Assembly (NCBI GenBank): GCA_051439425.1
Contig: JBFRWD010000138.1
Span: forward strand, 1 to 64,000
Direction: 5' to 3'
Origin: Synechococcus sp.
Lineage (GTDB): Bacteria > Cyanobacteriota > Cyanobacteriia > Thermostichales > PCC-7336
DNA: 64,000 nt
Shown: positions 1 through 64,000 of the stretch, one piece after another
Layout: every line of letters starts with the position of its first letter
Position numbering within the stretch: the stretch's first letter is position 1
Program-made: the position numbers and the translations under genes
The notes under the pieces: model-generated
Told to the model about the DNA's origin: nothing
Databases searched by the model: none
The model's input: the letters and a program-made list of their open reading frames with translations, nothing else

Positions 1-2198
1 CCATTAACCGCATGACCTCCAAAGCGGTGCTGAAGGACGTGGCCCGAGTGATGGATATTCCCTACGGCGATGCCGACAAGATGGCCAAGATGATTCCCGT
101 CGCGCGGGGCAAACCGGCCAAGCTGAAGGTGATGATTAGCGAGGATACGCCGGAGCCGGAGTTTCGAGATCGCTATCTCAACGATCCAGTCACGAAAAAG
201 TGGGTGGATATGGCTATGCGCATCGAGGGCACTAACAAAACCTCGGGGGTGCACGCAGCGGGGGTGGTGATTGCAAAATTGCCGCTGGATGAAACCGTGC
301 CGCTACAGCGCAATAACGATGGCTCGGTGATTACCCAGTACTACATGGAAGATGTGGAAGCCTGCGGCCTTCTGAAAATGGACTTTTTGGGCTTGCGCAA
401 TTTGACCATGATCCAGCGGGCGGTGGATTTGATCGCCAAGACCAAGGGCGACGAGCTGAATATGGATTTGATTCCGGAGGCCGACCCCAATACCTACAAG
501 TTGCTGGAACGTGGCGAGTTGGAAGGGGTATTCCAGCTCGAATCATCCGGTATGAAGAGCGTCGTGCGGGATCTAAAACCCTCCAATTTGGAGGATATTT
601 CGTCAGTCCTGGCCCTCTACCGACCGGGTCCGCTGGATACTGGAATGATTCCGGAATTTATCGATCGCAAACACGGTCGCAAACAAATCTCGTACGCCCA
701 CGAAATCCTGCAGCCCATCCTCAAAGACACCTACGGCACCATCCTCTACCAAGAGCAAATCATGCGGATTGCTCAGGATATGGCGGGGTACACACTGGGG
801 CAAGCGGACCTGTTGCGACGGGCGATGGGTAAGAAAAAAGTGGCCGAGATGGAGAAGCACCGGGAGATTTTCCTGGATGGCTCGGCCAAGAACGGAGTGC
901 CTGGCAATGTGGCTAAAGAGCTATTCGAGCAAATGCTGGTGTTTGCAGAATACTGCTTTAACAAATCCCACTCCACCGCCTACGGGTTCGTCACCTATCA
1001 AACGGCGTTCCTGAAAGCCAATTATCCCGTGGAGTATATGGCAGCACTGCTGTCCTCCATTGGTGGCGATCACGATAAGGTACAGCGCTACATAGCCTAC
1101 TGCCTCTCGATTGGGATTGAAATCCAATCACCCGATATCAACCGCTCCGGACTTGACTTTACGCCGCTGGAGAAGAGCATTCTGTTTGGATTTGGCGGTG
1201 TTAAGAATGTGGGTCAGGGGGCGATCGAGCACCTGATTGAAGAGCGGGAGGCCAATGGCCCATTTCCCTCTTTGTCTAATTTGTGCGATCGCGTCGATAC
1301 TCGTACCGTCAACCGGCGTGCCTTGGAAGCGCTGATCCACGTCGGGGCCTTCGACACCCTGACGGACAATCGCAAGCAGCTGATTGCTGATTTAGATTAC
1401 GTCCTCGATTGGGCCTCCAGCCGAGCGAAGGATCGCGAGGTGGGTCAGTCCAGCCTATTTGACCTAATGGGCGGAGGTGGATCGAACGATGATACCGGTG
1501 AAAATGTCGTGGGTCTGGAGCCACCCAAAGCACCAGCAACCAAAGACTATCCTCAAGACGAACGGCTGCGACTAGAGAAAGAACTGCTGGGATTTTACGT
1601 TTCCGACCATCCCCTCAAAGATGTGCAAGGCACCTCTCGCATATTGGCTCCCATTAACATTGGAGATCTCAATGACTATGGCGAGAAGCTTGATGTCAGT
1701 GCTATTGCCCTAATTTCTAGCCTCAAACCGGTGATCACCAAGAAGGGCGATCGCATGGCTATTCTGCAGTTGGAGGATCTCTCCGGTAGTTGCGAAGCCG
1801 TGGTATTTCCCAAAACCCACGCCCGCATTCACGAGCGGCTCATTCCAGATGCCCGCGTTATGGTCTGGGCCAAGGTAGACAAGCGAGACGATCGCAAGCA
1901 GCTCATTATTAACGATCTAGAACCGTTGGAGCAGGTGCAGATGGTAATGGTCTCATTGCCAGCGGAGCGAGCAGCAGATATTGCCGTCCAACATCAATTG
2001 GCAGAGGTGTTGCGGGCACAATCAGGAGATAAGGAGAATCGTGGCCGCATTCCGGTAGTCGCGGAAGTATGTGCAGGCGATCGCCGTCAATTTGTCCGCC
2101 TGGGCAATCAGTTCCGGGTGGTTGATGCCGATGTTGCGGTTAGGGAGCTGGCTGCCAGACAGTTCAACGCCCGCCGACAGTTGCTGTTGGCAACGTAA
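1..2198 (+). CDS. dnaE: DNA polymerase III alpha subunit (5' end outside window), contiguous and intein-free
   Basis: Motifs GVHAAGVVI, LLKMDFLGL, GVFQLES, YQEQIM, FAEYCFNKSHS, EKELLGFYVSDHP and a C-terminal OB fold. Confidence 0.98.
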   Translation, partial: INRMTSKAVLKDVARVMDIPYGDADKMAKMIPVARGKPAKLKVMISEDTPEPEFRDRYLNDPVTKKWVDMAMRIEGTNKTSGVHAAGVVIAKLPLDETVPLQRNNDGSVITQYYMEDVEACGLLKMDFLGLRNLTMIQRAVDLIAKTKGDELNMDLIPEADPNTYKLLERGELEGVFQLESSGMKSVVRDLKPSNLEDISSVLALYRPGPLDTGMIPEFIDRKHGRKQISYAHEILQPILKDTYGTILYQEQIMRIAQDMAGYTLGQADLLRRAMGKKKVAEMEKHREIFLDGSAKNGVPGNVAKELFEQMLVFAEYCFNKSHSTAYGFVTYQTAFLKANYPVEYMAALLSSIGGDHDKVQRYIAYCLSIGIEIQSPDINRSGLDFTPLEKSILFGFGGVKNVGQGAIEHLIEEREANGPFPSLSNLCDRVDTRTVNRRALEALIHVGAFDTLTDNRKQLIADLDYVLDWASSRAKDREVGQSSLFDLMGGGGSNDDTGENVVGLEPPKAPATKDYPQDERLRLEKELLGFYVSDHPLKDVQGTSRILAPINIGDLNDYGEKLDVSAIALISSLKPVITKKGDRMAILQLEDLSGSCEAVVFPKTHARIHERLIPDARVMVWAKVDKRDDRKQLIINDLEPLEQVQMVMVSLPAERAADIAVQHQLAEVLRAQSGDKENRGRIPVVAEVCAGDRRQFVRLGNQFRVVDADVAVRELAARQFNARRQLLLAT

Positions 2199-2240
2199 TG
2201 GGTCAGACGGAATCCATCCTTGAGTTCTGAGCCAGCCCCT

Positions 2241-2682
2241 TACGTGATGTACGGCGTGTCGATGGCCGGTGCTGCGGTTATGCGAGCGATCGCTGTCCTC
2301 GATATCAAATTCCGACGCAGTTGTGATTGAATTGCTCTTCACACGGCTGCTAGATGAAGTCAAAAGCCGCATTGAAGACATGAACTTCCCCTCTGCAATT
2401 GTTGCTGAAGCGATCGTGTTCTGGGGCAGGCCCCAACACGGATTCCACAGATTTGCCCACAATCCAATCGATTACACATCCCAGCTCGATGTTCCGGCTT
2501 TGGTGCTGCATGGCGAGCAAGATAAGTGGATGGCAGTTGAGGACATTAAGGCGATCGTCAATAACTTCGAAGGTTCCAAACAGCTCGTGATTTCACCGCA
2601 AGTTGGTCATCACTAACTCATCGGCGTCGATCGTCAACTGTGGAACACCTCTCTAACCACTTTCCTCAACCCCCTGCCATAA
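2241..2682 (+). pseudogene. Alpha/beta hydrolase remnant (5'-truncated, frameshift near 2310, premature stop at 2614-2616)
   Basis: YGVSMAGAAVMRAIA (GxSxG-like) in one frame from 2241; VLHGEQDKW and GHH in the next frame; the reading continues LIGVDRQLWNTSLTTFLNPLP after TAA 2614 to TAA 2682. Confidence 0.75.
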
Positions 2683-2796
2683 GGAGAGAGCCTATCAACC
2701 ACTTCAACGTAGAAAGCAAGCCCAAAAATCGATGTGTCTGTGTATTGCAGTATTGAGAAGGGCTCCTCAGCAAGAATCAATGCCTCAAATTCGATC

Positions 2797-2832
2797 AAAA
2801 AAGCTAGTGCTTCACGAATGGCGCACTAGCTT
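2797..2832 (-). terminator. Intrinsic terminator of the psbA-like gene
   Basis: AAGCTAGTGC / GCACTAGCTT stem followed by a T-run on the minus strand, about 20 nt after the stop. Confidence 0.8.
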
Positions 2833-2854
2833 GTCACCCCCCGTAGAGGTGGGC

Positions 2855-3952
2855 TCAGCTAATCGATGGAGCGTCGACCACACTCATGGGTGCCACTTCG
2901 CCACTAGCTAATCGGAGCGGAAAGTGATGGGCATTAGGAGAGTGCATGACTTGCAGACCAAGAGTAGCTCGGCTGATGAGATCGGCTTCCGTACCAATGA
3001 CTCGACCGCTGCTGTCCAGAATTGACCCGTTGAAGTTGAAGCCGTTTAAGTTGAACGCCATCGTGCCAACACCCAGCGCCGCAAACCAGATACCAAGGGT
3101 AGGTAACGTAGCCAGCATCATATGAATCGATCGCTTGTTCTTGTACCCCAGTCCCTGGAACATGACTCGGCCAAGATAACCATAGTGACCGGCAAACAGG
3201 TTGTAGGTTTCGTTTTCCTGACCAAATCGATAGCCCTCGTTAGTCGAGACGAGATCGGACGTTTCGCGAATCAAGGTAGAAGTAACGAGAGAGCCGTGAA
3301 CTGCAGCCAGAAAAGCTCCACCAAACACACCTGCAACACCCAGCATTTGGAAGGGATGCATCAGAATATTATGGTCGGCCTGAAACGCCATCATGAAATG
3401 AAAAGTCCCGGCAATACCTAGCGGCAATCCTTCAGAAAACGATCCCTGACCAATGGGATATACCAACAGAACAGATGTCGCGGCGGCAACCGGAGCAGAA
3501 AAGGCCACAGCAATCCACGGACGCATCCCAAGCCTATAGGAGAGCTCCCACTGTCGCCCCATGTAGCAGGCGATGCCGAGGAGAAAATGCAGCACGATCA
3601 ACTGATATGGACCACCGTTATAGAGCCATTCATCCAGAGACGTTGCAGCCCAGATGGGGTAAAAGTGCAAACCGATTGCGGCCGAAGTGGGAACCACCGC
3701 AGCGGTGATGAGATTATTACCCCCCATCAAAGATCCGGTAACAGGCGCTCGAATACCATCCAAATCAACGGGTGGTGCAGCGATGAAGGCAAGGATAAAA
3801 CAAATCGATGCAGCCAGCAGGGCTGGAATCATCAAAAGGCCAAACCAACCCAGATAGATGCGATTGTCAGTGCTGGTGACCCAGTTACAAAAGCGTCCCC
3901 ACAGAGTATCGGCCCCAATAGCCCCCACTCTGCGTTTTGAAATAGTTGCCAT
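2855..3952 (-). CDS. psbA: Photosystem II D1 protein, atypical rogue (group 2) isoform
   Basis: Full-length D1 sequence with D170E, E189D, E333S, D342R and E65A, plus rogue-type motifs [29 protein letters not shown] and AGHYGYLGR; has YMG, not the ChlF QD motif. Confidence 0.93.
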
Positions 3953-5310
3953 GATGAAATCGCCTCCCAGTGACAGTCGATAAAGGTTATCAACGAGATC
4001 GACGAATTAGAGAGCCACGTAACATTCAACGAGTCAATTCAAGCCACCTATCTGCTTCAATCAAGATTCAAACTTCAGCTAAATATACAATTCAGGCAGC
4101 CACACTACTTCAGGCGTTTCAAGAGAATTCGATTAATGACCTCTAACTAGTCAACCAATCTCTATAAACTAGATTAACACGTAAATTTATCGACTAAACC
4201 TCTATCGACAATACAAATTTAGACAATGGCAGGAGGTTGAAACATCGAGCAATGTTTTGACTATATCCCCACTTCTAAGCAGGTTGGCAACCATATGGAA
4301 TTGCCCCATTGAATCCTTATAGGGTCTATCCCCAATAGGGGTCAAGATGTTCTACGTATAGGGCTGGGCTCAAACACAACGGTAACGAACAGTCATTAAG
4401 ATTCACATTCCAGACAAAATGGCCTAACGAGAAGAGTGTTTAGAAGCAAATGCAAGAGTATAAAGATGAACCGGATCTCCTTCTTTGTAAAACGAATTTA
4501 ATCCATGCAGTTTGAGTAATATTCTCATGTCAAGAATCAATTTAAGTGAAGAAGCTGGCTGAAATGCTTGTTGCATTATTTGATCTTGTGCTATGCGCTT
4601 AGCATCGAAAAAGCCATCTTCGAAAAGGTATTTATTCGTGTGCTTTGGTCTGTCTATTCAAAGATGCTGCGGTATCGATCTCGCAACATGCAAAGTTCGG
4701 TAGCGGCGATCCAGAAAGCCAAGCTTAAGAGAAGAAGCTGTTCGGCTGACACCAGTCTCAATCCAATCACCTCAATACCTTGTCAGCAAAGACTTGCTGA
4801 TCATTAAGAGAACCTGCCCCACCACCAATATCTTAGTTTCCTTGCCCCATCGGGTTTTCAGCGGATTCGAAAAAATATTGCCCGTCCGATAGGCTATGGC
4901 AATCCGCTGTAAAGTCTGGAGGGATGAGATCCCGAAAATACTTGATCTTCAAGGAACAGTAGTCAGGGAAGTCTCCATAGCGGATTGCCGATTGCTACGT
5001 ACACCACTGATGTTTCAACGCTCCGTAGGAGAAGAAAACCTTTAACCGAAATGATGGAATAGGATTATTTCTCAAAGGCCTTGTCGAGCATACAGTACTG
5101 ACAAGTGCTCTCTCAACAGTGACTCGCCATTCCTGACTTCGGTATGGAGCCACATTTGATTCAGCAATCGCTGGACGACCAGACTAGCAGCTCATCAATC
5201 GCTACGTTCATCAGGTCGGCCTCGCAATTTCACAGCTCCGCACCGAACACACCTTGTTCGGCACCAACAACATCCTTGACGTTGAGATGCTCAAACCTCT
5301 AAACCTGTGC

Positions 5311-6231
5311 CTAGCTAGCAGCTGCCTCAGCTCCCGAGCGAAATTGGGTCAACCCCTCCGCATTCCAGGAATACCCATCAGCAGCAACCACCGACCGGAA
5401 ATTCTCACAATTCAATTCAATCCCCAGCCATCTCCCCAACTCAGCCAGATCCTCATCGAAAATTGCTGTAAGCTTGGCCAACTGCTCGGGGGCAATTTCG
5501 GGGCGCTCGATCTTTGCCACAAATGGTTTCCGAATCAGTTTCTTCAAGCCAGATGGCAATAGGTATTTACGAATCGGAGCCGTCAGCGGCGACATGCGCA
5601 GAAAATCGCTCAGCGCCGTCCGTTGTATGCGATCCTTCGAAACATTTCTAACCTTCTGATCGCTCTTCCACTCCGGAGTGCCCACATAGCCAATGAACTC
5701 ACAAATTCGCTCTAACTCAGCCTGAGAACTGGCTGTCAGGCGCTCAAAAAATGAGGGCAAAATTTGGTTGTAGCCATACGCCTCAAAATACGGCTTTAAC
5801 TGAGCTGCATACTGGCTGGTTGCCACTAATTCAGGATGCCGATCGATCGCCTCGTTAATCTCCACCGAAATTCTGCCGCCGATCACTTCGTGCGTGTAGT
5901 GAGAAATCAAGCGATCGATGGGATGCCGCATCAAATACAGAAGTTTGGCATTCGGCAAATGCTTGCGCATTCTCTCCACCGAATGAGGATACAACTCCTT
6001 TTGTGTGTAAGTTGTTGCAGATTCTCCACACAGCTCGTTAGTTGGGACATGCTCAAAGTGATCGGTATACCACTTAATGCCACGCTCGTAGTTTTCATCT
6101 AGGCTGAAGTAAAATATCTCTTTAGGATTATTCACCATGAAAATTCCCGGCTGAGCATTCAACTGCGAACTAATGGTTGAGGTGGCTGATTTCATCGCGC
6201 CAATAAACAGAAAATCGGGATAACGCGCCAC
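5311..6231 (-). CDS. Sulfotransferase family protein
   Basis: PAPS-binding loop FIGAMKSATST, KEIFYF, RHPIDRLISHY; GTG start at 6231 preceded by AGGAG. Confidence 0.9.
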   Translation of the reverse strand: MARYPDFLFIGAMKSATSTISSQLNAQPGIFMVNNPKEIFYFSLDENYERGIKWYTDHFEHVPTNELCGESATTYTQKELYPHSVERMRKHLPNAKLLYLMRHPIDRLISHYTHEVIGGRISVEINEAIDRHPELVATSQYAAQLKPYFEAYGYNQILPSFFERLTASSQAELERICEFIGYVGTPEWKSDQKVRNVSKDRIQRTALSDFLRMSPLTAPIRKYLLPSGLKKLIRKPFVAKIERPEIAPEQLAKLTAIFDEDLAELGRWLGIELNCENFRSVVAADGYSWNAEGLTQFRSGAEAAAS

Positions 6232-6473
6232 GTTCAGTACTCCTAGAGATCGCAAGTTATGTTCTCTCGATAGCCCTCATGAAATTATGCAACCGATTAC
6301 TAAAGGCGCCATTCCACAAGTATCCAATTACACTACCAAACCTCCGTCAACCCACACAATACCAATAAGCACAGGCTACGAGAAAGCCTGAATGGCCTAA
6401 GAGAAAGGGCATGCGAGCATTACACAGTAAGAATCAGTGTGGAACAAATCACTGAATCCCTGAGCCAACAATC

Positions 6474-6755
6474 CTATGCTTTAAATCCATCAATATGAAC
6501 GCTGGTTGAAATTTTAGGGCCGTCCAGCTTGTACAACACATCGCGATCGTTGGAATTAATCTTATTGCTTTCCCACTCGGCAAGTTGTGCTTCACTCAAA
6601 ACCGTTCCAACGGGGAAAAATTCTTGGTTCAAATAGGCCTTCGATCCCCGATTAAAGTATGGGTCGTCCTTTCGCACGTAACCGCGTGCCTCGATATCAA
6701 CGGCAACAATGCGACGAGTCGCAGCCTCAATACATACGTAAATATCAGTTTCCAT
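6474..6755 (-). CDS. Hypothetical protein (93 aa)
   Basis: ATG at 6755 gives a protein-like sequence METDIYVCIEAATRR...; no family recognised. Confidence 0.5.
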   Translation of the reverse strand: METDIYVCIEAATRRIVAVDIEARGYVRKDDPYFNRGSKAYLNQEFFPVGTVLSEAQLAEWESNKINSNDRDVLYKLDGPKISTSVHIDGFKA

Positions 6756-7095
6756 AGGAATCGTTGTGCAAATGACCGGAACGAACAGAGGGTTCTCGCA
6801 AAACCGAACCAAACACGACGATCGCTGAAATGCTTGTCTGGCCTGTCTCAATCCCCTCTTCTTCCACAGTAATCCAGATTCGAGGCTTGATAAACACCTA
6901 GCTCTCGCGAGCAGCAACCGATAGAGCGGCATCTTCTTGAGACTGGCACATCAACGATGCCGTGCTTTAATCGCGATCGGAGACTAGGGATATCCTCCGG
7001 CACGCGTAGAGACATTCCATTCACTCGGAACCGGATGAATCACAGGCTACGCTTGATATCCATCACTCACTTCACTGCAATTACGAGGTCTGCAT

Positions 7096-7539
7096 ATGGC
7101 TGGACAGAAGCAGTCAGCAAAGCGTCAAACCACTAAAAGTCGCTCAAAACAAGGTGGCTCAAGCTCAGATCGCATAATGCCTGGTGAGCTACTGCTGGCG
7201 GAGAGTCCAATCCACGCTAATCCAGATCGAGCAACAATCGAGCTGGATGTGACTAACACAGGAGATCGTCCCGTACAGGTGGGCTCTCACTTTCACTTTT
7301 TCGAAGTCAACCGGGCTCTACGCTTCGATCGCCCCGCAAGCCTCGGAATGAGACTGAATATCCCTTCCGGCAATGCTATGCGCTTCGAACCCGGGCAAAC
7401 CCACACGGTAACCTTGGTAGAGCTGGGGGGAAAAGGCTTAGTACATGGATTCAATAGCTTAGTCAGCGGCACCATTCGCAGCGCTGGCTGCCGCCAACAA
7501 GCAATTGAGAACGCTCGCTCTTGGCTAGGTCGTAGTTAG
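7096..7539 (+). CDS. ureB: Urease beta subunit
   Basis: MPGE, NTGDRPVQVGSHFHFFEVN, RLNIPSGNAMRFEPG; alternative start at 7177. Confidence 0.95.
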   Translation: MAGQKQSAKRQTTKSRSKQGGSSSDRIMPGELLLAESPIHANPDRATIELDVTNTGDRPVQVGSHFHFFEVNRALRFDRPASLGMRLNIPSGNAMRFEPGQTHTVTLVELGGKGLVHGFNSLVSGTIRSAGCRQQAIENARSWLGRS

Positions 7540-7745
7540 AGGCAACACCATTCAACCCAAAAATGGCAAGTAGGGCGCTCGATACGCTTGACTCACCTCA
7601 GCGCAGGCTAAACTCGCTCGGCCACATCACATTGACTGCTACCTAAAGGCTCAAGGTCACAGAGGTGCAAGGTCACAGAACATTCTGTTGTTACCCTGAC
7701 GGCCGGCATCGCTCTGCCATCCTCCTCAACCAACCACTGAGTACC

Positions 7746-8219
7746 TTAAGGTTGCCGCTTTTGCCGACCGTCCTGAATCACACTGAGAGAACGGTTTAGG
7801 CGATCTTCCAAATCTTGCAGCATATTGTCAGCATAGCCGTCTACTTCCTCGCGCATGCGGTTTCGTTCCAACATGGCATTCTGCAGCAACTGCTGACGCT
7901 CCTGTTGGGCCTTTCCGCGGATTTCATCCGCCTGCTGTTGAGCCTGGTTGACAATACCAGTTTCGTTCAGTAGTTGTTCGCGCTTGTATTCAGCCGCCTG
8001 AACAATTTCTTCAGCGTAGCGATGCGCTTGAGCCACAATGTCATCTCGTCGTCTGACAATAGCTTCAGACTCAGCAATCACCTGCGGAAGGCTGACTTGG
8101 ATCTCATCCAATTTTTCTAGCAGACTATCTTCATCCAACAGCGTTAATCGCGTAAAAGGAATATGGATGCCAGAGAGAATGGCTTTTTCTAGCTGCTCAA
8201 ACGCCTGTCTTAAATTCAT
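7746..8219 (-). CDS. DivIVA-like coiled-coil cell division protein (Cdv3-like)
   Basis: LEKAILSGIHIPFT...LDEDSLLEKLDEI followed by AEEIV/ADEI coiled-coil repeats and GYADNML. Confidence 0.7.
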   Translation of the reverse strand: MNLRQAFEQLEKAILSGIHIPFTRLTLLDEDSLLEKLDEIQVSLPQVIAESEAIVRRRDDIVAQAHRYAEEIVQAAEYKREQLLNETGIVNQAQQQADEIRGKAQQERQQLLQNAMLERNRMREEVDGYADNMLQDLEDRLNRSLSVIQDGRQKRQP

Positions 8220-8699
8220 CGTAAACGGTTCTCTAACCCCCAACATCTGAGCATTGAGTTCATCTCGCAGCGCACATACCACTGCGAACATTTCAGCTAT
8301 GCAACCCCTGGCTAGTGTTACGAAAACGGTGGGCCACTGAAATGGCGAACACTATAGCTACCGGTGCCTTCAGGCTACCGCAATCCTATTTGTCCGGGAA
8401 TTAATCAGTTGAATTTATTCATACTGATCCAAGGTATCTGGGTGGTCAGGGATGATAAACGAAGTACTACCTACGGTTTCCAGCCACTCATTTGCGGGTA
8501 AGGTCAAGCGAGTCTAACGAACGCAAACTGTGGAGCGGCCTGAGCAGACCCAAGCCTGTAGGCGCACCAATAGAGATATTACCGGTCCGTGTCAGCATCA
8601 ATGTGATGTGCGATCGCTCGTCCCCCGTCAGCAAGACAGGTGCTGCTAAATGGCATCCCGTCATCGGCAGCCTGCAATCTGCCAGGAGAGGTAGAAAAA

Positions 8700-9818
8700 A
8701 TGCAGTACGCTAAACTCGCGAACGACCTACTCCGATTGAGTGTCAGTACAGTGGTTCCCCTCTCCGATTTCCACATTCGCATTCACAAAGCCATCAAGCA
8801 TCATCACCTGCTCCCCAAGGGCAGCAACATCCTGATAGGAGTATCTGGCGGTCAAGATTCGCTGTGCATGATGCACGTCCTCAACGACCTGAATATCTTG
8901 TGGAACTGGAAACTACACGTTTTACACTGCAACCATCGCTGGGCGGCCAGTGAAGCTGACTGTGCCGATTTCGTGACCCAACAAGCCAACGCTCTCCAGT
9001 TACCTAATGATGTTGCAACTGCTCCCCAGATCTATCGAGATGAAAATGGAGCACGACAGTGGAGATATGGCATATTTTGTGACTGGGCGCGACAGTGGAA
9101 TTGCCAGTATGTTGTCACGGCGCACACGGGTAGCGATCGCGCCGAAACCTTCCTCTTTAACTTATTTCGCGGCAGCGGTGCGGACGGCCTAGCCAGTCTA
9201 AAACGGTCCCGCTCTCTAGGGCCGCGAGTGACACCTACAGATGGTGCGCTCTCTAACAGCAAGACGACATTCGAACCCGATCCCCAAGAGGGTCACGAAC
9301 AGCCTCTAATGCTGGTGCGCCCACTACTTGACGCCTGGAGACATGAAACCTTGGATTTCTGCCAAAACCACTCCATCCCCATCTGGGAAGACCCATTTAA
9401 CCAAGACTTCAGCCATCCACGCAACCGCATTCGTCAGGAGCTGATCCCTCTACTAAAAGAACATTTCAACCCTCAAGTCGAACTGGCGCTAACCCGGGCT
9501 GCAGAGATCTTGGCCAGCCAAGCTGAGGATGTCTCCGAGAGAGGAGAAGCACTAATGTTACATGCCTACCACGAGGATCCACCGAGGTTAGATCTACGCC
9601 TTCTGGGGAAAGCTTCGGTTGCACTGCAACGACAGGCGATCCGGCTATTTTTGAGGATGCACGCAGTATCATCGCAATTCGAGCAAGTGGAAACCCTTCG
9701 CTACTTGCTGAATGCTCCCCATCACAGCCGAACGCCTTCATTAACAGGAGGTGTCTGGGCAGAAATTAACCATGGGTATCTCGTTCTTTGCTCTGAAGAG
9801 ACCACACTCTTCGATTAA
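8700..9818 (+). CDS. tilS: tRNA(Ile)-lysidine synthetase (start uncertain)
   Basis: PP-loop GVSGGQDS, AHTGSDRAETFLFNLFRGSG, VRPLL, WEDPFN, RNRIR. Confidence 0.95.
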   Translation: MQYAKLANDLLRLSVSTVVPLSDFHIRIHKAIKHHHLLPKGSNILIGVSGGQDSLCMMHVLNDLNILWNWKLHVLHCNHRWAASEADCADFVTQQANALQLPNDVATAPQIYRDENGARQWRYGIFCDWARQWNCQYVVTAHTGSDRAETFLFNLFRGSGADGLASLKRSRSLGPRVTPTDGALSNSKTTFEPDPQEGHEQPLMLVRPLLDAWRHETLDFCQNHSIPIWEDPFNQDFSHPRNRIRQELIPLLKEHFNPQVELALTRAAEILASQAEDVSERGEALMLHAYHEDPPRLDLRLLGKASVALQRQAIRLFLRMHAVSSQFEQVETLRYLLNAPHHSRTPSLTGGVWAEINHGYLVLCSEETTLFD

Positions 9819-10257
9819 GTACGCATACCTGCTATCCGCTGGATCGTTGCGCTCTCAACCCCAACCGGGTTGTTCGTCGCTGAAGTACTTTTCGTGGTGT
9901 CACCACTCTGCACGGCCCAATCCCTCATGCAATAGATATGATTTGATGGCGGCGGCCTGACAGCAGATGTTCGAGACACCATTACCGCTGGCCCACCAGG
10001 TTGGGATTGCAGTCAAATTAAATACTTTGATCGTACTTAATCAATGTCAATTGGCGTGGGATATGCTTGCCTACATTCGCCAAGTGTGCGTAAGCCAGGG
10101 GCCAGACTAGAGGGATTCACTATCTCTCAATTGGGTTGATGATGGCAGATTTTCCATCCAAACTCGTCCGGCGCAGAATTCATAGAATGGCAACCAGTGT
10201 AAATATCAAGAACATAACAACGGTGTGGCTGCGTCATCCACGCGATGCGGGAACAAT

Positions 10258-11322
10258 ATGTTAGATGTGAAGAGCGAATCAGCAAACAATATCGCTATGG
10301 CAGGCAGTGTCGATCCCGATCTCGTTCCCATATTGATCGCCACGTATCTGCCGGTAGAAATTTGTGTTTATTACCAAGTTGTTCCCATCAGCATTTCAGG
10401 CTCTCTACTGTTCTTGGGAATGGTGGACGCCAATGATGTCACAGCCTTAGATTACGTCGGCAAAATGTTGGCGTTTTCAGAGTTGAAAATTCAGGTTCAA
10501 ACTCTAACGTTTGAAGAACATCAAGAGCTCGTTGCCTATTACTTCAACAATCCTCCCAGTCCGGCTCAAATCGCTGCCTACAAGCAGTCACTCTCCAGTA
10601 GTGATGACGCCACGGATTTCACTTCGGACGATCCGGAGGCCACGACCGAAACTTTGGCGGACACCAATGCTGCCCAGGTAGAGGAGGACACGGCTGCCAT
10701 ACAGCCAACCCTCAATGACCCCCCATCCGACTCCACTGAATCTGTCCAGCAGTTGCTCAACTCAATTCTTCGGAGGGCCTTGGACGAACAAGCCGATCGC
10801 ATTCTGATCGATGTCAATGATGACGGCTCCTGCCGCGTACGGTATCGTCAGCAGGGGATCTTGAGAGATTTATTTAAAGATTTATCGGACGCCATTCGCA
10901 CCCAGTTAATCGTCAATCTCAAACAAATGCTGGGGATGGAAAAAGGCAATGGAGAATTACAATCTGCAGCAGTTGAAAAAGCCTATCGCGGCCACCCGCT
11001 AGTCCTGCAGCTCAAGATCGTCGTTCATCAAGAGAAAGAGCGGGCAATCCTCAACATCCTGCAGGGGGATGCACTCGGCAAGTATCAACTCGAACAAAAC
11101 AAACGGCGAGTGACGGAAACCCTTGCAGCGATCGAACTGGCTCAACAAGAGTTGGACAACTTGTACGAAACCTTCAACGAAACCGTAGAGAAAGTACAGC
11201 GTTACTCGGGAACCATCCAGCCCGAGTGGAGCGAAGTTGCACCCACGCTGGAAGCCCTGATGCAGCGGGCACGCCAAATTCGTCAACTTCAAAAAGCGTG
11301 GGTGGATATGCAAAAGTCATAA
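10258..11322 (+). CDS. GspE/PilB N-terminal-domain protein without an ATPase domain
   Basis: CVYYQVVPI...LFLGMVDAND (T2SSE N domain) and LLNSILRRALDEQADRILID...RVRYRQQGILR (N2 domain); no Walker A; helical C-terminus. Confidence 0.7.
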   Translation: MLDVKSESANNIAMAGSVDPDLVPILIATYLPVEICVYYQVVPISISGSLLFLGMVDANDVTALDYVGKMLAFSELKIQVQTLTFEEHQELVAYYFNNPPSPAQIAAYKQSLSSSDDATDFTSDDPEATTETLADTNAAQVEEDTAAIQPTLNDPPSDSTESVQQLLNSILRRALDEQADRILIDVNDDGSCRVRYRQQGILRDLFKDLSDAIRTQLIVNLKQMLGMEKGNGELQSAAVEKAYRGHPLVLQLKIVVHQEKERAILNILQGDALGKYQLEQNKRRVTETLAAIELAQQELDNLYETFNETVEKVQRYSGTIQPEWSEVAPTLEALMQRARQIRQLQKAWVDMQKS

Positions 11323-11445
11323 CGCTTGGGCTGAAATCGACTCAGCATCCGTTTCGGTTTTTGTAACTGAATCTCGTCAACCTGAAATTCCCCTCATACT
11401 GACCTCACTGTTTGTGGCGTGTTGTCTGCCACGTGAGGGCTCATC

Positions 11446-12327
11446 GTGTTGAAAGATGCCAGGTTTTATCAGATTGGATTTCTGAGTATTTTTCTTGGAT
11501 TTGGAGTACTGGGCCGAGATTGGTCGTTGCAACCGCAGGGGATGCTAGCTGCGATCACGGCCTGTCTCCTCACCCAAGTCTTACTCGTCTTGCTGTTGCC
11601 GCCGCCTCCCCATAGCCCAATCCCTCGCTGGCAATATGCACTCACATCATTGCCCAGTGCGGCCATCACGTCTCTATCCCTCTGCTTGCTATTACGGGCC
11701 AACCATCCCCTCACCATGGCATTGGCTGGAAGCGCAGCGATCGCCAGTAAATTTTGGCTCAAATCCCCTCTGAGCAAGCATTTTTTCAATCCCGCTAATT
11801 TCGGCATCATGACCGCTCTGATGTTCACGCGCGATGCCTGGGTATCCCCCGGTCAGTGGGGAACCGAATGGTGGGCCGTGCTCCTGTTTGCTTGTTTTGG
11901 GGGAACAATTGCCGGTCGAGTCGGACGATGGGACACGTCAGCTCCGTTTTTAGGCACGTTCGCCCTCCTAGAAATGGGTCGCAATGCCTGGCTGGGATGG
12001 AGCTGGGATGTGGTGTTGCATCACCTCACTAGCGGATCTCTGCTTTTGTTCGCATTTTTCATGCTCACCGATCCGCGATCGATCCCCAATGCAAGGCTAG
12101 CCCGAATGATTTGGGCCATCGCAATCGCGCTATTCACCTTTGGCTTGCGCTACGCCTTTTTTGTACCGGCTCCCATGTTTTGGGCGCTCTTTATTCTGTC
12201 TCCTGCCACGCTGTGGCTCGATCGCCTGTGGCTGGAACAGCGATTTCAATGGTGCACCACAAATGCGCAAGCCTCCGCAAAGAAGAGTATTAACTCGTGG
12301 TTAACCCTGCCGCAAGCTCAACCGTGA
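11446..12327 (+). CDS. RnfD/NqrB-like integral membrane protein
   Basis: AIASKF, KHFFNPANFG, WVSPGQWG, LFAFFMLTDPRS; multiple hydrophobic helices. Confidence 0.85.
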   Translation: MLKDARFYQIGFLSIFLGFGVLGRDWSLQPQGMLAAITACLLTQVLLVLLLPPPPHSPIPRWQYALTSLPSAAITSLSLCLLLRANHPLTMALAGSAAIASKFWLKSPLSKHFFNPANFGIMTALMFTRDAWVSPGQWGTEWWAVLLFACFGGTIAGRVGRWDTSAPFLGTFALLEMGRNAWLGWSWDVVLHHLTSGSLLLFAFFMLTDPRSIPNARLARMIWAIAIALFTFGLRYAFFVPAPMFWALFILSPATLWLDRLWLEQRFQWCTTNAQASAKKSINSWLTLPQAQP

Positions 12328-12387
12328 GCCCTGCAACTAGTCTTTCCAACCACCCTTTTCGAACAGGTCTACGCAATAGGTAATCTG

Positions 12388-13701
12388 ATGAATGCACTGA
12401 AACGGCTCGTAACAGCCACCCTTGCAGTGGCGATCGTCCTTGGTTTTGGCAGTGCTGCTAACGCCTTCTGCGGCTTTTATGTCGGCAAAGCGGATGCAGA
12501 TTTATTTAATGAAGCTTCGCAGGTGATTTTGGCACGAGATGCCGATCGCACGGTTATCACGATGGCCAACGACTATCAAGGGGATTTGGATGAGTTCGCG
12601 ATGGTAATCCCCGTTCCCACAGTGCTTGAGGAGGGTCAAATCAATGTGGGAGATTCCTCCATCATCGACCGCCTAGATGCATTTACAGCTCCTCGGCTTG
12701 TGGAGTACTTCGATCCCGACCCTTGTGAAGCAAGGTGGGACTATCGCGATCGAGCAGTATTAGAATCAGCCGAAGTCCCCTTACCTCAAGCGGCAAGGTC
12801 CTCGGCCGACAATGCACTGGGTGTCACAGTGGAAGCAGAATATTCCATCGGGGAATATGACATTCAGATTTTGAGTGCGACCGAATCGAATGGATTGGAA
12901 ACCTGGCTCACCCAGAACGGGTATCGCATTCCTGAAAATGCCTCTCCACTACTGCAGCCCTATATCCGCCAGGGCATGAAATTCTTCGTGGCCAAGGTCA
13001 ATCTAGAAGCATTCGATCGAACCGGCGCCGAATTCCTGCGTCCCCTCCAAATTGCCTACGAATCCTCCAAATTCATGTTGCCGATTCGCTTGGGTATGAC
13101 TAATGCCAACGGCGATCAAGATTTGATTGTTTATGCCCTCTCCCCACGCGGGCAGGTAGAGCTCACAAACTATCGCACCGTCCAAATTCCCTCCAACGAG
13201 ACGATCCCCGTATTTGTAGAATCGGAATTCGATCAGTTTTACACCAGTCTCTTTGAAACAGCACACGCCAAAGACGAAGCCGTCGTCTTTCAAGAATATG
13301 CTTGGGATATTCGCAGTTGCGACCCCTGTTCAACCACTCCCCCATCTGCAGAAGAGTTACTTAAAGCAGGCGTATTCTGGGTATCTCCAAACGAATCTCC
13401 CGATGCCTTCGTCACCCGCTTGCATATTCGCTACAACCGCAGCACCTTCCCTGAGGATTTGATATTTCAAGAAACCAGCAACCGTCAAAACTTCCAAGGT
13501 CGCTACATCCTCCAACATCCCTTTGAAGGGTCAGCCAATTGTCCTGCAGGACGAGACTATACAGCTGGCTTGCCCGGGCGATTTGAAGCTGAGGCTCAAA
13601 CTCTCGCTCGTCTAACTGGCTGGGATATTGCTGACATCCGCGCCAAGCTACCGGACATCATTCCAATGGAACCTGCCAACTGGTGGGAGCAGCTGTGGTA
13701 A
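12388..13701 (+). CDS. DUF2330-family secreted protein
   Basis: Signal peptide, then AFCGFYV, RLVEYFDPDPC, FFVAKVNL, LRPLQIAYES, EYAWD..CDPC, TRLHIRY. Confidence 0.85.
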   Translation: MNALKRLVTATLAVAIVLGFGSAANAFCGFYVGKADADLFNEASQVILARDADRTVITMANDYQGDLDEFAMVIPVPTVLEEGQINVGDSSIIDRLDAFTAPRLVEYFDPDPCEARWDYRDRAVLESAEVPLPQAARSSADNALGVTVEAEYSIGEYDIQILSATESNGLETWLTQNGYRIPENASPLLQPYIRQGMKFFVAKVNLEAFDRTGAEFLRPLQIAYESSKFMLPIRLGMTNANGDQDLIVYALSPRGQVELTNYRTVQIPSNETIPVFVESEFDQFYTSLFETAHAKDEAVVFQEYAWDIRSCDPCSTTPPSAEELLKAGVFWVSPNESPDAFVTRLHIRYNRSTFPEDLIFQETSNRQNFQGRYILQHPFEGSANCPAGRDYTAGLPGRFEAEAQTLARLTGWDIADIRAKLPDIIPMEPANWWEQLW

Positions 13702-13858
13702 GCATCGCTTGAATCATGTAAGCAGAAAGAGACTTGGAGTAGTTTCCATAGCCTCTGACCTTCTCTCGACCGTGCCTACCAGGACGTACGGAGTTATCGA
13801 TTTAGCCGACCGATCGCATCTCCCTCGCCAACCTGACAAACCAGCCATTGCTCGCGTG

Positions 13859-14635
13859 CTATCTCGATCCGTTCAAACAAGCATTGATAAAGAAGATGGT
13901 CTGTCGCTTGACCCATCCCTTAGATTCAGCCACCTCCGCAAATGACACCCCCGCAATGTGGCTGGCCTGATGCAACTCGGCAACTTGCTCAGCCGTCAGC
14001 AAACCTGCCAGTTGTAGGTAGTAGTCGATCGATCGCTTTTGCGGCTGGCTAGATAGTTGAGAAAGAATAGTCTCAAAAAAACGAACGGTTTCTGCAGCAA
14101 TCCACTGTTTCTTCAGAAGAATTTCGATAGCAGTGCTGCCATCTCGACGGGTGAGTTGTTCCATCCGAGCAATTTCAAGCTGGTGATGCGAAACAAGTTC
14201 GCACGCTCGCAGCTTCTTCTCCAACGGCAGAGCCAGGAGAGTGCGAGCCTCCTCTCTCACAGCTTGTCGAATACGGCGAATCTCTGTGTTGGGCTCGGGG
14301 TCAACGACAGGGTCAACAAGGCGACGGCTCTTGACTGCCTTCGATCGCGAGGGTGACTGAGACACCTGTTTAGATCTGGCGACCTGGCGAGCCATTTTTT
14401 GTTGCATCAACCGTTGACGCTTGCGCTGTTCGTAGGCAGCATGCCATGTGGCAATTGTCTCTGCTGCTCTTTCTTCAGTAAACCCATCCACTCTCATCAA
14501 AGCCGCTTTAGCTTCGTACTGGCGTAACTTGCGAGGCATACTCACACGCTCGGTATAGAACCGATGAATACTCCGCACTTCTGCTTGGATGCGAGCCTGT
14601 TGGAGTTCGGATGATTGCCGATAAAAAAGACGCAT
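13859..14635 (-). CDS. Hypothetical protein with a C-terminal MshEN-like motif
   Basis: C-terminus IDYYLQLAGLLTAEQV...FAEVAESKGWVKRQT resembles the cyanobacterial MshEN-like repeat. Confidence 0.6.
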   Translation of the reverse strand: MRLFYRQSSELQQARIQAEVRSIHRFYTERVSMPRKLRQYEAKAALMRVDGFTEERAAETIATWHAAYEQRKRQRLMQQKMARQVARSKQVSQSPSRSKAVKSRRLVDPVVDPEPNTEIRRIRQAVREEARTLLALPLEKKLRACELVSHHQLEIARMEQLTRRDGSTAIEILLKKQWIAAETVRFFETILSQLSSQPQKRSIDYYLQLAGLLTAEQVAELHQASHIAGVSFAEVAESKGWVKRQTIFFINACLNGSR

Positions 14636-15090
14636 AATTTACACCAGGAGGAGGAATGAGACGTACGTAGATGTGCGATCGAGACAGAGTAAGCCAATCC
14701 TGCAATATCAGCGCAACCAGCCAACTTCACCCATCCTGATTGCAATGGCTGTCTCTAACGCTTAAAACCACCAAGAAGTATAAATTCAATCTAGACATAT
14801 ATGAAGTTTTTGTGAAGCAGAGGATTTCAGGATATGTGTATTACTCTCGAGTAATTTCAGTGTTTTCTCGGTTTTGTAGGGATATTGAGAGGATTTTAGC
14901 TTGCGTGGATTGTCCCCAACCTAAGCTAGAGGGAGGCCATCACGTCTAGCGGTGCCATTGCTTTATAAAGATGCGGCTAACCTCAGCTCCCAACCAGGCA
15001 TGCTGAAGTCAGCTCACAAGCGACTTTCATCCTCTCTTCCTGGGTATTGAAAACACTGTAAACGACCCCCCAGTAAGCCCTGAAAAACCC

Positions 15091-15123
15091 AAAAAAGAAA
15101 GCACCGATGAAACGGCGCTCTTC
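15091..15123 (-). terminator. Intrinsic terminator after serA
   Basis: Minus strand reads GAAGAGCGCCG-tttcat-CGGTGCTTTC followed by TTTTTT. Confidence 0.7.
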
Positions 15124-15148
15124 AAGACACAATCGCTAATCGCTGAGC

Positions 15149-16729
15149 TTAGGTCGAAATGGTGTAGGCATCGCGAATGCCAGCTTCCTTGCGAATTTCT
15201 TCAATCAGTCCTTCAGGCAGCGGGTCGTCCAGGCTGAGAATCATTACCGCATCACCACGAACAATCTTGCGACCTAGGTGCATGCTGGCGATATTGACGT
15301 TGTAAGACCCCAGCAAAGAGCCAATCTTGCCAATCATGCCAGGCATGTCTCGGTGTAACGTCATTAGCATGTTATTGGCGGGTGGGACATTAATCGGATA
15401 CTCGTCAATACTGGTAATACGCATTTCGGACTGATCCAAGAGAGCGCCCATAATGGAACGCTTGCCATTGCTGCCGTGAGCAGTGAGCTGCAAGGATGCC
15501 GTGTAGTCGCGAGTTGCCGCATCCCGAGTTTCTACCACGCGGATACCGCGCTCTTTTGCCTCAATCGACGCATTGACGTAGTTGACGCGTTCTCGCAAAG
15601 CGAGGGAAAGCAGTCCTTTAAGGGCGCCGACGATAATCGGCTGCGAGTCCTTCTCGGCTAATTCGCCTTGCAAGCGAATATCGAGCTGGGTGATGCGATC
15701 GCCTGCCAGTTGGGCCACCATGCTTCCCAAACGCTCGGCCATCGCCAGGTAGGGCTGCAACTCTTGCAAGGCCTCCGGCATTAGACCGGGGATGTTGACA
15801 GCAGAGCGAGCCGGTAATCCCAGCAATACATCACGAATTTGCTCGGCAACGTCAATTGCCACATTCGCCTGCGCTTCTTCAGTGGAAGCCCCAAGGTGTG
15901 GAGTCAGCACAATTTCTTGACCCAACCCCCATAGCGGAGACTCGGGCATGGGCTCACTATCAAACACATCCAACGCCGCTCCAGCAATCTCACCCGCGTT
16001 GAGGGCTTCATAGAGTGCAGCTTCATCGATTAAGCCTCCCCGAGCACAGTTAACGATGCGCGCCGTCGGCTTCATCTTTTTGAAGGTCTCAGCATTAAAT
16101 AGGTTAACTGTATCGGGGGTTTTGGGAATGTGCAGCGAAATAAAATCCGCTTCCCGAATCAGTGTGTCAAAATCCACCAGTCGGGCCCCTAATTTCTGTG
16201 CCCGTTCATCGGAGAGATACGGATCGAACGCCAAGATTTTCATTCCCATTGCCCGAGCCACTTGGGCCACATGAGAGCCAATCTTGCCAAGACCAACAAC
16301 CCCTAAGTTTTTCTTGTAAACCTCAACACCAATAAACTTCTTGCGCTCCCATTTCCCTGCTTGAACGGAAGCATTGGCCTGGGGGGTGTGGCGAGACAGA
16401 CTGAGCATCAGGGCGACAGCATGTTCGGCAGCGGCAATGGTATTGCCTTCAGGGGAATTCACCACCACAATGCCTGCTCGGGTTGCGGCAGGAATATCGA
16501 CGTTATCGACACCAACTCCGGCACGACCAACTATCTTGAGGCTTTGCCCTGCTTCAATGACCTCTTTAGTCACTTGAGTGCCCGAGCGAATCATGATGGC
16601 ATCGTATTCGGGTATCACAGCCACCAACTCTTCGGGAGAAAGCTTGAGTTTGACATCGACCTGAGCGACTTGCGACAGGATATCAATGCCTGCGGGATCG
16701 ATGGAGTCGGTGACAATTACTTTTGGCAT
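15149..16729 (-). CDS. serA: D-3-phosphoglycerate dehydrogenase
   Basis: GRAGVGVDNVD, GLGKIG, NCARGG, TPHLGASTEEAQ, C-terminal ACT domain. Confidence 0.98.
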   Translation of the reverse strand: MPKVIVTDSIDPAGIDILSQVAQVDVKLKLSPEELVAVIPEYDAIMIRSGTQVTKEVIEAGQSLKIVGRAGVGVDNVDIPAATRAGIVVVNSPEGNTIAAAEHAVALMLSLSRHTPQANASVQAGKWERKKFIGVEVYKKNLGVVGLGKIGSHVAQVARAMGMKILAFDPYLSDERAQKLGARLVDFDTLIREADFISLHIPKTPDTVNLFNAETFKKMKPTARIVNCARGGLIDEAALYEALNAGEIAGAALDVFDSEPMPESPLWGLGQEIVLTPHLGASTEEAQANVAIDVAEQIRDVLLGLPARSAVNIPGLMPEALQELQPYLAMAERLGSMVAQLAGDRITQLDIRLQGELAEKDSQPIIVGALKGLLSLALRERVNYVNASIEAKERGIRVVETRDAATRDYTASLQLTAHGSNGKRSIMGALLDQSEMRITSIDEYPINVPPANNMLMTLHRDMPGMIGKIGSLLGSYNVNIASMHLGRKIVRGDAVMILSLDDPLPEGLIEEIRKEAGIRDAYTIST

Positions 16730-17077
16730 GCTGCTACTCAACTAGTGAAACGCGTGAACCAGGGGTCACCAGAGGGCATGGGCGTACGGAGCCGCAAGCT
16801 CGAAAACCTGCCATACAGTTCAATAGCAAGGCGATCGCGCGACAAGACACCACGTCACGCCAACCGGCACCATAATTTATCACGCAAGCTGCACGCTACT
16901 GCGCAGAATTTAGTCTTTACTTTGCTCCCCGTCACTGTGCAGTGTGACAGGTGACAAAGTCGGGGAAAAGTTTGCCAGTGATGCTTACAACCAGTCACAA
17001 CCAGCCCGATCTTTGTGTCCACCAATACTCCTTCAAGTCACGCGGCAGTCTGCCAAGCAACAAAAATGCGCTAACCG

Positions 17078-18055
17078 TTACTGAGGGGAAACGATCAAGT
17101 CAACACGGCGATTGCGCTGCCGTCCCTCTTCCGTCTCGTTGTCTGCCACCGGAGCGGCCTCACCATACCCTGTTGATGTCCATCGGTACCCTTGACCGTT
17201 GTCCGGTAACACCTCCCTCAAAAATTCCTGCACAGCTGTAGCGCGCTCCACCGATAGGACTAAGTTGTAGTCCGTGCTACCCACATCATCGGTGTGGCCG
17301 GCGACTTGAATGTGGGAATAAGGCATAGACTCTAAAATTCCTGCCACTTGCTCCAACAAAGTGGCAGCTTCAGGCCGAATTTCCGAACGACTAAAGTCAA
17401 ACAGTACGTCCCCTGGCAAGCTGATAGTCTGAGTCCCCAGACTGAGTTGCGGCGGGGGAGGCCCGTCAAAGAAGGAACTGGCAGGTGAACTGGAGTCCAG
17501 GGAAGGTGTGGACTCATTGGCCGTAACCGAACTTGAGTCGGCTGAATGTGAGTCAGGTGATTCTGAATTTGTAGGATTCAAGTCCGGTGAGTTGGGAGCC
17601 AGAGCATTCCCACCCTCTAATCGAGCTTCAAGGTCCTCCAATCGGTTGAGCAGTTGCAATAACTCGCGGCGAATCGCTCGAATTTCTGCTTCGGGGTCAG
17701 CATTCGAGCGATCGCCCAAGGGTCGGGGAGTAACCGGAGAAAATTGCGGTTGTGGGGATGTTTGGGAAACAGGGGTCTGAGAGCTGGAGGCCTGCTCTTC
17801 ATGTGGTGTCACCTCCTCTCCACTCTCTGGGGGAGATAGTACGCGATCGCCAGAGCCAGACTCGGAACGACCATCTTCATCAGTAGGAGCAGATTGCCTG
17901 GAAGTCTGAGCAACTCCATCCATTGCTTGGATTGCAGTCTCAGAATGTTTAACCTCTGGCAACGAGGTTGCCGGTGAGGAAGTCCACGCCACACCTGCCC
18001 CAATACCGGCGGCCAATCCCACTGTTATCACTGCAGCTTTTGTCCAGTGGCTCAC
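17078..18055 (-). CDS. OmpA/MotB-family peptidoglycan-binding protein with an N-terminal anchor and Ser/Pro-rich linker
   Basis: LPGDVLFDF, GHTDDVGSTDYNLVLSVERA, GYGEAAPVADN, RQRNRRV. Confidence 0.9.
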   Translation of the reverse strand: MSHWTKAAVITVGLAAGIGAGVAWTSSPATSLPEVKHSETAIQAMDGVAQTSRQSAPTDEDGRSESGSGDRVLSPPESGEEVTPHEEQASSSQTPVSQTSPQPQFSPVTPRPLGDRSNADPEAEIRAIRRELLQLLNRLEDLEARLEGGNALAPNSPDLNPTNSESPDSHSADSSSVTANESTPSLDSSSPASSFFDGPPPPQLSLGTQTISLPGDVLFDFSRSEIRPEAATLLEQVAGILESMPYSHIQVAGHTDDVGSTDYNLVLSVERATAVQEFLREVLPDNGQGYRWTSTGYGEAAPVADNETEEGRQRNRRVDLIVSPQ

Positions 18056-18130
18056 AATCTTATTCCCTCACTAGCCTGCCGGTTGGCTCGCACCTATATT
18101 AGCCAGCAGCTCATGCAAAACAAGAGCAGA

Positions 18131-18931
18131 TTATGCGGTGAACAGTTCGGTTGTGCGCACTGCCGTTAACTCGCTGACTGCCTGCAAGACAATGTCGGCC
18201 CCGCGATCACCCATCATGGCAGCATGTTCCGCCTGCCGCTCAGGTTCCTCCCACAAGTGAGGGGGGACAACCCCAACAGCTTTCCACTGGCGTCCTGGAC
18301 ATTGCCCTCTAGCATTCTGGAGCGCTTGCATATCGCTGGAGGTATCTCCGCAATAGACCACCCCCTGAATTGCTCTCCCGACTGCTTGTTCCAATTGGTC
18401 GACCACCGACAACAAGCCTGTTGGGTCTGGTTTCTCTGGCCCATCTTCCATGGCGTGCAATATCGGGGCGGTCAATTGCAGTCTTCGGGTCAAGATGTAA
18501 TGGGCCGAACCTCGGGTGGCACCGCTGAAGAACCCCCAAAGAACTCCCCCTTGGGTCAGTCGCTCGAAATAATCAGGGTCCACTAGAAGCGGTTCATCAT
18601 TGATGTAGCCGTTCCAATCATTCGGGTTATCCCCCTTTCCGCGATAGCGACTTTGGAAAAAAGCCACCATCTCATCGAAATCGAGCGTTAGGGATGAGCG
18701 ATCGCCCTTCTTCCGCTCCCATGCGCGAGCAATCAGCTCCCGCGACCCTTCCCAATCGTTATTCCACAGGCCTTCCCGCTTGAGTTCGTCTATCTCGAAA
18801 TTGGACGGTCGCCAAGCCTCGTTCAATAAGCGGCCCGTGTAAGTCTCGACAGTGTCCGCCAAAGCGCGTCGATACGAATTACCGACATCGCGAATCACAC
18901 CATCAATGTCGAATACTACTGCGTAGGTCAT
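18131..18931 (-). CDS. HAD-superfamily hydrolase (TIGR01548-like)
   Basis: VFDIDGVIRDV, WNNDW, FFSGATRGSA, KPDPTGL, YCGDTSSD. Confidence 0.9.
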   Translation of the reverse strand: MTYAVVFDIDGVIRDVGNSYRRALADTVETYTGRLLNEAWRPSNFEIDELKREGLWNNDWEGSRELIARAWERKKGDRSSLTLDFDEMVAFFQSRYRGKGDNPNDWNGYINDEPLLVDPDYFERLTQGGVLWGFFSGATRGSAHYILTRRLQLTAPILHAMEDGPEKPDPTGLLSVVDQLEQAVGRAIQGVVYCGDTSSDMQALQNARGQCPGRQWKAVGVVPPHLWEEPERQAEHAAMMGDRGADIVLQAVSELTAVRTTELFTA

Positions 18932-18984
18932 GGGCTATTGAGATTAGGGAGACAGGCTGTTCCCCAGAGTACGGGATGATAGCC

Positions 18985-19012
18985 AAAAAAAGCTCTCCCG
19001 AATTGGGAGAGC
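18985..19012 (-). terminator. Intrinsic terminator after tkt
   Basis: GCTCTCCC / GGGAGAGC perfect stem followed by T7 on the minus strand. Confidence 0.85.
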
Positions 19013-19067
19013 GCTGTCATTACGGAGCTAAGCGCTCGCAACAATCGTGCGAGCAACAGGCTAGAAC

Positions 19068-21062
19068 TTACACCAACAGACCGCGAGCGGTGTCGCAAAT
19101 GTTCTCAACCGTGAACCCAAACTTCTCCATGCAAACGCCGCCGGGAGCAGACGCACCGAAACGATCCATACCGATGACAGCACCTTCAGTACCGGCATAC
19201 TTGTACCAACCACCGGTAACACCGGCCTCAATAGTCACGCGTTTGGTGACGGAGGGAGGCAGGATAGAGTCGCGGTATTCCTTAGGCTGAGCATCAAACA
19301 CATCGCAAGAGGGCATAGAGACAACGCGCACTGCTTTGCCTTCGCTTGCCAAAACGCCAGCAGCCTCGACAGCCAGAGCCACTTCAGAACCCGTTGCAAT
19401 CAGAATCACCTCAGGATTGTCAGCATCAACGACGGTATAACCACCCTTCATGGTGCCTTCAACCGAGGTACCTTCCAGATTCTTTAGGCCCTGACGGGAG
19501 AAGGCAAATAGCGAAGGAGTCTTGGTTTGTTTAATTGCAGACTTGTAAGCCCCCACCGTCTCTTTCACGTCAGCCGGACGGAAGCAATGCAGGTTGGGGA
19601 TGAGGCGCAGAGATGCGATCGTCTCCACCGGCTGGTGGGTAGGGCCGTCTTCGCCCAGTGCAACAGAATCGTGGGTCATGACGTACAGCACCCGGGCTTC
19701 AGAGAGAGCTGACAGACGAATGGCTGCTCGCATGTAATCAGTGAAGATCAAGAAAGTGGCGCAGTAGGGCAACAAACCACCATGCAGAACCATGCCGTTT
19801 ACAACGGCACCCATACCGTGCTCGCGAACGCCGAAGTGGAAGTTACGGCCTTCGTAGGAGCCCTTATCAAAATAGGGCTCGTTCTTGATTTCAGTCATGT
19901 TGGAGTGGTTCAAGTCAGCCGAACCGCCAACTAATTCGGGCAATGCTGGAGACAGTGCGTTCAGGGCAGAACCAGACAGCTTACGAGTGGAATTTTCTTG
20001 GTCGAGGATGGTTTCCAACGCTGCTTCCCAACCGTCGGGCAGTTCGCCAGACATCATGCGCTCGTACTCGGCAGCTTCAGAAGGGTATGCGGCCTTATAA
20101 GCGGCAAAGCTCTCGTTCCAGCTTGACTCCAGCTTACCCCCCTTATCCACAGCAGCACGGAAGTGGCTGAGAACATCGTCGGGAACGTGGAACGCAGGCT
20201 CGGCGGGGTAACCTAACCCTTGCTTAGTCAGAGCAATTTCATCTGGGCCCAAAGGAGCACCGTGAACACCACAAGTACCGGACTTGTTGGGGGAACCGTA
20301 ACCAATGGTAGTGGTAATGACAATAAAGGAGGGCTTATCAGTGACCGACTTCGCTTCGGCGATCGCTTTCTCAATTGCATCTAGATCGGTATCGCCATCG
20401 TTAACGTAAGTGACGTGCCAGCCGTAAGCTTCATAGCGCTTGCCAACGTCTTCGGTGAAGGCGATATCGGTGCTGCCTTCAATAGAAATGCTGTTGCTGT
20501 CGTACAGAACGATCAGCTTGCCCAAGCCCATGTGACCGGCCATGGAAGCCGCTTCACCAGACACCCCTTCCATATTGCAGCCATCGCCCGCAATCACATA
20601 GGTGTAGTGGTCGACGATGGTGTGACCGGGCTTATTAAAGCGCGCCGCCAGGTGAGCTTCCGCAATCGCCAGACCGACACCATTACCAATCCCCTGCCCC
20701 AAAGGACCGGTGGTCACTTCCACGCCAGGGGTTTCAAAGTTCTCGGGGTGACCGGGGGTCTTGCTACCCCACTGACGGAAATTCTTGAGGTCGTCTAGAG
20801 AGACATCGTAACCAGTCAGGTACAACAGGGCGTATTGCAGCATGCAACCGTGGCCGGCAGACAGGACGAAGCGATCGCGGTTGCTCCAGTCAGGGTTCTT
20901 GGGGTTGAACTTCATAAAGTTCTTCCACAGAACGTATGCCATGGGAGCAGCCCCCATCGGCAAGCCGGGGTGACCGGAATTGGCTTTCTGCACGGCATCT
21001 ACCGCTAAAAACCGAATGGAGTTAACGGCAAGTTCCTGCAAGGATTGTGTAGCTACTGTCAT
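19068..21062 (-). CDS. tkt: Transketolase
   Basis: [50 protein letters not shown]. Confidence 0.99.
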
Positions 21063-22144
21063 GAGCGATCTCTCTGTCCGTAATTAACAGTCCGTGATGA
21101 CTTGGGGTGACGCAGTCTCAGCCTTCTGAAAAGTCAGCAAGCTGAGGTGTCAGCGGGCGTAGGGCAGATGCTCCGGTGAGGAGCAACGAACCATTCAAAA
21201 TCCCTATTCCGCCTGGGCCGAGCCCAAAAAGGAGATATCTCGTTAGAGGCAACAGCCCATTGAAATAATCTCGCAGTTGAACCAGTAGTGCGGTTGGGCG
21301 CAGTGCTGCCCATCCAAATGGACAAACAGCTACAGTGTACGGTGAATTGCCACCTATACATTTACGTTTCTTATTGGCGCTTATTGAGCGTGCTTGATGG
21401 GACCGTATGATGGACCTTGTCAACAGCAGGCAGAGACACGCAAAGAAAGGCTCTGCTAGTGCAATTTTGCAAGTGCTGTAATGTCAGCGACGAATCCGTC
21501 AAAGGCTTCAAACACCTTTTGTATTCTCACATTGACGCCGGGCTTGAATCAAGGCTTGAGCAGTATTTTTACCTATTCATCATCCTTTAACGATGAGTAA
21601 TGGGATCTTCTCGAGAGACAGATGCCCATTGGGAGACTGGCCACCTTATATTTACTTATGGATTGCCCACAAAGAAATCCTATTAAGCCAATACGGCTAA
21701 TCAAGAATTACAAATCATCTAGTCTGATGGGAGGCAAGCCTGTCACAACTCGACTGACGCAGACACAATTACCACCTGTCACGAGATCCTCCAGCCCCAC
21801 AAGCCTACGGAGAAAAATCTTCCAGAAATACTTGAGAAACATCCGATCAATCCTCGCCAGAATCAGAGTTGAGCCTCACAGAATATAGACACAATTTCAA
21901 AAGCCAATCAAGATTAATATAAGAACTTCTATTCGATCTACCTAAAAGATTCTAACAAAAAGCTGCTTATTTTTATGGATAGGCTTCATATAGTCAGACA
22001 TCGAAATAGTACAGGGCATATAGCGAGTGAAGTCGGTTCACGAAAACATTATGGAATTTATGTGTTTACACTTGCGTGAATTCAAGGATTTACAGGCTCA
22101 AAGACAACATCTAGTCTATTTTAAGTCTGATTTTATTGATATAT

Positions 22145-22735
22145 ATGGCCTTAATATCTGCCATAACTAAAGAGTTAAACTGCCAAGCAGACTATTTGAA
22201 ATCTAGACCTTACTGGCAAGGATTTGGATTCACATTGCTGGAAACAATCGTCACTCTAGCAATCATAGGGATCGCGACAAGTATTGGTGTAGCAGGTTGG
22301 AACCATGCCAGGAATCGGTTTTCTATCGATGCATTTGCAAGCGAGATGCGCAGCCAAATTCAATCGGCCAGATTTGAAGCTATCAAACGCAATCGCAATG
22401 TAGCCATCTTTTTTGATGAAAACAGCGAGTCATTAAGAACAGTTGTCAAAGATGCCAGCAACGATGGGTGCGATATAGATACTGGAGACCTCGAACTGAC
22501 ATCAAGTACAGTAGCAATTCCAGAGACGGCCGAATTGAATCAGTCAATGTTCGTCGCAGGCAGTTTCATGACACAAGGTGGCATTGTCTGGCGACCAACA
22601 GGCTTAACAGGACGCTGTTCAAATTTTAATGCACAAGGATTCAACACACTCAAGGTTCGAGTTGAATACCCCTTAAACGACACCGAAAATTTTGACATCG
22701 CTATTTCTTCTGCTGGCCGGGTCGATCTTCGTTAA
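22145..22735 (+). CDS. FimT/GspH-like minor pilin
   Basis: Prepilin site G|FTLLE, hydrophobic helix, ARFEAIKRN, C-terminal ISSAGRV. Confidence 0.85.
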   Translation: MALISAITKELNCQADYLKSRPYWQGFGFTLLETIVTLAIIGIATSIGVAGWNHARNRFSIDAFASEMRSQIQSARFEAIKRNRNVAIFFDENSESLRTVVKDASNDGCDIDTGDLELTSSTVAIPETAELNQSMFVAGSFMTQGGIVWRPTGLTGRCSNFNAQGFNTLKVRVEYPLNDTENFDIAISSAGRVDLR

Positions 22736-22855
22736 ATCTACCCAAGCCAAATATCGACAAAAAACCTCTTTCAGGAGCTTGTTTCAGAAGAACGAGGAAA
22801 TATAAATACACCAATAAAGTAACTTAACTACATGCCATTCTTTAGAGGTAAATGT

Positions 22856-23263
22856 ATGGAGCAGTCATCATTATTATCTACAAGTCGATCGGGTTTTAGC
22901 TTGGTTGAGGTGCTAGCCGCATCTTTGATTTTTGTCTTAGGTGCAACAGCATCGCTCAATATACTCTCTAACTCACTGCAATCGACTCGTAGCTCGATCG
23001 AAATCGAAGAAAGCGTGACACTTGCGACCGCAGCGATCGAACAACAGCGATCGCGCCTATTGCCAACAGGTGGAATCGAAACGATTGGCGATTATACGCA
23101 AACCACCACCGTTACCGGCTGTAGGTTCACAGGCACAACCATGTCCTGTGCAGTCACGTGCGATGAGACTGTACCGGTTTGCGAAATTGTAGTGACGATC
23201 GTCAATACGGTAACCAACGAGACCGAAACCTTAACAACCATGAAAATGACAGAACGATTATGA
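22856..23263 (+). CDS. PilV-like minor pilin
   Basis: RSG|FSLVEVLAA; short globular domain with 4 Cys; stop overlaps the next ATG (ATGA). Confidence 0.8.
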   Translation: MEQSSLLSTSRSGFSLVEVLAASLIFVLGATASLNILSNSLQSTRSSIEIEESVTLATAAIEQQRSRLLPTGGIETIGDYTQTTTVTGCRFTGTTMSCAVTCDETVPVCEIVVTIVNTVTNETETLTTMKMTERL

Positions 23264-24675
23264 ATGTACGCAGTCGGGGTACCACGTTTATCGAAATCCT
23301 GATTGCCATGCTAGTAGGAGCAGGGCTGTTGGTATTTGTTAGCCAAATATTGCCCCGAACCCTAAGGGCAAATCGAGTGAACGAACAGGCCACTGACGTC
23401 AATCAAAATGCCGCAGTTGTCGCCGCATTGCTGATGTTGGATGTCAAGGATGCGGGGTTTCGAGGGGGCACAGAAGCATCGTTTGATATCTGCGATACCT
23501 GCAGCCCAACCAGCGATCAGGTAGGAAATCTGCTCGACATTGTCAAATGGCCATTTACTCTCGATGCCTCAGGGGCTCTGAGTGCAGGGTTATTAGGAAT
23601 TCCCAATATTTCAGGAATAACGGACGATCCCCTGCCCATTCTGACTCACGTTCCCGGAACCGGCAGCAATCCAGATGCCCTCGGATTTGTTCGAGTCTTG
23701 GAGATTGACGATGCCACTTCGGATGTTGCCGATATCTACGACGCTGAGTTCGTCCTCTACACTGTCGACACGACCGATGAAGAACTGGTCCGTCTCAGGC
23801 AGGATTTGACTTGCGACGGCACGTTTGTGACCACAGGCGCTGGCTCGGAATGTCGTCTGGATGGTGGCAACAGTGGGCAGCAGCCAGCAGTAGAAGGAAT
23901 TGAGGACATCCAGTTTTTTTTCAAGCTGCGCAACGAAGTCGGAGGCCAGCCTGTCTATACGTCCACGCTACCGAGTAACGTCAGCAGTGTAGCCAGCGTT
24001 GGAGTGTACACCCGCGCGCGATCGAATATTTCCGATCCGAATTTCACAGATACTGCCAGCTATCCTGCCTCCGATCTCCTACCCACTGGCAATCTAGTCG
24101 GTGGTATGGCTCTTTCAAATTGGAGTCAATTAGGCATCACAACCACTGGGCCGTTTAACGATACGTTCCGCAGAATCGAAAAGGTACAAGAAATTGCTCT
24201 ACGCACAACCCCTGCCTGCAATCTATTACCTATTGGTTGGCCCGCAGCAGCGATTCCATCTACGGCGGGGAGTCCTACCAGCGTGACCTTTACCACTTCT
24301 ACTCCCGGGCCAGGAAATTTTGGTTGGCTCAGTTGGGAGGGATCAAACAGCGTTCCCACATTAGTGCGGTCCATTAACTATCCCAATCTCGTCAGCTCCA
24401 CCTATCGCGACCCCACCGATACCAGCGATACCACTTTAGATGCTGGTGGTTTTGTCGAGGGGATGCCCGGGAACAAACAACCTGGAGCTTCTGCCCTCAG
24501 TCAGTACATCGGCATTCCTATTGTGGTCCCCCTCTATGGCGCAACTTCAGGCACGGGTAGCAATCTTAACTACGAAATCAGCGGCTTTGCCAGCATCGTT
24601 CTCGATGGCACCTCAACGATTACAAGCCTCTCCGGAACGTATCTAGGAGAGGCATCCGTAACCTGTACCCTCTAG
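23260..24675 (+). CDS. PilW-like minor pilin with an extra C-terminal domain
   Basis: RG|TTFIEILIAM, LDVKDAGF, QPAVEGIEDIQFFF, VASVGVYTRAR; extension of about 155 aa containing GNFGWLSW. Confidence 0.8.
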   Translation: MNVRSRGTTFIEILIAMLVGAGLLVFVSQILPRTLRANRVNEQATDVNQNAAVVAALLMLDVKDAGFRGGTEASFDICDTCSPTSDQVGNLLDIVKWPFTLDASGALSAGLLGIPNISGITDDPLPILTHVPGTGSNPDALGFVRVLEIDDATSDVADIYDAEFVLYTVDTTDEELVRLRQDLTCDGTFVTTGAGSECRLDGGNSGQQPAVEGIEDIQFFFKLRNEVGGQPVYTSTLPSNVSSVASVGVYTRARSNISDPNFTDTASYPASDLLPTGNLVGGMALSNWSQLGITTTGPFNDTFRRIEKVQEIALRTTPACNLLPIGWPAAAIPSTAGSPTSVTFTTSTPGPGNFGWLSWEGSNSVPTLVRSINYPNLVSSTYRDPTDTSDTTLDAGGFVEGMPGNKQPGASALSQYIGIPIVVPLYGATSGTGSNLNYEISGFASIVLDGTSTITSLSGTYLGEASVTCTL

Positions 24676-24753
24676 GTTCCATTCAGAGGAAACGTTCAAT
24701 TCACCCCGAAAACAACCCAGCTGCCCGCAGATAACTCGAGGTTCAATCAGTTC

Positions 24754-26154
24754 ATGGACCTCTCATATTTTCGTCCTTTCAAAACGCTTGTTATGCCCCT
24801 CCATCGTGTTTCAAGAACCAACCCCCTCAACCCCAAGCTGACGATCTCGCTATCATCTCGCGGTTATATTCTCGTCACCACCATGCTGATGGCAATTTTG
24901 GTGATGGTTATCGGCATTGGCGCTAGTGCTCTGAGCATGACCAACGTCAGTATTTCTAGAAATGTACGCGCGAATGCGGACACCCGCTATCTAGCAGAAG
25001 CCTCTACAGACGCTGTTGTGGGCTTCATCCGGGAAGAAGCATCGGCCAATTCCTATGACAGAGCAAGCATTGTCAGTGTTCTCATCCCGAAAGCAGAGAG
25101 CATCAATATGTCTACTATGGTTCCGAGGTGCCCGTCGGTAGATGGCTCACCTTGTGTAGATGTGGACATTGAATTACTGCATGCATCGCGCCCCGATCTA
25201 ATCAAGATTCGATCGGAAATTTTCGATGCCAATCGCGATGCCGAATACAGCGTGACGGCGATCGTACAGCTAAGGGAGGATCCCGCTCCCTATGGCGTCG
25301 ATACGACGATTTTAAGTGACGGATATGTCGAACTCAACGGCCCTGTCGATCTAAGAGGAATAATCTCTGACAGTAGCGATGATGCGTTTGTTCACGGTAA
25401 CGACGGCTATAAATTGAGCGATGACAATGAACTTCCTACCGATCCCGATACCAGTAATCTAGCGGTTACTGCGGGCACCAGTAACAGCATTTGTGATGGA
25501 GCTAGTCTGATTGGCAGCTGTCAGACTAGCTCCGATATCTCGATTGACTTGCTGACGTTTGACGAAGTGCTGAATGAAGTTACAGGGACAACATCGTTTC
25601 CCCCATCCCACGATAAAACCGCCAACAACCTCAACCAGCTAGAAAGTCGTTGCAGGAATGGGGATATTGTCCGGTACTACGGAAGTACGATTAATAATGC
25701 AACTCTTGAAGAGTGCACCGTCATCGCTCTCAACGATCTGAAGATCGAGGGAAACACCAATGTTCTACCCGACACCATTATTATGGCGGGTGGCAAAATT
25801 GAAGTGGATGGCTCCGTCAATTTCACAGGTAATAACGTTCTTGCGGCAAGAGCCAATGCTTCTTCAACAGACATTGGTATCAATATCAATAGCCCTAATG
25901 TCAATGCTGATGATTTATTGATTATCTCGGCAGGGATTACCGAGTTAAATGCTGATTTCACTTCAACGTTTATCGCTGGAATCTATAGCGAGGGAGAAGT
26001 CAAGGTCAACGGCAATAACGGCATCTCGGGGTTTATACGGTCAAACGGCAATATTATCTTGAATGGTACGGTTGGTGCATCTTCAACCATCATTAACTCG
26101 CTACTGCCAACCACATCTGCTTATTCATACGATGCGGTCATCAGTCGAAACTAG
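24754..26154 (+). CDS. PilX-like minor pilin with a beta-rich C-terminal domain
   Basis: SRG|YILVTTML (no Glu5, typical of PilX/GspK), RYLAEAS; G/N/I-rich repeats suggesting a beta-helix. Confidence 0.75.
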   Translation: MDLSYFRPFKTLVMPLHRVSRTNPLNPKLTISLSSRGYILVTTMLMAILVMVIGIGASALSMTNVSISRNVRANADTRYLAEASTDAVVGFIREEASANSYDRASIVSVLIPKAESINMSTMVPRCPSVDGSPCVDVDIELLHASRPDLIKIRSEIFDANRDAEYSVTAIVQLREDPAPYGVDTTILSDGYVELNGPVDLRGIISDSSDDAFVHGNDGYKLSDDNELPTDPDTSNLAVTAGTSNSICDGASLIGSCQTSSDISIDLLTFDEVLNEVTGTTSFPPSHDKTANNLNQLESRCRNGDIVRYYGSTINNATLEECTVIALNDLKIEGNTNVLPDTIIMAGGKIEVDGSVNFTGNNVLAARANASSTDIGININSPNVNADDLLIISAGITELNADFTSTFIAGIYSEGEVKVNGNNGISGFIRSNGNIILNGTVGASSTIINSLLPTTSAYSYDAVISRN

Positions 26155-26468
26155 CTGGTTGAATTCATTATATCTTGCTCGTTGCAAGCAGAATTTTGAG
26201 CAGGTTTTCATTGCCCGCTTTGTCTGTATATAGAAATTCGAGTTAAAGCTAAGACTGAATCAGGTGAGGTCGTGCTGATATATCTATCTTCGATTGGCAA
26301 TTTCAGTCCGAACTCAATTTAATGGCATCTATTGACCTCACTAATGATGCGAAGCTATCTCACCTCAGCATTCATGACTCAACCTTGCCATGAGGTAAAA
26401 CTTCCCAACTGGAAAGCCAAGTTGGTTCAGAAAGGTCAAGCAGATCGAATCATGCTTTGGTATCCAAC

Positions 26469-26990
26469 TTATTTGAATGCTTTGGCTTGCGATTCTAACG
26501 ACTGAGCCGCAGTGACCGAGAAGAAATATCCACTCACTTCCGGGCCAAAATGAATCACATCACCGCTCGCAAGATAGTGAGTGCCGACTCGCTGACCATT
26601 CACCAATACACCATTCGTGCTATTCCCGCCCTTGCGATTGCCGTCCACCAGACAGTATGTAAACATGCCAGGATGGTCGGGTACAGGCACTCGAATTAAA
26701 TAGGCGTGGCGTCTTGAAACAAAGCGGTTTGGAATGGCGATCGCATTGGTACTGCTGCGACCAATGCTGTACATTCCTGCATCGAGCATGTAACCACGCG
26801 GCTTGTGACCGTCATGAATCCCCAGGACAAACGTAGTTGATTCGAATAGATCGATCCCAGAAATCGACGTGTCTTCATCAAAGGATAGTGAAGCATGACC
26901 CGCTTGATGGCCAGCAGGGGCATGACTAATGACAGTTGGCCCGGGTCCCCGATCGAATATCTGTTCTAGCTGGTCGATACTATGTGACAT
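26469..26990 (-). CDS. FHA domain protein
   Basis: SIGR, VSRRHA, STNGVLVNG, GDVIHFG. Confidence 0.9.
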   Translation of the reverse strand: MSHSIDQLEQIFDRGPGPTVISHAPAGHQAGHASLSFDEDTSISGIDLFESTTFVLGIHDGHKPRGYMLDAGMYSIGRSSTNAIAIPNRFVSRRHAYLIRVPVPDHPGMFTYCLVDGNRKGGNSTNGVLVNGQRVGTHYLASGDVIHFGPEVSGYFFSVTAAQSLESQAKAFK

Positions 26991-27414
26991 CGATGCATTC
27001 CTAACTGGCTAACCGTATACTCCAGGCGTTACTCGCGAGCTGGAAAACATTCGACTGGCAGCGTAACTTAACTTATCAGAGGAATACGCCATCTCATACG
27101 GCTCTCGCCTGAATGTACCCAGAGAAGGCAATCTGACGATCTGATGCTAGCTTCACGACCTCTAAAGCGGTCAAAAGCTTAGCGAATTCATAGAATTTAG
27201 ATTCACTTGTCGCTAGTGCTTGACAGCAAACCGGCTCCCATAGCCCACTGTTATTGCCCATGCCACCAGACTGGCCTCCTGTTGTGGCAACAGATCGGCG
27301 AGCAAGGTGAGGTGGGTATTGAGCTAGTCACTGAACTCAAACCGGAAATACCCAGATAATTCCCACGTGACTTCGCACCTGGGCATCGAGCAGTTAAGAC
27401 GTCAAGCACTAAGG

Positions 27415-28416
<1,002 letters not shown>

Positions 28417-28615
28417 TCAGGATGTCATGCAATTCATCCGTTACGCAGCATGCAATAAAGCTTAAGCACTCTGAAAAATTGACCGCGATAGATTGCTCGT
28501 CCGAATGCACCGAACGTTCGGTACAAAACTATTGCCCGTAAAAAAACACTTTCCGGCAGCTGCGAGCAATCGTAATTCCACATCTATGGTGGCAAAAGCC
28601 GATTCCCCACAAGCA

Positions 28616-29791
28616 CTATTGAACGGAGATCGCTCCTAAATTAGTGCCCTCGTAGTAGAAATCTAAAATCTGGTCGTAGCTCCACCCCTGGACCGCCAAG
28701 CCGCTAGCTCCCCACTGGCTCATTCCGATGCCGTGGCCGAAACCCTGGCCAGTAAGGGTGAATACAGTCGGGGGAATGTCACCATCCGAACGGCTGCTGG
28801 TAATTGCCGGCCCCACCGGTTCGATGGCAAACAACGTGCTGGGAATACCCAGTTCGAGCAAGAAGTCGTTGGCTCGCATGTCCTGGATAGACTCCGTGCC
28901 GTGGAGACGCAATGTCACTGCTCTACCGTGAGGAGTACTTTCTAAGACTTCTAAATCCAGAACGTCTCCCACTTCTCCAAAGGCGGCTTCCAGGCTATCG
29001 GGGTCGAGCTGTTGTTGCCAGGGCATGGCAGGAGAGACGTGGCTGTCATTGGTCGCCCGCAAGTACGGCCGCACATCCAGCCAGACATCTTCAGAGTCGG
29101 CGGTGTGACCGCCGGATGATGAGTGGAAGACAGCATCAATCAGTCGACTGTTATGGACAACGACTTGGCCGCTGGTGAGTTGAGTGGCCTGGTAAGCATT
29201 TTCCGTGGCAGACTCTACCCCTTTGTAGACTTGCCAGGCAATCGTGTCTCCGAGGTCGAAAGGGAAATGCAGGCGGCGATTGCGGTGATAGAGAGCGTAA
29301 GTACGGGCAGCTACCGCTTGGGCCTTGAGAGCTTCGAGCGGAAAGCGATCGCCCATTTCTGCCCCCACAACGCTGGCAACGTAGTCGTCCAAATCCACAT
29401 AATTAATGGCGGTGAGGCCGGAGCCATCCGGCCGCAACTCGACGCTGCCGCGATACCAGCGATCGGCGATGTAGATGAGGCCACCTGGAGTACTAGCTCT
29501 GATGAATAGGCGATCGCCTGCGGTGCCCGAGAGGCTAATGGTACCGTTCGAAATCGACGCTCCACGCGATTCCATCGGGTCGATGGTGCCTAGTAAATCA
29601 CCGGAAGAGTCAAGGATTTGTCCTTCGACAGAAGTCCCCAGCGTCACTTGCCGTGTCTCTTGGATAATCGCGATGCGCATCAGCAGATCGTCCGCAGCCC
29701 TGGCTGGCAGCAATAGTAGCAGCCACAAAATAAGTCCTAAGCCAGTGGCGTTACTGAGCCACCTTAGGCCCCACATGACAATGGGTTCCAT
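28616..29791 (-). CDS. SpoIID/LytB-domain protein
   Basis: YVASVVGAEM, EALKAQAVAARTYA, FHSSSGGHT, GFGHGIGMSQWGA. Confidence 0.93.
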   Translation of the reverse strand: MEPIVMWGLRWLSNATGLGLILWLLLLLPARAADDLLMRIAIIQETRQVTLGTSVEGQILDSSGDLLGTIDPMESRGASISNGTISLSGTAGDRLFIRASTPGGLIYIADRWYRGSVELRPDGSGLTAINYVDLDDYVASVVGAEMGDRFPLEALKAQAVAARTYALYHRNRRLHFPFDLGDTIAWQVYKGVESATENAYQATQLTSGQVVVHNSRLIDAVFHSSSGGHTADSEDVWLDVRPYLRATNDSHVSPAMPWQQQLDPDSLEAAFGEVGDVLDLEVLESTPHGRAVTLRLHGTESIQDMRANDFLLELGIPSTLFAIEPVGPAITSSRSDGDIPPTVFTLTGQGFGHGIGMSQWGASGLAVQGWSYDQILDFYYEGTNLGAISVQ

Positions 29792-30045
29792 CCACTTTCC
29801 TCTGTGCAGTTGTGATGTCTGACAGTTCAGCTCGAACGAGGTTTGCCTCAGTTATGGATGCCTAGGCTGAACTCTCCCAAGCGGTTGGGTGACCGCTGAA
29901 TTGATGCGGGCCACAAGCGACCCTATCAAAAATTGCCCGAATCATCATGATTTCGATCTGGCAATTAAATAGACATGAAGAATTATCCTGGCCGGGCTTG
30001 AATTGCGGCTTCATATGAAATTTTGAATGGCGATCGCAATCGAAC

Positions 30046-31728
30046 CTAGCGCTCGGAGGCAGCTTCAATCGCATCGATCGCGGCTGGATAGTAGTTTTGC
30101 CATGCAGCGATCGCCTCTGGGTCAGACTCTGTTCCCAATTGCAGCAGGGTGATGCCCTTATCGAAGCGAACCAGACCGTATTCCTCGCTTTCCAGTAACT
30201 CGTTAATGAATGGGATTCCTCGTTCCAGAATCTCGCGGTCTTTGCTGAAGGCCACTTGGAAGCGATCGGCTCGCCATAGATCGGCCACGGCGTAATCAAC
30301 CGAAACTGTTTCGAGGTTATCGTTCGTGACTTTCACACCTTGGGGAAAGCGGACGAGAGCGCGCCGACCGGAGAGATGGGGAATGAGGTTAGTGGTGGCA
30401 GAAACGGTGGCGTCGGGGGGGATGTCAGCAAGGATGGAATAGACATCACGACTGTGGCTAACGTTTTCCGGCCAAGAGAGGTAAACGCGAGGGGAGTAGG
30501 AGTCGGGAAGGAGGAACGACAGGCTTCGGTTGGGATTATAGGCGATGCAGACTAGGGCCGAGACCACAATGCAGAACGTCCACCAGCGACGGAATTTGGG
30601 TTTGAGCGATCGCCGCTCTAGCTTTTCCTCCGGTTGCCAGAACCGCTTGAAGCCGCGCCCCGACCACCACAGGATTGCACCGTAAAACATCCCCGGTACG
30701 ACAGTCATGGCGTAGCGAATGTTGAGGGAGAAGACGGCACCTTTGGCTGCCAGGATTTGCAGGAGCGGTGGCCCCGCGACCAGCCAGGAAGCTGGAGCAA
30801 TGACGGGGATAAAGGCAAGGGGGAGAGCTTGGCCCAGGAAATATAACAGAGAGGTTTCAAGCGGGGAGAAGATCTCGGCAACAAAATTCCAGGGTTGGCG
30901 CAGAACGCCGTACATGACATCGAAGATGGTGGCTTCATCGATGCGATCGCCCAAAAATGTCAGGTACTGGCCGAAGCGCTCTTGTAAAAATCGCTTGGAG
31001 ACATCGTCTGAAAACATCGGCATGATTTGGCTGGTGACCAGCACGACGTAAACAAAGCTGCCCAAGCAAACAGCCAGACCAATGCGGGGAAAGCGACGGC
31101 TGGCCAGCATGTAGACACCGACACCGAAAAGCGACACTCCACTGTCTTCACGGACAGCGAGGGTGCAGCAACACAACAGGGCAAATAACCACCACCAACG
31201 TTTTTCCATGGCTAGCAGCAAGCCAAACATGTAGAGGGGCAACTGACAGATGTCGTGGAAGTTAGCCAGAGTTGGCCCCAGGACGGTGTTGGCGCAGTAG
31301 TAGCTGATGACGATCGCCACTGAAACTGCCGGTTCTAAATAATGGCGGGCCAGGGCGAATAGGACTAGACCGGCAGCAGTGACTAGGGTGACTTGCAGGA
31401 CGGTGAGGGTGGCGGGATTGGGGAAGAGGGCGTAGACGGGCCACCAAATGAGTAGGGCAGGGGTAAAGTGTTGGCCGAGGCGACGGTAGAAGACTTCGGG
31501 GGCTTCTCCACTGTGGGCAACGTTGGTGGAGAGTTGAGAGGAGAGGGAACTTTGGAAGAAGCGACCGTGCCAGTTATTCCAGAACACCTGGTTGAAGATG
31601 CCTTGGTCGTAGTCGGAATAAAGGGTGAGGTGGCGATTGAGGGTGAGGATGAGGGTGAGGGTAAAGAATGTGGCGGCAGCGGCGATCGCCCATTTCCAGC
31701 CGTTCTTGTGTGCGAGCGTCCCTTTCAT
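30046..31728 (-). CDS. DUF2079-family membrane protein (GT-C-like glycosyltransferase)
   Basis: YDQGIFNQVFWN, LGQHFTP, NFHD, VREDSG, IRYAM; many TM helices. Confidence 0.85.
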   Translation of the reverse strand: MKGTLAHKNGWKWAIAAAATFFTLTLILTLNRHLTLYSDYDQGIFNQVFWNNWHGRFFQSSLSSQLSTNVAHSGEAPEVFYRRLGQHFTPALLIWWPVYALFPNPATLTVLQVTLVTAAGLVLFALARHYLEPAVSVAIVISYYCANTVLGPTLANFHDICQLPLYMFGLLLAMEKRWWWLFALLCCCTLAVREDSGVSLFGVGVYMLASRRFPRIGLAVCLGSFVYVVLVTSQIMPMFSDDVSKRFLQERFGQYLTFLGDRIDEATIFDVMYGVLRQPWNFVAEIFSPLETSLLYFLGQALPLAFIPVIAPASWLVAGPPLLQILAAKGAVFSLNIRYAMTVVPGMFYGAILWWSGRGFKRFWQPEEKLERRSLKPKFRRWWTFCIVVSALVCIAYNPNRSLSFLLPDSYSPRVYLSWPENVSHSRDVYSILADIPPDATVSATTNLIPHLSGRRALVRFPQGVKVTNDNLETVSVDYAVADLWRADRFQVAFSKDREILERGIPFINELLESEEYGLVRFDKGITLLQLGTESDPEAIAAWQNYYPAAIDAIEAASER

Positions 31729-31859
31729 CCAATGCGTTTGGTAATTTACCAAACCAATTATCGGTTGTTATTGGCCGCAAAGGAGGAAGTCGCCTATTTC
31801 GCAATTAGTGACCGACTGCTTTCAACATAAGTCCGATAAACTACTCGATACGCTGTGCG

Positions 31860-32342
31860 TTACGGACGGTTTAGACTTTTTGCCGCTGTGATTTCTTCTG
31901 ACAGATCGTTACTGGAACGCTGGGCGTTAGATTCTGCACCCAGCTCAAGAGTTGCGAGTTCTTCGGGTGATAACTCTTCGCGGCTGGTGAACATAATGTA
32001 GGTTTGGTCACTCAGCCACAAGGTATCGCCAGATTTAAGCATGCGGTTTTTAATGGGTTGGTCATCCAGCAATACCCCATTCGTGCTGGGTTGTGCGTCG
32101 GTCTTGCCATCAAGGATTTGGAAGCGGGATTTATCTCCGAATTTGACTCGATTTAAGCGGGCGTGGATTCGAGATACACAGGGATCTGCTAGGCGAATCG
32201 AGCAAGAACTACTGCGACCAATGGTGTAGCTATCTTCATCTAAAACCATGCCATGGCGGCCTCGACGGTCGTGAACGATCAGAATCGGGGCCAACCCCGT
32301 GTTAGTAGGCGGGGAAGCTGTCTTGCTGAGCAAGGTGTTCAT
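31860..32342 (-). CDS. FHA domain protein
   Basis: TIGR, VSRIHA, STNG, LKSGD. Confidence 0.9.
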   Translation of the reverse strand: MNTLLSKTASPPTNTGLAPILIVHDRRGRHGMVLDEDSYTIGRSSSCSIRLADPCVSRIHARLNRVKFGDKSRFQILDGKTDAQPSTNGVLLDDQPIKNRMLKSGDTLWLSDQTYIMFTSREELSPEELATLELGAESNAQRSSNDLSEEITAAKSLNRP

Positions 32343-32844
32343 TGGAGGAAGGTCCTATTGACCGTGGGTAGCAAAGGAACGTGCAAAGGGCGGAGTTCTG
32401 CTTCAAAAAAGCTACGTGTACATAGGTAACCCAAAAATGCCTGCAAAATTACGCAAAATACTGACAAACCAAAAATTATTTTGGGCGGAACATAAAATTA
32501 AGGTAGTGGAATTGACAGAAACGTCCAGTAAGTCTTGCTGTTCTGGGGGAGGAGATCCGTGAATTCTCTTGGGCTAGAGCCTTTCCAAATGTCCGATCGC
32601 AGGGTGTTTTGCCATAACCAGCGACAGCGCTAGTGTTTCTGCGACTCTGTGGGATCTAGTGGAAGTTATCCGGTACATGCTCGGACTGACTAAGTTCACG
32701 AGCGAGGTGAATTGACGGATCGCTTCTGTATTGTTTGAGTGTTTTCAGTCACGGGCGATCGCGCTCTGCTTAACGCTTACTCTCAGCGCAGCCAAATCCC
32801 TCGGTTTCACCGAACTTCCCAAAGACTGACCTCTTGCTCGTCCA

Positions 32845-32881
32845 AAAGTCCCTCACATATCAGGATGGGGGATTTAGGGGG
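32845..32881 (-). repeat. Cyanobacterial small dispersed repeat (CCCCCTAAATCCCCC...GGGACTTT type)
   Basis: Minus strand reads CCCCCTAAATCCCCCAtcctgatatgtGAGGGACTTT; overlaps the ATPase stop codon. Confidence 0.5.
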
Positions 32882-35231
32882 CCACCTCCCGAGCAAACCA
32901 CCGCCGAATCATCTCCACCTGAAACTGATATCCATCCCCATTCGGCTCAATCAATTCCCGCTGCTGTAACTGAGAAATAGCCACCGGAAGCTCGTCCCCA
33001 AATTGCCGATCTAACTCTTCTCGGCTAACCCCAATCCCTTCACCAGCAGCAGCAATTGCCCGCAACACGGCCAAGCCAGTGGTATCCACTTGGTTGTTCT
33101 GAATATCTGCAAAAAAGAAGCTGCCGCTGTCAATTGCCGGGTCGATAACGGCTTCTACATCCACCCGCAGGGCGAGGCGGCGGATGGAGGGATCTTGTTC
33201 GTTTTTGTGGGCGACGAGTTCGGCGCAGAGCAGTTGGACTAGGTAGGGCTGGCAGCGAGTTAAGTCTAGGATGCGTTGGACAGCGTCGGGTTCGTAGCGG
33301 AGGGCAAAGTCGGGGGTGGGGGATTCGATTAGTTTGCGGGCTTCGGATTCTTTGAGGTAGCCGAGATGGATGACTTGAACATTGATGAGATAGCTGGCCC
33401 AGCGGTGGAATTCTTGCAGGGTATGGGAGCCGGCAATCATCACTTTGATGCGGGGGCGGTGTTGGATGATGTTGCGCAGAGTGCCGAGGATGTCTTGTTC
33501 GTTGAAGCGATCGGCGACTAGGGCTGCGTCTAGGGCTTCGAATTCATCCAGGGTGAGGAGTAGGGTGCCGTTGCCGACTTTGTCATTGAGTATTTGTTCA
33601 ACGTCATCCAGCCATTCGTCGAAGGTGGTGAAGGGGTCGGCGGTTAGAGCTTCGCGAGGGAGTTTGGGGAGTTGGAGATTGCGTTGCTCGAGGGCGGTGT
33701 TGGATATACCGCGAGCAAGGTTGTATAGGAAGCCGATGGCATCGCTAGCTTTTGAGGTTGGGCCTTGGAGGTCAACGGAGGTGGGGATGAAACGGGTGGG
33801 GAGGAGACGACCGAGGTTGTTGAGCAGGGAGGTTTTGCCGGTGCGCCGTTGGCCGTAGAGGAGGAGGGGAGGGCGGCGATCGTCGAGCAGGAGTTGTTCG
33901 ATGCGGGCGCAGGTGTCGGTGCGGCCCACGAAGATGTGTTGGGATTGGGTGAGGGGAACGCCGATTATGTAGGGGGTGTCGAGGTCTTGGTTTTGCTCGG
34001 CTGTTTGGGCTAGCTGGTTACAATATTGAGTGACGATGGTTTGCCACCGTTGGGCGATGGGGCGGAAGCGAGGAGCAGCTTTATTGTCAGTGCGGGTGAG
34101 TTCCACCACCAGGCTGGTAAGTTTATCGCCGATGTCTTTGAGAGCTAGGCGTTGGTTGTAGCTACTGGTTTGGGCGAGAGCGGCAGAAGTGTCTTGGCCA
34201 ATTGCTTGAAAGCGCTGCAGAATTGCTACTCCTGGGTTGTCTGAGTCAAGAGCAGTATTGGGTTCTTTTGTTTTTGATAGCGCTTGGATCGTTTGAAAAC
34301 TTTCGAGTTTACGTGCATCAAGTTCTAGTTGAACGGCTTGGGCTGCCCAACGCTGGCGACTGGTACTGAGGTAATTGAGTGCCGCTTGACCTTCCTCTGG
34401 ATGGTTCTCAAAAACCAACAGAACATGCTTATCTAATCCCGGCCATTGTAAGCGTTGCCATTCGTACCAAAAGGCTGGATGCCATCTCAAAAAATAGTAA
34501 GTTGAATCGGCATTTGCTCGCCCATCTAATATCTGCAATCCCCCTCCCCCTAAACGCAACCAAGGGTACAACGCAACAGGCAGCCAGCTATTTACTAAGA
34601 GACACACGCCGAACGCCACGCCTCCCGCCACGCCTCCCGCTACGCCTCCCACCACGCCGAACGCCACGCCGAACACCACGCATAACGCTACGCCTCCCGC
34701 CACGCCGAACGCCACACCTACCGTCACGCCTAACGCCACACCCACCGCCACACCCACCGCCACGCCTCCCGCCACGCCTCCCGCCACGCCGTAAGCCACG
34801 CCGTAAGCCACGCCGTAAGCCACGCCTACCGTCACGCCTACCATCACGCCTACCGTCACGCCTAACGCCACGCCTAACGCCACGCCGTAAGCCACGCCGT
34901 AAGCCACACCTAACGCTGCATTAGATAATGCCTCCCCTATTGGAATTCCAAACAAGACCAGGCAGAAAAAAAGCCCCAAGTTAGCCAGAATAGGTGCGAC
35001 AACAAAACCTTGTAGCAATAACTTCCATAGGTTCCGATTCTTCCATCCGGGCCATCGTCGTTGTGTACTTAGTGGAAGCTCTAGTGATGGGTCGATACGT
35101 TTGAGATGATTGCGAAAAGCAGAGGGATGGAACACCATCCAAAATAAAAGTTGTACCGTTCCCAAAATCAAATTGGGATGTTGCTCGGGAGAATCTGTAT
35201 AGGCATTACGTAACTTAGATGCCTTTGTCAT
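32874..35231 (-). CDS. Membrane-associated STAND-like P-loop ATPase with a GVxx repeat region
   Basis: N-terminal TM segments, 26 GVxx repeats, helical linker, FVGR, Walker A YGQRRTGKT, Walker B LTLDEFE, CQPYLVQ, C-terminal winged-helix-like segment. Confidence 0.88.
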   Translation of the reverse strand: MTKASKLRNAYTDSPEQHPNLILGTVQLLFWMVFHPSAFRNHLKRIDPSLELPLSTQRRWPGWKNRNLWKLLLQGFVVAPILANLGLFFCLVLFGIPIGEALSNAALGVAYGVAYGVALGVALGVTVGVMVGVTVGVAYGVAYGVAYGVAGGVAGGVAVGVAVGVALGVTVGVAFGVAGGVALCVVFGVAFGVVGGVAGGVAGGVAFGVCLLVNSWLPVALYPWLRLGGGGLQILDGRANADSTYYFLRWHPAFWYEWQRLQWPGLDKHVLLVFENHPEEGQAALNYLSTSRQRWAAQAVQLELDARKLESFQTIQALSKTKEPNTALDSDNPGVAILQRFQAIGQDTSAALAQTSSYNQRLALKDIGDKLTSLVVELTRTDNKAAPRFRPIAQRWQTIVTQYCNQLAQTAEQNQDLDTPYIIGVPLTQSQHIFVGRTDTCARIEQLLLDDRRPPLLLYGQRRTGKTSLLNNLGRLLPTRFIPTSVDLQGPTSKASDAIGFLYNLARGISNTALEQRNLQLPKLPREALTADPFTTFDEWLDDVEQILNDKVGNGTLLLTLDEFEALDAALVADRFNEQDILGTLRNIIQHRPRIKVMIAGSHTLQEFHRWASYLINVQVIHLGYLKESEARKLIESPTPDFALRYEPDAVQRILDLTRCQPYLVQLLCAELVAHKNEQDPSIRRLALRVDVEAVIDPAIDSGSFFFADIQNNQVDTTGLAVLRAIAAAGEGIGVSREELDRQFGDELPVAISQLQQRELIEPNGDGYQFQVEMIRRWFAREVAP
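34599..34910 (-). repeat. Coding tandem repeat, 26 x 12 bp (G-V-A/T-x tetrapeptide)
   Basis: Units such as GGCGTGGCTTAC, GGCGTGGCGGGA and GGCGTGACGGTA on the minus strand; 312 bp in total. Confidence 0.95.
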
Positions 35232-36310
35232 GGTGCATCAAAGATATGAATAAATGGTGTAAGCTGCTCGATTGCATCTCTTCGCCATTCGTTTCCCATT
35301 TGCCCTTCTTCAAAGCTAGCTAATCGCTCGCGGCATAAGATTTGCAGTGCCAAAGGCCAACAATTACTCACGTCCAATATCCAGCCAGTATCTCTCGTCC
35401 CAAACCTCACAGGAGAACTTGCTATCAAATCACACGCCTCTTTTTCAGTTAGTGGGCCTAAATTCGCGATGTAGCCAAAGATATTAAAAAATGGTGAGCT
35501 GTGTCCTGTTCCACAAGCCAAGTCCAACGGTTTTTCAGGTGTCGACAGCACAAACGCCAACTTCCCATTAGTCGCGCTATTGCCCAGAGAACGCAAACTC
35601 TCCCAAAACTCATCATCCAGCTCCGGACAGCGCTGCAAACCCACAGCAGTCTCATCCATCAGCACTACAGTAGGTTGCTTTAGTCCTTGGCTCACCACCT
35701 CCATAAACATCTCCAAGCTGCAGTCATCAGGTACGGTGATGTCCATCCCCTTTAACAGATGCGTCATCACCCCCAAACGACTGTGCAACCGCACATCTTG
35801 GAAATCGACATAGATCCAGGTGTACGTTTCCGGCGATGGTAACCAGTCAGATCGCTGTCCCTCCCTCAACTCTCTTCTCGGAGTCGTCGTTATCGTCCGC
35901 AAGTAATTCAACAGCGAAGTCTTCCCCGATCGCTGCTTCCCCACAATTGCCGCATTCTGCATCGGCTGTGTCTTCAACAGCCCAAACAGCCGCCGCAACT
36001 CCCTCTCCCGCCCGAAGAAATTCCTCGGGTGGCTAATCGGCGGCCCAGCAATAAACTTTGGCTGATTTTCTAACTTTGCTCCGTCACCATAAAGCGGGTC
36101 GGCAACATCTTTCCAGTCCAAGCGCAACCGACTACAAAGTTCGACAAAGTTCAGGTGGTCAACTGGCTTTCCATTCAAAAAATTCTTGACGGTCGATAGA
36201 GACAACCCAGAATCCATCGCCAACGCCTTTTGGCTGGGATAGTTACATCGCTTGAGCGCAGCCTTAGCTCGCCCAACCTCACCCTCAAGTAACCTCTGCG
36301 ATCTGCTCAC
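35228..36310 (-). CDS. XRE-type HTH fused to a STAND-like P-loop ATPase
   Basis: N-terminal SQKALAMDSGLSLSTVKNFLNGKPV (HTH); FFGRERE, Walker A GKQRSGKT, Walker B VLMDE, CWPLALQ; ATGA overlap with the downstream ATPase. Confidence 0.88.
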   Translation of the reverse strand: MSRSQRLLEGEVGRAKAALKRCNYPSQKALAMDSGLSLSTVKNFLNGKPVDHLNFVELCSRLRLDWKDVADPLYGDGAKLENQPKFIAGPPISHPRNFFGRERELRRLFGLLKTQPMQNAAIVGKQRSGKTSLLNYLRTITTTPRRELREGQRSDWLPSPETYTWIYVDFQDVRLHSRLGVMTHLLKGMDITVPDDCSLEMFMEVVSQGLKQPTVVLMDETAVGLQRCPELDDEFWESLRSLGNSATNGKLAFVLSTPEKPLDLACGTGHSSPFFNIFGYIANLGPLTEKEACDLIASSPVRFGTRDTGWILDVSNCWPLALQILCRERLASFEEGQMGNEWRRDAIEQLTPFIHIFDAP

Positions 36311-36447
36311 TCAACTACTTCCCACCCTTTGGGCACATCCTATCCGCTAAAACTCACCACGAAGTCATCCATAGAAGCCAGTTTTCTCGCCCTAGTACTC
36401 ACTTCGCTGCCTTCGAAACTCAAAAGCGTAGTAAACAAGCCAACAAC

Positions 36448-36594
36448 ATGACACCTCAAGATGAACTACGCCTTCTACTTCAACTCATCACCGCCGCCAC
36501 CGTCCTCGCAGAATCCCCTGTCGCCTGCATCGCCGGAATCCTCGCAATTCTCTACCTCCTCTGGAAATCCAACAACAATCAACGATGGTTCTAA
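36448..36594 (+). CDS. Small hydrophobic protein (48 aa), divergent from the ATPase pair
   Basis: ATG 36448 to TAA 36594: MTPQDELRLLLQLITAATVLAESPVACIAGILAILYLLWKSNNNQRWF; below the ORF-track cutoff. Confidence 0.55.
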   Translation: MTPQDELRLLLQLITAATVLAESPVACIAGILAILYLLWKSNNNQRWF

Positions 36595-36603
36595 CTCCCC
36601 ATA

Positions 36604-36637
36604 TAAAAAGCGGGAAGCCCATCACAGACTCCCCAGC
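36604..36637 (-). terminator. Probable intrinsic terminator after nrdJ
   Basis: Minus strand reads GCTGGGGAGTC-tgtgatg-GGCTTCCCGC then TTTTT (stem with G-U pairs and one bulge). Confidence 0.55.
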
Positions 36638-36662
36638 ATCACAAACTCACAATTGGAAGGGA

Positions 36663-38882
36663 TTACCGAACCGGGCAAGCCCCACCCACGCAATCCGACT
36701 CCAGATCCACCGCATCCGGGTCATCCATCAGCCGCTCGTAAAACGCCAGCCGCTCAAAATCCACCGAGAACACAGCACTCTTAGCCCGCTCCTCGTACTC
36801 CTCCTCCGTCATCGCCTGATAAGGCAACAGCGGATACACATCATCCGCACACTTGGGCAAGAACGAGATGCCGACAAAATCCTCCCAGTTGTCGTACACC
36901 CAATCCACCACCGCATCCCACTCGTCATCCGCCACCGTAATCGTCACGCTAGCGTTGTGGTCGCAGTAATGCTTCGTCGTGCACTTGTAATTCTCAAGCT
37001 GTTCGATCGCCGACACATCCGAACTCTTGCGCCGCGCCGCCGTCTTCACCGGAAACTCCAACACCCATGTATCGGATTGTTGTAGAACGCGATCGCGAGC
37101 CTCACCCGGCAAATTGCGATACCACTCCAACTTCTCCCAAATATTCGCGCCCTGAGCCTCCTCTAGCCCATCCAACACAAACGACTCGGGATAAATTGGT
37201 ACCCCCTGATCCCGCAACGTCAGCGCCAGCGCATCGGTGCGGCTCATGCGAATGCGACGCAGGTAATAGGGCGCGTAAGGCCAGTGCAAGCCGGACGCAA
37301 TGGTATTGAGCTGAGCGTACGTTCCGTTCGGCTTATTCGTAGTCACCAACAGCGGACGCAGGACTCCCAAATGCTCGGCATACTTCGTCGCTTCATCATT
37401 GGCCGTATCGTGACACCACTTGCGCAGCGCATTGGCCTCATCCGAATCCACTGCCCAACCCAACTTGTCGAACAGCTCCACCCAGCCGCAGCAATCTACC
37501 CCCAACAGGCGCTCCTGCTTCTGGGTCTTATCCCACAGCGGCAAGCTGATGTTGACGCAAGTCTGACGCAAGCCAATCCGAGTAATCAACCGCAATGAGA
37601 TGTCCAACTCCTCATAGTCCACCTCAAAGCCGCCATCTGCCGCCTCCTTGACAAACTCCGGCAACGGCAACGCCGTCAAGTTACAGAACGACCCAGCCTT
37701 CGCTCCGGCATAACCAGAACTGAGCAAAATCTCCGCACAAGGATTGGTCAGACCGGCATTGTCCACGTAATTCGACACCGGTTCATCCGGACGCCACTTC
37801 AGCGCCGCTTCCCGACGGCGAGACTTATGCCCCGCCCCATTAATAAACCCAGGCTCCCCTTCATAGCGAATCACCTGGAACAGCTCCCGCAGGAAGTCCT
37901 TCTCCGGGCGATCGTAATACACCCCCGAGTTATTCGACATCGCTCGATAGCGCTTGTCAGCCAGCTTCTCGTCCGTCCACAGCCCCCGCTTGGCACTAGC
38001 CGTTTCCGTATCGCTGGGGTCAAACAGACAAATCTCGGCACTGCGGCGCACGTTCCCCGCCACCACGCAGCTACCAATGCAGCACATGATGTCCATCGCA
38101 TCGATGGGGCGCAGTTGCGGAGCAGGCGCATTGCAGATGATGTCGGTCACCTCCAGCAGCATCTTGCGCAGTGGAGCGTAGCCACTGGCCGTACCGCCAA
38201 AGCCCTTGATGCGATCGCCGTAAGGCCGGACGTTATTGAAATCGAACTCAACCGACTGAAACTCTTTGTCTTCGCTGGCAAGCTTAAGCAGCAGACCAAG
38301 AGCATCCACCCATCCCTGACGAGAATCCCCAATCGTCACCCGCACCACCGGCCCATTCAGCTCCACACTGGTGCTTTCCTGGCGCTCATATTCCGGCTTA
38401 ATCTCCACCGGAAGCACTTCAATTTTGAAATCTTGACGGAACGTCGGAAGCTGCGACACATCGCTGCGCAACACCCGAAATCCCACACCACAGCCCAACA
38501 TCAGCAGGTGAAACGCCTCGGTAAACGATGCCAGGCGATCGACCGCCAGCGCACTGCAGTTAAAGCAAGCTTCCGGCACCGTATCCGTAATTTTGGTCCC
38601 ACCCACCCAAGCCACACGACCGGAGGCCCACGCCTTGAGGTGATTGAAGCGATCGAACATCAATTCAGCTTCCGCCTGCAGTTCATCCTCAGACTGCAAA
38701 CCACTGGCCAAACTGACGTTGTAATTAGTCACCCGAGCATTGCGCTCCCACGGAGTCTCCCGCCTTTGTTCCTCAGGCAAGTACCGCAGATAGGTGCGAG
38801 TATCGACCACAGCCCCTAGCGCCCCGTAAGGAACCGGAGTTTGACTGGCACGGTCGATCAGATCGCGAGTGATGAATTCCAT
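36663..38882 (-). CDS. nrdJ: Class II adenosylcobalamin-dependent ribonucleotide reductase (RTPR type), no intein
   Basis: RTYLR, CFNCS, LLMLGCGVGF, GNVRRSAEI, GEPGF, TNPCAEILL, FCNLT, KPNGT, C-terminal CVGGACPVR. Confidence 0.93.
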   Translation of the reverse strand: MEFITRDLIDRASQTPVPYGALGAVVDTRTYLRYLPEEQRRETPWERNARVTNYNVSLASGLQSEDELQAEAELMFDRFNHLKAWASGRVAWVGGTKITDTVPEACFNCSALAVDRLASFTEAFHLLMLGCGVGFRVLRSDVSQLPTFRQDFKIEVLPVEIKPEYERQESTSVELNGPVVRVTIGDSRQGWVDALGLLLKLASEDKEFQSVEFDFNNVRPYGDRIKGFGGTASGYAPLRKMLLEVTDIICNAPAPQLRPIDAMDIMCCIGSCVVAGNVRRSAEICLFDPSDTETASAKRGLWTDEKLADKRYRAMSNNSGVYYDRPEKDFLRELFQVIRYEGEPGFINGAGHKSRRREAALKWRPDEPVSNYVDNAGLTNPCAEILLSSGYAGAKAGSFCNLTALPLPEFVKEAADGGFEVDYEELDISLRLITRIGLRQTCVNISLPLWDKTQKQERLLGVDCCGWVELFDKLGWAVDSDEANALRKWCHDTANDEATKYAEHLGVLRPLLVTTNKPNGTYAQLNTIASGLHWPYAPYYLRRIRMSRTDALALTLRDQGVPIYPESFVLDGLEEAQGANIWEKLEWYRNLPGEARDRVLQQSDTWVLEFPVKTAARRKSSDVSAIEQLENYKCTTKHYCDHNASVTITVADDEWDAVVDWVYDNWEDFVGISFLPKCADDVYPLLPYQAMTEEEYEERAKSAVFSVDFERLAFYERLMDDPDAVDLESDCVGGACPVR

Positions 38883-39159
38883 GAGAGCCCTCAGGGTGAA
38901 ATGCGACTAAACACTGCGAGAGTGGGGAGAACCATTCAGCGCGTTCGCAGCTACCGCGCCTTGCCCATTTCCATTCCCCTTGTCAGCAACAAATTCAGTC
39001 CAACCCAGTTCAAGACAACCGAACGGTATTGATTGAAACGCTGAATCCTAAAAAGTCAATACAGGCAAGTCAAAATACGCACCATACAGATTCAGACACG
39101 TCGGGTTATCGCAGCATAGCCAGAGCCTCTAACAGCAACCTCCCGACACACCCGATCGC

Positions 39160-39594
39160 CTATCCCGACACACCAGTACTGCCAAACCCGCCACTACCTC
39201 TGGCAGTTGCCGATAGCTCCTCGGTCTCCTGCCACTGCACGTCCGGCACGGGCAAGAACACCAACTGGCAAATGCGATCGCCTCGCCGCACTGTAAACGT
39301 CTCGTCGCTTTGGTTAAACACCAACGCACACACTGGCCCGCGATAGGAAGAATCGATCAGTCCAGGAGAATTACTCAGGGTGATCCCCTTCGACGCTAGC
39401 CCGGATCGAGGCAGCAGTAACACCGCCCAATCCTCCGGAATCTCTAGCGAGAATCCCAGCGGGATCTTGCCAATGGTTCTGGGCAACAACAGCGCGTCGC
39501 CCGCTGCGTAACAATCCCACCCAGCATCTTGGCGATCGCGGCGAGCAGGTAGGGCGTAACAGTTGTCGAGTCGCTGAATATTGACAGGCAGCAC
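39160..39594 (-). CDS. dut: dUTP diphosphatase (trimeric type)
   Basis: DAGWDC, PRSGLA, GLIDSSYRG, GDRICQL, RGSGGFGSTG (all five motifs). Confidence 0.95.
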   Translation of the reverse strand: MLPVNIQRLDNCYALPARRDRQDAGWDCYAAGDALLLPRTIGKIPLGFSLEIPEDWAVLLLPRSGLASKGITLSNSPGLIDSSYRGPVCALVFNQSDETFTVRRGDRICQLVFLPVPDVQWQETEELSATARGSGGFGSTGVSG

Positions 39595-40040
39595 GCGCAA
39601 TAGCCTCGATTGGTATAAATATAACACTTATCCCCACAGACAGACGCTACCGGTGGGGGTATAAATCTATGGCGAGCACTATATCACGCTCTTTCAGCTA
39701 CAAATATGTCGTCCGACTACTCATCCTCATGCCAGCGATCCCTTCGAAGTAAAGCCGCTGTGGCCTTTGACAGACATTTGGAATCAACTATTAAGATTTA
39801 TCCTATCGGTAGGGGTCGATCGAGCGCGATCCCTGTCAGGTCAACTAGGGATAGGGATCGCTGGATTGTCTGCCGGTTGTAAATATGGTTGTTAAAAAGC
39901 ACAACCGAATTTTAACGATCGACAGCCTCCGATCTACTGTTCGAGTTGCGGCGAAATCGCGAGTATAAATCCTATCAGTCAGAATGCCCGGAGTTCGTCA
40001 CAATAGAAATAATGACCCTTTGCTTGTATGGCCCAGACTT

Positions 40041-40334
40041 ATGGACTCTCTCAGCCTAGCCACCTGGACTCTCAACCCGCTGCTGGCTCTCTACATTCTT
40101 CTGTTCGTTTTGCGCATCCCCTTATCCTGGTATCCCCAAATCGATGGCGATCGCTTCCCCTACATCTTGGCGGTGTGGCCCACTGAATGGATTTTGCGCG
40201 TGACCCGCAAGATCGTTCCCACAATGGGAGGCGTAGACATGACCCCCGTTATCTGGGTGGGTATCGTCTCTTTCCTGAGAGAAATTCTCTTGGGGCAACA
40301 GGGCCTCTTAACCATGGCAGCCCAAACTCACTAA
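40041..40334 (+). CDS. YggT family protein (CCB3-like)
   Basis: RIPLSWYP, PTEWIL, GGVDMTPVIW, EILLGQQGLL. Confidence 0.9.
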   Translation: MDSLSLATWTLNPLLALYILLFVLRIPLSWYPQIDGDRFPYILAVWPTEWILRVTRKIVPTMGGVDMTPVIWVGIVSFLREILLGQQGLLTMAAQTH

Positions 40335-40408
40335 TGCCGTCATCATCTAAGCCATTAGTTCCATTTTTCAATATCAATATTTCAATATATTGAGCTCAGC
40401 CAAACCGG

Positions 40409-41818
40409 TCAGGCGAGCAGCTTGGTTAATCGCTTGGGAAACGACAGCCTGACGATTGTCCATCCCCCCCCGCTGGTCAGATCAATCGTACCTTCCGATA
40501 ATTCCACCAGCTCTTTGACAATGGACAGCCCCAAGCCCGTCCCTTGCATCTGTGCGGTTCTGCTATCCTCCGCACGGTAAAACTTTTCAAACAGATGAGA
40601 CACTTCACTGGATGGAATCTCTACTGAATTGCGAATCTCCAATTCCCAGCGATCGTCCAATTCTCTAGCCAGCACATGAAGCTTCCCCCCTGCAGGAGTG
40701 TACTTACAGGCATTGTGAATCAGTTCGCGGAGGATGCGCTCCAAACAGGGGCGATCGATTTCCACAAACGTCTCGGCCTCGGCTGCCAGGTGGCGAAAGT
40801 CCACCTCAACATCCAGGTTGTGCTGCCGAGCTTCTGCCTGTACTGTGCCTGCCCAAGTTCCCAGCCACAACGGCAGCGCTACCGACACAGCTGCGTTGCG
40901 AATAAACGTACGATCCGCCTGTTCGAGTTTCTGCAAGTCCAGTAGATCGTTAACCAAGTCAATTTCCCGCTGGCATTGTTGTAACGCCATCTCGATATAT
41001 TGCTGTTTCTGAGACTCAGATACTGGGTTTTGCAACATCGTCAGAGCCATTTTGATGCTGGTCAACGGGGTGCGTAGTTCGTGAGATACCGTGCTGATAA
41101 AGTCATCCTTGATCTGATGCATCTGCTGCAATTGATGCACCTGATCTTGGGAGGTTTTGTACAAACGAGCCTGACGAATGGCGATCGCGCACTGGTTCGC
41201 CACCTGCTTCACCAATCGAATTTCCAGCTCGCTAAATTCGCGATCGGCGCGATCGACTAACCACAAATCGCCGAGACTGCTTTCACCGTAGTAAATTGCA
41301 CAAGCCAACAAAGCAACCCGCTGCCGCTCTCGGCTAACCCGCAGAGAGCACATTTGAAAGCACCATTTACGATCTAAAAGCTGCTGATAGCATTCTGGGA
41401 AATCTTCCATCTGCGAAACGCGCCCGCGGGACCCCGGAACTGCAGCAGCATACTCGTAGCGCACCGTCGAGGTTTTGTCTGCCAGGTTGTAGAGAGATGC
41501 ATTACAACAGCGAACATTCAGCGCAAGACACAGTTCTCGTACTGTCGTCTCAAGAATAGTAGTCTCATCGAGTGTATCGCGAACTCGATCGGTGATGTTT
41601 TTCAGCAGTTCTTCGAACGACAGCAGCTGCTTAATCTGGGCAGACCGCCGGTGGGTGATGGAACGATAGGAGGGACGGCCTAAATCATGATGCACTCCCG
41701 AAAGCTCCAGATCCGGCTCTAACAACGAAGAATCTTGCTTTCCCTGAATAAACCGTCCCGCCACAATAGTATCGAGTTCGCGAGCAGGGACTTCTGGATT
41801 GTCAACGGAATACGTCAT
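40409..41818 (-). CDS. GAF-domain sensor histidine kinase
   Basis: GAF ending QVANQCAIAIRQARL; SHELRTPL; N box ELIHNACKYT; FEKFYR; GTGLGL. Confidence 0.93.
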   Translation of the reverse strand: MTYSVDNPEVPARELDTIVAGRFIQGKQDSSLLEPDLELSGVHHDLGRPSYRSITHRRSAQIKQLLSFEELLKNITDRVRDTLDETTILETTVRELCLALNVRCCNASLYNLADKTSTVRYEYAAAVPGSRGRVSQMEDFPECYQQLLDRKWCFQMCSLRVSRERQRVALLACAIYYGESSLGDLWLVDRADREFSELEIRLVKQVANQCAIAIRQARLYKTSQDQVHQLQQMHQIKDDFISTVSHELRTPLTSIKMALTMLQNPVSESQKQQYIEMALQQCQREIDLVNDLLDLQKLEQADRTFIRNAAVSVALPLWLGTWAGTVQAEARQHNLDVEVDFRHLAAEAETFVEIDRPCLERILRELIHNACKYTPAGGKLHVLARELDDRWELEIRNSVEIPSSEVSHLFEKFYRAEDSRTAQMQGTGLGLSIVKELVELSEGTIDLTSGGGWTIVRLSFPKRLTKLLA

Positions 41819-42542
41819 ATCCGACCCACTCCATCTGCTGAAGGTGCTGCAACATCTGCTCGCTCGTTAGAGTTCCGAACAGTGGGGGGGATTCTTAACA
41901 TGACGACACCTCAACACAATGGAACACAGCGAGTCATGACTATTAATCATGCGCTTGGCAGGGAATCGCAAGATTCAGCGGTACGCAATTGTCACACTGA
42001 AGTGGACAGATTTACCGAAAACAACAGGCATCAACCGGGGAAAATCATGAGTACCGTTACATCACACGAGACGACCACCAGTACCCGTCAATGAGTACAT
42101 GAGCCAAAAGTTATGCTATTCCCAGTAAGCTTGGGGATGCGAGCAGTCATAGACCGGCAGAAGAAACACCAACACATACCACTTAACAGTATAAAACCCA
42201 ACTTCGTCAATCGTTGTTTTACGACCACTACTCCTGAAGATCGTGGCCTCAAATTCAAGACTGGCAAGCGATTGATAGATGTCAGGCTATAACCCATGAT
42301 AGGGATTGTACTGAATTCAGTTAAATCGACCACCATCCACTACTCAGATGTAGCGACCCTGCAAGCACTCATTCAGCAGGGACCAAGAAGTGGATAACCC
42401 AGTATCTGCTGTGACTGAAGAGGTTGAAGGAATGAGTTGCGCTTGCTACGCCACTGACTGACCTTACAGAAAGTAATGGAGAGCCAACTTAGCGTCGCTA
42501 GTAGCATCCTAGAAAAGCTCTCCGACAAGCACATCGTTAAAT

Positions 42543-43469
42543 TTACGCTGAAGTCACTATTCGGCCTCCTCCTCGATCCAAATTCAGTAGCTTTGCGGTT
42601 GCACTAACGTCCAGCTGTCCCCATGCAGTCACAGCAGCAGTTCCGATCGCTTCCCGACGCTCTCGAGAGCAGAACGCCAGCAAGGTGGGTCCCGAACCGC
42701 TAATGGTGACTCCATACGCTCCAGCAGCAATTGCAGCAGTCTGAATAGTTGTAAAGCCGGAGATCAGCTGGGCTCGGTACGGTTGGTGCAGGCGATCGTC
42801 GAGTGCGGTTGCCAACCATTTCGTATTACCGGTACCGAGGGCTCGCAGCAATAACCCTAAATGAGCCTGTGTGAAAACAGCGTCAGACAAACTCACAGAC
42901 TCGGGCAGAACATCGCGGGCTTTCTCGGTGGATAGCTTGAAGTCGGGTACGAGCGCTACTACTTCAATGTCGGAATGCCACTCCAGCGGGCAAAAGGTCC
43001 AGCGTCCTTGTCCCCCCAGAACCGATAATTGACATCCTCCCTGTAGGGCTGGAACAACGTTGTCGGGATGTCCTTCGATTGCGATTGCTAATTGCAGCAA
43101 TGTCTCTTGCGCTAAGTTCAGTCCACCCATGGCGTTAGCCCCCAACAAACCACCCACAATGGCAGTAGCTGAGCTACCTAAGCCGCGAGACATGGGGACA
43201 TTTAGCTCAATTTCGATATTGACGCTGGGAATCGGGCGATCGAGAAGCTCAAAGGCACGGGCATAGGCTCGGTAGACCAGATTATCTTTATCGAACGATA
43301 CATCTTCCTGACCCCGCACCAGAATACTGACATCCCCCTCCTCGTCGGAGTCTCCTTCGCGCGGAGAAAACCAGAAATGGTTGTAAAGATCGAGGGCTGC
43401 CCCTAGACAATCGAATCCAGGGCCTAGATTGGCCGTGGTGGCAGGAACAATGACTTCTGTCGCAGTCAT
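42543..43469 (-). CDS. thrB: Homoserine kinase
   Basis: VPATTANLGPGFDCLG, PMSRGLGSSA, EGHPDN, ISGSGPT; alternative start at 43496. Confidence 0.97.
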   Translation of the reverse strand: MTATEVIVPATTANLGPGFDCLGAALDLYNHFWFSPREGDSDEEGDVSILVRGQEDVSFDKDNLVYRAYARAFELLDRPIPSVNIEIELNVPMSRGLGSSATAIVGGLLGANAMGGLNLAQETLLQLAIAIEGHPDNVVPALQGGCQLSVLGGQGRWTFCPLEWHSDIEVVALVPDFKLSTEKARDVLPESVSLSDAVFTQAHLGLLLRALGTGNTKWLATALDDRLHQPYRAQLISGFTTIQTAAIAAGAYGVTISGSGPTLLAFCSRERREAIGTAAVTAWGQLDVSATAKLLNLDRGGGRIVTSA

Positions 43470-43771
43470 GAGAATGGAGAGCCTCAAATGAGTCATTACA
43501 CCAGCGGTGATGCCGGTGCGATATCGGTATTATCTGCCACGCTGGTCTGGAAACAACCCTCTTGCGAGCAAACGCCCTGCTCTGAAACCACTGCAAATTC
43601 CAAGCGGTTCCCTTGAAACTAAGACCTAGACACCAAATGGTGGGTAAATCACGAGCAAGCTCTTACCCTGGCTACTGTCGAATTCAGAGCAAAATCCAAC
43701 CAATCATTCTCGAACACGGTTTAACACAGGGCAGAACAGGCGATAATGCAACAGAATATTAAGCCTTTCGT

Positions 43772-44287
43772 TTGCACGTGAACTCTCTCGATATAGATGC
43801 ATCTCACCGGACTCCTACCCCCCGTCCCCTGTGGCGCGTCATTGCACTTTCTTTGGTCACAGGACTGCTGTACTACGGCTGGTATAAGTGGGTGATTCAG
43901 GAGGAGCTGCGAGCCTACAACGGTCAGGGTTGGTCCGGCAACCTCTGTTTGTTCCCCTTTGTGCTGGGAGTCACAGTACCGCCACTGTTGGCTACATTCG
44001 ACCCTGATGTCCCCCAATGGTTTGGCTCCCTATCCATATTGGGGGTGCTTTGGATTTATATTGTTCAATTTCGGTTGTACTGCGATGTCAATGCCCTCTA
44101 TCGCCAGGAAGGATTGCCGGAACCGCTAGTGGTGTGGTGGCTCGTGATTCCAGGGTTGAATCTTGTCGTCGGGTTGCGACAGATTCATTTTTTGAGCCGG
44201 TTTTGGGCTCGGAAAACAGGCAAAGTAGCCGATGACCCAGTCGTGGATAGCATTCCACTGATGTTCGACTATTCCGAGACCGTTTAG
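43772..44287 (+). CDS. Hypothetical membrane protein (DUF4234-like)
   Basis: LSLVTGLLYYGWYKW and further hydrophobic helices. Confidence 0.65.
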   Translation: MHVNSLDIDASHRTPTPRPLWRVIALSLVTGLLYYGWYKWVIQEELRAYNGQGWSGNLCLFPFVLGVTVPPLLATFDPDVPQWFGSLSILGVLWIYIVQFRLYCDVNALYRQEGLPEPLVVWWLVIPGLNLVVGLRQIHFLSRFWARKTGKVADDPVVDSIPLMFDYSETV

Positions 44288-44306
44288 GTTGCTCGGTATC
44301 TAGCCC

Positions 44307-46037
44307 GTGGCCATTAAGCTCCGCCCCTATCAAAAACTTGCGATCGCATCGATTGAAACCAGTTGGGAACGGTGCGATCGCAGTTTGGTGCAAATGGCGA
44401 CAGGATCGGGCAAAACGGTGGTGTTTGCTCAGTTGCTCAAAAAACGCCTACGAGGCACGAATCAGCAAGGGTTTGTGTTGGTTCATCGCCAAGAACTACT
44501 GCAGCAAGCAGTGGATAAAATCCGCCAAGTATGGCCGAGAGCCAAGCTGGGAGTCATACAGCGACAACGAGAAGAGCTGGACAAGCAAGTCATCGTCGCA
44601 AGCATTCCGTCGTTATATCGCCGGCTGGATCGGATTGACCCCTCCACCATCGATCTGGTGGTGGTAGACGAAGCCCATCACGCTCCGGCGAAGAGCTGGC
44701 AAACAACCATTAATGCGCTGACCTCGCACGGTGCCAAGTGCCTGGGAGTAACGGCAACTCCCGAGCGAGATAAGCGGGTGGGGCTGGGCGAAGTCTTTGA
44801 GGAGCTGTGCTTTACGCGATCGCTCCCCGATCTGATTCCCGATTATCTCTGCGATCTGCGGGCAGTCCGCCTCGACACGGAACTAGAGCTAGATCGTGTC
44901 CGCACCCGCCAAGGGGATTTCGTGGTGGGTGAGTTGGATAGGGCAGTGAATACCTATGCCCGCAATCAACTGATTGTGGAAGGCTGGATGCGCTATGCCG
45001 ACGGTCGAGCAGCAGTGGCTTACTGTGTATCGGTGCATCATGCCCTGCAATTGGCGGAGACCTTTCGCTCGTTTGGAATCGCGGCAGGTACAGTCAGCGG
45101 CAAGCAATCACGGGGCGATCGCCAAACCACTCTCGACGCATTTCAATCGGGAAAATTGCAGGTCTTGACCAACTGCTTGGTGCTGACTGAGGGATGGGAT
45201 TGCCCGCAATTACAGTGCGTGATTATGGCCCGTCCCACCCAGTCATCGCTGTTGTTTACCCAAATGCTGGGGCGAGGTACCCGTCAGGCGGAGGGGAAAG
45301 AAGACTGCTTGATTATCGACGTGTCGGACAATACCCATCGTCACAAGGTGCAGACTGTCCACCAACTATTTGGCTTAGCTCGGCGCACAGATTTGTTCAA
45401 GCAGACTGTATCGCAGCGGGTTCGGGAGCAAGAACAGGCAGAGATTCGGCGGCGACAGCAAGAAGCACAGCTGTTGCAGCGCATGGATGTAGAGATTGTC
45501 AGTCTGTTACTCTCTGCCGAAGCATCATTGCCCAGTCGATTTGAGTGGACGCCTCTCTCTAAAGGCTGTTGGTTTCTCAAAATCCCCGAACAGGAACCCA
45601 AGTACGGTGGCGATTTACTGCAAATTCAATACGGGGCGGATGTGGGAGCCAGTTTGATACGTGTCAGTCACCACAAACTGGAAGAGTTAGCAGCAGCTCC
45701 GGCCCTACCTCACTTGGTGGCGATCGCTGATGAGTGGATCGATAAGCATCTGCGATTTACGGTGATTTTGTTAGACAAAGCGGCAGATTGGCGCATACAT
45801 CCCGCCTCTGAAATGCAGAAAAGCTACATTCGTTGTTTACTCAGACGGATCGAGCCCTACGAACCCGAACTATATGCAGAAGTAACCGCACAACTCAAGC
45901 AAATTGAATCGGCAGAAGCACTACGAGAGTTTTACGAACAGCAAGAAGCGATCGTGCCACCAGAGATCGCGGCTCGACAGCTAACCAAAGGATTGGCCAG
46001 CCAGTTGATTGCGTTTTTAAAAGCGAAAGATCGCTAA
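44307..46037 (+). CDS. Superfamily 2 DEAH-box helicase (Irc3/RadD-like)
   Basis: LRPYQ, ATGSGKT, DEAHH, TATP, LTEGWD, QMLGRGTR. Confidence 0.92.
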   Translation: MAIKLRPYQKLAIASIETSWERCDRSLVQMATGSGKTVVFAQLLKKRLRGTNQQGFVLVHRQELLQQAVDKIRQVWPRAKLGVIQRQREELDKQVIVASIPSLYRRLDRIDPSTIDLVVVDEAHHAPAKSWQTTINALTSHGAKCLGVTATPERDKRVGLGEVFEELCFTRSLPDLIPDYLCDLRAVRLDTELELDRVRTRQGDFVVGELDRAVNTYARNQLIVEGWMRYADGRAAVAYCVSVHHALQLAETFRSFGIAAGTVSGKQSRGDRQTTLDAFQSGKLQVLTNCLVLTEGWDCPQLQCVIMARPTQSSLLFTQMLGRGTRQAEGKEDCLIIDVSDNTHRHKVQTVHQLFGLARRTDLFKQTVSQRVREQEQAEIRRRQQEAQLLQRMDVEIVSLLLSAEASLPSRFEWTPLSKGCWFLKIPEQEPKYGGDLLQIQYGADVGASLIRVSHHKLEELAAAPALPHLVAIADEWIDKHLRFTVILLDKAADWRIHPASEMQKSYIRCLLRRIEPYEPELYAEVTAQLKQIESAEALREFYEQQEAIVPPEIAARQLTKGLASQLIAFLKAKDR

Positions 46038-46110
46038 ACATGGGTTGGGAAAGTTGTACTTGCAACAACGGTAAGGCTCTGACTTCTTTCAATCATCTGT
46101 CCCCATCTGT

Positions 46111-46872
46111 CTACGAAGCAGCCTCTTCGTAGGTTTGATTGACCGCATCCCAGTTGACTACATTCCACCATGCGTCGAGATAGTCGGTTCGACGATTCTG
46201 ATAGTTCAGATAGTAGGCATGTTCCCACACGTCATTGCCAAGAATCGGCACATTGCCATCCAATAAGGGACTATCTTGATTTGCGGTGCTGGTGACTTCA
46301 AGATCTCCATCACCGTTGAGCACCAGCCAGGCCCAACCGCTGCCAAATTGCTTGGCACCAGCAGTATGAAATGCCTCTTTGAAACTGTCAAAATCACCAA
46401 AGCTGGCGGCGATCGCATCTGCAATTGCTCCGCTGGGCTCTCCCCCACCGTCGGGTGACATGCTTACCCAAAACAGCGAGTGATTGGCATGCCCTCCCCC
46501 GTTATTGCGCACCGTCGTCCGAATGTCTTCGGGTAGAGTGCCGAGTGACCGCAATAATGCCTCAAGCGACATATCCTGCAACTCAGGATACTCTGCGATC
46601 GCTGCATTCAAATTCCTGACATACCCAGCGTGATGCTTGTCGTGGTGAAGCATCATTGTCTGGGTATCGATATACGGGTTGAGCGAATCGTAATCGTAAG
46701 GTAGTGGCGGCAGAGTAAAGACCTCGGCGCTGGTCTGAGCCACACCTACCATGTTCCTGAAACTGGGCCATGTATCAAGTGGAAAATAGTGAGCAGATGG
46801 CGATAGAGCCCATGCAAATACTGTTGCAATACCAGCAAGAAACGCGAGCCAGCTCCGACGTTTAATACTCAT
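46111..46872 (-). CDS. sodA: Mn superoxide dismutase with an N-terminal targeting peptide
   Basis: [18 protein letters not shown] (Mn-type), [21 protein letters not shown]; leader KRRSWL plus hydrophobic stretch. Confidence 0.93.
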
Positions 46873-47121
46873 AAGCCCAGATTGATTCTGTGTGAAAAAT
46901 TTACGTGTACTCTACGATGAAAATACGATTATTTCTTGCCAGACAACTAAAACTTAAAATTACTGGAGCATTACAGGCGAACTCGCGAACTTAAGGGCCG
47001 GATAGGCATGGCTTTAATTCATAAAAAATTTATCAAATCACAAATGAGTTGAGACGCACTCGCAGCGATTGCTTGCCCCGCTCAATTTCAACTGATTTTG
47101 TCATATGTCGGAAATCATACT

Positions 47122-48024
47122 TTAGGGAAGTACGTGCGTCCGAGTCCAGTCATCTTCCGTAACTTCCACCTCATACCCTTGAGCATCGCCAGAGGGCGAT
47201 CGCACCTCAACGGAGAACGATTGGCGATCGTTTAAAACCGCTTCCACGGCGAAATTACCCGATACATCAGTCTCCACAATGTTGCCGTTGACGTACACCA
47301 GATTAATCGGGAAGACCCTAGCTTCCATCCGTGCCGTTGGGATGGGAGCAGCCGTGACCAGATCTGCGTTGAAAATCCCTAAATCCACATCAGCCCCACT
47401 CAGAGAATCGGGCTCAGTCGGCACCTCACCAGGAATCACAATCGAGTAACTACCGTCGTCTACATTGACGGACACCCCTCCCGCTTCTGCCACTACAGCC
47501 CCCTCAAAAGTGGCCACTGAGGTTCGTCCCATCGGGGTAATGCCCACCCCAAAATCCGTGCCCCGCACTCCAGCAATACCGGCAGGAGACTGGATGGTTA
47601 ATCTCGAAGTCGGGCGATTTAAGCGGCGTATTTGAAAGCGAGCCGTCCCTTCAGGCACATCAACTTCCGTGATCGTTCCCCCTTCGGAATCAGTGGTGAG
47701 AGTCAAAATTTCTAGGCGACTTTCTTCGAATACCCTGACACTGCCAATCCCATCATCGAACGACAAACTAGCCTCGGACCTCTCTCCCGTTCGGATACCG
47801 TCCCCTTGCCAAATCAGCAAATCTCCAAGACGGGCTGTATGCCAGTTCGTACCACCGTGTCTGGCCGAAGCCTCTCCATTGAGTTCCCGCACTTCCAACC
47901 AGCGGGTTGGACGAGAACCGGGCAACGTCAGAACCTCTTGCGCAGATAGAGGATCTAGAGAGGCCAACAAAGCCAATATGAATGTCAGGGGAAAAGCGGT
48001 CGCAATCCGCCAATCTAGCGTCAC
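47122..48024 (-). CDS. FecR-domain secreted protein
   Basis: Signal peptide; GDGIRTGERSEA, SPAGIAGVRGTDF, FEGAV. Confidence 0.85.
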   Translation of the reverse strand: MTLDWRIATAFPLTFILALLASLDPLSAQEVLTLPGSRPTRWLEVRELNGEASARHGGTNWHTARLGDLLIWQGDGIRTGERSEASLSFDDGIGSVRVFEESRLEILTLTTDSEGGTITEVDVPEGTARFQIRRLNRPTSRLTIQSPAGIAGVRGTDFGVGITPMGRTSVATFEGAVVAEAGGVSVNVDDGSYSIVIPGEVPTEPDSLSGADVDLGIFNADLVTAAPIPTARMEARVFPINLVYVNGNIVETDVSGNFAVEAVLNDRQSFSVEVRSPSGDAQGYEVEVTEDDWTRTHVLP

Positions 48025-48261
48025 AATCTTCTTCCCTTCGAAAGCAATGACCTGGCGTCAGTGTATCCGCTGTTCGATTTTGAGGGTGTTCGTATGTTTT
48101 CTCAATGCCCATCCACGAGCATACGGCGTTAGGTAATACACATAGAAGAGCATCAATAGCCACCAGTTGCTACTATGCCTAACTGCCCCTGCACCCGATC
48201 GCAGCGTCACCATAACGTCCAATACAATCCACAACTCCTGACATGGGGGAATGATTGAACC

Positions 48262-50046
48262 TTGATCGATCGCCTTTCTCCAACCGAGCCTGCTCCAACC
48301 GCGCCTTCTGGGGCCCACTTCCGACTCGTACCGCTATTAACCGGTCAGGGGGGATACAGCTATTGGTTGGAGGTTGACCGCCACGCCATATTGCTAGACG
48401 TGGGCAGCGATTGGGATGCCCTAGCCGGTCGTCTACCGCGAGCCCCCGATGCCGTCATTCTCAGCCACACCCATATAGGTGTAGCAGGCGGTTTATCGGG
48501 ATTGGTGAGGCAACACCCCGACTGTCCGATTTACGCCACGATCGCCACATTTGAAGGATTGGACATTCAGGATCTTGAGCAACTAGAAGCAGTCAATCGG
48601 CAAGCTCTTGCCTTTCGCCAACCCATTGCCATGGGGGAACATCTGTTCCTTACCTTTGAGCCAGCCGGACATCTGCCAGGGGCCGCCGTAACGATTCTGA
48701 CGGTTATCCAACACCAACCCGAGCAACAACCAGACAGGGATGGAGATACAGGGCCCTCTATTTCGACCCTGAGGAGCGGACATACCTGTATCGTCACCGG
48801 AGATTGTGCCCTAACAACCAGTCGCTTTCAACCCGGCCTTCCGCTGGCCCAATTGCGTCAGTGGCATCCGGAGGTCTTGGCCGTCGGCGGCGCCTTAGGT
48901 ACCCAGAAGCTGCCGTCTCGTAAAGAGGCGGAATCAAATCTCATCCAGCAGGTGCAAGCGGCGATCGCTGCCCAGAAAACCCTCCTGCTACCGGTGCCAC
49001 CAACCGGCATTCCCCAAGAGCTTCTCTTTTCCATCGCCACCAACAATCGTCTGCGCCAAGGTCCATCCAAACTCTGCGTGTGGCTGGATGATGCCATCGT
49101 GACTGGCTGCGAGCGCTACCGAACCATCCTGCCCCATCTCCCCAAATCCATCCGCAATTACGCTCGCGATCGCACGCTCTTTGTCCAAGAGAATAAACAT
49201 CTCAGGATTGCAGCACTGCCCACAGACGATCGGGAGCGTCACACAGTGTTGCAATCATCAGGCTTGTTGCTGTGCAATGCAGCTGCCTCTATGGAGGAAT
49301 GGAATGCCATCTGGAGGCATTTACATCCCGAACGCACCCTGTATCTCCGGTTGCCGGAAGTTGAGTTAAGCATTCCCATCGAGCAATGGCCCGCAGAACT
49401 TCGATCGAGAATGGAGGTGAGTGATGAAGCGTGGCACAGCCTCTGCGATCGCAACAGCCTTAAGCAGATTGTGCATACCCTCAAACCCCAACACCTCGTA
49501 TTCACCCACGGCCTGAAACAGCGGTTGCGGGAATTAGCGCAACTACCAGAATTTCGAGATCGCTATTTGACGTATGCCCCTCAGTATGGGGACGAGATCT
49601 CCCTGAATTTGGCAGCGATTGAAGCCAGAAATCCGGTGGATACCAGCTCCACCGAATCGATCATCTACGAGGGAGAAGCCGACGAAACCCTCTCCATCCA
49701 CACCGGCAAGATTGAAGGGGTTGAAGTTAGGTTACCGCCTGCAGTGATGGATGATTCCCGCTGGGATTCTCTCTCGGAGACCGGTTTCGTAACCGCCCGT
49801 TGGGAGCACGACTGTCTGGTCATTCGTGGGCTATCCAGTCGAGCGTTACAGCGCGAGTCGTTCAATTTTGGTGCAGACAAACAGTACGAGCGCGGTGCGG
49901 GTGACTGCTCGGGCTGCGCATTCTATGCTCGAGTCAGCTCCGCTCCCGCCGCAAAACCTCAATGTAGTCAACCCAGCTCTCCGCTGTACGGAGTCACAGT
50001 CAGTCCGCAGGGTTCCTGCCCGGATTTCAAACCTGTCGGGCAATAG
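48262..50046 (+). CDS. Metallo-beta-lactamase / beta-CASP fold protein with a degenerate metal motif and C-terminal Cys cluster
   Basis: ILLDVG, SHTHIGV, PIYAT, AGHLPGA, TGD, PQHLVFTHG; C-terminal CxxC...C...PLYG...C. Confidence 0.8.
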   Translation: MIDRLSPTEPAPTAPSGAHFRLVPLLTGQGGYSYWLEVDRHAILLDVGSDWDALAGRLPRAPDAVILSHTHIGVAGGLSGLVRQHPDCPIYATIATFEGLDIQDLEQLEAVNRQALAFRQPIAMGEHLFLTFEPAGHLPGAAVTILTVIQHQPEQQPDRDGDTGPSISTLRSGHTCIVTGDCALTTSRFQPGLPLAQLRQWHPEVLAVGGALGTQKLPSRKEAESNLIQQVQAAIAAQKTLLLPVPPTGIPQELLFSIATNNRLRQGPSKLCVWLDDAIVTGCERYRTILPHLPKSIRNYARDRTLFVQENKHLRIAALPTDDRERHTVLQSSGLLLCNAAASMEEWNAIWRHLHPERTLYLRLPEVELSIPIEQWPAELRSRMEVSDEAWHSLCDRNSLKQIVHTLKPQHLVFTHGLKQRLRELAQLPEFRDRYLTYAPQYGDEISLNLAAIEARNPVDTSSTESIIYEGEADETLSIHTGKIEGVEVRLPPAVMDDSRWDSLSETGFVTARWEHDCLVIRGLSSRALQRESFNFGADKQYERGAGDCSGCAFYARVSSAPAAKPQCSQPSSPLYGVTVSPQGSCPDFKPVGQ

Positions 50047-50076
50047 AGCCAACGACTCATATCGAGAAATTCAGGC

Positions 50077-51108
50077 TTACAAGAACCAGCCATAACTGTG
50101 CAGGCCAATGCCGAGTAAGTTCACGCCGAGATAGCACACCCAAACCACGACAAATCCGGCTCCAGCCAGAATCGCGGGGCGTCGTCCTTGCCAACCTTTC
50201 GTGATCCGAGTGTGGAGGTAGGCCGCAAATACTAACCACGTGATCAGTGCCCACGTTTCTTTCGGGTCCCAACTCCAATACGTCCCCCACGCTTCGTTGG
50301 CCCAGACCGCTCCAGCAATGATGCCAATAGTCAGTAGAGGGAACCCCAGACCAATCAGACGATAGCTAACGTTATCGAGGGTGTCTGCCAAACTCAGTCG
50401 TTGGGGAGTTAAAGCAACTACAGGTGACGTCTGCGGTTGGTCTAAAACGGCGACATCACCGCTCATGGCAACGGCACCAGCCGTAACAGTGCCAGCAGGC
50501 ATCGGCATCGTCGTGGCACCCGCATGCGTCGACGCTTCAGACTGGCGCAAGTCACTGCGATCGCGATAGCTACCAATCCCGTAGGAACTGCCCTTGAGTT
50601 CGATATCCTGACCGCGAGTCACCACCAGAAATGCGATCGCCAACACCGCCCCCACCATCAGAGTGGAATAGCTGAACATCATCACCGATACGTGCATCAT
50701 CAGCCAATTGGACTGCAGGGCAGGAACCAGAGGAGCCGACAGTTGCATATCGCTGGGAAGCTTGAAGGCAGCAAAAGCAACAATCCCCATCGCCACCGGC
50801 GCGGTAAAGACCCCTACGAGGCGACTGCGACCGATCCATTCGGCCACCAAATGCATGACTGTCACCCCCCACGCCATAAAGAACAGCGACTCGTACAGAT
50901 TGCTAATGGGGAAGTACCCCGCATCCATCCAGCGTGCTCCCAGCATGACAGCGATCGCTAAGTTACCAATCGCCATCGCCGCTGTCCCCAATTCCGGGAG
51001 GACAGGAATGCGAGGGAAAGCTGCCGATACCCAGTACAACAGCATGGCCACAAGCAGGATGGCGAATGCAACGTTATCGAGTAGAGCTTGAAGAGACGCG
51101 AGATCCAT
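50077..51108 (-). CDS. ccsA: Cytochrome c biogenesis protein CcsA/CcsB (system II)
   Basis: [23 protein letters not shown] motif [25 protein letters not shown]. Confidence 0.96.
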
Positions 51109-51326
51109 GAAAAATGAGTCCGAGGTGTGCAAGTGCTGCTGCCATTTTGAGGGATGATCGGTCACCAGACCTGTGTAGTGCAGCCGATGGGAGAAGTCAA
51201 AGAATCCATCACCAGTGTAGGTCAATCCCTTCGGAAGGCGGCCCCCTCAAGCGATATCGGGAGAAGACCACCCGTGGGAGAACGTGTCCCTTACGATTGA
51301 AATACCTTCCCTCTCTCAACATTTGC

Positions 51327-53195
51327 ATGACGGCTACTTCTGCTCAGTCCAATCGCCAGCCCAATCGCCGCAGGTCTCAGTACAGCGACTGGGGCTTATT
51401 GATGAAGCTATGGCCTTATGCCAAGCGCCATTGGAAGCTACTGGGATTGGCGATCGCTTTTCTGCCCCCGTTAGCGATCTCCCAAGCCATTCAGCCCATT
51501 ATTTTGCAACGGGCGATCGATGGTCCGATCCAGTCGGGCCAGATCGAGCAGCTGTGGCTCTTTGTTGCACTCCTGCTTGCGGTGGGATTGATTCGGTTTG
51601 TCTTCCAGGCTCTAGAAGGCTTTGTCAGTCAGAAATTCGGTCAGCAGCTGACCAATGATGTCCGCGATGACTTATTCGAGCATGTCACCAGCTTGGCCTC
51701 TTCATTTTTCGATCGCACCCCTGTCGGCAAACTGATCACCCGCATCACCAGCGATGTAGAAGCCTTGGGCGATGTATTCTCCACCGGGGCCGTGGGGGTA
51801 GTCAGCGACCTGGTTACGCTAGTGGCGATCGCCGGCATGATGATCTGGCAACGTTGGAATTTGGCCCTATTCCTAATCGGTTTGATTCTGCCGATGGCTG
51901 CCTTGGTGATTTGGCTGCAGCAGCTCTATCGCAATGCCAACTTTCGCGTCCGCGAAGAACTGTCCTCGCTTAATTCCCTGCTACAGGAAAACATTTTAGG
52001 GGTGAGTGTGGTGCAGATGTTCCGCCGGGAAGCGTTCAACAGCGATGTTTATCTAGACAACAACCGTCGCTACATCCGCGAAGTAGACAAGACCATTCTC
52101 TACGACTCCACTCTGTCGTCTGTGTTGGAGTGGGTGACCTGGATTGGCGTCGCGGGAATACTGTGGCTGGGCGGCAGCGAAATTTTGCAGGCCCTGGCGA
52201 CCAGAGGAGAAACCTGGATAGCTCAAAGCATACCGTTCATCCCAGACGCCATGCGCCAGCGAGCCGCCGAACCGCTCACCTTCGGCAATTTGTATGCCTT
52301 TGTTCTGTTTTCCTCTCAGTTTTTCAACCCCCTCAGGCAGCTTGCGGAAAAATTTACCTCCCTACAATCCGGATTTACAGCGGTAGAGCGCATCACCGGT
52401 ATGTTGGAATTGCCAATTGAAGTTGCCGATCCGGCACAGCCCGTTACTCTTGCCGAACCCGTTAGAGGGGAAGTCACGTTCAAGAACGTGTCATTTGGCT
52501 ACAAGCCAGACGAGCCTGTCTTAAACGATCTCGATTTCACCATTCGACCGGGGGAAAAAGTGGCGCTGGTGGGGCCAACAGGAGCGGGGAAAAGCTCCAT
52601 CATTCGCTTACTGGCCCGCCTGTATGACGTCAGTAGCGGCCACATTTACATCGATGGCGTCGATATCCGCGAACTGGCTCAAGCGGACTTGCGCCGTCAC
52701 TTAGGGGTGATACTTCAAGATAACTTTCTCTTCTCCGGCGATATTCGCGACAACATTACCCTCGGCGAGACCTATTCGGAGGAGCGCATTCGACAGGCAA
52801 CACGGCTGATGAACGTGGAGCCGTTCATTCTAGATTTGCCCCAGGGATACGACACGGAAGTTCGCGAGCGAGGAAACAACTTATCCTCCGGCCAGAAGCA
52901 ACTGCTGTCGTTTGCACGGGCGATGGTGCGCAATCCGCGCATTCTTGTGTTGGATGAAGCAACGGCCAGTTTGGATGTCGCCACAGAGTCGCTAATTCAG
53001 GATGCGCTGGAAACGCTATTGCGCGATCGCACGGCAAATATTATTGCCCATCGCCTCGCAACCATCCGCAACGTCGATCGCATCCTGGTACTGAAGCGGG
53101 GGCGACTCAAAGAACAAGGCACCCACGAAGAACTATTAGCCCTAAATGGCATCTACGCCAACCTGTACAACCTACAAAGCATTCAGCAGCAGTAG
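51327..53195 (+). CDS. ABC exporter, fused permease and ATP-binding protein
   Basis: TM domain with FFDRTPVGKLITR; GPTGAGKS, LSSGQKQ, VLDEAT, IAHRL. Confidence 0.95.
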   Translation: MTATSAQSNRQPNRRRSQYSDWGLLMKLWPYAKRHWKLLGLAIAFLPPLAISQAIQPIILQRAIDGPIQSGQIEQLWLFVALLLAVGLIRFVFQALEGFVSQKFGQQLTNDVRDDLFEHVTSLASSFFDRTPVGKLITRITSDVEALGDVFSTGAVGVVSDLVTLVAIAGMMIWQRWNLALFLIGLILPMAALVIWLQQLYRNANFRVREELSSLNSLLQENILGVSVVQMFRREAFNSDVYLDNNRRYIREVDKTILYDSTLSSVLEWVTWIGVAGILWLGGSEILQALATRGETWIAQSIPFIPDAMRQRAAEPLTFGNLYAFVLFSSQFFNPLRQLAEKFTSLQSGFTAVERITGMLELPIEVADPAQPVTLAEPVRGEVTFKNVSFGYKPDEPVLNDLDFTIRPGEKVALVGPTGAGKSSIIRLLARLYDVSSGHIYIDGVDIRELAQADLRRHLGVILQDNFLFSGDIRDNITLGETYSEERIRQATRLMNVEPFILDLPQGYDTEVRERGNNLSSGQKQLLSFARAMVRNPRILVLDEATASLDVATESLIQDALETLLRDRTANIIAHRLATIRNVDRILVLKRGRLKEQGTHEELLALNGIYANLYNLQSIQQQ

Positions 53196-53432
53196 AGCAC
53201 GTCATTATGTCGGCAATTCCCTGACATTAGCGGCTTGCGTTTAAACCAAAGCGGGCAACACTGGAAACGAGCCGCGGTTTTCATGCTGCTGAATGCAAAC
53301 CACGACTCTGTAGAAGCATGGGTGGACTCAGGCACTATCATCAGCTTGCAAGGGTATAAATACCGATCTGCAATCGGCAGATCCCAGATTTTGTAGTTCT
53401 GCATACTATTATGAATTTAGATTGACGATCGG

Positions 53433-55160
53433 ATGGACCGCGTGACAACTTCTGGCCCTGCGTCTTCTAAGAACGCGCTGTTTCAGCACTACGACGTTCG
53501 AGAAATTTCCCGATACTATCGATGGAGATTTCTACGAGTGTTCGCGCGAGCGCTGTCAGTATCTCTACGCTTGTTCGCGTTTTACACCGGCTTGCAATGC
53601 GATCGCCTGTTTCATCGCACCGGCCCCAAGCAAGTTCAACGACGTTCCATTCAATTGCGAGATCTGTTGACCAATTTAGGGCCAACGTTCATCAAAGTGG
53701 GTCAAGCCCTATCGACACGGGCCGACCTGGTGCGAGCAGACTACCTCGAAGAACTCACCAAATTACAAGATCAACTGCCTACCTTCCCCAACCGGATTGC
53801 TTTCGCCATTATCGAACGGGAGCTGGGAGATGTAGTTGACGAAATCTATGCCTCGATGGACACCAGTCCTGTCGCAGCGGCTAGCTTGGGACAAGTCTAT
53901 AAAGCTCGACTCAAATCCGGTGAAACCGTTGCGGTCAAGGTACAACGACCGAATCTGCGTAAGAACCTTACCCTCGACCTCTACATCATCCGCTGGATGT
54001 CCACATGGGTTTACCGTTGGCTACCGCTCAACCTTGGCCAGTCGCTAACCGAAGCAGTAGACGAGTTCGGCATCAAGCTATTTGAAGAAATTGACTATAT
54101 CAACGAAGGCCAAAACTGCGAGCGATTCGCAAGCTATTTCAAAGATGACCCAGAGGTCTACGTCCCCAAAATCCACTGGCAGTACACCTCTCGTCGGGTA
54201 CTCACCCTGGAATGGATTGACGGCATTAAACTGACCGATACTCCAGGTATCCGTTCTGCAGGGCTGGAAATTCAGAAGCTGATTCGCATCGGTGTGGAAT
54301 CTTCCCTCAAGCAGCTACTTGAATACGGCTTCTTCCATGCCGATCCTCACCCCGGTAATTTGTTCGCACTGCGAGACGGTCGCTTGGCATTCATCGACTT
54401 CGGGATGATGGACCAGCTGACCCAAGATCGCAAAGAACGACTGGTGGATGCCTTAGTTCATATGGTCAATCAAGATTACGCCAGCCTGTTTGAAGATTTC
54501 CAGTATCTGGAGTTCTTGACGGAGACCGTCGAGCCAGCGCCGATTGTAGATGCCATGCAGTTGATGCTGGACGACATCCTGAACGAGAAAGTCAAAGACT
54601 TCAATTTCAAGACAGCAACCGATCGCTTTGCTGGACTCGTTTACGAATATCCGTTCCGCGTCCCCCCTAATTTCGCCCTAATCATCCGCTCTCTTGTCAC
54701 GTTGGAAGGGGTAGCCCTTAGCCTTTCCCCTGACTTCCGCATCATTGGCGTGGCCTATCCTTACGTAGCCCGCCGCTTGCTAACGGACGAGTCTCCCCAA
54801 CTACGCCAACGCCTGCTAGAGGTGTTGTTCCGCGATGGCAAATTCCGCTGGCAGCGGTTGGAAAACTTGATTGATATTGCCCGAACCGATGGTAATGCCT
54901 TAAATCTGACCTCAACGGCGCGCGTTGCCGTGGGATATCTGATGTCAGATGAAGCGAGCGACCTGCGTCATCAAATTGTGACCGCCCTGACAGAAGACGA
55001 TCGCCTGCACGTTGCAGAAGTCCAGCGATTGTGGGAACGCATTCAGCCTGAACTGACTCCCGAACAGCTCTTACAAGCCGCAACAGCCAGCATTCGCGAT
55101 GCTCTCCCCGAAGCAGTGGTTGCTCCCATCGACCAACTCGCTCGCCTACTACCTCGCTAA
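53433..55160 (+). CDS. ABC1/AarF/UbiB atypical kinase
   Basis: LGPTFIKVGQ, AAASLGQVY, VAVKVQRP, FHADPHPGN, IDFGMM. Confidence 0.95.
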   Translation: MDRVTTSGPASSKNALFQHYDVREISRYYRWRFLRVFARALSVSLRLFAFYTGLQCDRLFHRTGPKQVQRRSIQLRDLLTNLGPTFIKVGQALSTRADLVRADYLEELTKLQDQLPTFPNRIAFAIIERELGDVVDEIYASMDTSPVAAASLGQVYKARLKSGETVAVKVQRPNLRKNLTLDLYIIRWMSTWVYRWLPLNLGQSLTEAVDEFGIKLFEEIDYINEGQNCERFASYFKDDPEVYVPKIHWQYTSRRVLTLEWIDGIKLTDTPGIRSAGLEIQKLIRIGVESSLKQLLEYGFFHADPHPGNLFALRDGRLAFIDFGMMDQLTQDRKERLVDALVHMVNQDYASLFEDFQYLEFLTETVEPAPIVDAMQLMLDDILNEKVKDFNFKTATDRFAGLVYEYPFRVPPNFALIIRSLVTLEGVALSLSPDFRIIGVAYPYVARRLLTDESPQLRQRLLEVLFRDGKFRWQRLENLIDIARTDGNALNLTSTARVAVGYLMSDEASDLRHQIVTALTEDDRLHVAEVQRLWERIQPELTPEQLLQAATASIRDALPEAVVAPIDQLARLLPR

Positions 55161-55293
55161 TCGGGTGGGGAGCGGTGAGTACCAATCACGACGCCAATAG
55201 CAGCGGTAGCCTCGGCGTCACTGCCGCCATCTCTCTCGGGTGAGAGAAAGGTGACTGGTAGGATGGATTGGTTACTGCATTTCGGACAGGGTA

Positions 55294-55665
55294 GTGAGCG
55301 AAAATCGTTCTGACTTCTTTACGGGGTTAGTGGCTGGCGCATTCATGGGGGGAGTCGTTGGTGGTGTACTCGGTGCTGTACTGACCCAGCAGTTAGCACC
55401 CGGCAAATCCAAATCCTCTCGCCGGCGTGAAAAATCTCGTCGAGCGCGTCGCAGCACCACCCGTCGTTTAGCCGCTACGGTAGATTCTCAAGAGCTTCTG
55501 GATGAAGTGCGTCAGGATGCCGATTTGGCAATTGCCGAAGCACGCCGCAGCCTAGAAGACAAAATTTCTCAACTGAATGCGGCGATTGAAGATACGCGTG
55601 CAAACTTCTTAACAACAGACGAAGCGCACAATGGAAGCGCTACCGAACTGCAGGATGCAGGATAA
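55294..55665 (+). CDS. Conserved cyanobacterial hypothetical protein (Gly-rich TM plus coiled coil)
   Basis: FFTGLVAGAFMGGVVGGVLG and ARRSLEDKISQLNAAIED; directly upstream of yggT. Confidence 0.8.
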   Translation: MSENRSDFFTGLVAGAFMGGVVGGVLGAVLTQQLAPGKSKSSRRREKSRRARRSTTRRLAATVDSQELLDEVRQDADLAIAEARRSLEDKISQLNAAIEDTRANFLTTDEAHNGSATELQDAG

Positions 55666-55795
55666 GTCCAACCCCCTCTCATCTTGAAAGACAACGAGTT
55701 CTGGATTCAGAACCGCGATCGAAGCTATCCTGACAGCTAGAACAGTTCCGTAGCCACCCGGCTTTATTGACGTTGAAAAGAGGTCTCTCAGATTC

Positions 55796-56077
55796 ATGAA
55801 CGCGCTCTACGTGTTAGGAACCATCGACCAGGTGCTTGTTCAAACTATCTCGATCTACTCATTTCTGTTGATTGTTCGGGTGCTGCTGACTTGGTTCCCC
55901 AATGTCAACTGGTCTAACCCAATTTTGTCTGCATTGCGCCAGATTACCGACCCATATCTCAACTTATTCCGCTCGTTTGTCCCCACCTTTGGCGGCATGG
56001 ATTTCTCCCCAATGCTGGCCATATTTGCGCTCCAGTTTCTCCAAAGAGCACTGGTTTCAGCCATTTACGCTTTCTAG
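55796..56077 (+). CDS. YggT family protein (YlmG-like)
   Basis: RVLLTWFPN, ITDPYLNLFR, GGMDFSP. Confidence 0.92.
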   Translation: MNALYVLGTIDQVLVQTISIYSFLLIVRVLLTWFPNVNWSNPILSALRQITDPYLNLFRSFVPTFGGMDFSPMLAIFALQFLQRALVSAIYAF

Positions 56078-56176
56078 ATATCAACGCGTTATCCAAGAAA
56101 TGTTGAAGGCGACTTCTTTTGAGACAGTCGCCAAATTTGTTTTATTGCAAAAAAATGTCTGCCTGAGTGAATGCGG

Positions 56177-56608
56177 CTAGCGATTCACCATTCCTCGGAA
56201 CCCCTTGGCCTTAAACTGCTTGAGCTGCAGGGGCAAAGGATTATTTGCTGGCACGCCAATTTGGATCGAGAACGTACTTGTACCAGGAGGTACTTCTTCA
56301 ATCGCGCCTAACCGAGTACGTTCCGGCCAGACATCATTGCCGCTGCCGTCATAAATGCGGCCAAAAATATCGGCGTTATAAACCAAGCGATCGGTAGGGT
56401 TATCGACTGTACCTTCAATCAGGAAGCACTGCACGGCAGCAGAGGACGCACCACTCATGGGCAGATTTTGATATTCGGGAGCATCCGGACAATCAACCGT
56501 ATGCAGATCACTCAGTTCCATCGGCACCTTGCCACCAAAGCCGAATAAGCAAATGGCGATCGCCGTTGCAAACAGTAGTTTGATGAATTGAGGGCAACGT
56601 GCCAGCAT
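56177..56608 (-). CDS. Conserved hypothetical exported protein
   Basis: Signal-like N-terminus, Cys pair, NADIFGRIYD, RTRLGAI, LKQFKA. Confidence 0.7.
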   Translation of the reverse strand: MLARCPQFIKLLFATAIAICLFGFGGKVPMELSDLHTVDCPDAPEYQNLPMSGASSAAVQCFLIEGTVDNPTDRLVYNADIFGRIYDGSGNDVWPERTRLGAIEEVPPGTSTFSIQIGVPANNPLPLQLKQFKAKGFRGMVNR

Positions 56609-56683
56609 TCCGAATTCCTGCTAGTTGAAAAGTAACGATCGAAAACGCGATCGGCGAGACTGGCCCCGCAGGCCGCTCAGTTT

Positions 56684-57316
56684 TTAGTGTAGGGGGAAAC
56701 TCCCACTCTGTTGGGCGTTTTTCTCTGCCAGCCCTGGCTCCTGCACCCAAATGTCATCCTCAGTGACGATCGCCCCCAAATGTACATCCCACGACTCGTA
56801 CGGCAACTGAGTCTCAGACCAGCAAGCCGCAGGGATAACCCCTACCGTCAATGCATTCTGGAGGTGGGGGGAAGCCAAGCAGCGATCGTAAAATCCTCCT
56901 CCATATCCCAATCTCGTTCCCTGGCGATCGCAAGCAATCGCCGGTACTAAAACGATATCCACTAGCTCTAACGCAATAGACGGACAATTGGAGTCCGGTT
57001 CCAGAACGCCCCACTGGGCTCTCTGCAGCGTGTCACCCAGCTGATAGACATGCCAATCCATCTGATACTGCGGCAATGTGCGCGGCAACCCCCACGTCTT
57101 ATCGGGCCAGCTACGCATCAATGGAGACAGGTCAATCTCATCAAGCATCGCCCAATACGCGAGTATCGTTCGAGCCGTCTGCAGCAGGGGCCACCGGCGG
57201 AGGCGATCGCAGATTTGTCGACTAATCTCCTCGCGATCGATAGACCTACGCACCTGTTTGAAATATCGGCGGCAATCCACCTTGGACGAGTAATCTGGAA
57301 GGTCGAGTTGAGACAT
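56684..57316 (-). CDS. 5-formyltetrahydrofolate cyclo-ligase
   Basis: EIDL, WGVLEP, VLVPAIACDRQGTRLGYGGGFYDR, LPYESWD. Confidence 0.95.
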   Translation of the reverse strand: MSQLDLPDYSSKVDCRRYFKQVRRSIDREEISRQICDRLRRWPLLQTARTILAYWAMLDEIDLSPLMRSWPDKTWGLPRTLPQYQMDWHVYQLGDTLQRAQWGVLEPDSNCPSIALELVDIVLVPAIACDRQGTRLGYGGGFYDRCLASPHLQNALTVGVIPAACWSETQLPYESWDVHLGAIVTEDDIWVQEPGLAEKNAQQSGSFPLH

Positions 57317-57386
57317 GACAACTTGGTCGGGACGCGAAACGTTGATAGCCTAATAAACTGTATGGTCGAATGGGAGTGGGGCAAGG

Positions 57387-58811
57387 GTGCATGTACAGGT
57401 GTTAGGCATGGGCAAATCCGGCCTGGCTGCTGCCGAATTACTCTTGCATCAAGGACACTCTGTCTTGATATGCGACGAACGGGATAATGCATATCTGCAA
57501 GACCATCAATCCACTCTGGAAGCCAACGGAATCGAAGTTCAACTGGGGCAACCATTTGCCCCAGTGACAGGGATTGAGCAAATCATTGTCAGTCCGGGGG
57601 TGAACTGGCTCTTGCCCGCCTTGGAAACCGCCCGAGCTGATGGGATTGAAACGATTGGCGAAGCCGAATTAGCGTGGCGATCGCTCGGTACCATTCCGTG
57701 GATTGGCATTACCGGCACCAATGGAAAAACGACCACTACAGCCCTAGTTGCCGCCATCCTAAACACTGCGGGGCTAGATGCACCGGCGTGCGGCAATATC
57801 GGCCTGCCTCTGTGCCAAGTAGCTCTCGACACTCTAAGGGGCGATCTCACCCCTGACTGGATTGTGGCCGAGCTTAGCAGCTATCAGTTGGAAGCGGCCT
57901 CTACACTAGCGCCCCAGATCGCCATTTGGACCACCCTCAGCGACGATCATCTAGCCCGTCACGGCACTCTAGAGCGCTACGCAGACATCAAAGCATCCCT
58001 CAGTCGACGAGCTAAACAAGCCATTTTGAATGGAGATGATGACTACATTCGTAGCCAGCGACCGCAGTGGCCACAGGCATCATGGACATCATGCAGCGAT
58101 CGCGAGGCAGAAACACACCTCGCCCCCTGCAAGGCTATCCAGTCTCCAGCAATCGCTCAGTCCTCTAACGGTACCTCCTCCTCTGCCAAAGAGCAGTCAG
58201 AGTGGGTATGGCACAAAGGATCGGCTATTGTCCCTTTGACGGATTTCACTCTGCTCGGCCAGCACAATCACCAAAATCTGCTAATGGCCGTTGCTGCCGC
58301 CCGCCACGCGGGCATCTCCACTCAAGATATTCAAACGGCAATCCGTACGTTCCCCCCAATGCCCCACCGTCTCCAGCCGGTGCAAGAATTAGCTGGAGTC
58401 ACCTTCATAAATGACAGCAAAGCCACCAACTACGATGCAGCCTTAGTTGGCCTCAACTCGGTGTCTGGACCTCTAGTCCTGATCGCTGGCGGCGATCCTA
58501 AAGTGGGAGACGGTAGTCATTGGTTCCGCACCATTCGCGACAAGGTGGGATCTGTAGTGCTAATCGGCAAAGCTGCCGAGCAATTTGCGGCTGGCCTGCA
58601 AGATTTTCAGTACACTAACTTTCAACTGGTGGAGGGGCTTGAAACCGCCGTGCCCATTGCGTTTAAGCGGGCTCGCGAAATTGCCCAGTCTGCGGCCTCC
58701 CCCACCGCTACTGTCCTTCTGTCTCCCGCCTGTGCCAGCTTCGATCAGTACGCCAACTTCGAACACCGAGGGGAGCATTTCCAACAATGCTGCCAGCAAT
58801 TGGTCATCTGA
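57387..58811 (+). CDS. murD: UDP-N-acetylmuramoylalanine--D-glutamate ligase
   Basis: GMGKSG, ITGTNGKTTT, ELSSYQL, DHLARH, NDSKATN, LLSPACASFDQY. Confidence 0.97.
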   Translation: MHVQVLGMGKSGLAAAELLLHQGHSVLICDERDNAYLQDHQSTLEANGIEVQLGQPFAPVTGIEQIIVSPGVNWLLPALETARADGIETIGEAELAWRSLGTIPWIGITGTNGKTTTTALVAAILNTAGLDAPACGNIGLPLCQVALDTLRGDLTPDWIVAELSSYQLEAASTLAPQIAIWTTLSDDHLARHGTLERYADIKASLSRRAKQAILNGDDDYIRSQRPQWPQASWTSCSDREAETHLAPCKAIQSPAIAQSSNGTSSSAKEQSEWVWHKGSAIVPLTDFTLLGQHNHQNLLMAVAAARHAGISTQDIQTAIRTFPPMPHRLQPVQELAGVTFINDSKATNYDAALVGLNSVSGPLVLIAGGDPKVGDGSHWFRTIRDKVGSVVLIGKAAEQFAAGLQDFQYTNFQLVEGLETAVPIAFKRAREIAQSAASPTATVLLSPACASFDQYANFEHRGEHFQQCCQQLVI

Positions 58812-60003
58812 GGCTCGGTGGCTGCAATCGCTCACCCTATTATGGCTGGGCTTAGGCTTGCTAGCATTGGCATCAGCGTCGCTCCCCGATGCTCAAGCAA
58901 CCCATAGCGATGGTCTCTACTTCTTCAAGCGACAGCTAGGGTTCGCCATGATGGGCTTGGGCTGCATGGCTGTCATTACCCGCATTGAAATGCAGCACTG
59001 GTTCAAAGCCTGCGGGGTGCTGTACATTGCAGCCCTCCTGTTAGTCCTGGCAACTCACACGGGGCTGGGGGTCACCATTAACGGTGCTAGCCGCTGGCTG
59101 CAACTGGGCATGACGGTACAGCCCTCCGAATTTCTCAAGCCACTCCTGATCCTGCAGGCCGCCGTTGTATTTGGTCAGTGGTATACCTCCCCTGCATGGT
59201 ATCGAGCCCTATGGATTGGCTTATTTGGGATGGGGATGGGGGCAGTTCTCACTCAGCCGGATTTAGGAACAACAGCCATCTGTGGCATGACATTATGGCT
59301 GATGGCGTTTGTGGGAGGAGTGACCTTCCGCATGTTGTTTTCAACGGTATTGTTGGGGGCATCTACAGCTGCTCTGAGCATCTTCCTGAATCCGTACCAG
59401 TGGGATCGCGTCAAAGCTCTCTTTCTACCCACAGCGGAAGCGCAGGCAGAAAATTATCAAGTCATCCAAAGCTTGATCGCTATTGGGTCGGGAGGCATTT
59501 GGGGGCTGGGGTTTGGCTTATCCCATCAGAAGCTGCACTACTTGCCTATCCAATACACCGATTTTATTTTTTCTGTCTACGCTGAAGAATTTGGCGCTGT
59601 GGGCACAATTGGCTTCATCGTTCTGCTGGTCGCTTTCACAATCTTGGCGCTGAGAGTAGCGGATCTGTGTACCGATCTGCGATTGCGGCTGGTGGCTTAC
59701 GGCTGTTTGTTTCTGCTGGTGGGACAAGCGGCCATCAATATTGGTGTGGTCGTCAGCTTGCTACCCACTACTGGTGTGACGCTGCCGTTATTTAGCTATG
59801 GCGGTAGTTCCATTTTGGCCAGTATTGTCTCGGCAGGCTTCTTGATCCGAGTGGCACGTGAATGTCGACGAACCCATACAACCTCTATCGATCGTAATCC
59901 TCAACCCGACCGAGTCAAGCCACCGACAATCGCCGATCGCATGCGCATTCTCCCCGGCAAGGCTCCTCATCAAGATACGGTCTCCGAGCAGCAACCTTTA
60001 TAG
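58732..60003 (+). CDS. ftsW: SEDS-family peptidoglycan glycosyltransferase FtsW (start uncertain)
   Basis: INGASRW, QPSEFLK, QPDLGT, YQVIQSLIAIGSGG, TDFIFSVYAEEFG, LPTTGVTLPLFSYGGSS. Confidence 0.92.
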   Translation: MPASISTPTSNTEGSISNNAASNWSSEARWLQSLTLLWLGLGLLALASASLPDAQATHSDGLYFFKRQLGFAMMGLGCMAVITRIEMQHWFKACGVLYIAALLLVLATHTGLGVTINGASRWLQLGMTVQPSEFLKPLLILQAAVVFGQWYTSPAWYRALWIGLFGMGMGAVLTQPDLGTTAICGMTLWLMAFVGGVTFRMLFSTVLLGASTAALSIFLNPYQWDRVKALFLPTAEAQAENYQVIQSLIAIGSGGIWGLGFGLSHQKLHYLPIQYTDFIFSVYAEEFGAVGTIGFIVLLVAFTILALRVADLCTDLRLRLVAYGCLFLLVGQAAINIGVVVSLLPTTGVTLPLFSYGGSSILASIVSAGFLIRVARECRRTHTTSIDRNPQPDRVKPPTIADRMRILPGKAPHQDTVSEQQPL

Positions 60004-60057
60004 TTCCGACCTTTGCACCAATAAAGAGTGACAGCTGAGGCTACATGGAATCGAGCA

Positions 60058-60558
60058 CTAAGCCGATGTGACGGCCAAAGATCGATCGCAGCGGTTGTAC
60101 CAGACCGTCAGCGCGATCGCCAAACCGTCGGCGGCATCATCCGGGCGGGGAATCGTCTCCAGTCGTAGCTCTCGTGTCACCGCCTCTTGAACCGCTAACT
60201 TATCGGCACTGCCGTAGCCGGTCAAAGCCTGCTTAATTTGGGCAGGAGTATATTCAGTCGGGGCAAACCCGTGCTGGGCCAGTGCCAGCAGAATCACCCC
60301 TCTAGCCTGCGCCACCAGAATCGTATTGCCCATACGGTAAAAGAACAGTTTTTCAATCCCTACCCAATCGGGCTGGAACTCAGTCAGCAGCGTGTTCAAA
60401 TCCTGGTAAAGAATATCGAGTCGAGTAGGAACGGGAGTCTTTTTAGGGGTCGATATAATGCCGCACTCCAACATGTCGATGTCGCGATCGTCGTCAGCAG
60501 CAATCAACCCGAATCCCATTGTTCCCATACCGGGGTCGATTCCCAGAATTCGCACCAT
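60058..60558 (-). CDS. ruvC: Holliday junction resolvase
   Basis: [37 protein letters not shown]. Confidence 0.97.
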
Positions 60559-60609
60559 GACACCCAACCCCGATCTACCCTCAGCCCATTAAACTCGGGA
60601 TTAAACCAA

Positions 60610-61122
60610 CTAGCTGGATGGAGACTTTTGGGGAGCTATCCCGGGGGCAACGTACAACCACCCCGACCACAATGTCAGGCCCACCGCTAGCCAAAAGCAG
60701 AGTTGTCCTCCGGGTAAACGGGCGATCAGCAGGGCGATCGCCACAATTTGCACCACAGTCTTGCTTTTACCCCACCAGTTGGCTCCAGACACCTGCCGTT
60801 GCTGACTGCGCCAGCCAGAAATAGCTAGCTCCCTCGCCAACATGAGAAATAGCCCCCAAGCAGGAATCTGCTGCTGTTGCACCAGACACAGCAATGGCGC
60901 TAATGTCAGCAGTTTATCTACTAGCGGATCGAGCAATTTTCCCAAATCGGTCACTTGATTGAGCTTGCGAGCCAAGTAGCCATCCAGCCAATCCGTCCCT
61001 GCCCCGATTAAGAACGCAACTAATGCAGCTATTCGCCAGACAGGAGTATCCAACGTCAGCCCCACCAGAATAATGGGGACAACAAACAAGCGGGAAACGG
61101 TGATCCAAGTGGGCAGGTTCAT
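60610..61122 (-). CDS. pgsA: CDP-diacylglycerol--glycerol-3-phosphate 3-phosphatidyltransferase
   Basis: NLPTWITVSR, TDWLDGYLAR, GKLLDPLVDK, ARELAISGWR. Confidence 0.96.
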   Translation of the reverse strand: MNLPTWITVSRLFVVPIILVGLTLDTPVWRIAALVAFLIGAGTDWLDGYLARKLNQVTDLGKLLDPLVDKLLTLAPLLCLVQQQQIPAWGLFLMLARELAISGWRSQQRQVSGANWWGKSKTVVQIVAIALLIARLPGGQLCFWLAVGLTLWSGWLYVAPGIAPQKSPSS

Positions 61123-61281
61123 AAAGCAGCAGACAGGGGAATCAGCCCTCGGCAAGCCGAAAGCATTATTATTTCGAGTCTAAAGCTCTCGCGGGCGAGA
61201 TATCCCAATCCAGAGCGGAGCATTTTGCCCAAGCAGGCTCAACAGACAACGGCCATCAAGACAACCATTAAAGCTTCACGC

Positions 61282-62310
61282 TTACTCTTCTTCAGGCAGA
61301 GTGAGTTGCGTCAGAGTACTGCGACCGGCGACGCTAAACGTCTTCGTAGCCCAATTGGCTTGGCCGGTCGATCCCACTACATTCAAATCTTGATCGGGTT
61401 GCAGGTAACGCACATTGCCAAACGCCTGCGTAATATCGCTGCCAATCACCCATTCCGCCCGATCGGTCCACAGTTGAGCACCATCAGTTTCAGACAGCGC
61501 ATAGACGTTACCGGAGATGGTCAACAGGTTAGTCGGAATATCGAGCGACAGGGTTTCCCCCTGCATCCGTACCGATTCCCCTTGGTGGAAAACATCAATA
61601 TTTCCACGAGCGGTCACGACTTCTGCCGCCAAATCCCACTCCACCTCCAACATGGATAGTTCGAGAGGAGGCTCGCTCGACACTGCCAGGAGCGGCTCTT
61701 CGTCGTCGTCATTCGCTAGGCTAATGGTATTCGCCGACAAATCAGCAGTCAGCCGATCGCCCGTCAGCTCAATCTCGTTCTCCTGCTCGGTAATGATGAC
61801 ATTGCCCACCGCGGTCAGGATATTATCTTCCGGCAACCACGCGGCGCGATCGGAGGACAAGTCCAAATTCAGATGAGGTGCATCCGCCGTCACATCTTCC
61901 TCAAGCTCCATGCGCTGCTCCCCCGGCAGCACAATTCCAGACTTCGCTGCGATAAAAATTGTGTCCCCGGCCTCGTCATAGATGACACCAGATACATCAG
62001 ATAGTTGGGCCGATTCTCCACCATCCCCATAACGAGCGGTGGCGGCATTCAATTCCCACAGCAGATCGCCATCTTCATTAGTTTCAGTCAGTGTCAGATC
62101 TTCGTACACTAAGCCGCTGGCATCGTCATCCTCTGACGCTTCAGTGGCCTGAGTATCAGACGTATTCCGATTACCACCACCACAGGAGGCAAGCAGAGCC
62201 ATCAGAGTAAGGCCAATCACCGAAGTTTTCAGGCAATCCCAGCCAGTTTTAGAGCAAGCAACAAGTAACTTAGGTCGATGAGGGGAAGCTGTAAGCCGGG
62301 GAACAGTCAT
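61282..62310 (-). CDS. lptC: LptC/OstA-like LPS export lipoprotein
   Basis: Lipobox LLASC, LLWELNA, repeated beta-jellyroll segments; ATGA overlap with the upstream GT2. Confidence 0.75.
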   Translation of the reverse strand: MTVPRLTASPHRPKLLVACSKTGWDCLKTSVIGLTLMALLASCGGGNRNTSDTQATEASEDDDASGLVYEDLTLTETNEDGDLLWELNAATARYGDGGESAQLSDVSGVIYDEAGDTIFIAAKSGIVLPGEQRMELEEDVTADAPHLNLDLSSDRAAWLPEDNILTAVGNVIITEQENEIELTGDRLTADLSANTISLANDDDEEPLLAVSSEPPLELSMLEVEWDLAAEVVTARGNIDVFHQGESVRMQGETLSLDIPTNLLTISGNVYALSETDGAQLWTDRAEWVIGSDITQAFGNVRYLQPDQDLNVVGSTGQANWATKTFSVAGRSTLTQLTLPEEE

Positions 62311-63302
62311 TGTGCAGACCCTCGCTGAGACGGAGAAGGGGGCAGGGAAAGCTGACCGGTTTGTTTCCACTCCCGATAGGCTTCGTAGACTCCCTGGACG
62401 TTATACCAATTGAGAAAACAGACGCGGCAAAGCTCCAGAGCGAGTCCTGCCTGGCCGCGTGCCACGAGCCACTCTAACGCCGGACGTATGCGATGCTCGT
62501 TTAAGAATCCCCCCAAAGACAACAGCCCCCAGAGAATTTTGTGCAGCGGAGTCATTTGAATCATCAACCGCACATCCCACGTGGGGTGCTTTTGGTAGAA
62601 CAACACTCCCATGCGTCCCCGCTGCCATTCACGGTCGATTAAATAGGGAATGCGATCGAGGGTGAATTTAGGATTCCAGTGGTAGCCCGCAGCTTCAGGG
62701 GATTTCACCATGCGGATGCCAATATCTTTTAATCGCACCCCTAGCTCCAAATCTTCCCAGCCGTACAATTGGAAGCGGGTGTCGAAAGGGCCGTCTGGAG
62801 TTTCTGCAACTTCATCCAGCCAATGACGGGCGATCGCCACATTACCGGTCGCGAAAAAAGCGGCAGAGAAATCCGTTGGTTTGAAGGGTTCGGCACGGGG
62901 GTCGTCAAAGTTACTGGTGTTGATGACGCGACCGTAGACAAAAATTTTGGCTGGCTGCGATGACGTGTCGCTGGCATTGTGACGGAGAACCGCCGCATGG
63001 GCAGCCAGAAAGTTATCCACCACCACCAAGTCGCTGTCGATGAAGACAACCGTGTCCCCCTGCGACTTAGTCACTCCTAAATTGCGTGCAGCGGCTGGCC
63101 CGCAATGATCCTGAATGTACCAACTCACCCGCTCCAGTCCGGCCGATTCTAACCATGCAATTGTGTCATCGGTCGATCCATCATCGACCACGATCACTTC
63201 ATAGTCGTCGTAGCCTCCTGGCTCCTGCTGAGAAATTGCCCGCAGGCATTTCTGCAAGATCGGAAGGCGATTGTAGGTGGGGATGACCACGCTGAAAAAC
63301 AC
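62307..63302 (-). CDS. Glycosyltransferase family 2
   Basis: SVVIPTYNR, VVDDGSTD, GPAAARN, FIDSD, YGWEDLELG. Confidence 0.93.
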   Translation of the reverse strand: MFFSVVIPTYNRLPILQKCLRAISQQEPGGYDDYEVIVVDDGSTDDTIAWLESAGLERVSWYIQDHCGPAAARNLGVTKSQGDTVVFIDSDLVVVDNFLAAHAAVLRHNASDTSSQPAKIFVYGRVINTSNFDDPRAEPFKPTDFSAAFFATGNVAIARHWLDEVAETPDGPFDTRFQLYGWEDLELGVRLKDIGIRMVKSPEAAGYHWNPKFTLDRIPYLIDREWQRGRMGVLFYQKHPTWDVRLMIQMTPLHKILWGLLSLGGFLNEHRIRPALEWLVARGQAGLALELCRVCFLNWYNVQGVYEAYREWKQTGQLSLPPSPSQRGSAQ

Positions 63303-63374
63303 GGGGATCGACCTCTGCGGAGGGGGGAATCGGGATCGAGGGTATCGCTGATGTCACTGCACTGAGATTGAAGA

Positions 63375-64000
63375 CTAGCGATCGCCTGGTAACCACTGTA
63401 TCTCTACCCTATCGTCACACTGCACGTGCAATTGGTCTCTAGCGTTTCCGCCATTGACAGCCAGCTCGATCCAACCATGACTGCCAACAAGTGCCACAAC
63501 CTCTCCCTCCGCCACATCGCCATACGTCAATCCTCCAGGCACAGTGCGATCATTTGCGATCGCCACCCACTGTTCTCCAGCTGCCAATTCATCTACTAGC
63601 TCGCCCGGAATATTGGTAATCAGATTGCCGAAGCGATCGCAGGCCTGAACAATGCCCTCCAAACACGTCTCCGTTTTTTGCACTCGTGGAATAGGACGAA
63701 GCATTAAAGTTGCCGGATCGATGGGCGACCCCACTTGCAAAAGGGAGACACCAGCAGCCAAATGGGCACCCACCGGTGCAAAGATGTCGCGTCCATGAAA
63801 TGTTCGACTGGGACAAGGCACCCGCCAGTAGTCGGGGTTATTCAGCTCGACTGCAGCCTTTGCAGGAAAGCGATCGCACACCTGACTCAGCAATCCGTTA
63901 TCCGGTACGACAAAGATGCCGCATTCGCACTCCACAGCAACCGCTCGTCGCGCCCCTCCCACCCCCGGATCGATCACCGCCACATGTACCGTGTTGTAGG
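63375..64000 (-). CDS. SAM hydroxide adenosyltransferase / chlorinase-fluorinase family (DUF62); 5' end outside window
   Basis: VIDPGVG, PDNGLL, TFHGRDIFAP, DRFGNLITN, ELAVNGG. Confidence 0.93.
   Translation of the reverse strand, partial: YNTVHVAVIDPGVGGARRAVAVECECGIFVVPDNGLLSQVCDRFPAKAAVELNNPDYWRVPCPSRTFHGRDIFAPVGAHLAAGVSLLQVGSPIDPATLMLRPIPRVQKTETCLEGIVQACDRFGNLITNIPGELVDELAAGEQWVAIANDRTVPGGLTYGDVAEGEVVALVGSHGWIELAVNGGNARDQLHVQCDDRVEIQWLPGDR

Follow-up and report, generated by a model that had tools for sequence, protein, structure and literature searches.

The question raised by this locus is what two adjacent P-loop ATPase genes and a small, divergently oriented open reading frame do together. 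The locus lies within a 64-kb window, the whole stretch of DNA analyzed here, and the original prediction took it for a conflict or defense system in which an HTH sensor acts on a membrane effector. All three genes are present as first described (ORF calls; Table 1). The cassette consists of a small membrane peptide, a DNA-binding ATPase (P1), and a membrane-anchored sister ATPase (P2), and is conserved but patchy in filamentous cyanobacteria. The ATPase genes overlap by the ATGA seen at 35231-35228 on the minus strand, through which P1 is probably translationally coupled to P2. In the window, the cassette is flanked by RNR, a dUTPase-like gene, an FHA gene, and SpoIID, with no defense island around it, and the composition of the window reveals no G+C anomaly over it. 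A lack of HIP1 sites had been offered as a sign of acquisition; the gap exists (32763-37088), but it does not carry that argument. A Poisson estimate from the 60 HIP1 sites of the 64-kb window predicts roughly one gap of 4.3 kb or more, and a longer gap of 6.3 kb occurs elsewhere in the window, so this one is unremarkable.

Table 1 Features of the two-ATPase cassette and their positions in the window
Feature	Position	Strand	Details
P1 gene	35228-36310	-	360 aa, GTG start; ORF call
HTH domain of P1, residues 1-70	36101..36310	-	pLDDT ~90, weak Pfam
P2 gene	32874-35231	-	785 aa; ORF call
12-bp tandem repeat, 26 copies	34605..34916	-	TRF; encodes (GVAx)n membrane region of P2
ATPase core of P2, ~residues 430-680	33192..33944	-	motifs, Pfam, alignment
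Winged helix of P2, ~residues 715-785	32877..33089	-	AF2 and structural alignment
Divergent promoter region, P1/small peptide gene	36311..36447	.	11-bp-phased direct repeats
Core repeat pair TGACTTCGTGGTGAGTT	36351..36367	-	TGASTT-N5-TGASTT
Small divergent single-TM peptide gene	36448..36594	+	48 aa; ORF call

In P1, an N-terminal XRE-like HTH precedes an AAA+ ATPase with its lid, and there is no winged helix. P2 runs from a conserved N terminus through TM segments, a (GVAx)n glycine zipper, and a helical cytosolic region to an AAA+ ATPase of the nSTAND1 type and ends, at its C terminus, in a winged helix. The expected ATPase motifs were found in P1 (FFGRE at 98-102, Walker A GKQRSGKTS, Walker B VVLMDE, and CWPLALQILC) and in P2 (FVGR, Walker A GQRRTGKTS, Walker B LTLDEFE, and CQPYLVQLLC in the lid), each set kept in a 30-sequence alignment; AGSHT is a further motif of the P2 core. 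The HTH proposed for P1 is backed by its AF2 model (pLDDT ~90 over blocks 11-70), by homologue source names such as “XRE-family HTH,” and by Pfam families above cut-off in relatives (e.g., HTH_24 in the P1-module representative P0243), whereas the window protein itself gives weak matches only (HTH_26, E 0.09; also HTH_36 and SinI). Membership of the STAND class holds for P2, which scores above the Pfam cut-offs for nSTAND1 (30.8 versus 27.1 bits) and AAA_22 (31 versus 27 bits), but not for P1, which alone falls below every Pfam STAND cut-off. In a distant paired variant, the small partners also pass nSTAND1 (38.8 and 39.7 bits). P1 has no C-terminal sensor repeats, as first noted, and neither protein has a C-terminal sensor domain.

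Fold searches (Foldseek/VIA) were consistent with these assignments, P2 folding like ORC/Cdc6/STAND proteins. The best fold matches for both proteins were the archaeal PAB2304/SSO1545 (PDB 2qen, 2fna) and ORC/Cdc6, which share the AAA+ domain and lid with both and the winged helix with P2 only (2qen, E 3.1e-7 for P2 and 5.7e-4 for P1; Aeropyrum pernix ORC2, Z 13.3, rmsd 14.5 over 213 residues). Scores for the ATPase_2 family were 21.5 and 17.7 bits, below the cut-off of 33.2. Plant CC-NLR resistosomes, Avs3, and MalT were also among the nearest folds. The P2 winged helix is delineated by AF2 secondary structure (H737-757, E761-764, E767-770, H773-783) and by VIA alignments to ORC/Cdc6 that reach residues 771-785; whole-protein AF2 models of P1 and P2 were mediocre (pLDDT 65.8 and 65.4). 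By sequence, no solved relative of the pair was detectable (best E 0.065).

The TM segments and long GVxx repeat described ahead of the P2 ATPase correspond to hydrophobic windows at residues 70-223, with 35 V, 32 G, and 22 A in the 118 residues 98-215. Glycine zippers are typical of channel formers, and the N termini of plant CC-NLR resistosomes (CC domain) form membrane pores. The long membrane run of GxxxG-type spacing, the nearness of P2 to these resistosomes in Foldseek, and the predicted P1-P2 contact described below would thus suit a reading in which P1 senses DNA, for instance incoming foreign DNA, through its HTH and activates P2 as a glycine-zipper pore-forming effector. A zipper region is indeed present, but a single N-terminal TM helix replaces it in four P2 homologues (L065, L069, L104, L107), it is absent altogether in three (L057, L080, L105), its length varies from 46 to 186 residues across 30 homologues, and AF2 confidence in it is <40. 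The HTH, moreover, occupies the slot of relatives' enzymatic effectors and is tied to specific phased repeats beside its own gene, with no sign of non-specific DNA sensing. We consider this reading improbable.

Pairing of the two ATPases is invariant. From 190 stretches found to encode a relative, 80 loci were kept, and in 65 of the 65 with at least 3 kb of downstream sequence a P2 homologue follows P1 on the same strand. By hhalign, the ATPase modules of P1 and P2 are paralogues (probability 98.5%, E 2.5e-15), and in one genome P1 and P2 are fused in a single ORF of 816 aa (L125). A mixed complex of P2 225-785 with P1 80-360 was modeled, and contact was predicted with a median ipSAE of 0.62 (0.78, 0.62, 0.62) against 0.00 for the best of three controls; of 157 solved complexes, 116 score this high, as do 2 of 215 mismatched pairs. 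The pass was obtained with custom, unpaired alignments and may stem from a resemblance to AAA+ rings of solved structure. Runs shared at least 77% of their contacts, with partner pLDDT of at least 81, and the modeled interface places P2 701-713 (SGSFFFADIQNNQ) against P1 269-283 (GHSSPFFNIFGY), both invariant motifs.

Several features would also be expected if P1 and P2 were TniB/TnsC/MuB-like or ORC/Cdc6-like ATPases acting on DNA, either as part or relic of a mobile element or as a machine for transposition target choice, replication, or segregation at the membrane. TnsC, MuB, and ORC are among the structural neighbors, each protein has a DNA-binding-type domain (HTH in P1, winged helix in P2), weak TniB matches occur in P1 and its relatives, and TA-like, GIY-YIG-like, and HNH-like inserts are found in the P1-P2 gap of related loci. 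However, the TniB score of the window P1 is below cut-off (13.3 versus 22.4), the 80 loci show no conserved neighboring gene for a transposase, an integrase, or a replication protein, copies on plasmids or phages were not found, and the TIR, CHAT, and caspase swaps described below do not fit. This alternative is very improbable.

Of 78 anchored loci, 64 have a small membrane gene oriented divergently upstream of HTH-P1. Half of these 64 genes (32) encode a CyanoTRADDas_TM 2TM protein (PF20712; E 3e-13 and 1e-12 in the two tested), the other 32 are of a 78-aa single-TM type, and the 48-aa type is additional to both; holin-like or SLATT-like genes occur in other loci. Peptides homologous to the 48-aa one hold the same position in four further loci (L115, L054, L072, L101). 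Compared with the closest related locus (L033), 47 of 48 residues are identical, with 6 synonymous and 1 non-synonymous codon differences, and nucleotide identity is 139/147 in this ORF, 847/1084 in P1, and 105/137 in the intergenic region; the peptide is probably under purifying selection, judging from these substitutions. No small divergent TM gene was present at the CHAT and TIR loci examined (L114 and the TIR locus), nor at the single HTH-CC variant examined (L113).

The divergent promoter contains direct repeats upstream of the P1 start (GATGACTT at -57 and GGTGAGTT at -46), with further TGAGT at -112 and -91. TGASTT-N5-TGASTT matches the 64-kb window once (0.03 expected; at least one match in 3 of 100 shuffles). 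In the 160-bp regions upstream of P1, dereplicated to 41, the P1-sense strand has 69 BTGAST sites and the antisense strand 6, compared with 12.7 +/- 3.6 (maximum 23) in 500 shuffles and 2 in a coding control; the enrichment is partly circular because the motif was picked from these same sequences, and only the strand bias, the 11-bp spacing, and an HTH-NACHT paralogue are independent of that choice. Successive sites are spaced by 11 (11 times), 12 (3), 22 (4), 33-34 (4), and 44-45 bp (3). The paralogue, in the same genome and with the same kind of HTH, has TGTGACTTTGG TGTGACTTTGT ~70 bp upstream of its start. No BTGAST site occurs within 200 bp upstream in the CHAT (3/3), TIR (1), or distant (2) variants, and HTH-CC variants keep the HTH and lack the repeats (0-1 sites in five loci and the fusion).

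In relatives of the P1 module, the HTH slot is swapped for TIR, CHAT, caspase, and other domains, a pattern that had been proposed as a check on the locus. Among 81 of the 150 best representatives, chosen mainly for N-terminal extensions, the domains ahead of the module were CHAT (9), XRE-type HTH (9), BTAD (8), TIR (5), Pkinase (5), Trans_reg_C (4), EAD1 (3), TCAD9 (2), ParA-like (2), and one each of caspase, Mrr_cat, bDLD1, and HD-CE; GerE relatives (2) also occur in this set. The TIR domain matches ThsB (5.6e-52), and PADLOC effector models pick up both CHAT and caspase. CHAT-P1 with a downstream P2 is found in three genomes (L114, L126, L131), at least once (L114) in a Nostocales site syntenic with the HTH form, and a further locus (L006) has a TIR ORF, an HTH-less P1, and P2. 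Since effectors of relatives fill the HTH slot and phased repeats lie in the divergent promoter, the HTH of P1 looks like an output rather than a sensor, and the mechanism probably runs in the opposite direction to that originally proposed.

An HTH, phased direct repeats, and a divergent target gene also resemble ordinary STAND-type activators. The cassette could accordingly be an accessory membrane or envelope-stress signaling module with no conflict role, in which P2 senses membrane state and P1, as a MalT/SARP-like ATP-dependent transcription factor, tunes the small membrane protein and its own operon in the normal physiology of large-genome filamentous cyanobacteria. The BTAD, Trans_reg_C, and GerE relatives, the high sequence conservation, the lack of a PADLOC match, and a chromosomal, single-copy cassette without plasmid or phage copies, stably syntenic beside metabolic genes in Nostocales, are consistent with such a role. 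In contrast, the module with a P2 partner carries CHAT or TIR in place of the HTH, at least once at the same locus; caspase, Mrr nuclease, EAD1, bDLD1, and TCAD9 appear in relatives; and many of the divergent genes belong to CyanoTRADDas_TM, whose name refers to an association with conflict systems.

Distribution also bears on this alternative. The cassette is accessory and not a core set, being present in 23 of 401 phylum-sampled cyanobacterial genomes and in 99 of 301 Nostocaceae (29 of 68 genera); internal stops interrupt 8 of the Nostocaceae rows, and a further 8 are partial matches. In one congener the site is empty, and 810 bp separate FHA from RNR, the genes that flank the cassette. Within the genus, identity is 91-96% for RNR, 76% for P1, and 80% for P2; by this comparison, the cassette appears to evolve faster than its flanks. 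The patchiness, pseudogenes, empty site, and evolutionary rate all argue against a module of normal physiology, which we regard as rather unlikely.

Certain observations were counted against a conflict role. Single copy and 55-60% identity across orders also fit a regulatory, housekeeping-type module; BTAD and Trans_reg_C relatives have the architecture of ordinary pathway regulators; the cassette has no defense island or plasmid or phage copies and is stable beside Nostocales metabolic genes; P1 is below the Pfam STAND cut-offs, both proteins lack a C-terminal sensor, and the HTH-CC variants lack repeats.

No PADLOC model matches the ATPase modules or P2, and no description of the cassette was found in PADLOC models or the literature searched. 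The nearest described group is the nSTAND1/STAND NTPase conflict systems of multicellular bacteria (Kaur et al. 2020, 2021, eLife; PMC7159879, PMC8195603). Shared features are the nSTAND1 match of P2, filamentous cyanobacterial hosts, fusion of P1-module relatives to EAD1, bDLD1, TCAD9, TIR, CHAT, caspase, and kinase domains, all of them defined in that work or employed by it, and the frequent divergent CyanoTRADDas_TM gene. The cassette differs from these systems in having two paralogous, always paired ATPases, one membrane-tethered with a glycine-zipper repeat, in lacking a C-terminal repeat sensor in either, and in its putative output, an HTH with phased promoter repeats in the window. The P1-P2 pair was not found described in the passages of the two papers covered, and six homologue accessions are absent from 12 of the 13 supplementary files.

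The order of an N-terminal effector, swapped between relatives, and an ORC/STAND-type ATPase is shared with Avs and bNACHT proteins (Avs3, 8dgc: Foldseek E 2.8e-4; VIA Z 11.4, rmsd 12.8 over 247 residues). Those are single chains with large C-terminal sensors, whereas the cassette is a heteromeric pair without them. Among STAND activators, MalT and SARP/AfsR likewise join a DNA-binding domain to an oligomerizing STAND ATPase, with phased direct repeats beside the promoter; SARPs bind 11-bp-spaced heptamers, BTAD and Trans_reg_C relatives of the P1 module exist, and MalT (8bob) is a neighbor of the P2 NBD (Z 11.7, rmsd 3.2 over 151 residues). P1 differs in its N-terminal XRE-like HTH, in lacking BTAD, GerE, or a TPR sensor, and in that it would need a separate membrane ATPase. 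Plant and animal comparators are paired or helper NLRs (sensor/helper pairs, among them the NRC network and NAIP-NLRC4) and ZAR1-type resistosomes. The cassette resembles these in working principle only: two paralogous NOD-type ATPases, one carrying the output, with contact predicted through the nucleotide-binding domains. NRC and ZAR1 resistosomes are among the Foldseek neighbors at low TM-scores (0.11-0.15), but NB-ARC and NACHT are unmatched in P1 and P2, LRRs are absent, and P1 has no winged helix.

The preferred reading, whose chances we judge about even, is an NLR-like two-ATPase conflict switch of the programmed cell death or abortive infection type with transcriptional output. P2 would be a membrane-tethered nSTAND1 ATPase acting as the sensing or nucleating subunit, and P1 its paralogue with an output domain at the N terminus. 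Upon a trigger at the membrane, P2 and P1 would assemble through their AAA+ faces into a mixed oligomer that draws the P1 N termini together. These N termini are CHAT or TIR in sister cassettes with a P2 partner, caspase, nuclease, or kinase in unplaced relatives of the module, and the HTH in the window. Once oligomerized, the HTHs would occupy the direct repeats, phased at 11 bp, of the divergent promoter and then turn on transcription of the small membrane peptide and probably of the P1-P2 operon as well. Its architecture, pairing, accessory distribution, domain swapping, and repeat array were observed, whereas what sets off the switch, which way regulation runs, a toxic action of the peptide, and any part in defense or against phage are what we infer. 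Overall, the cassette resembles NLR-type immune switches and seems to be a two-part relative of them that had not been described.

The P1 gene, which encodes an HTH-bearing ATPase, and the P2 gene, which encodes a membrane-anchored ATPase, overlap by an ATGA and lie divergent from a gene for a small membrane peptide; positions are collected in the table below. The original description of these genes was accurate, since both reading frames, the shared ATGA, the ATPase motifs, the transmembrane and GVxx region and the small divergent reading frame were all recovered. P1 begins with a helical XRE-HTH-like domain, after which come a P-loop ATPase (Walker A GKQRSGKTS, Walker B VVLMDE) and the lid motif CWPLALQILC. 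The HTH of the window protein gives only weak matches in Pfam; residues 11-70 are modelled by AF2 at a pLDDT of ~90, homologues of P1 are named "XRE-family HTH" in their sources, and HTH models recognise some of the relatives. P2 comprises a conserved N terminus, hydrophobic segments (residues 70-223), a (GVAx)n stretch (35 V, 32 G, and 22 A per 118 residues), a conserved helical cytosolic region, an ATPase (Walker A GQRRTGKTS, Walker B LTLDEFE, lid CQPYLVQLLC), and a winged helix. A 181-aa reading frame rich in PRLP and PRRK (34379-34924, plus strand) was rejected as a gene, being the opposite-strand shadow of the tandem repeat that encodes (GVAx)n. In 30-sequence alignments of each protein, the key Walker A and B residues and the acidic pair are invariant. 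A Pro-containing, GxP-like lid motif is kept in both, and such a helical lid after the ATPase core is reportedly a defining trait of STAND proteins.

Features of the two-ATPase cassette and its flank (window coordinates)
Feature	Position	Strand	Description
P1	35228-36310	-	ORF, 360 aa, GTG start
P2	32874-35231	-	ORF, 785 aa
ATGA common to P1 stop and P2 start	35231-35228	-	sequence
12-bp tandem repeat, 26 copies	34605-34916	-	sequence repeat coding for P2 (GVAx)n
48-aa single-TM peptide	36448-36594	+	ORF, divergent from P1
Terminator-like hairpin	36611-36635	-	between convergent ends of reductase and 48-aa peptide genes

Profiles of P1 and P2, each built from 30 homologues, align with an hhalign probability of 98.5% (E 2.5e-15, 283 columns), and the alignment pairs the two lids and takes in a shared pre-motif (SPFITGxPIT..FFGR versus SPYIIGVPLT..IFTGR). 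P1 and P2 are paralogous ATPases of the ORC/STAND kind. Assignment to the STAND class by Pfam cut-off and winged helix held for P2 and not for P1. Residues 429-663 of P2 match Pfam nSTAND1 (PF20703) at 30.8 bits, above the gathering cut-off of 27.1; the P2 ATPase also passes Pfam AAA_22, and it is followed by a C-terminal winged helix (helices and a beta hairpin at 737-783 in the AF2 model, with ORC/Cdc6 alignments extending to residues 771-785). P1, in contrast, scores only 19.0 bits on nSTAND1, falls under every Pfam STAND cut-off, and is without a winged helix, its chain stopping ~34 residues past the lid motif. A C-terminal sensor or repeat domain, usual in the STAND class and not strictly defining of it, was found in neither protein (nothing past the lid in P1 or the winged helix in P2, and no repeat family matched). 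In a distant paired variant, a large glycine-rich membrane ATPase has as its neighbour a small nSTAND1 ATPase that ends in a TM helix, and the small partners score 38.8 and 39.7 bits on nSTAND1. The nearest folds to both proteins by Foldseek and VIA-align are the archaeal ATPases PAB2304 and SSO1545, ORC/Cdc6, plant CC-NLR resistosomes, Avs3, MalT, TnsC, and BrxC; because confidence in the AF2 models was only middling (pLDDT 65.8 and 65.4), they were used for fold class alone. Solved structures searched by sequence with the P1 profile gave a best E of 0.065, covering the P-loop only, while P2 residues 1-420 retrieved only unnamed cyanobacterial clusters from the ESM Atlas (best score 0.89, under the level that counts), and NCBIfam was uninformative on P1, P2, and the small proteins. 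Unlike MalT- and SARP-type STAND activators, P1 and P2 left the Pfam models GerE, Trans_reg_C, BTAD, and TPR_MalT unmatched, and these domains turn up solely in proteins related to the P1 module. P1 also differs from the transposition ATPases TniB/TnsC/MuB (13.3 bits on Pfam TniB against a cut-off of 22.4), and no conserved recombinase was found among the ORF clusters of 80 loci.

These 80 loci were kept from 190 stretches with a P1 relative when one genome per species was scanned. A P2 homologue lies downstream of P1 on the same strand in every one of the 65 loci with at least 3 kb of downstream sequence, bearing out the predicted pairing; in the remaining 15, with shorter downstream sequence, the P2 N terminus is still visible in 8. 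P2 first matches anywhere from 6 to 3197 bp beyond the end of P1, and the larger gaps contain VapB-like/PIN, GIY-YIG-like, HNH-like, and other small cassettes. Such selfish-looking cassettes accumulate in the gap in most Nostocales (loci L034-L112), the window genes overlapping instead. Gaps of at least 300 bp hold a 72-aa VapB-like gene in 22 loci (with a PIN gene in 13), a 206-aa protein in 11 (with a 112-aa antitoxin-like partner in 6), a GIY-YIG-like gene in 11, and an HNH-like gene in 3. The P2 zipper is replaced by a single TM helix, or is absent, in several loci. At one locus (L125, G534:C142), an 816-aa ORF (5722-8172, minus strand) joins HTH, coiled coil, and P1 ATPase to P2 residues ~406-781, with the P2 membrane part lost and the Walker A lysine of P2 changed (GQRRMGNTS); this fusion may be a deletion that marks a step toward decay.

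Complex modelling of P2 225-785 with P1 80-360, a step proposed with the original prediction, gave a score of 0.62 (median of 0.78, 0.62, and 0.62), a mark that 116 of 157 solved complexes attain, as do 2 of 215 mismatched pairs; the best of three controls scored 0.00. The runs, for which the alignments were our own, share at least 77% of contacts, with partner pLDDT of at least 81. In the predicted interface, the AAA+ domains sit side by side, and an invariant P1 loop, GHSSPFFNIFGY (269-283), meets an invariant P2 loop, SGSFFFADIQNNQ (701-713). The model supports binding of P1 and P2 to each other; its pass may be owed partly to solved AAA+ rings.

In an exhaustive HMMER search with the P1 module, 1958 representatives passed E <= 0.001, of which 238 reached E <= 1e-30. 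Most of the best 150 were matched only over P1 ~80-358, at their own C terminus. Domains were scanned in 81 of these 150, picked mainly for N-terminal extensions from a protein library without genomic context. The N-termini found on the P1 module were CHAT (9), XRE-type HTH (9), BTAD (8), TIR (5), protein kinase (5), Trans_reg_C (4), EAD1 (3), TCAD9 (2), ParA-like (2), and one each of caspase, Mrr nuclease, bDLD1, and HD-CE; two of the 81 carry a C-terminal GerE domain. On these architectures, the P1 N terminus is a swappable slot, and the exchange of HTH for TIR, caspase, and other effectors that had been anticipated was observed among the scanned representatives. Genomic context is consistent with such exchange: CHAT-P1 has P2 downstream in three Nostocaceae genomes (L114, L126, and L131), in at least one of which (L114) it takes the syntenic position held elsewhere by the HTH form, and in one further genome (L006) P2 is preceded by a TIR ORF, a P1 lacking the HTH, and a VapBC-like pair, in that order. 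A P1 subfamily has a ~90-residue insert, predicted to form a coiled coil, between HTH and ATPase (loci L113, L127, L128, L132, and L133; proteins P0060, P0087, and P0118). The main rival reading of the cassette, as an ordinary accessory membrane-signalling regulator, draws on the BTAD and OmpR-type relatives and is weakened by the sharing of the same P2 partner among TIR and CHAT forms.

The cassette matched no model of a known or candidate system in PADLOC-DB v2.0.0. The best E values were 0.004 for P1 (PDC-S27, 41 residues) and 0.00056 for P2 (PDC-S01, 25 residues around the P-loop), neither a significant match, and the P2 homologue P0144 gave none at E <= 0.001. Among relatives, PADLOC matches come only from the TIR, CHAT, caspase, and Mrr domains swapped in at the N terminus, the ATPase modules matching none; the TIR of a relative matches Thoeris ThsB at 5.6e-52, and the CHAT and caspase domains match effector models.

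The 48-aa peptide shares 47 of 48 residues with its counterpart in the nearest related locus (L033), the two genes differing by six synonymous codons and one nonsynonymous codon; nucleotide identity between these loci is 139/147 over the peptide ORF, 847/1084 over P1, and 105/137 over the intergenic DNA. Similar peptides occupy the same position in four other loci. Other small membrane proteins stand in the divergent position in 64 of 78 anchored loci and fall into two types, a 2TM protein of Pfam CyanoTRADDas_TM (PF20712) in 32 loci (two of two tested, E 3e-13 and 1.1e-12) and a 78-aa, 1-TM protein in 32. The 48-aa peptide itself does not match PF20712. The conflict-linked 2TM gene of those other loci also counts against an ordinary regulator. 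The hairpin beyond the peptide gene may serve both it and the reductase gene. The neighbouring 739-aa gene (36663-38882, minus strand) is ribonucleotide reductase-like; in the homologue of a congener (G002:C1:3217108-3220443), residues 1-383 and 375-739 lie ~1.1 kb apart within one 1140-aa open frame, which suggests an intein-like insertion.

The DNA separating the small gene from HTH-P1 contains direct repeats that fit BTGAST (e.g., GGTTGACTT). In 41 dereplicated 160-bp regions, 69 sites were counted on the P1-sense strand, against 6 antisense, 12.7 +/- 3.6 (maximum 23) in 500 shuffles, and 2 in the coding control, a count that is partly circular because the motif was picked after seeing the same sequences. 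Strand bias and helical phasing fall outside that circularity, and successive spacings peak at 11, 12, 22, 33-34, and 44-45 bp. The window pair TGACTTCGTGGTGAGTT (36351-36367) is the sole match in 64 kb (0.03 expected). Genome-wide, the repeat pattern gave 3 matches versus 6 for a reversed control, i.e., chance level, the sole notable point being that two of the three sit upstream of HTH-STAND genes. An HTH-NACHT paralogue in the same genome (G000:C43:10101-11470; L002, ~1388-2757; Pfam NACHT E 3.9e-16), with an HTH of the same kind, has the direct repeats TGTGACTTTGG TGTGACTTTGT ~70 bp upstream of its start, where one of the two genome-wide matches outside the window lies. No BTGAST site was found within 200 bp upstream of the CHAT (3/3), TIR, or distant variants, and no small divergent TM gene at the CHAT and TIR loci examined. 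The coiled-coil-insert variants show 0-1 sites in 200 bp upstream, though the HTH is present, and L113, the one examined for it, has no divergent small TM gene. An exact-seed repeat finder returned nothing from the intergenic DNA; the phased repeats are degenerate and surfaced only by comparison across loci. A promoter/terminator consensus scan was uninformative (one promoter-like site versus 2.5 expected). MalT/SARP-type activators have phased direct repeats at the regulated promoter; the 11-bp-phased repeats here, enriched for a motif chosen post hoc, are candidate sites that P1 may bind.

The cassette is accessory. Rather than a syntenic core gene set, the P1 module was present in 23 of 401 phylum-sampled cyanobacterial genomes, in 99 of 301 Nostocaceae (29 of 68 genera), and in one of three other genomes of the window's own genus. 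In one congener, the flanking FHA and ribonucleotide-reductase genes are separated by 810 bp of unrelated DNA, and the cassette is absent. Identity within the genus is 91-96% for the reductase, versus 76% for P1 and 80% for P2. Internal stops occur in 8 of the Nostocaceae matches, and 8 more are partial. No copy was found in plasmid and phage collections searched with P1, and base composition and G+C showed no anomaly. Depletion of HIP1 sites, offered originally as a hint of acquisition, was rejected because the window's 60 sites leave ~1 gap of 4.3 kb expected by chance and a larger gap (6.3 kb) lies elsewhere in the window. A typical cyanobacterial cassette (L062, JBLNEP010000148.1) is recorded in a MAG assigned to Actinomycetota, perhaps through faulty binning and not transfer. 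Decay of cassette copies and the empty site in the congener tell against a membrane-signalling regulator, which the housekeeping neighbourhood, single copy, and high sequence conservation of the cassette would suit; on balance, we consider such a regulator unlikely.

We give an even chance to the cassette being an NLR-like two-ATPase conflict switch. In such a switch, P2 would be the membrane-tethered partner and P1 would bear the output. In the window, that output would be the HTH, which after oligomerisation would bind to the phased repeats and activate the divergent promoter, and in sister cassettes it would be CHAT or TIR. MalT-type and SARP-type STAND activators, once oligomerised, bind repeats and drive a promoter. 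Most of the original idea, a hetero-oligomeric pair coupling DNA binding to an effector in the membrane, is thereby kept, with the roles of the HTH and the membrane domain reversed. A more specific version, possible and rather doubtful, is a bacterial counterpart of paired NLRs: the membrane-embedded P2 sensor, with its slippage-prone, diversifying glycine-zipper repeat, would recruit the effector-bearing helper P1 into a mixed AAA+ ring; the HTH-form ring would clamp phased DNA-binding domains and induce a holin-like peptide (transcriptional abortive infection), and sister rings would fire CHAT, TIR, or caspase directly.

Avs and bNACHT are known from experiments, and to our knowledge bacterial NLR-like immunity has so far consisted mainly of single-chain proteins sensing via large C-terminal domains. 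STAND/nSTAND1 conflict systems with swapped effectors are already known by comparative genomics, as described in portions of PMC7159879 and PMC8195603. Full-text searches, and portions of the same two papers, gave no account of an obligate pair of paralogous ATPases, one membrane-anchored and bearing a glycine-zipper repeat, that is combined with a small membrane gene and with phased repeats alongside an HTH output, and six homologue accessions were absent from 12 of the 13 supplementary files of both. In an excerpt of Kaur et al. 2021 (PMC8195603), an "MNS clade (Npun2340/2341 family)" of STAND ATPases is credited to Leipe et al. 2004; that family could be the one to which P1 and P2 belong. 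The combination of pair, membrane anchor, HTH output, and small gene thus appears undescribed, and its function is a prediction from sequence.

If correct, the reading as a conflict switch would add to NLR-like immunity an obligate pair of paralogous ATPases, one in the membrane, with an output module interchangeable among TIR, CHAT, and HTH. The origin of hetero-oligomeric NOD assemblies would be open to test in a compact three-gene system, as would the coupling of a membrane event to a cytosolic effector and transcription of a small membrane peptide as an immune output. Database relatives at E <= 0.001 number 986 for P1 and 1796 for P2 among the candidates scored; the only names they carry are "ATP-binding protein", "AAA family ATPase", "HTH domain-containing", and, in rare cases, "nSTAND1 domain-containing NTPase". 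The cassette occurs in about one-third of sampled Nostocaceae, and the analysis offers names and a working model for ~1000 or more proteins whose database label is just "ATP-binding protein" or "AAA family ATPase".
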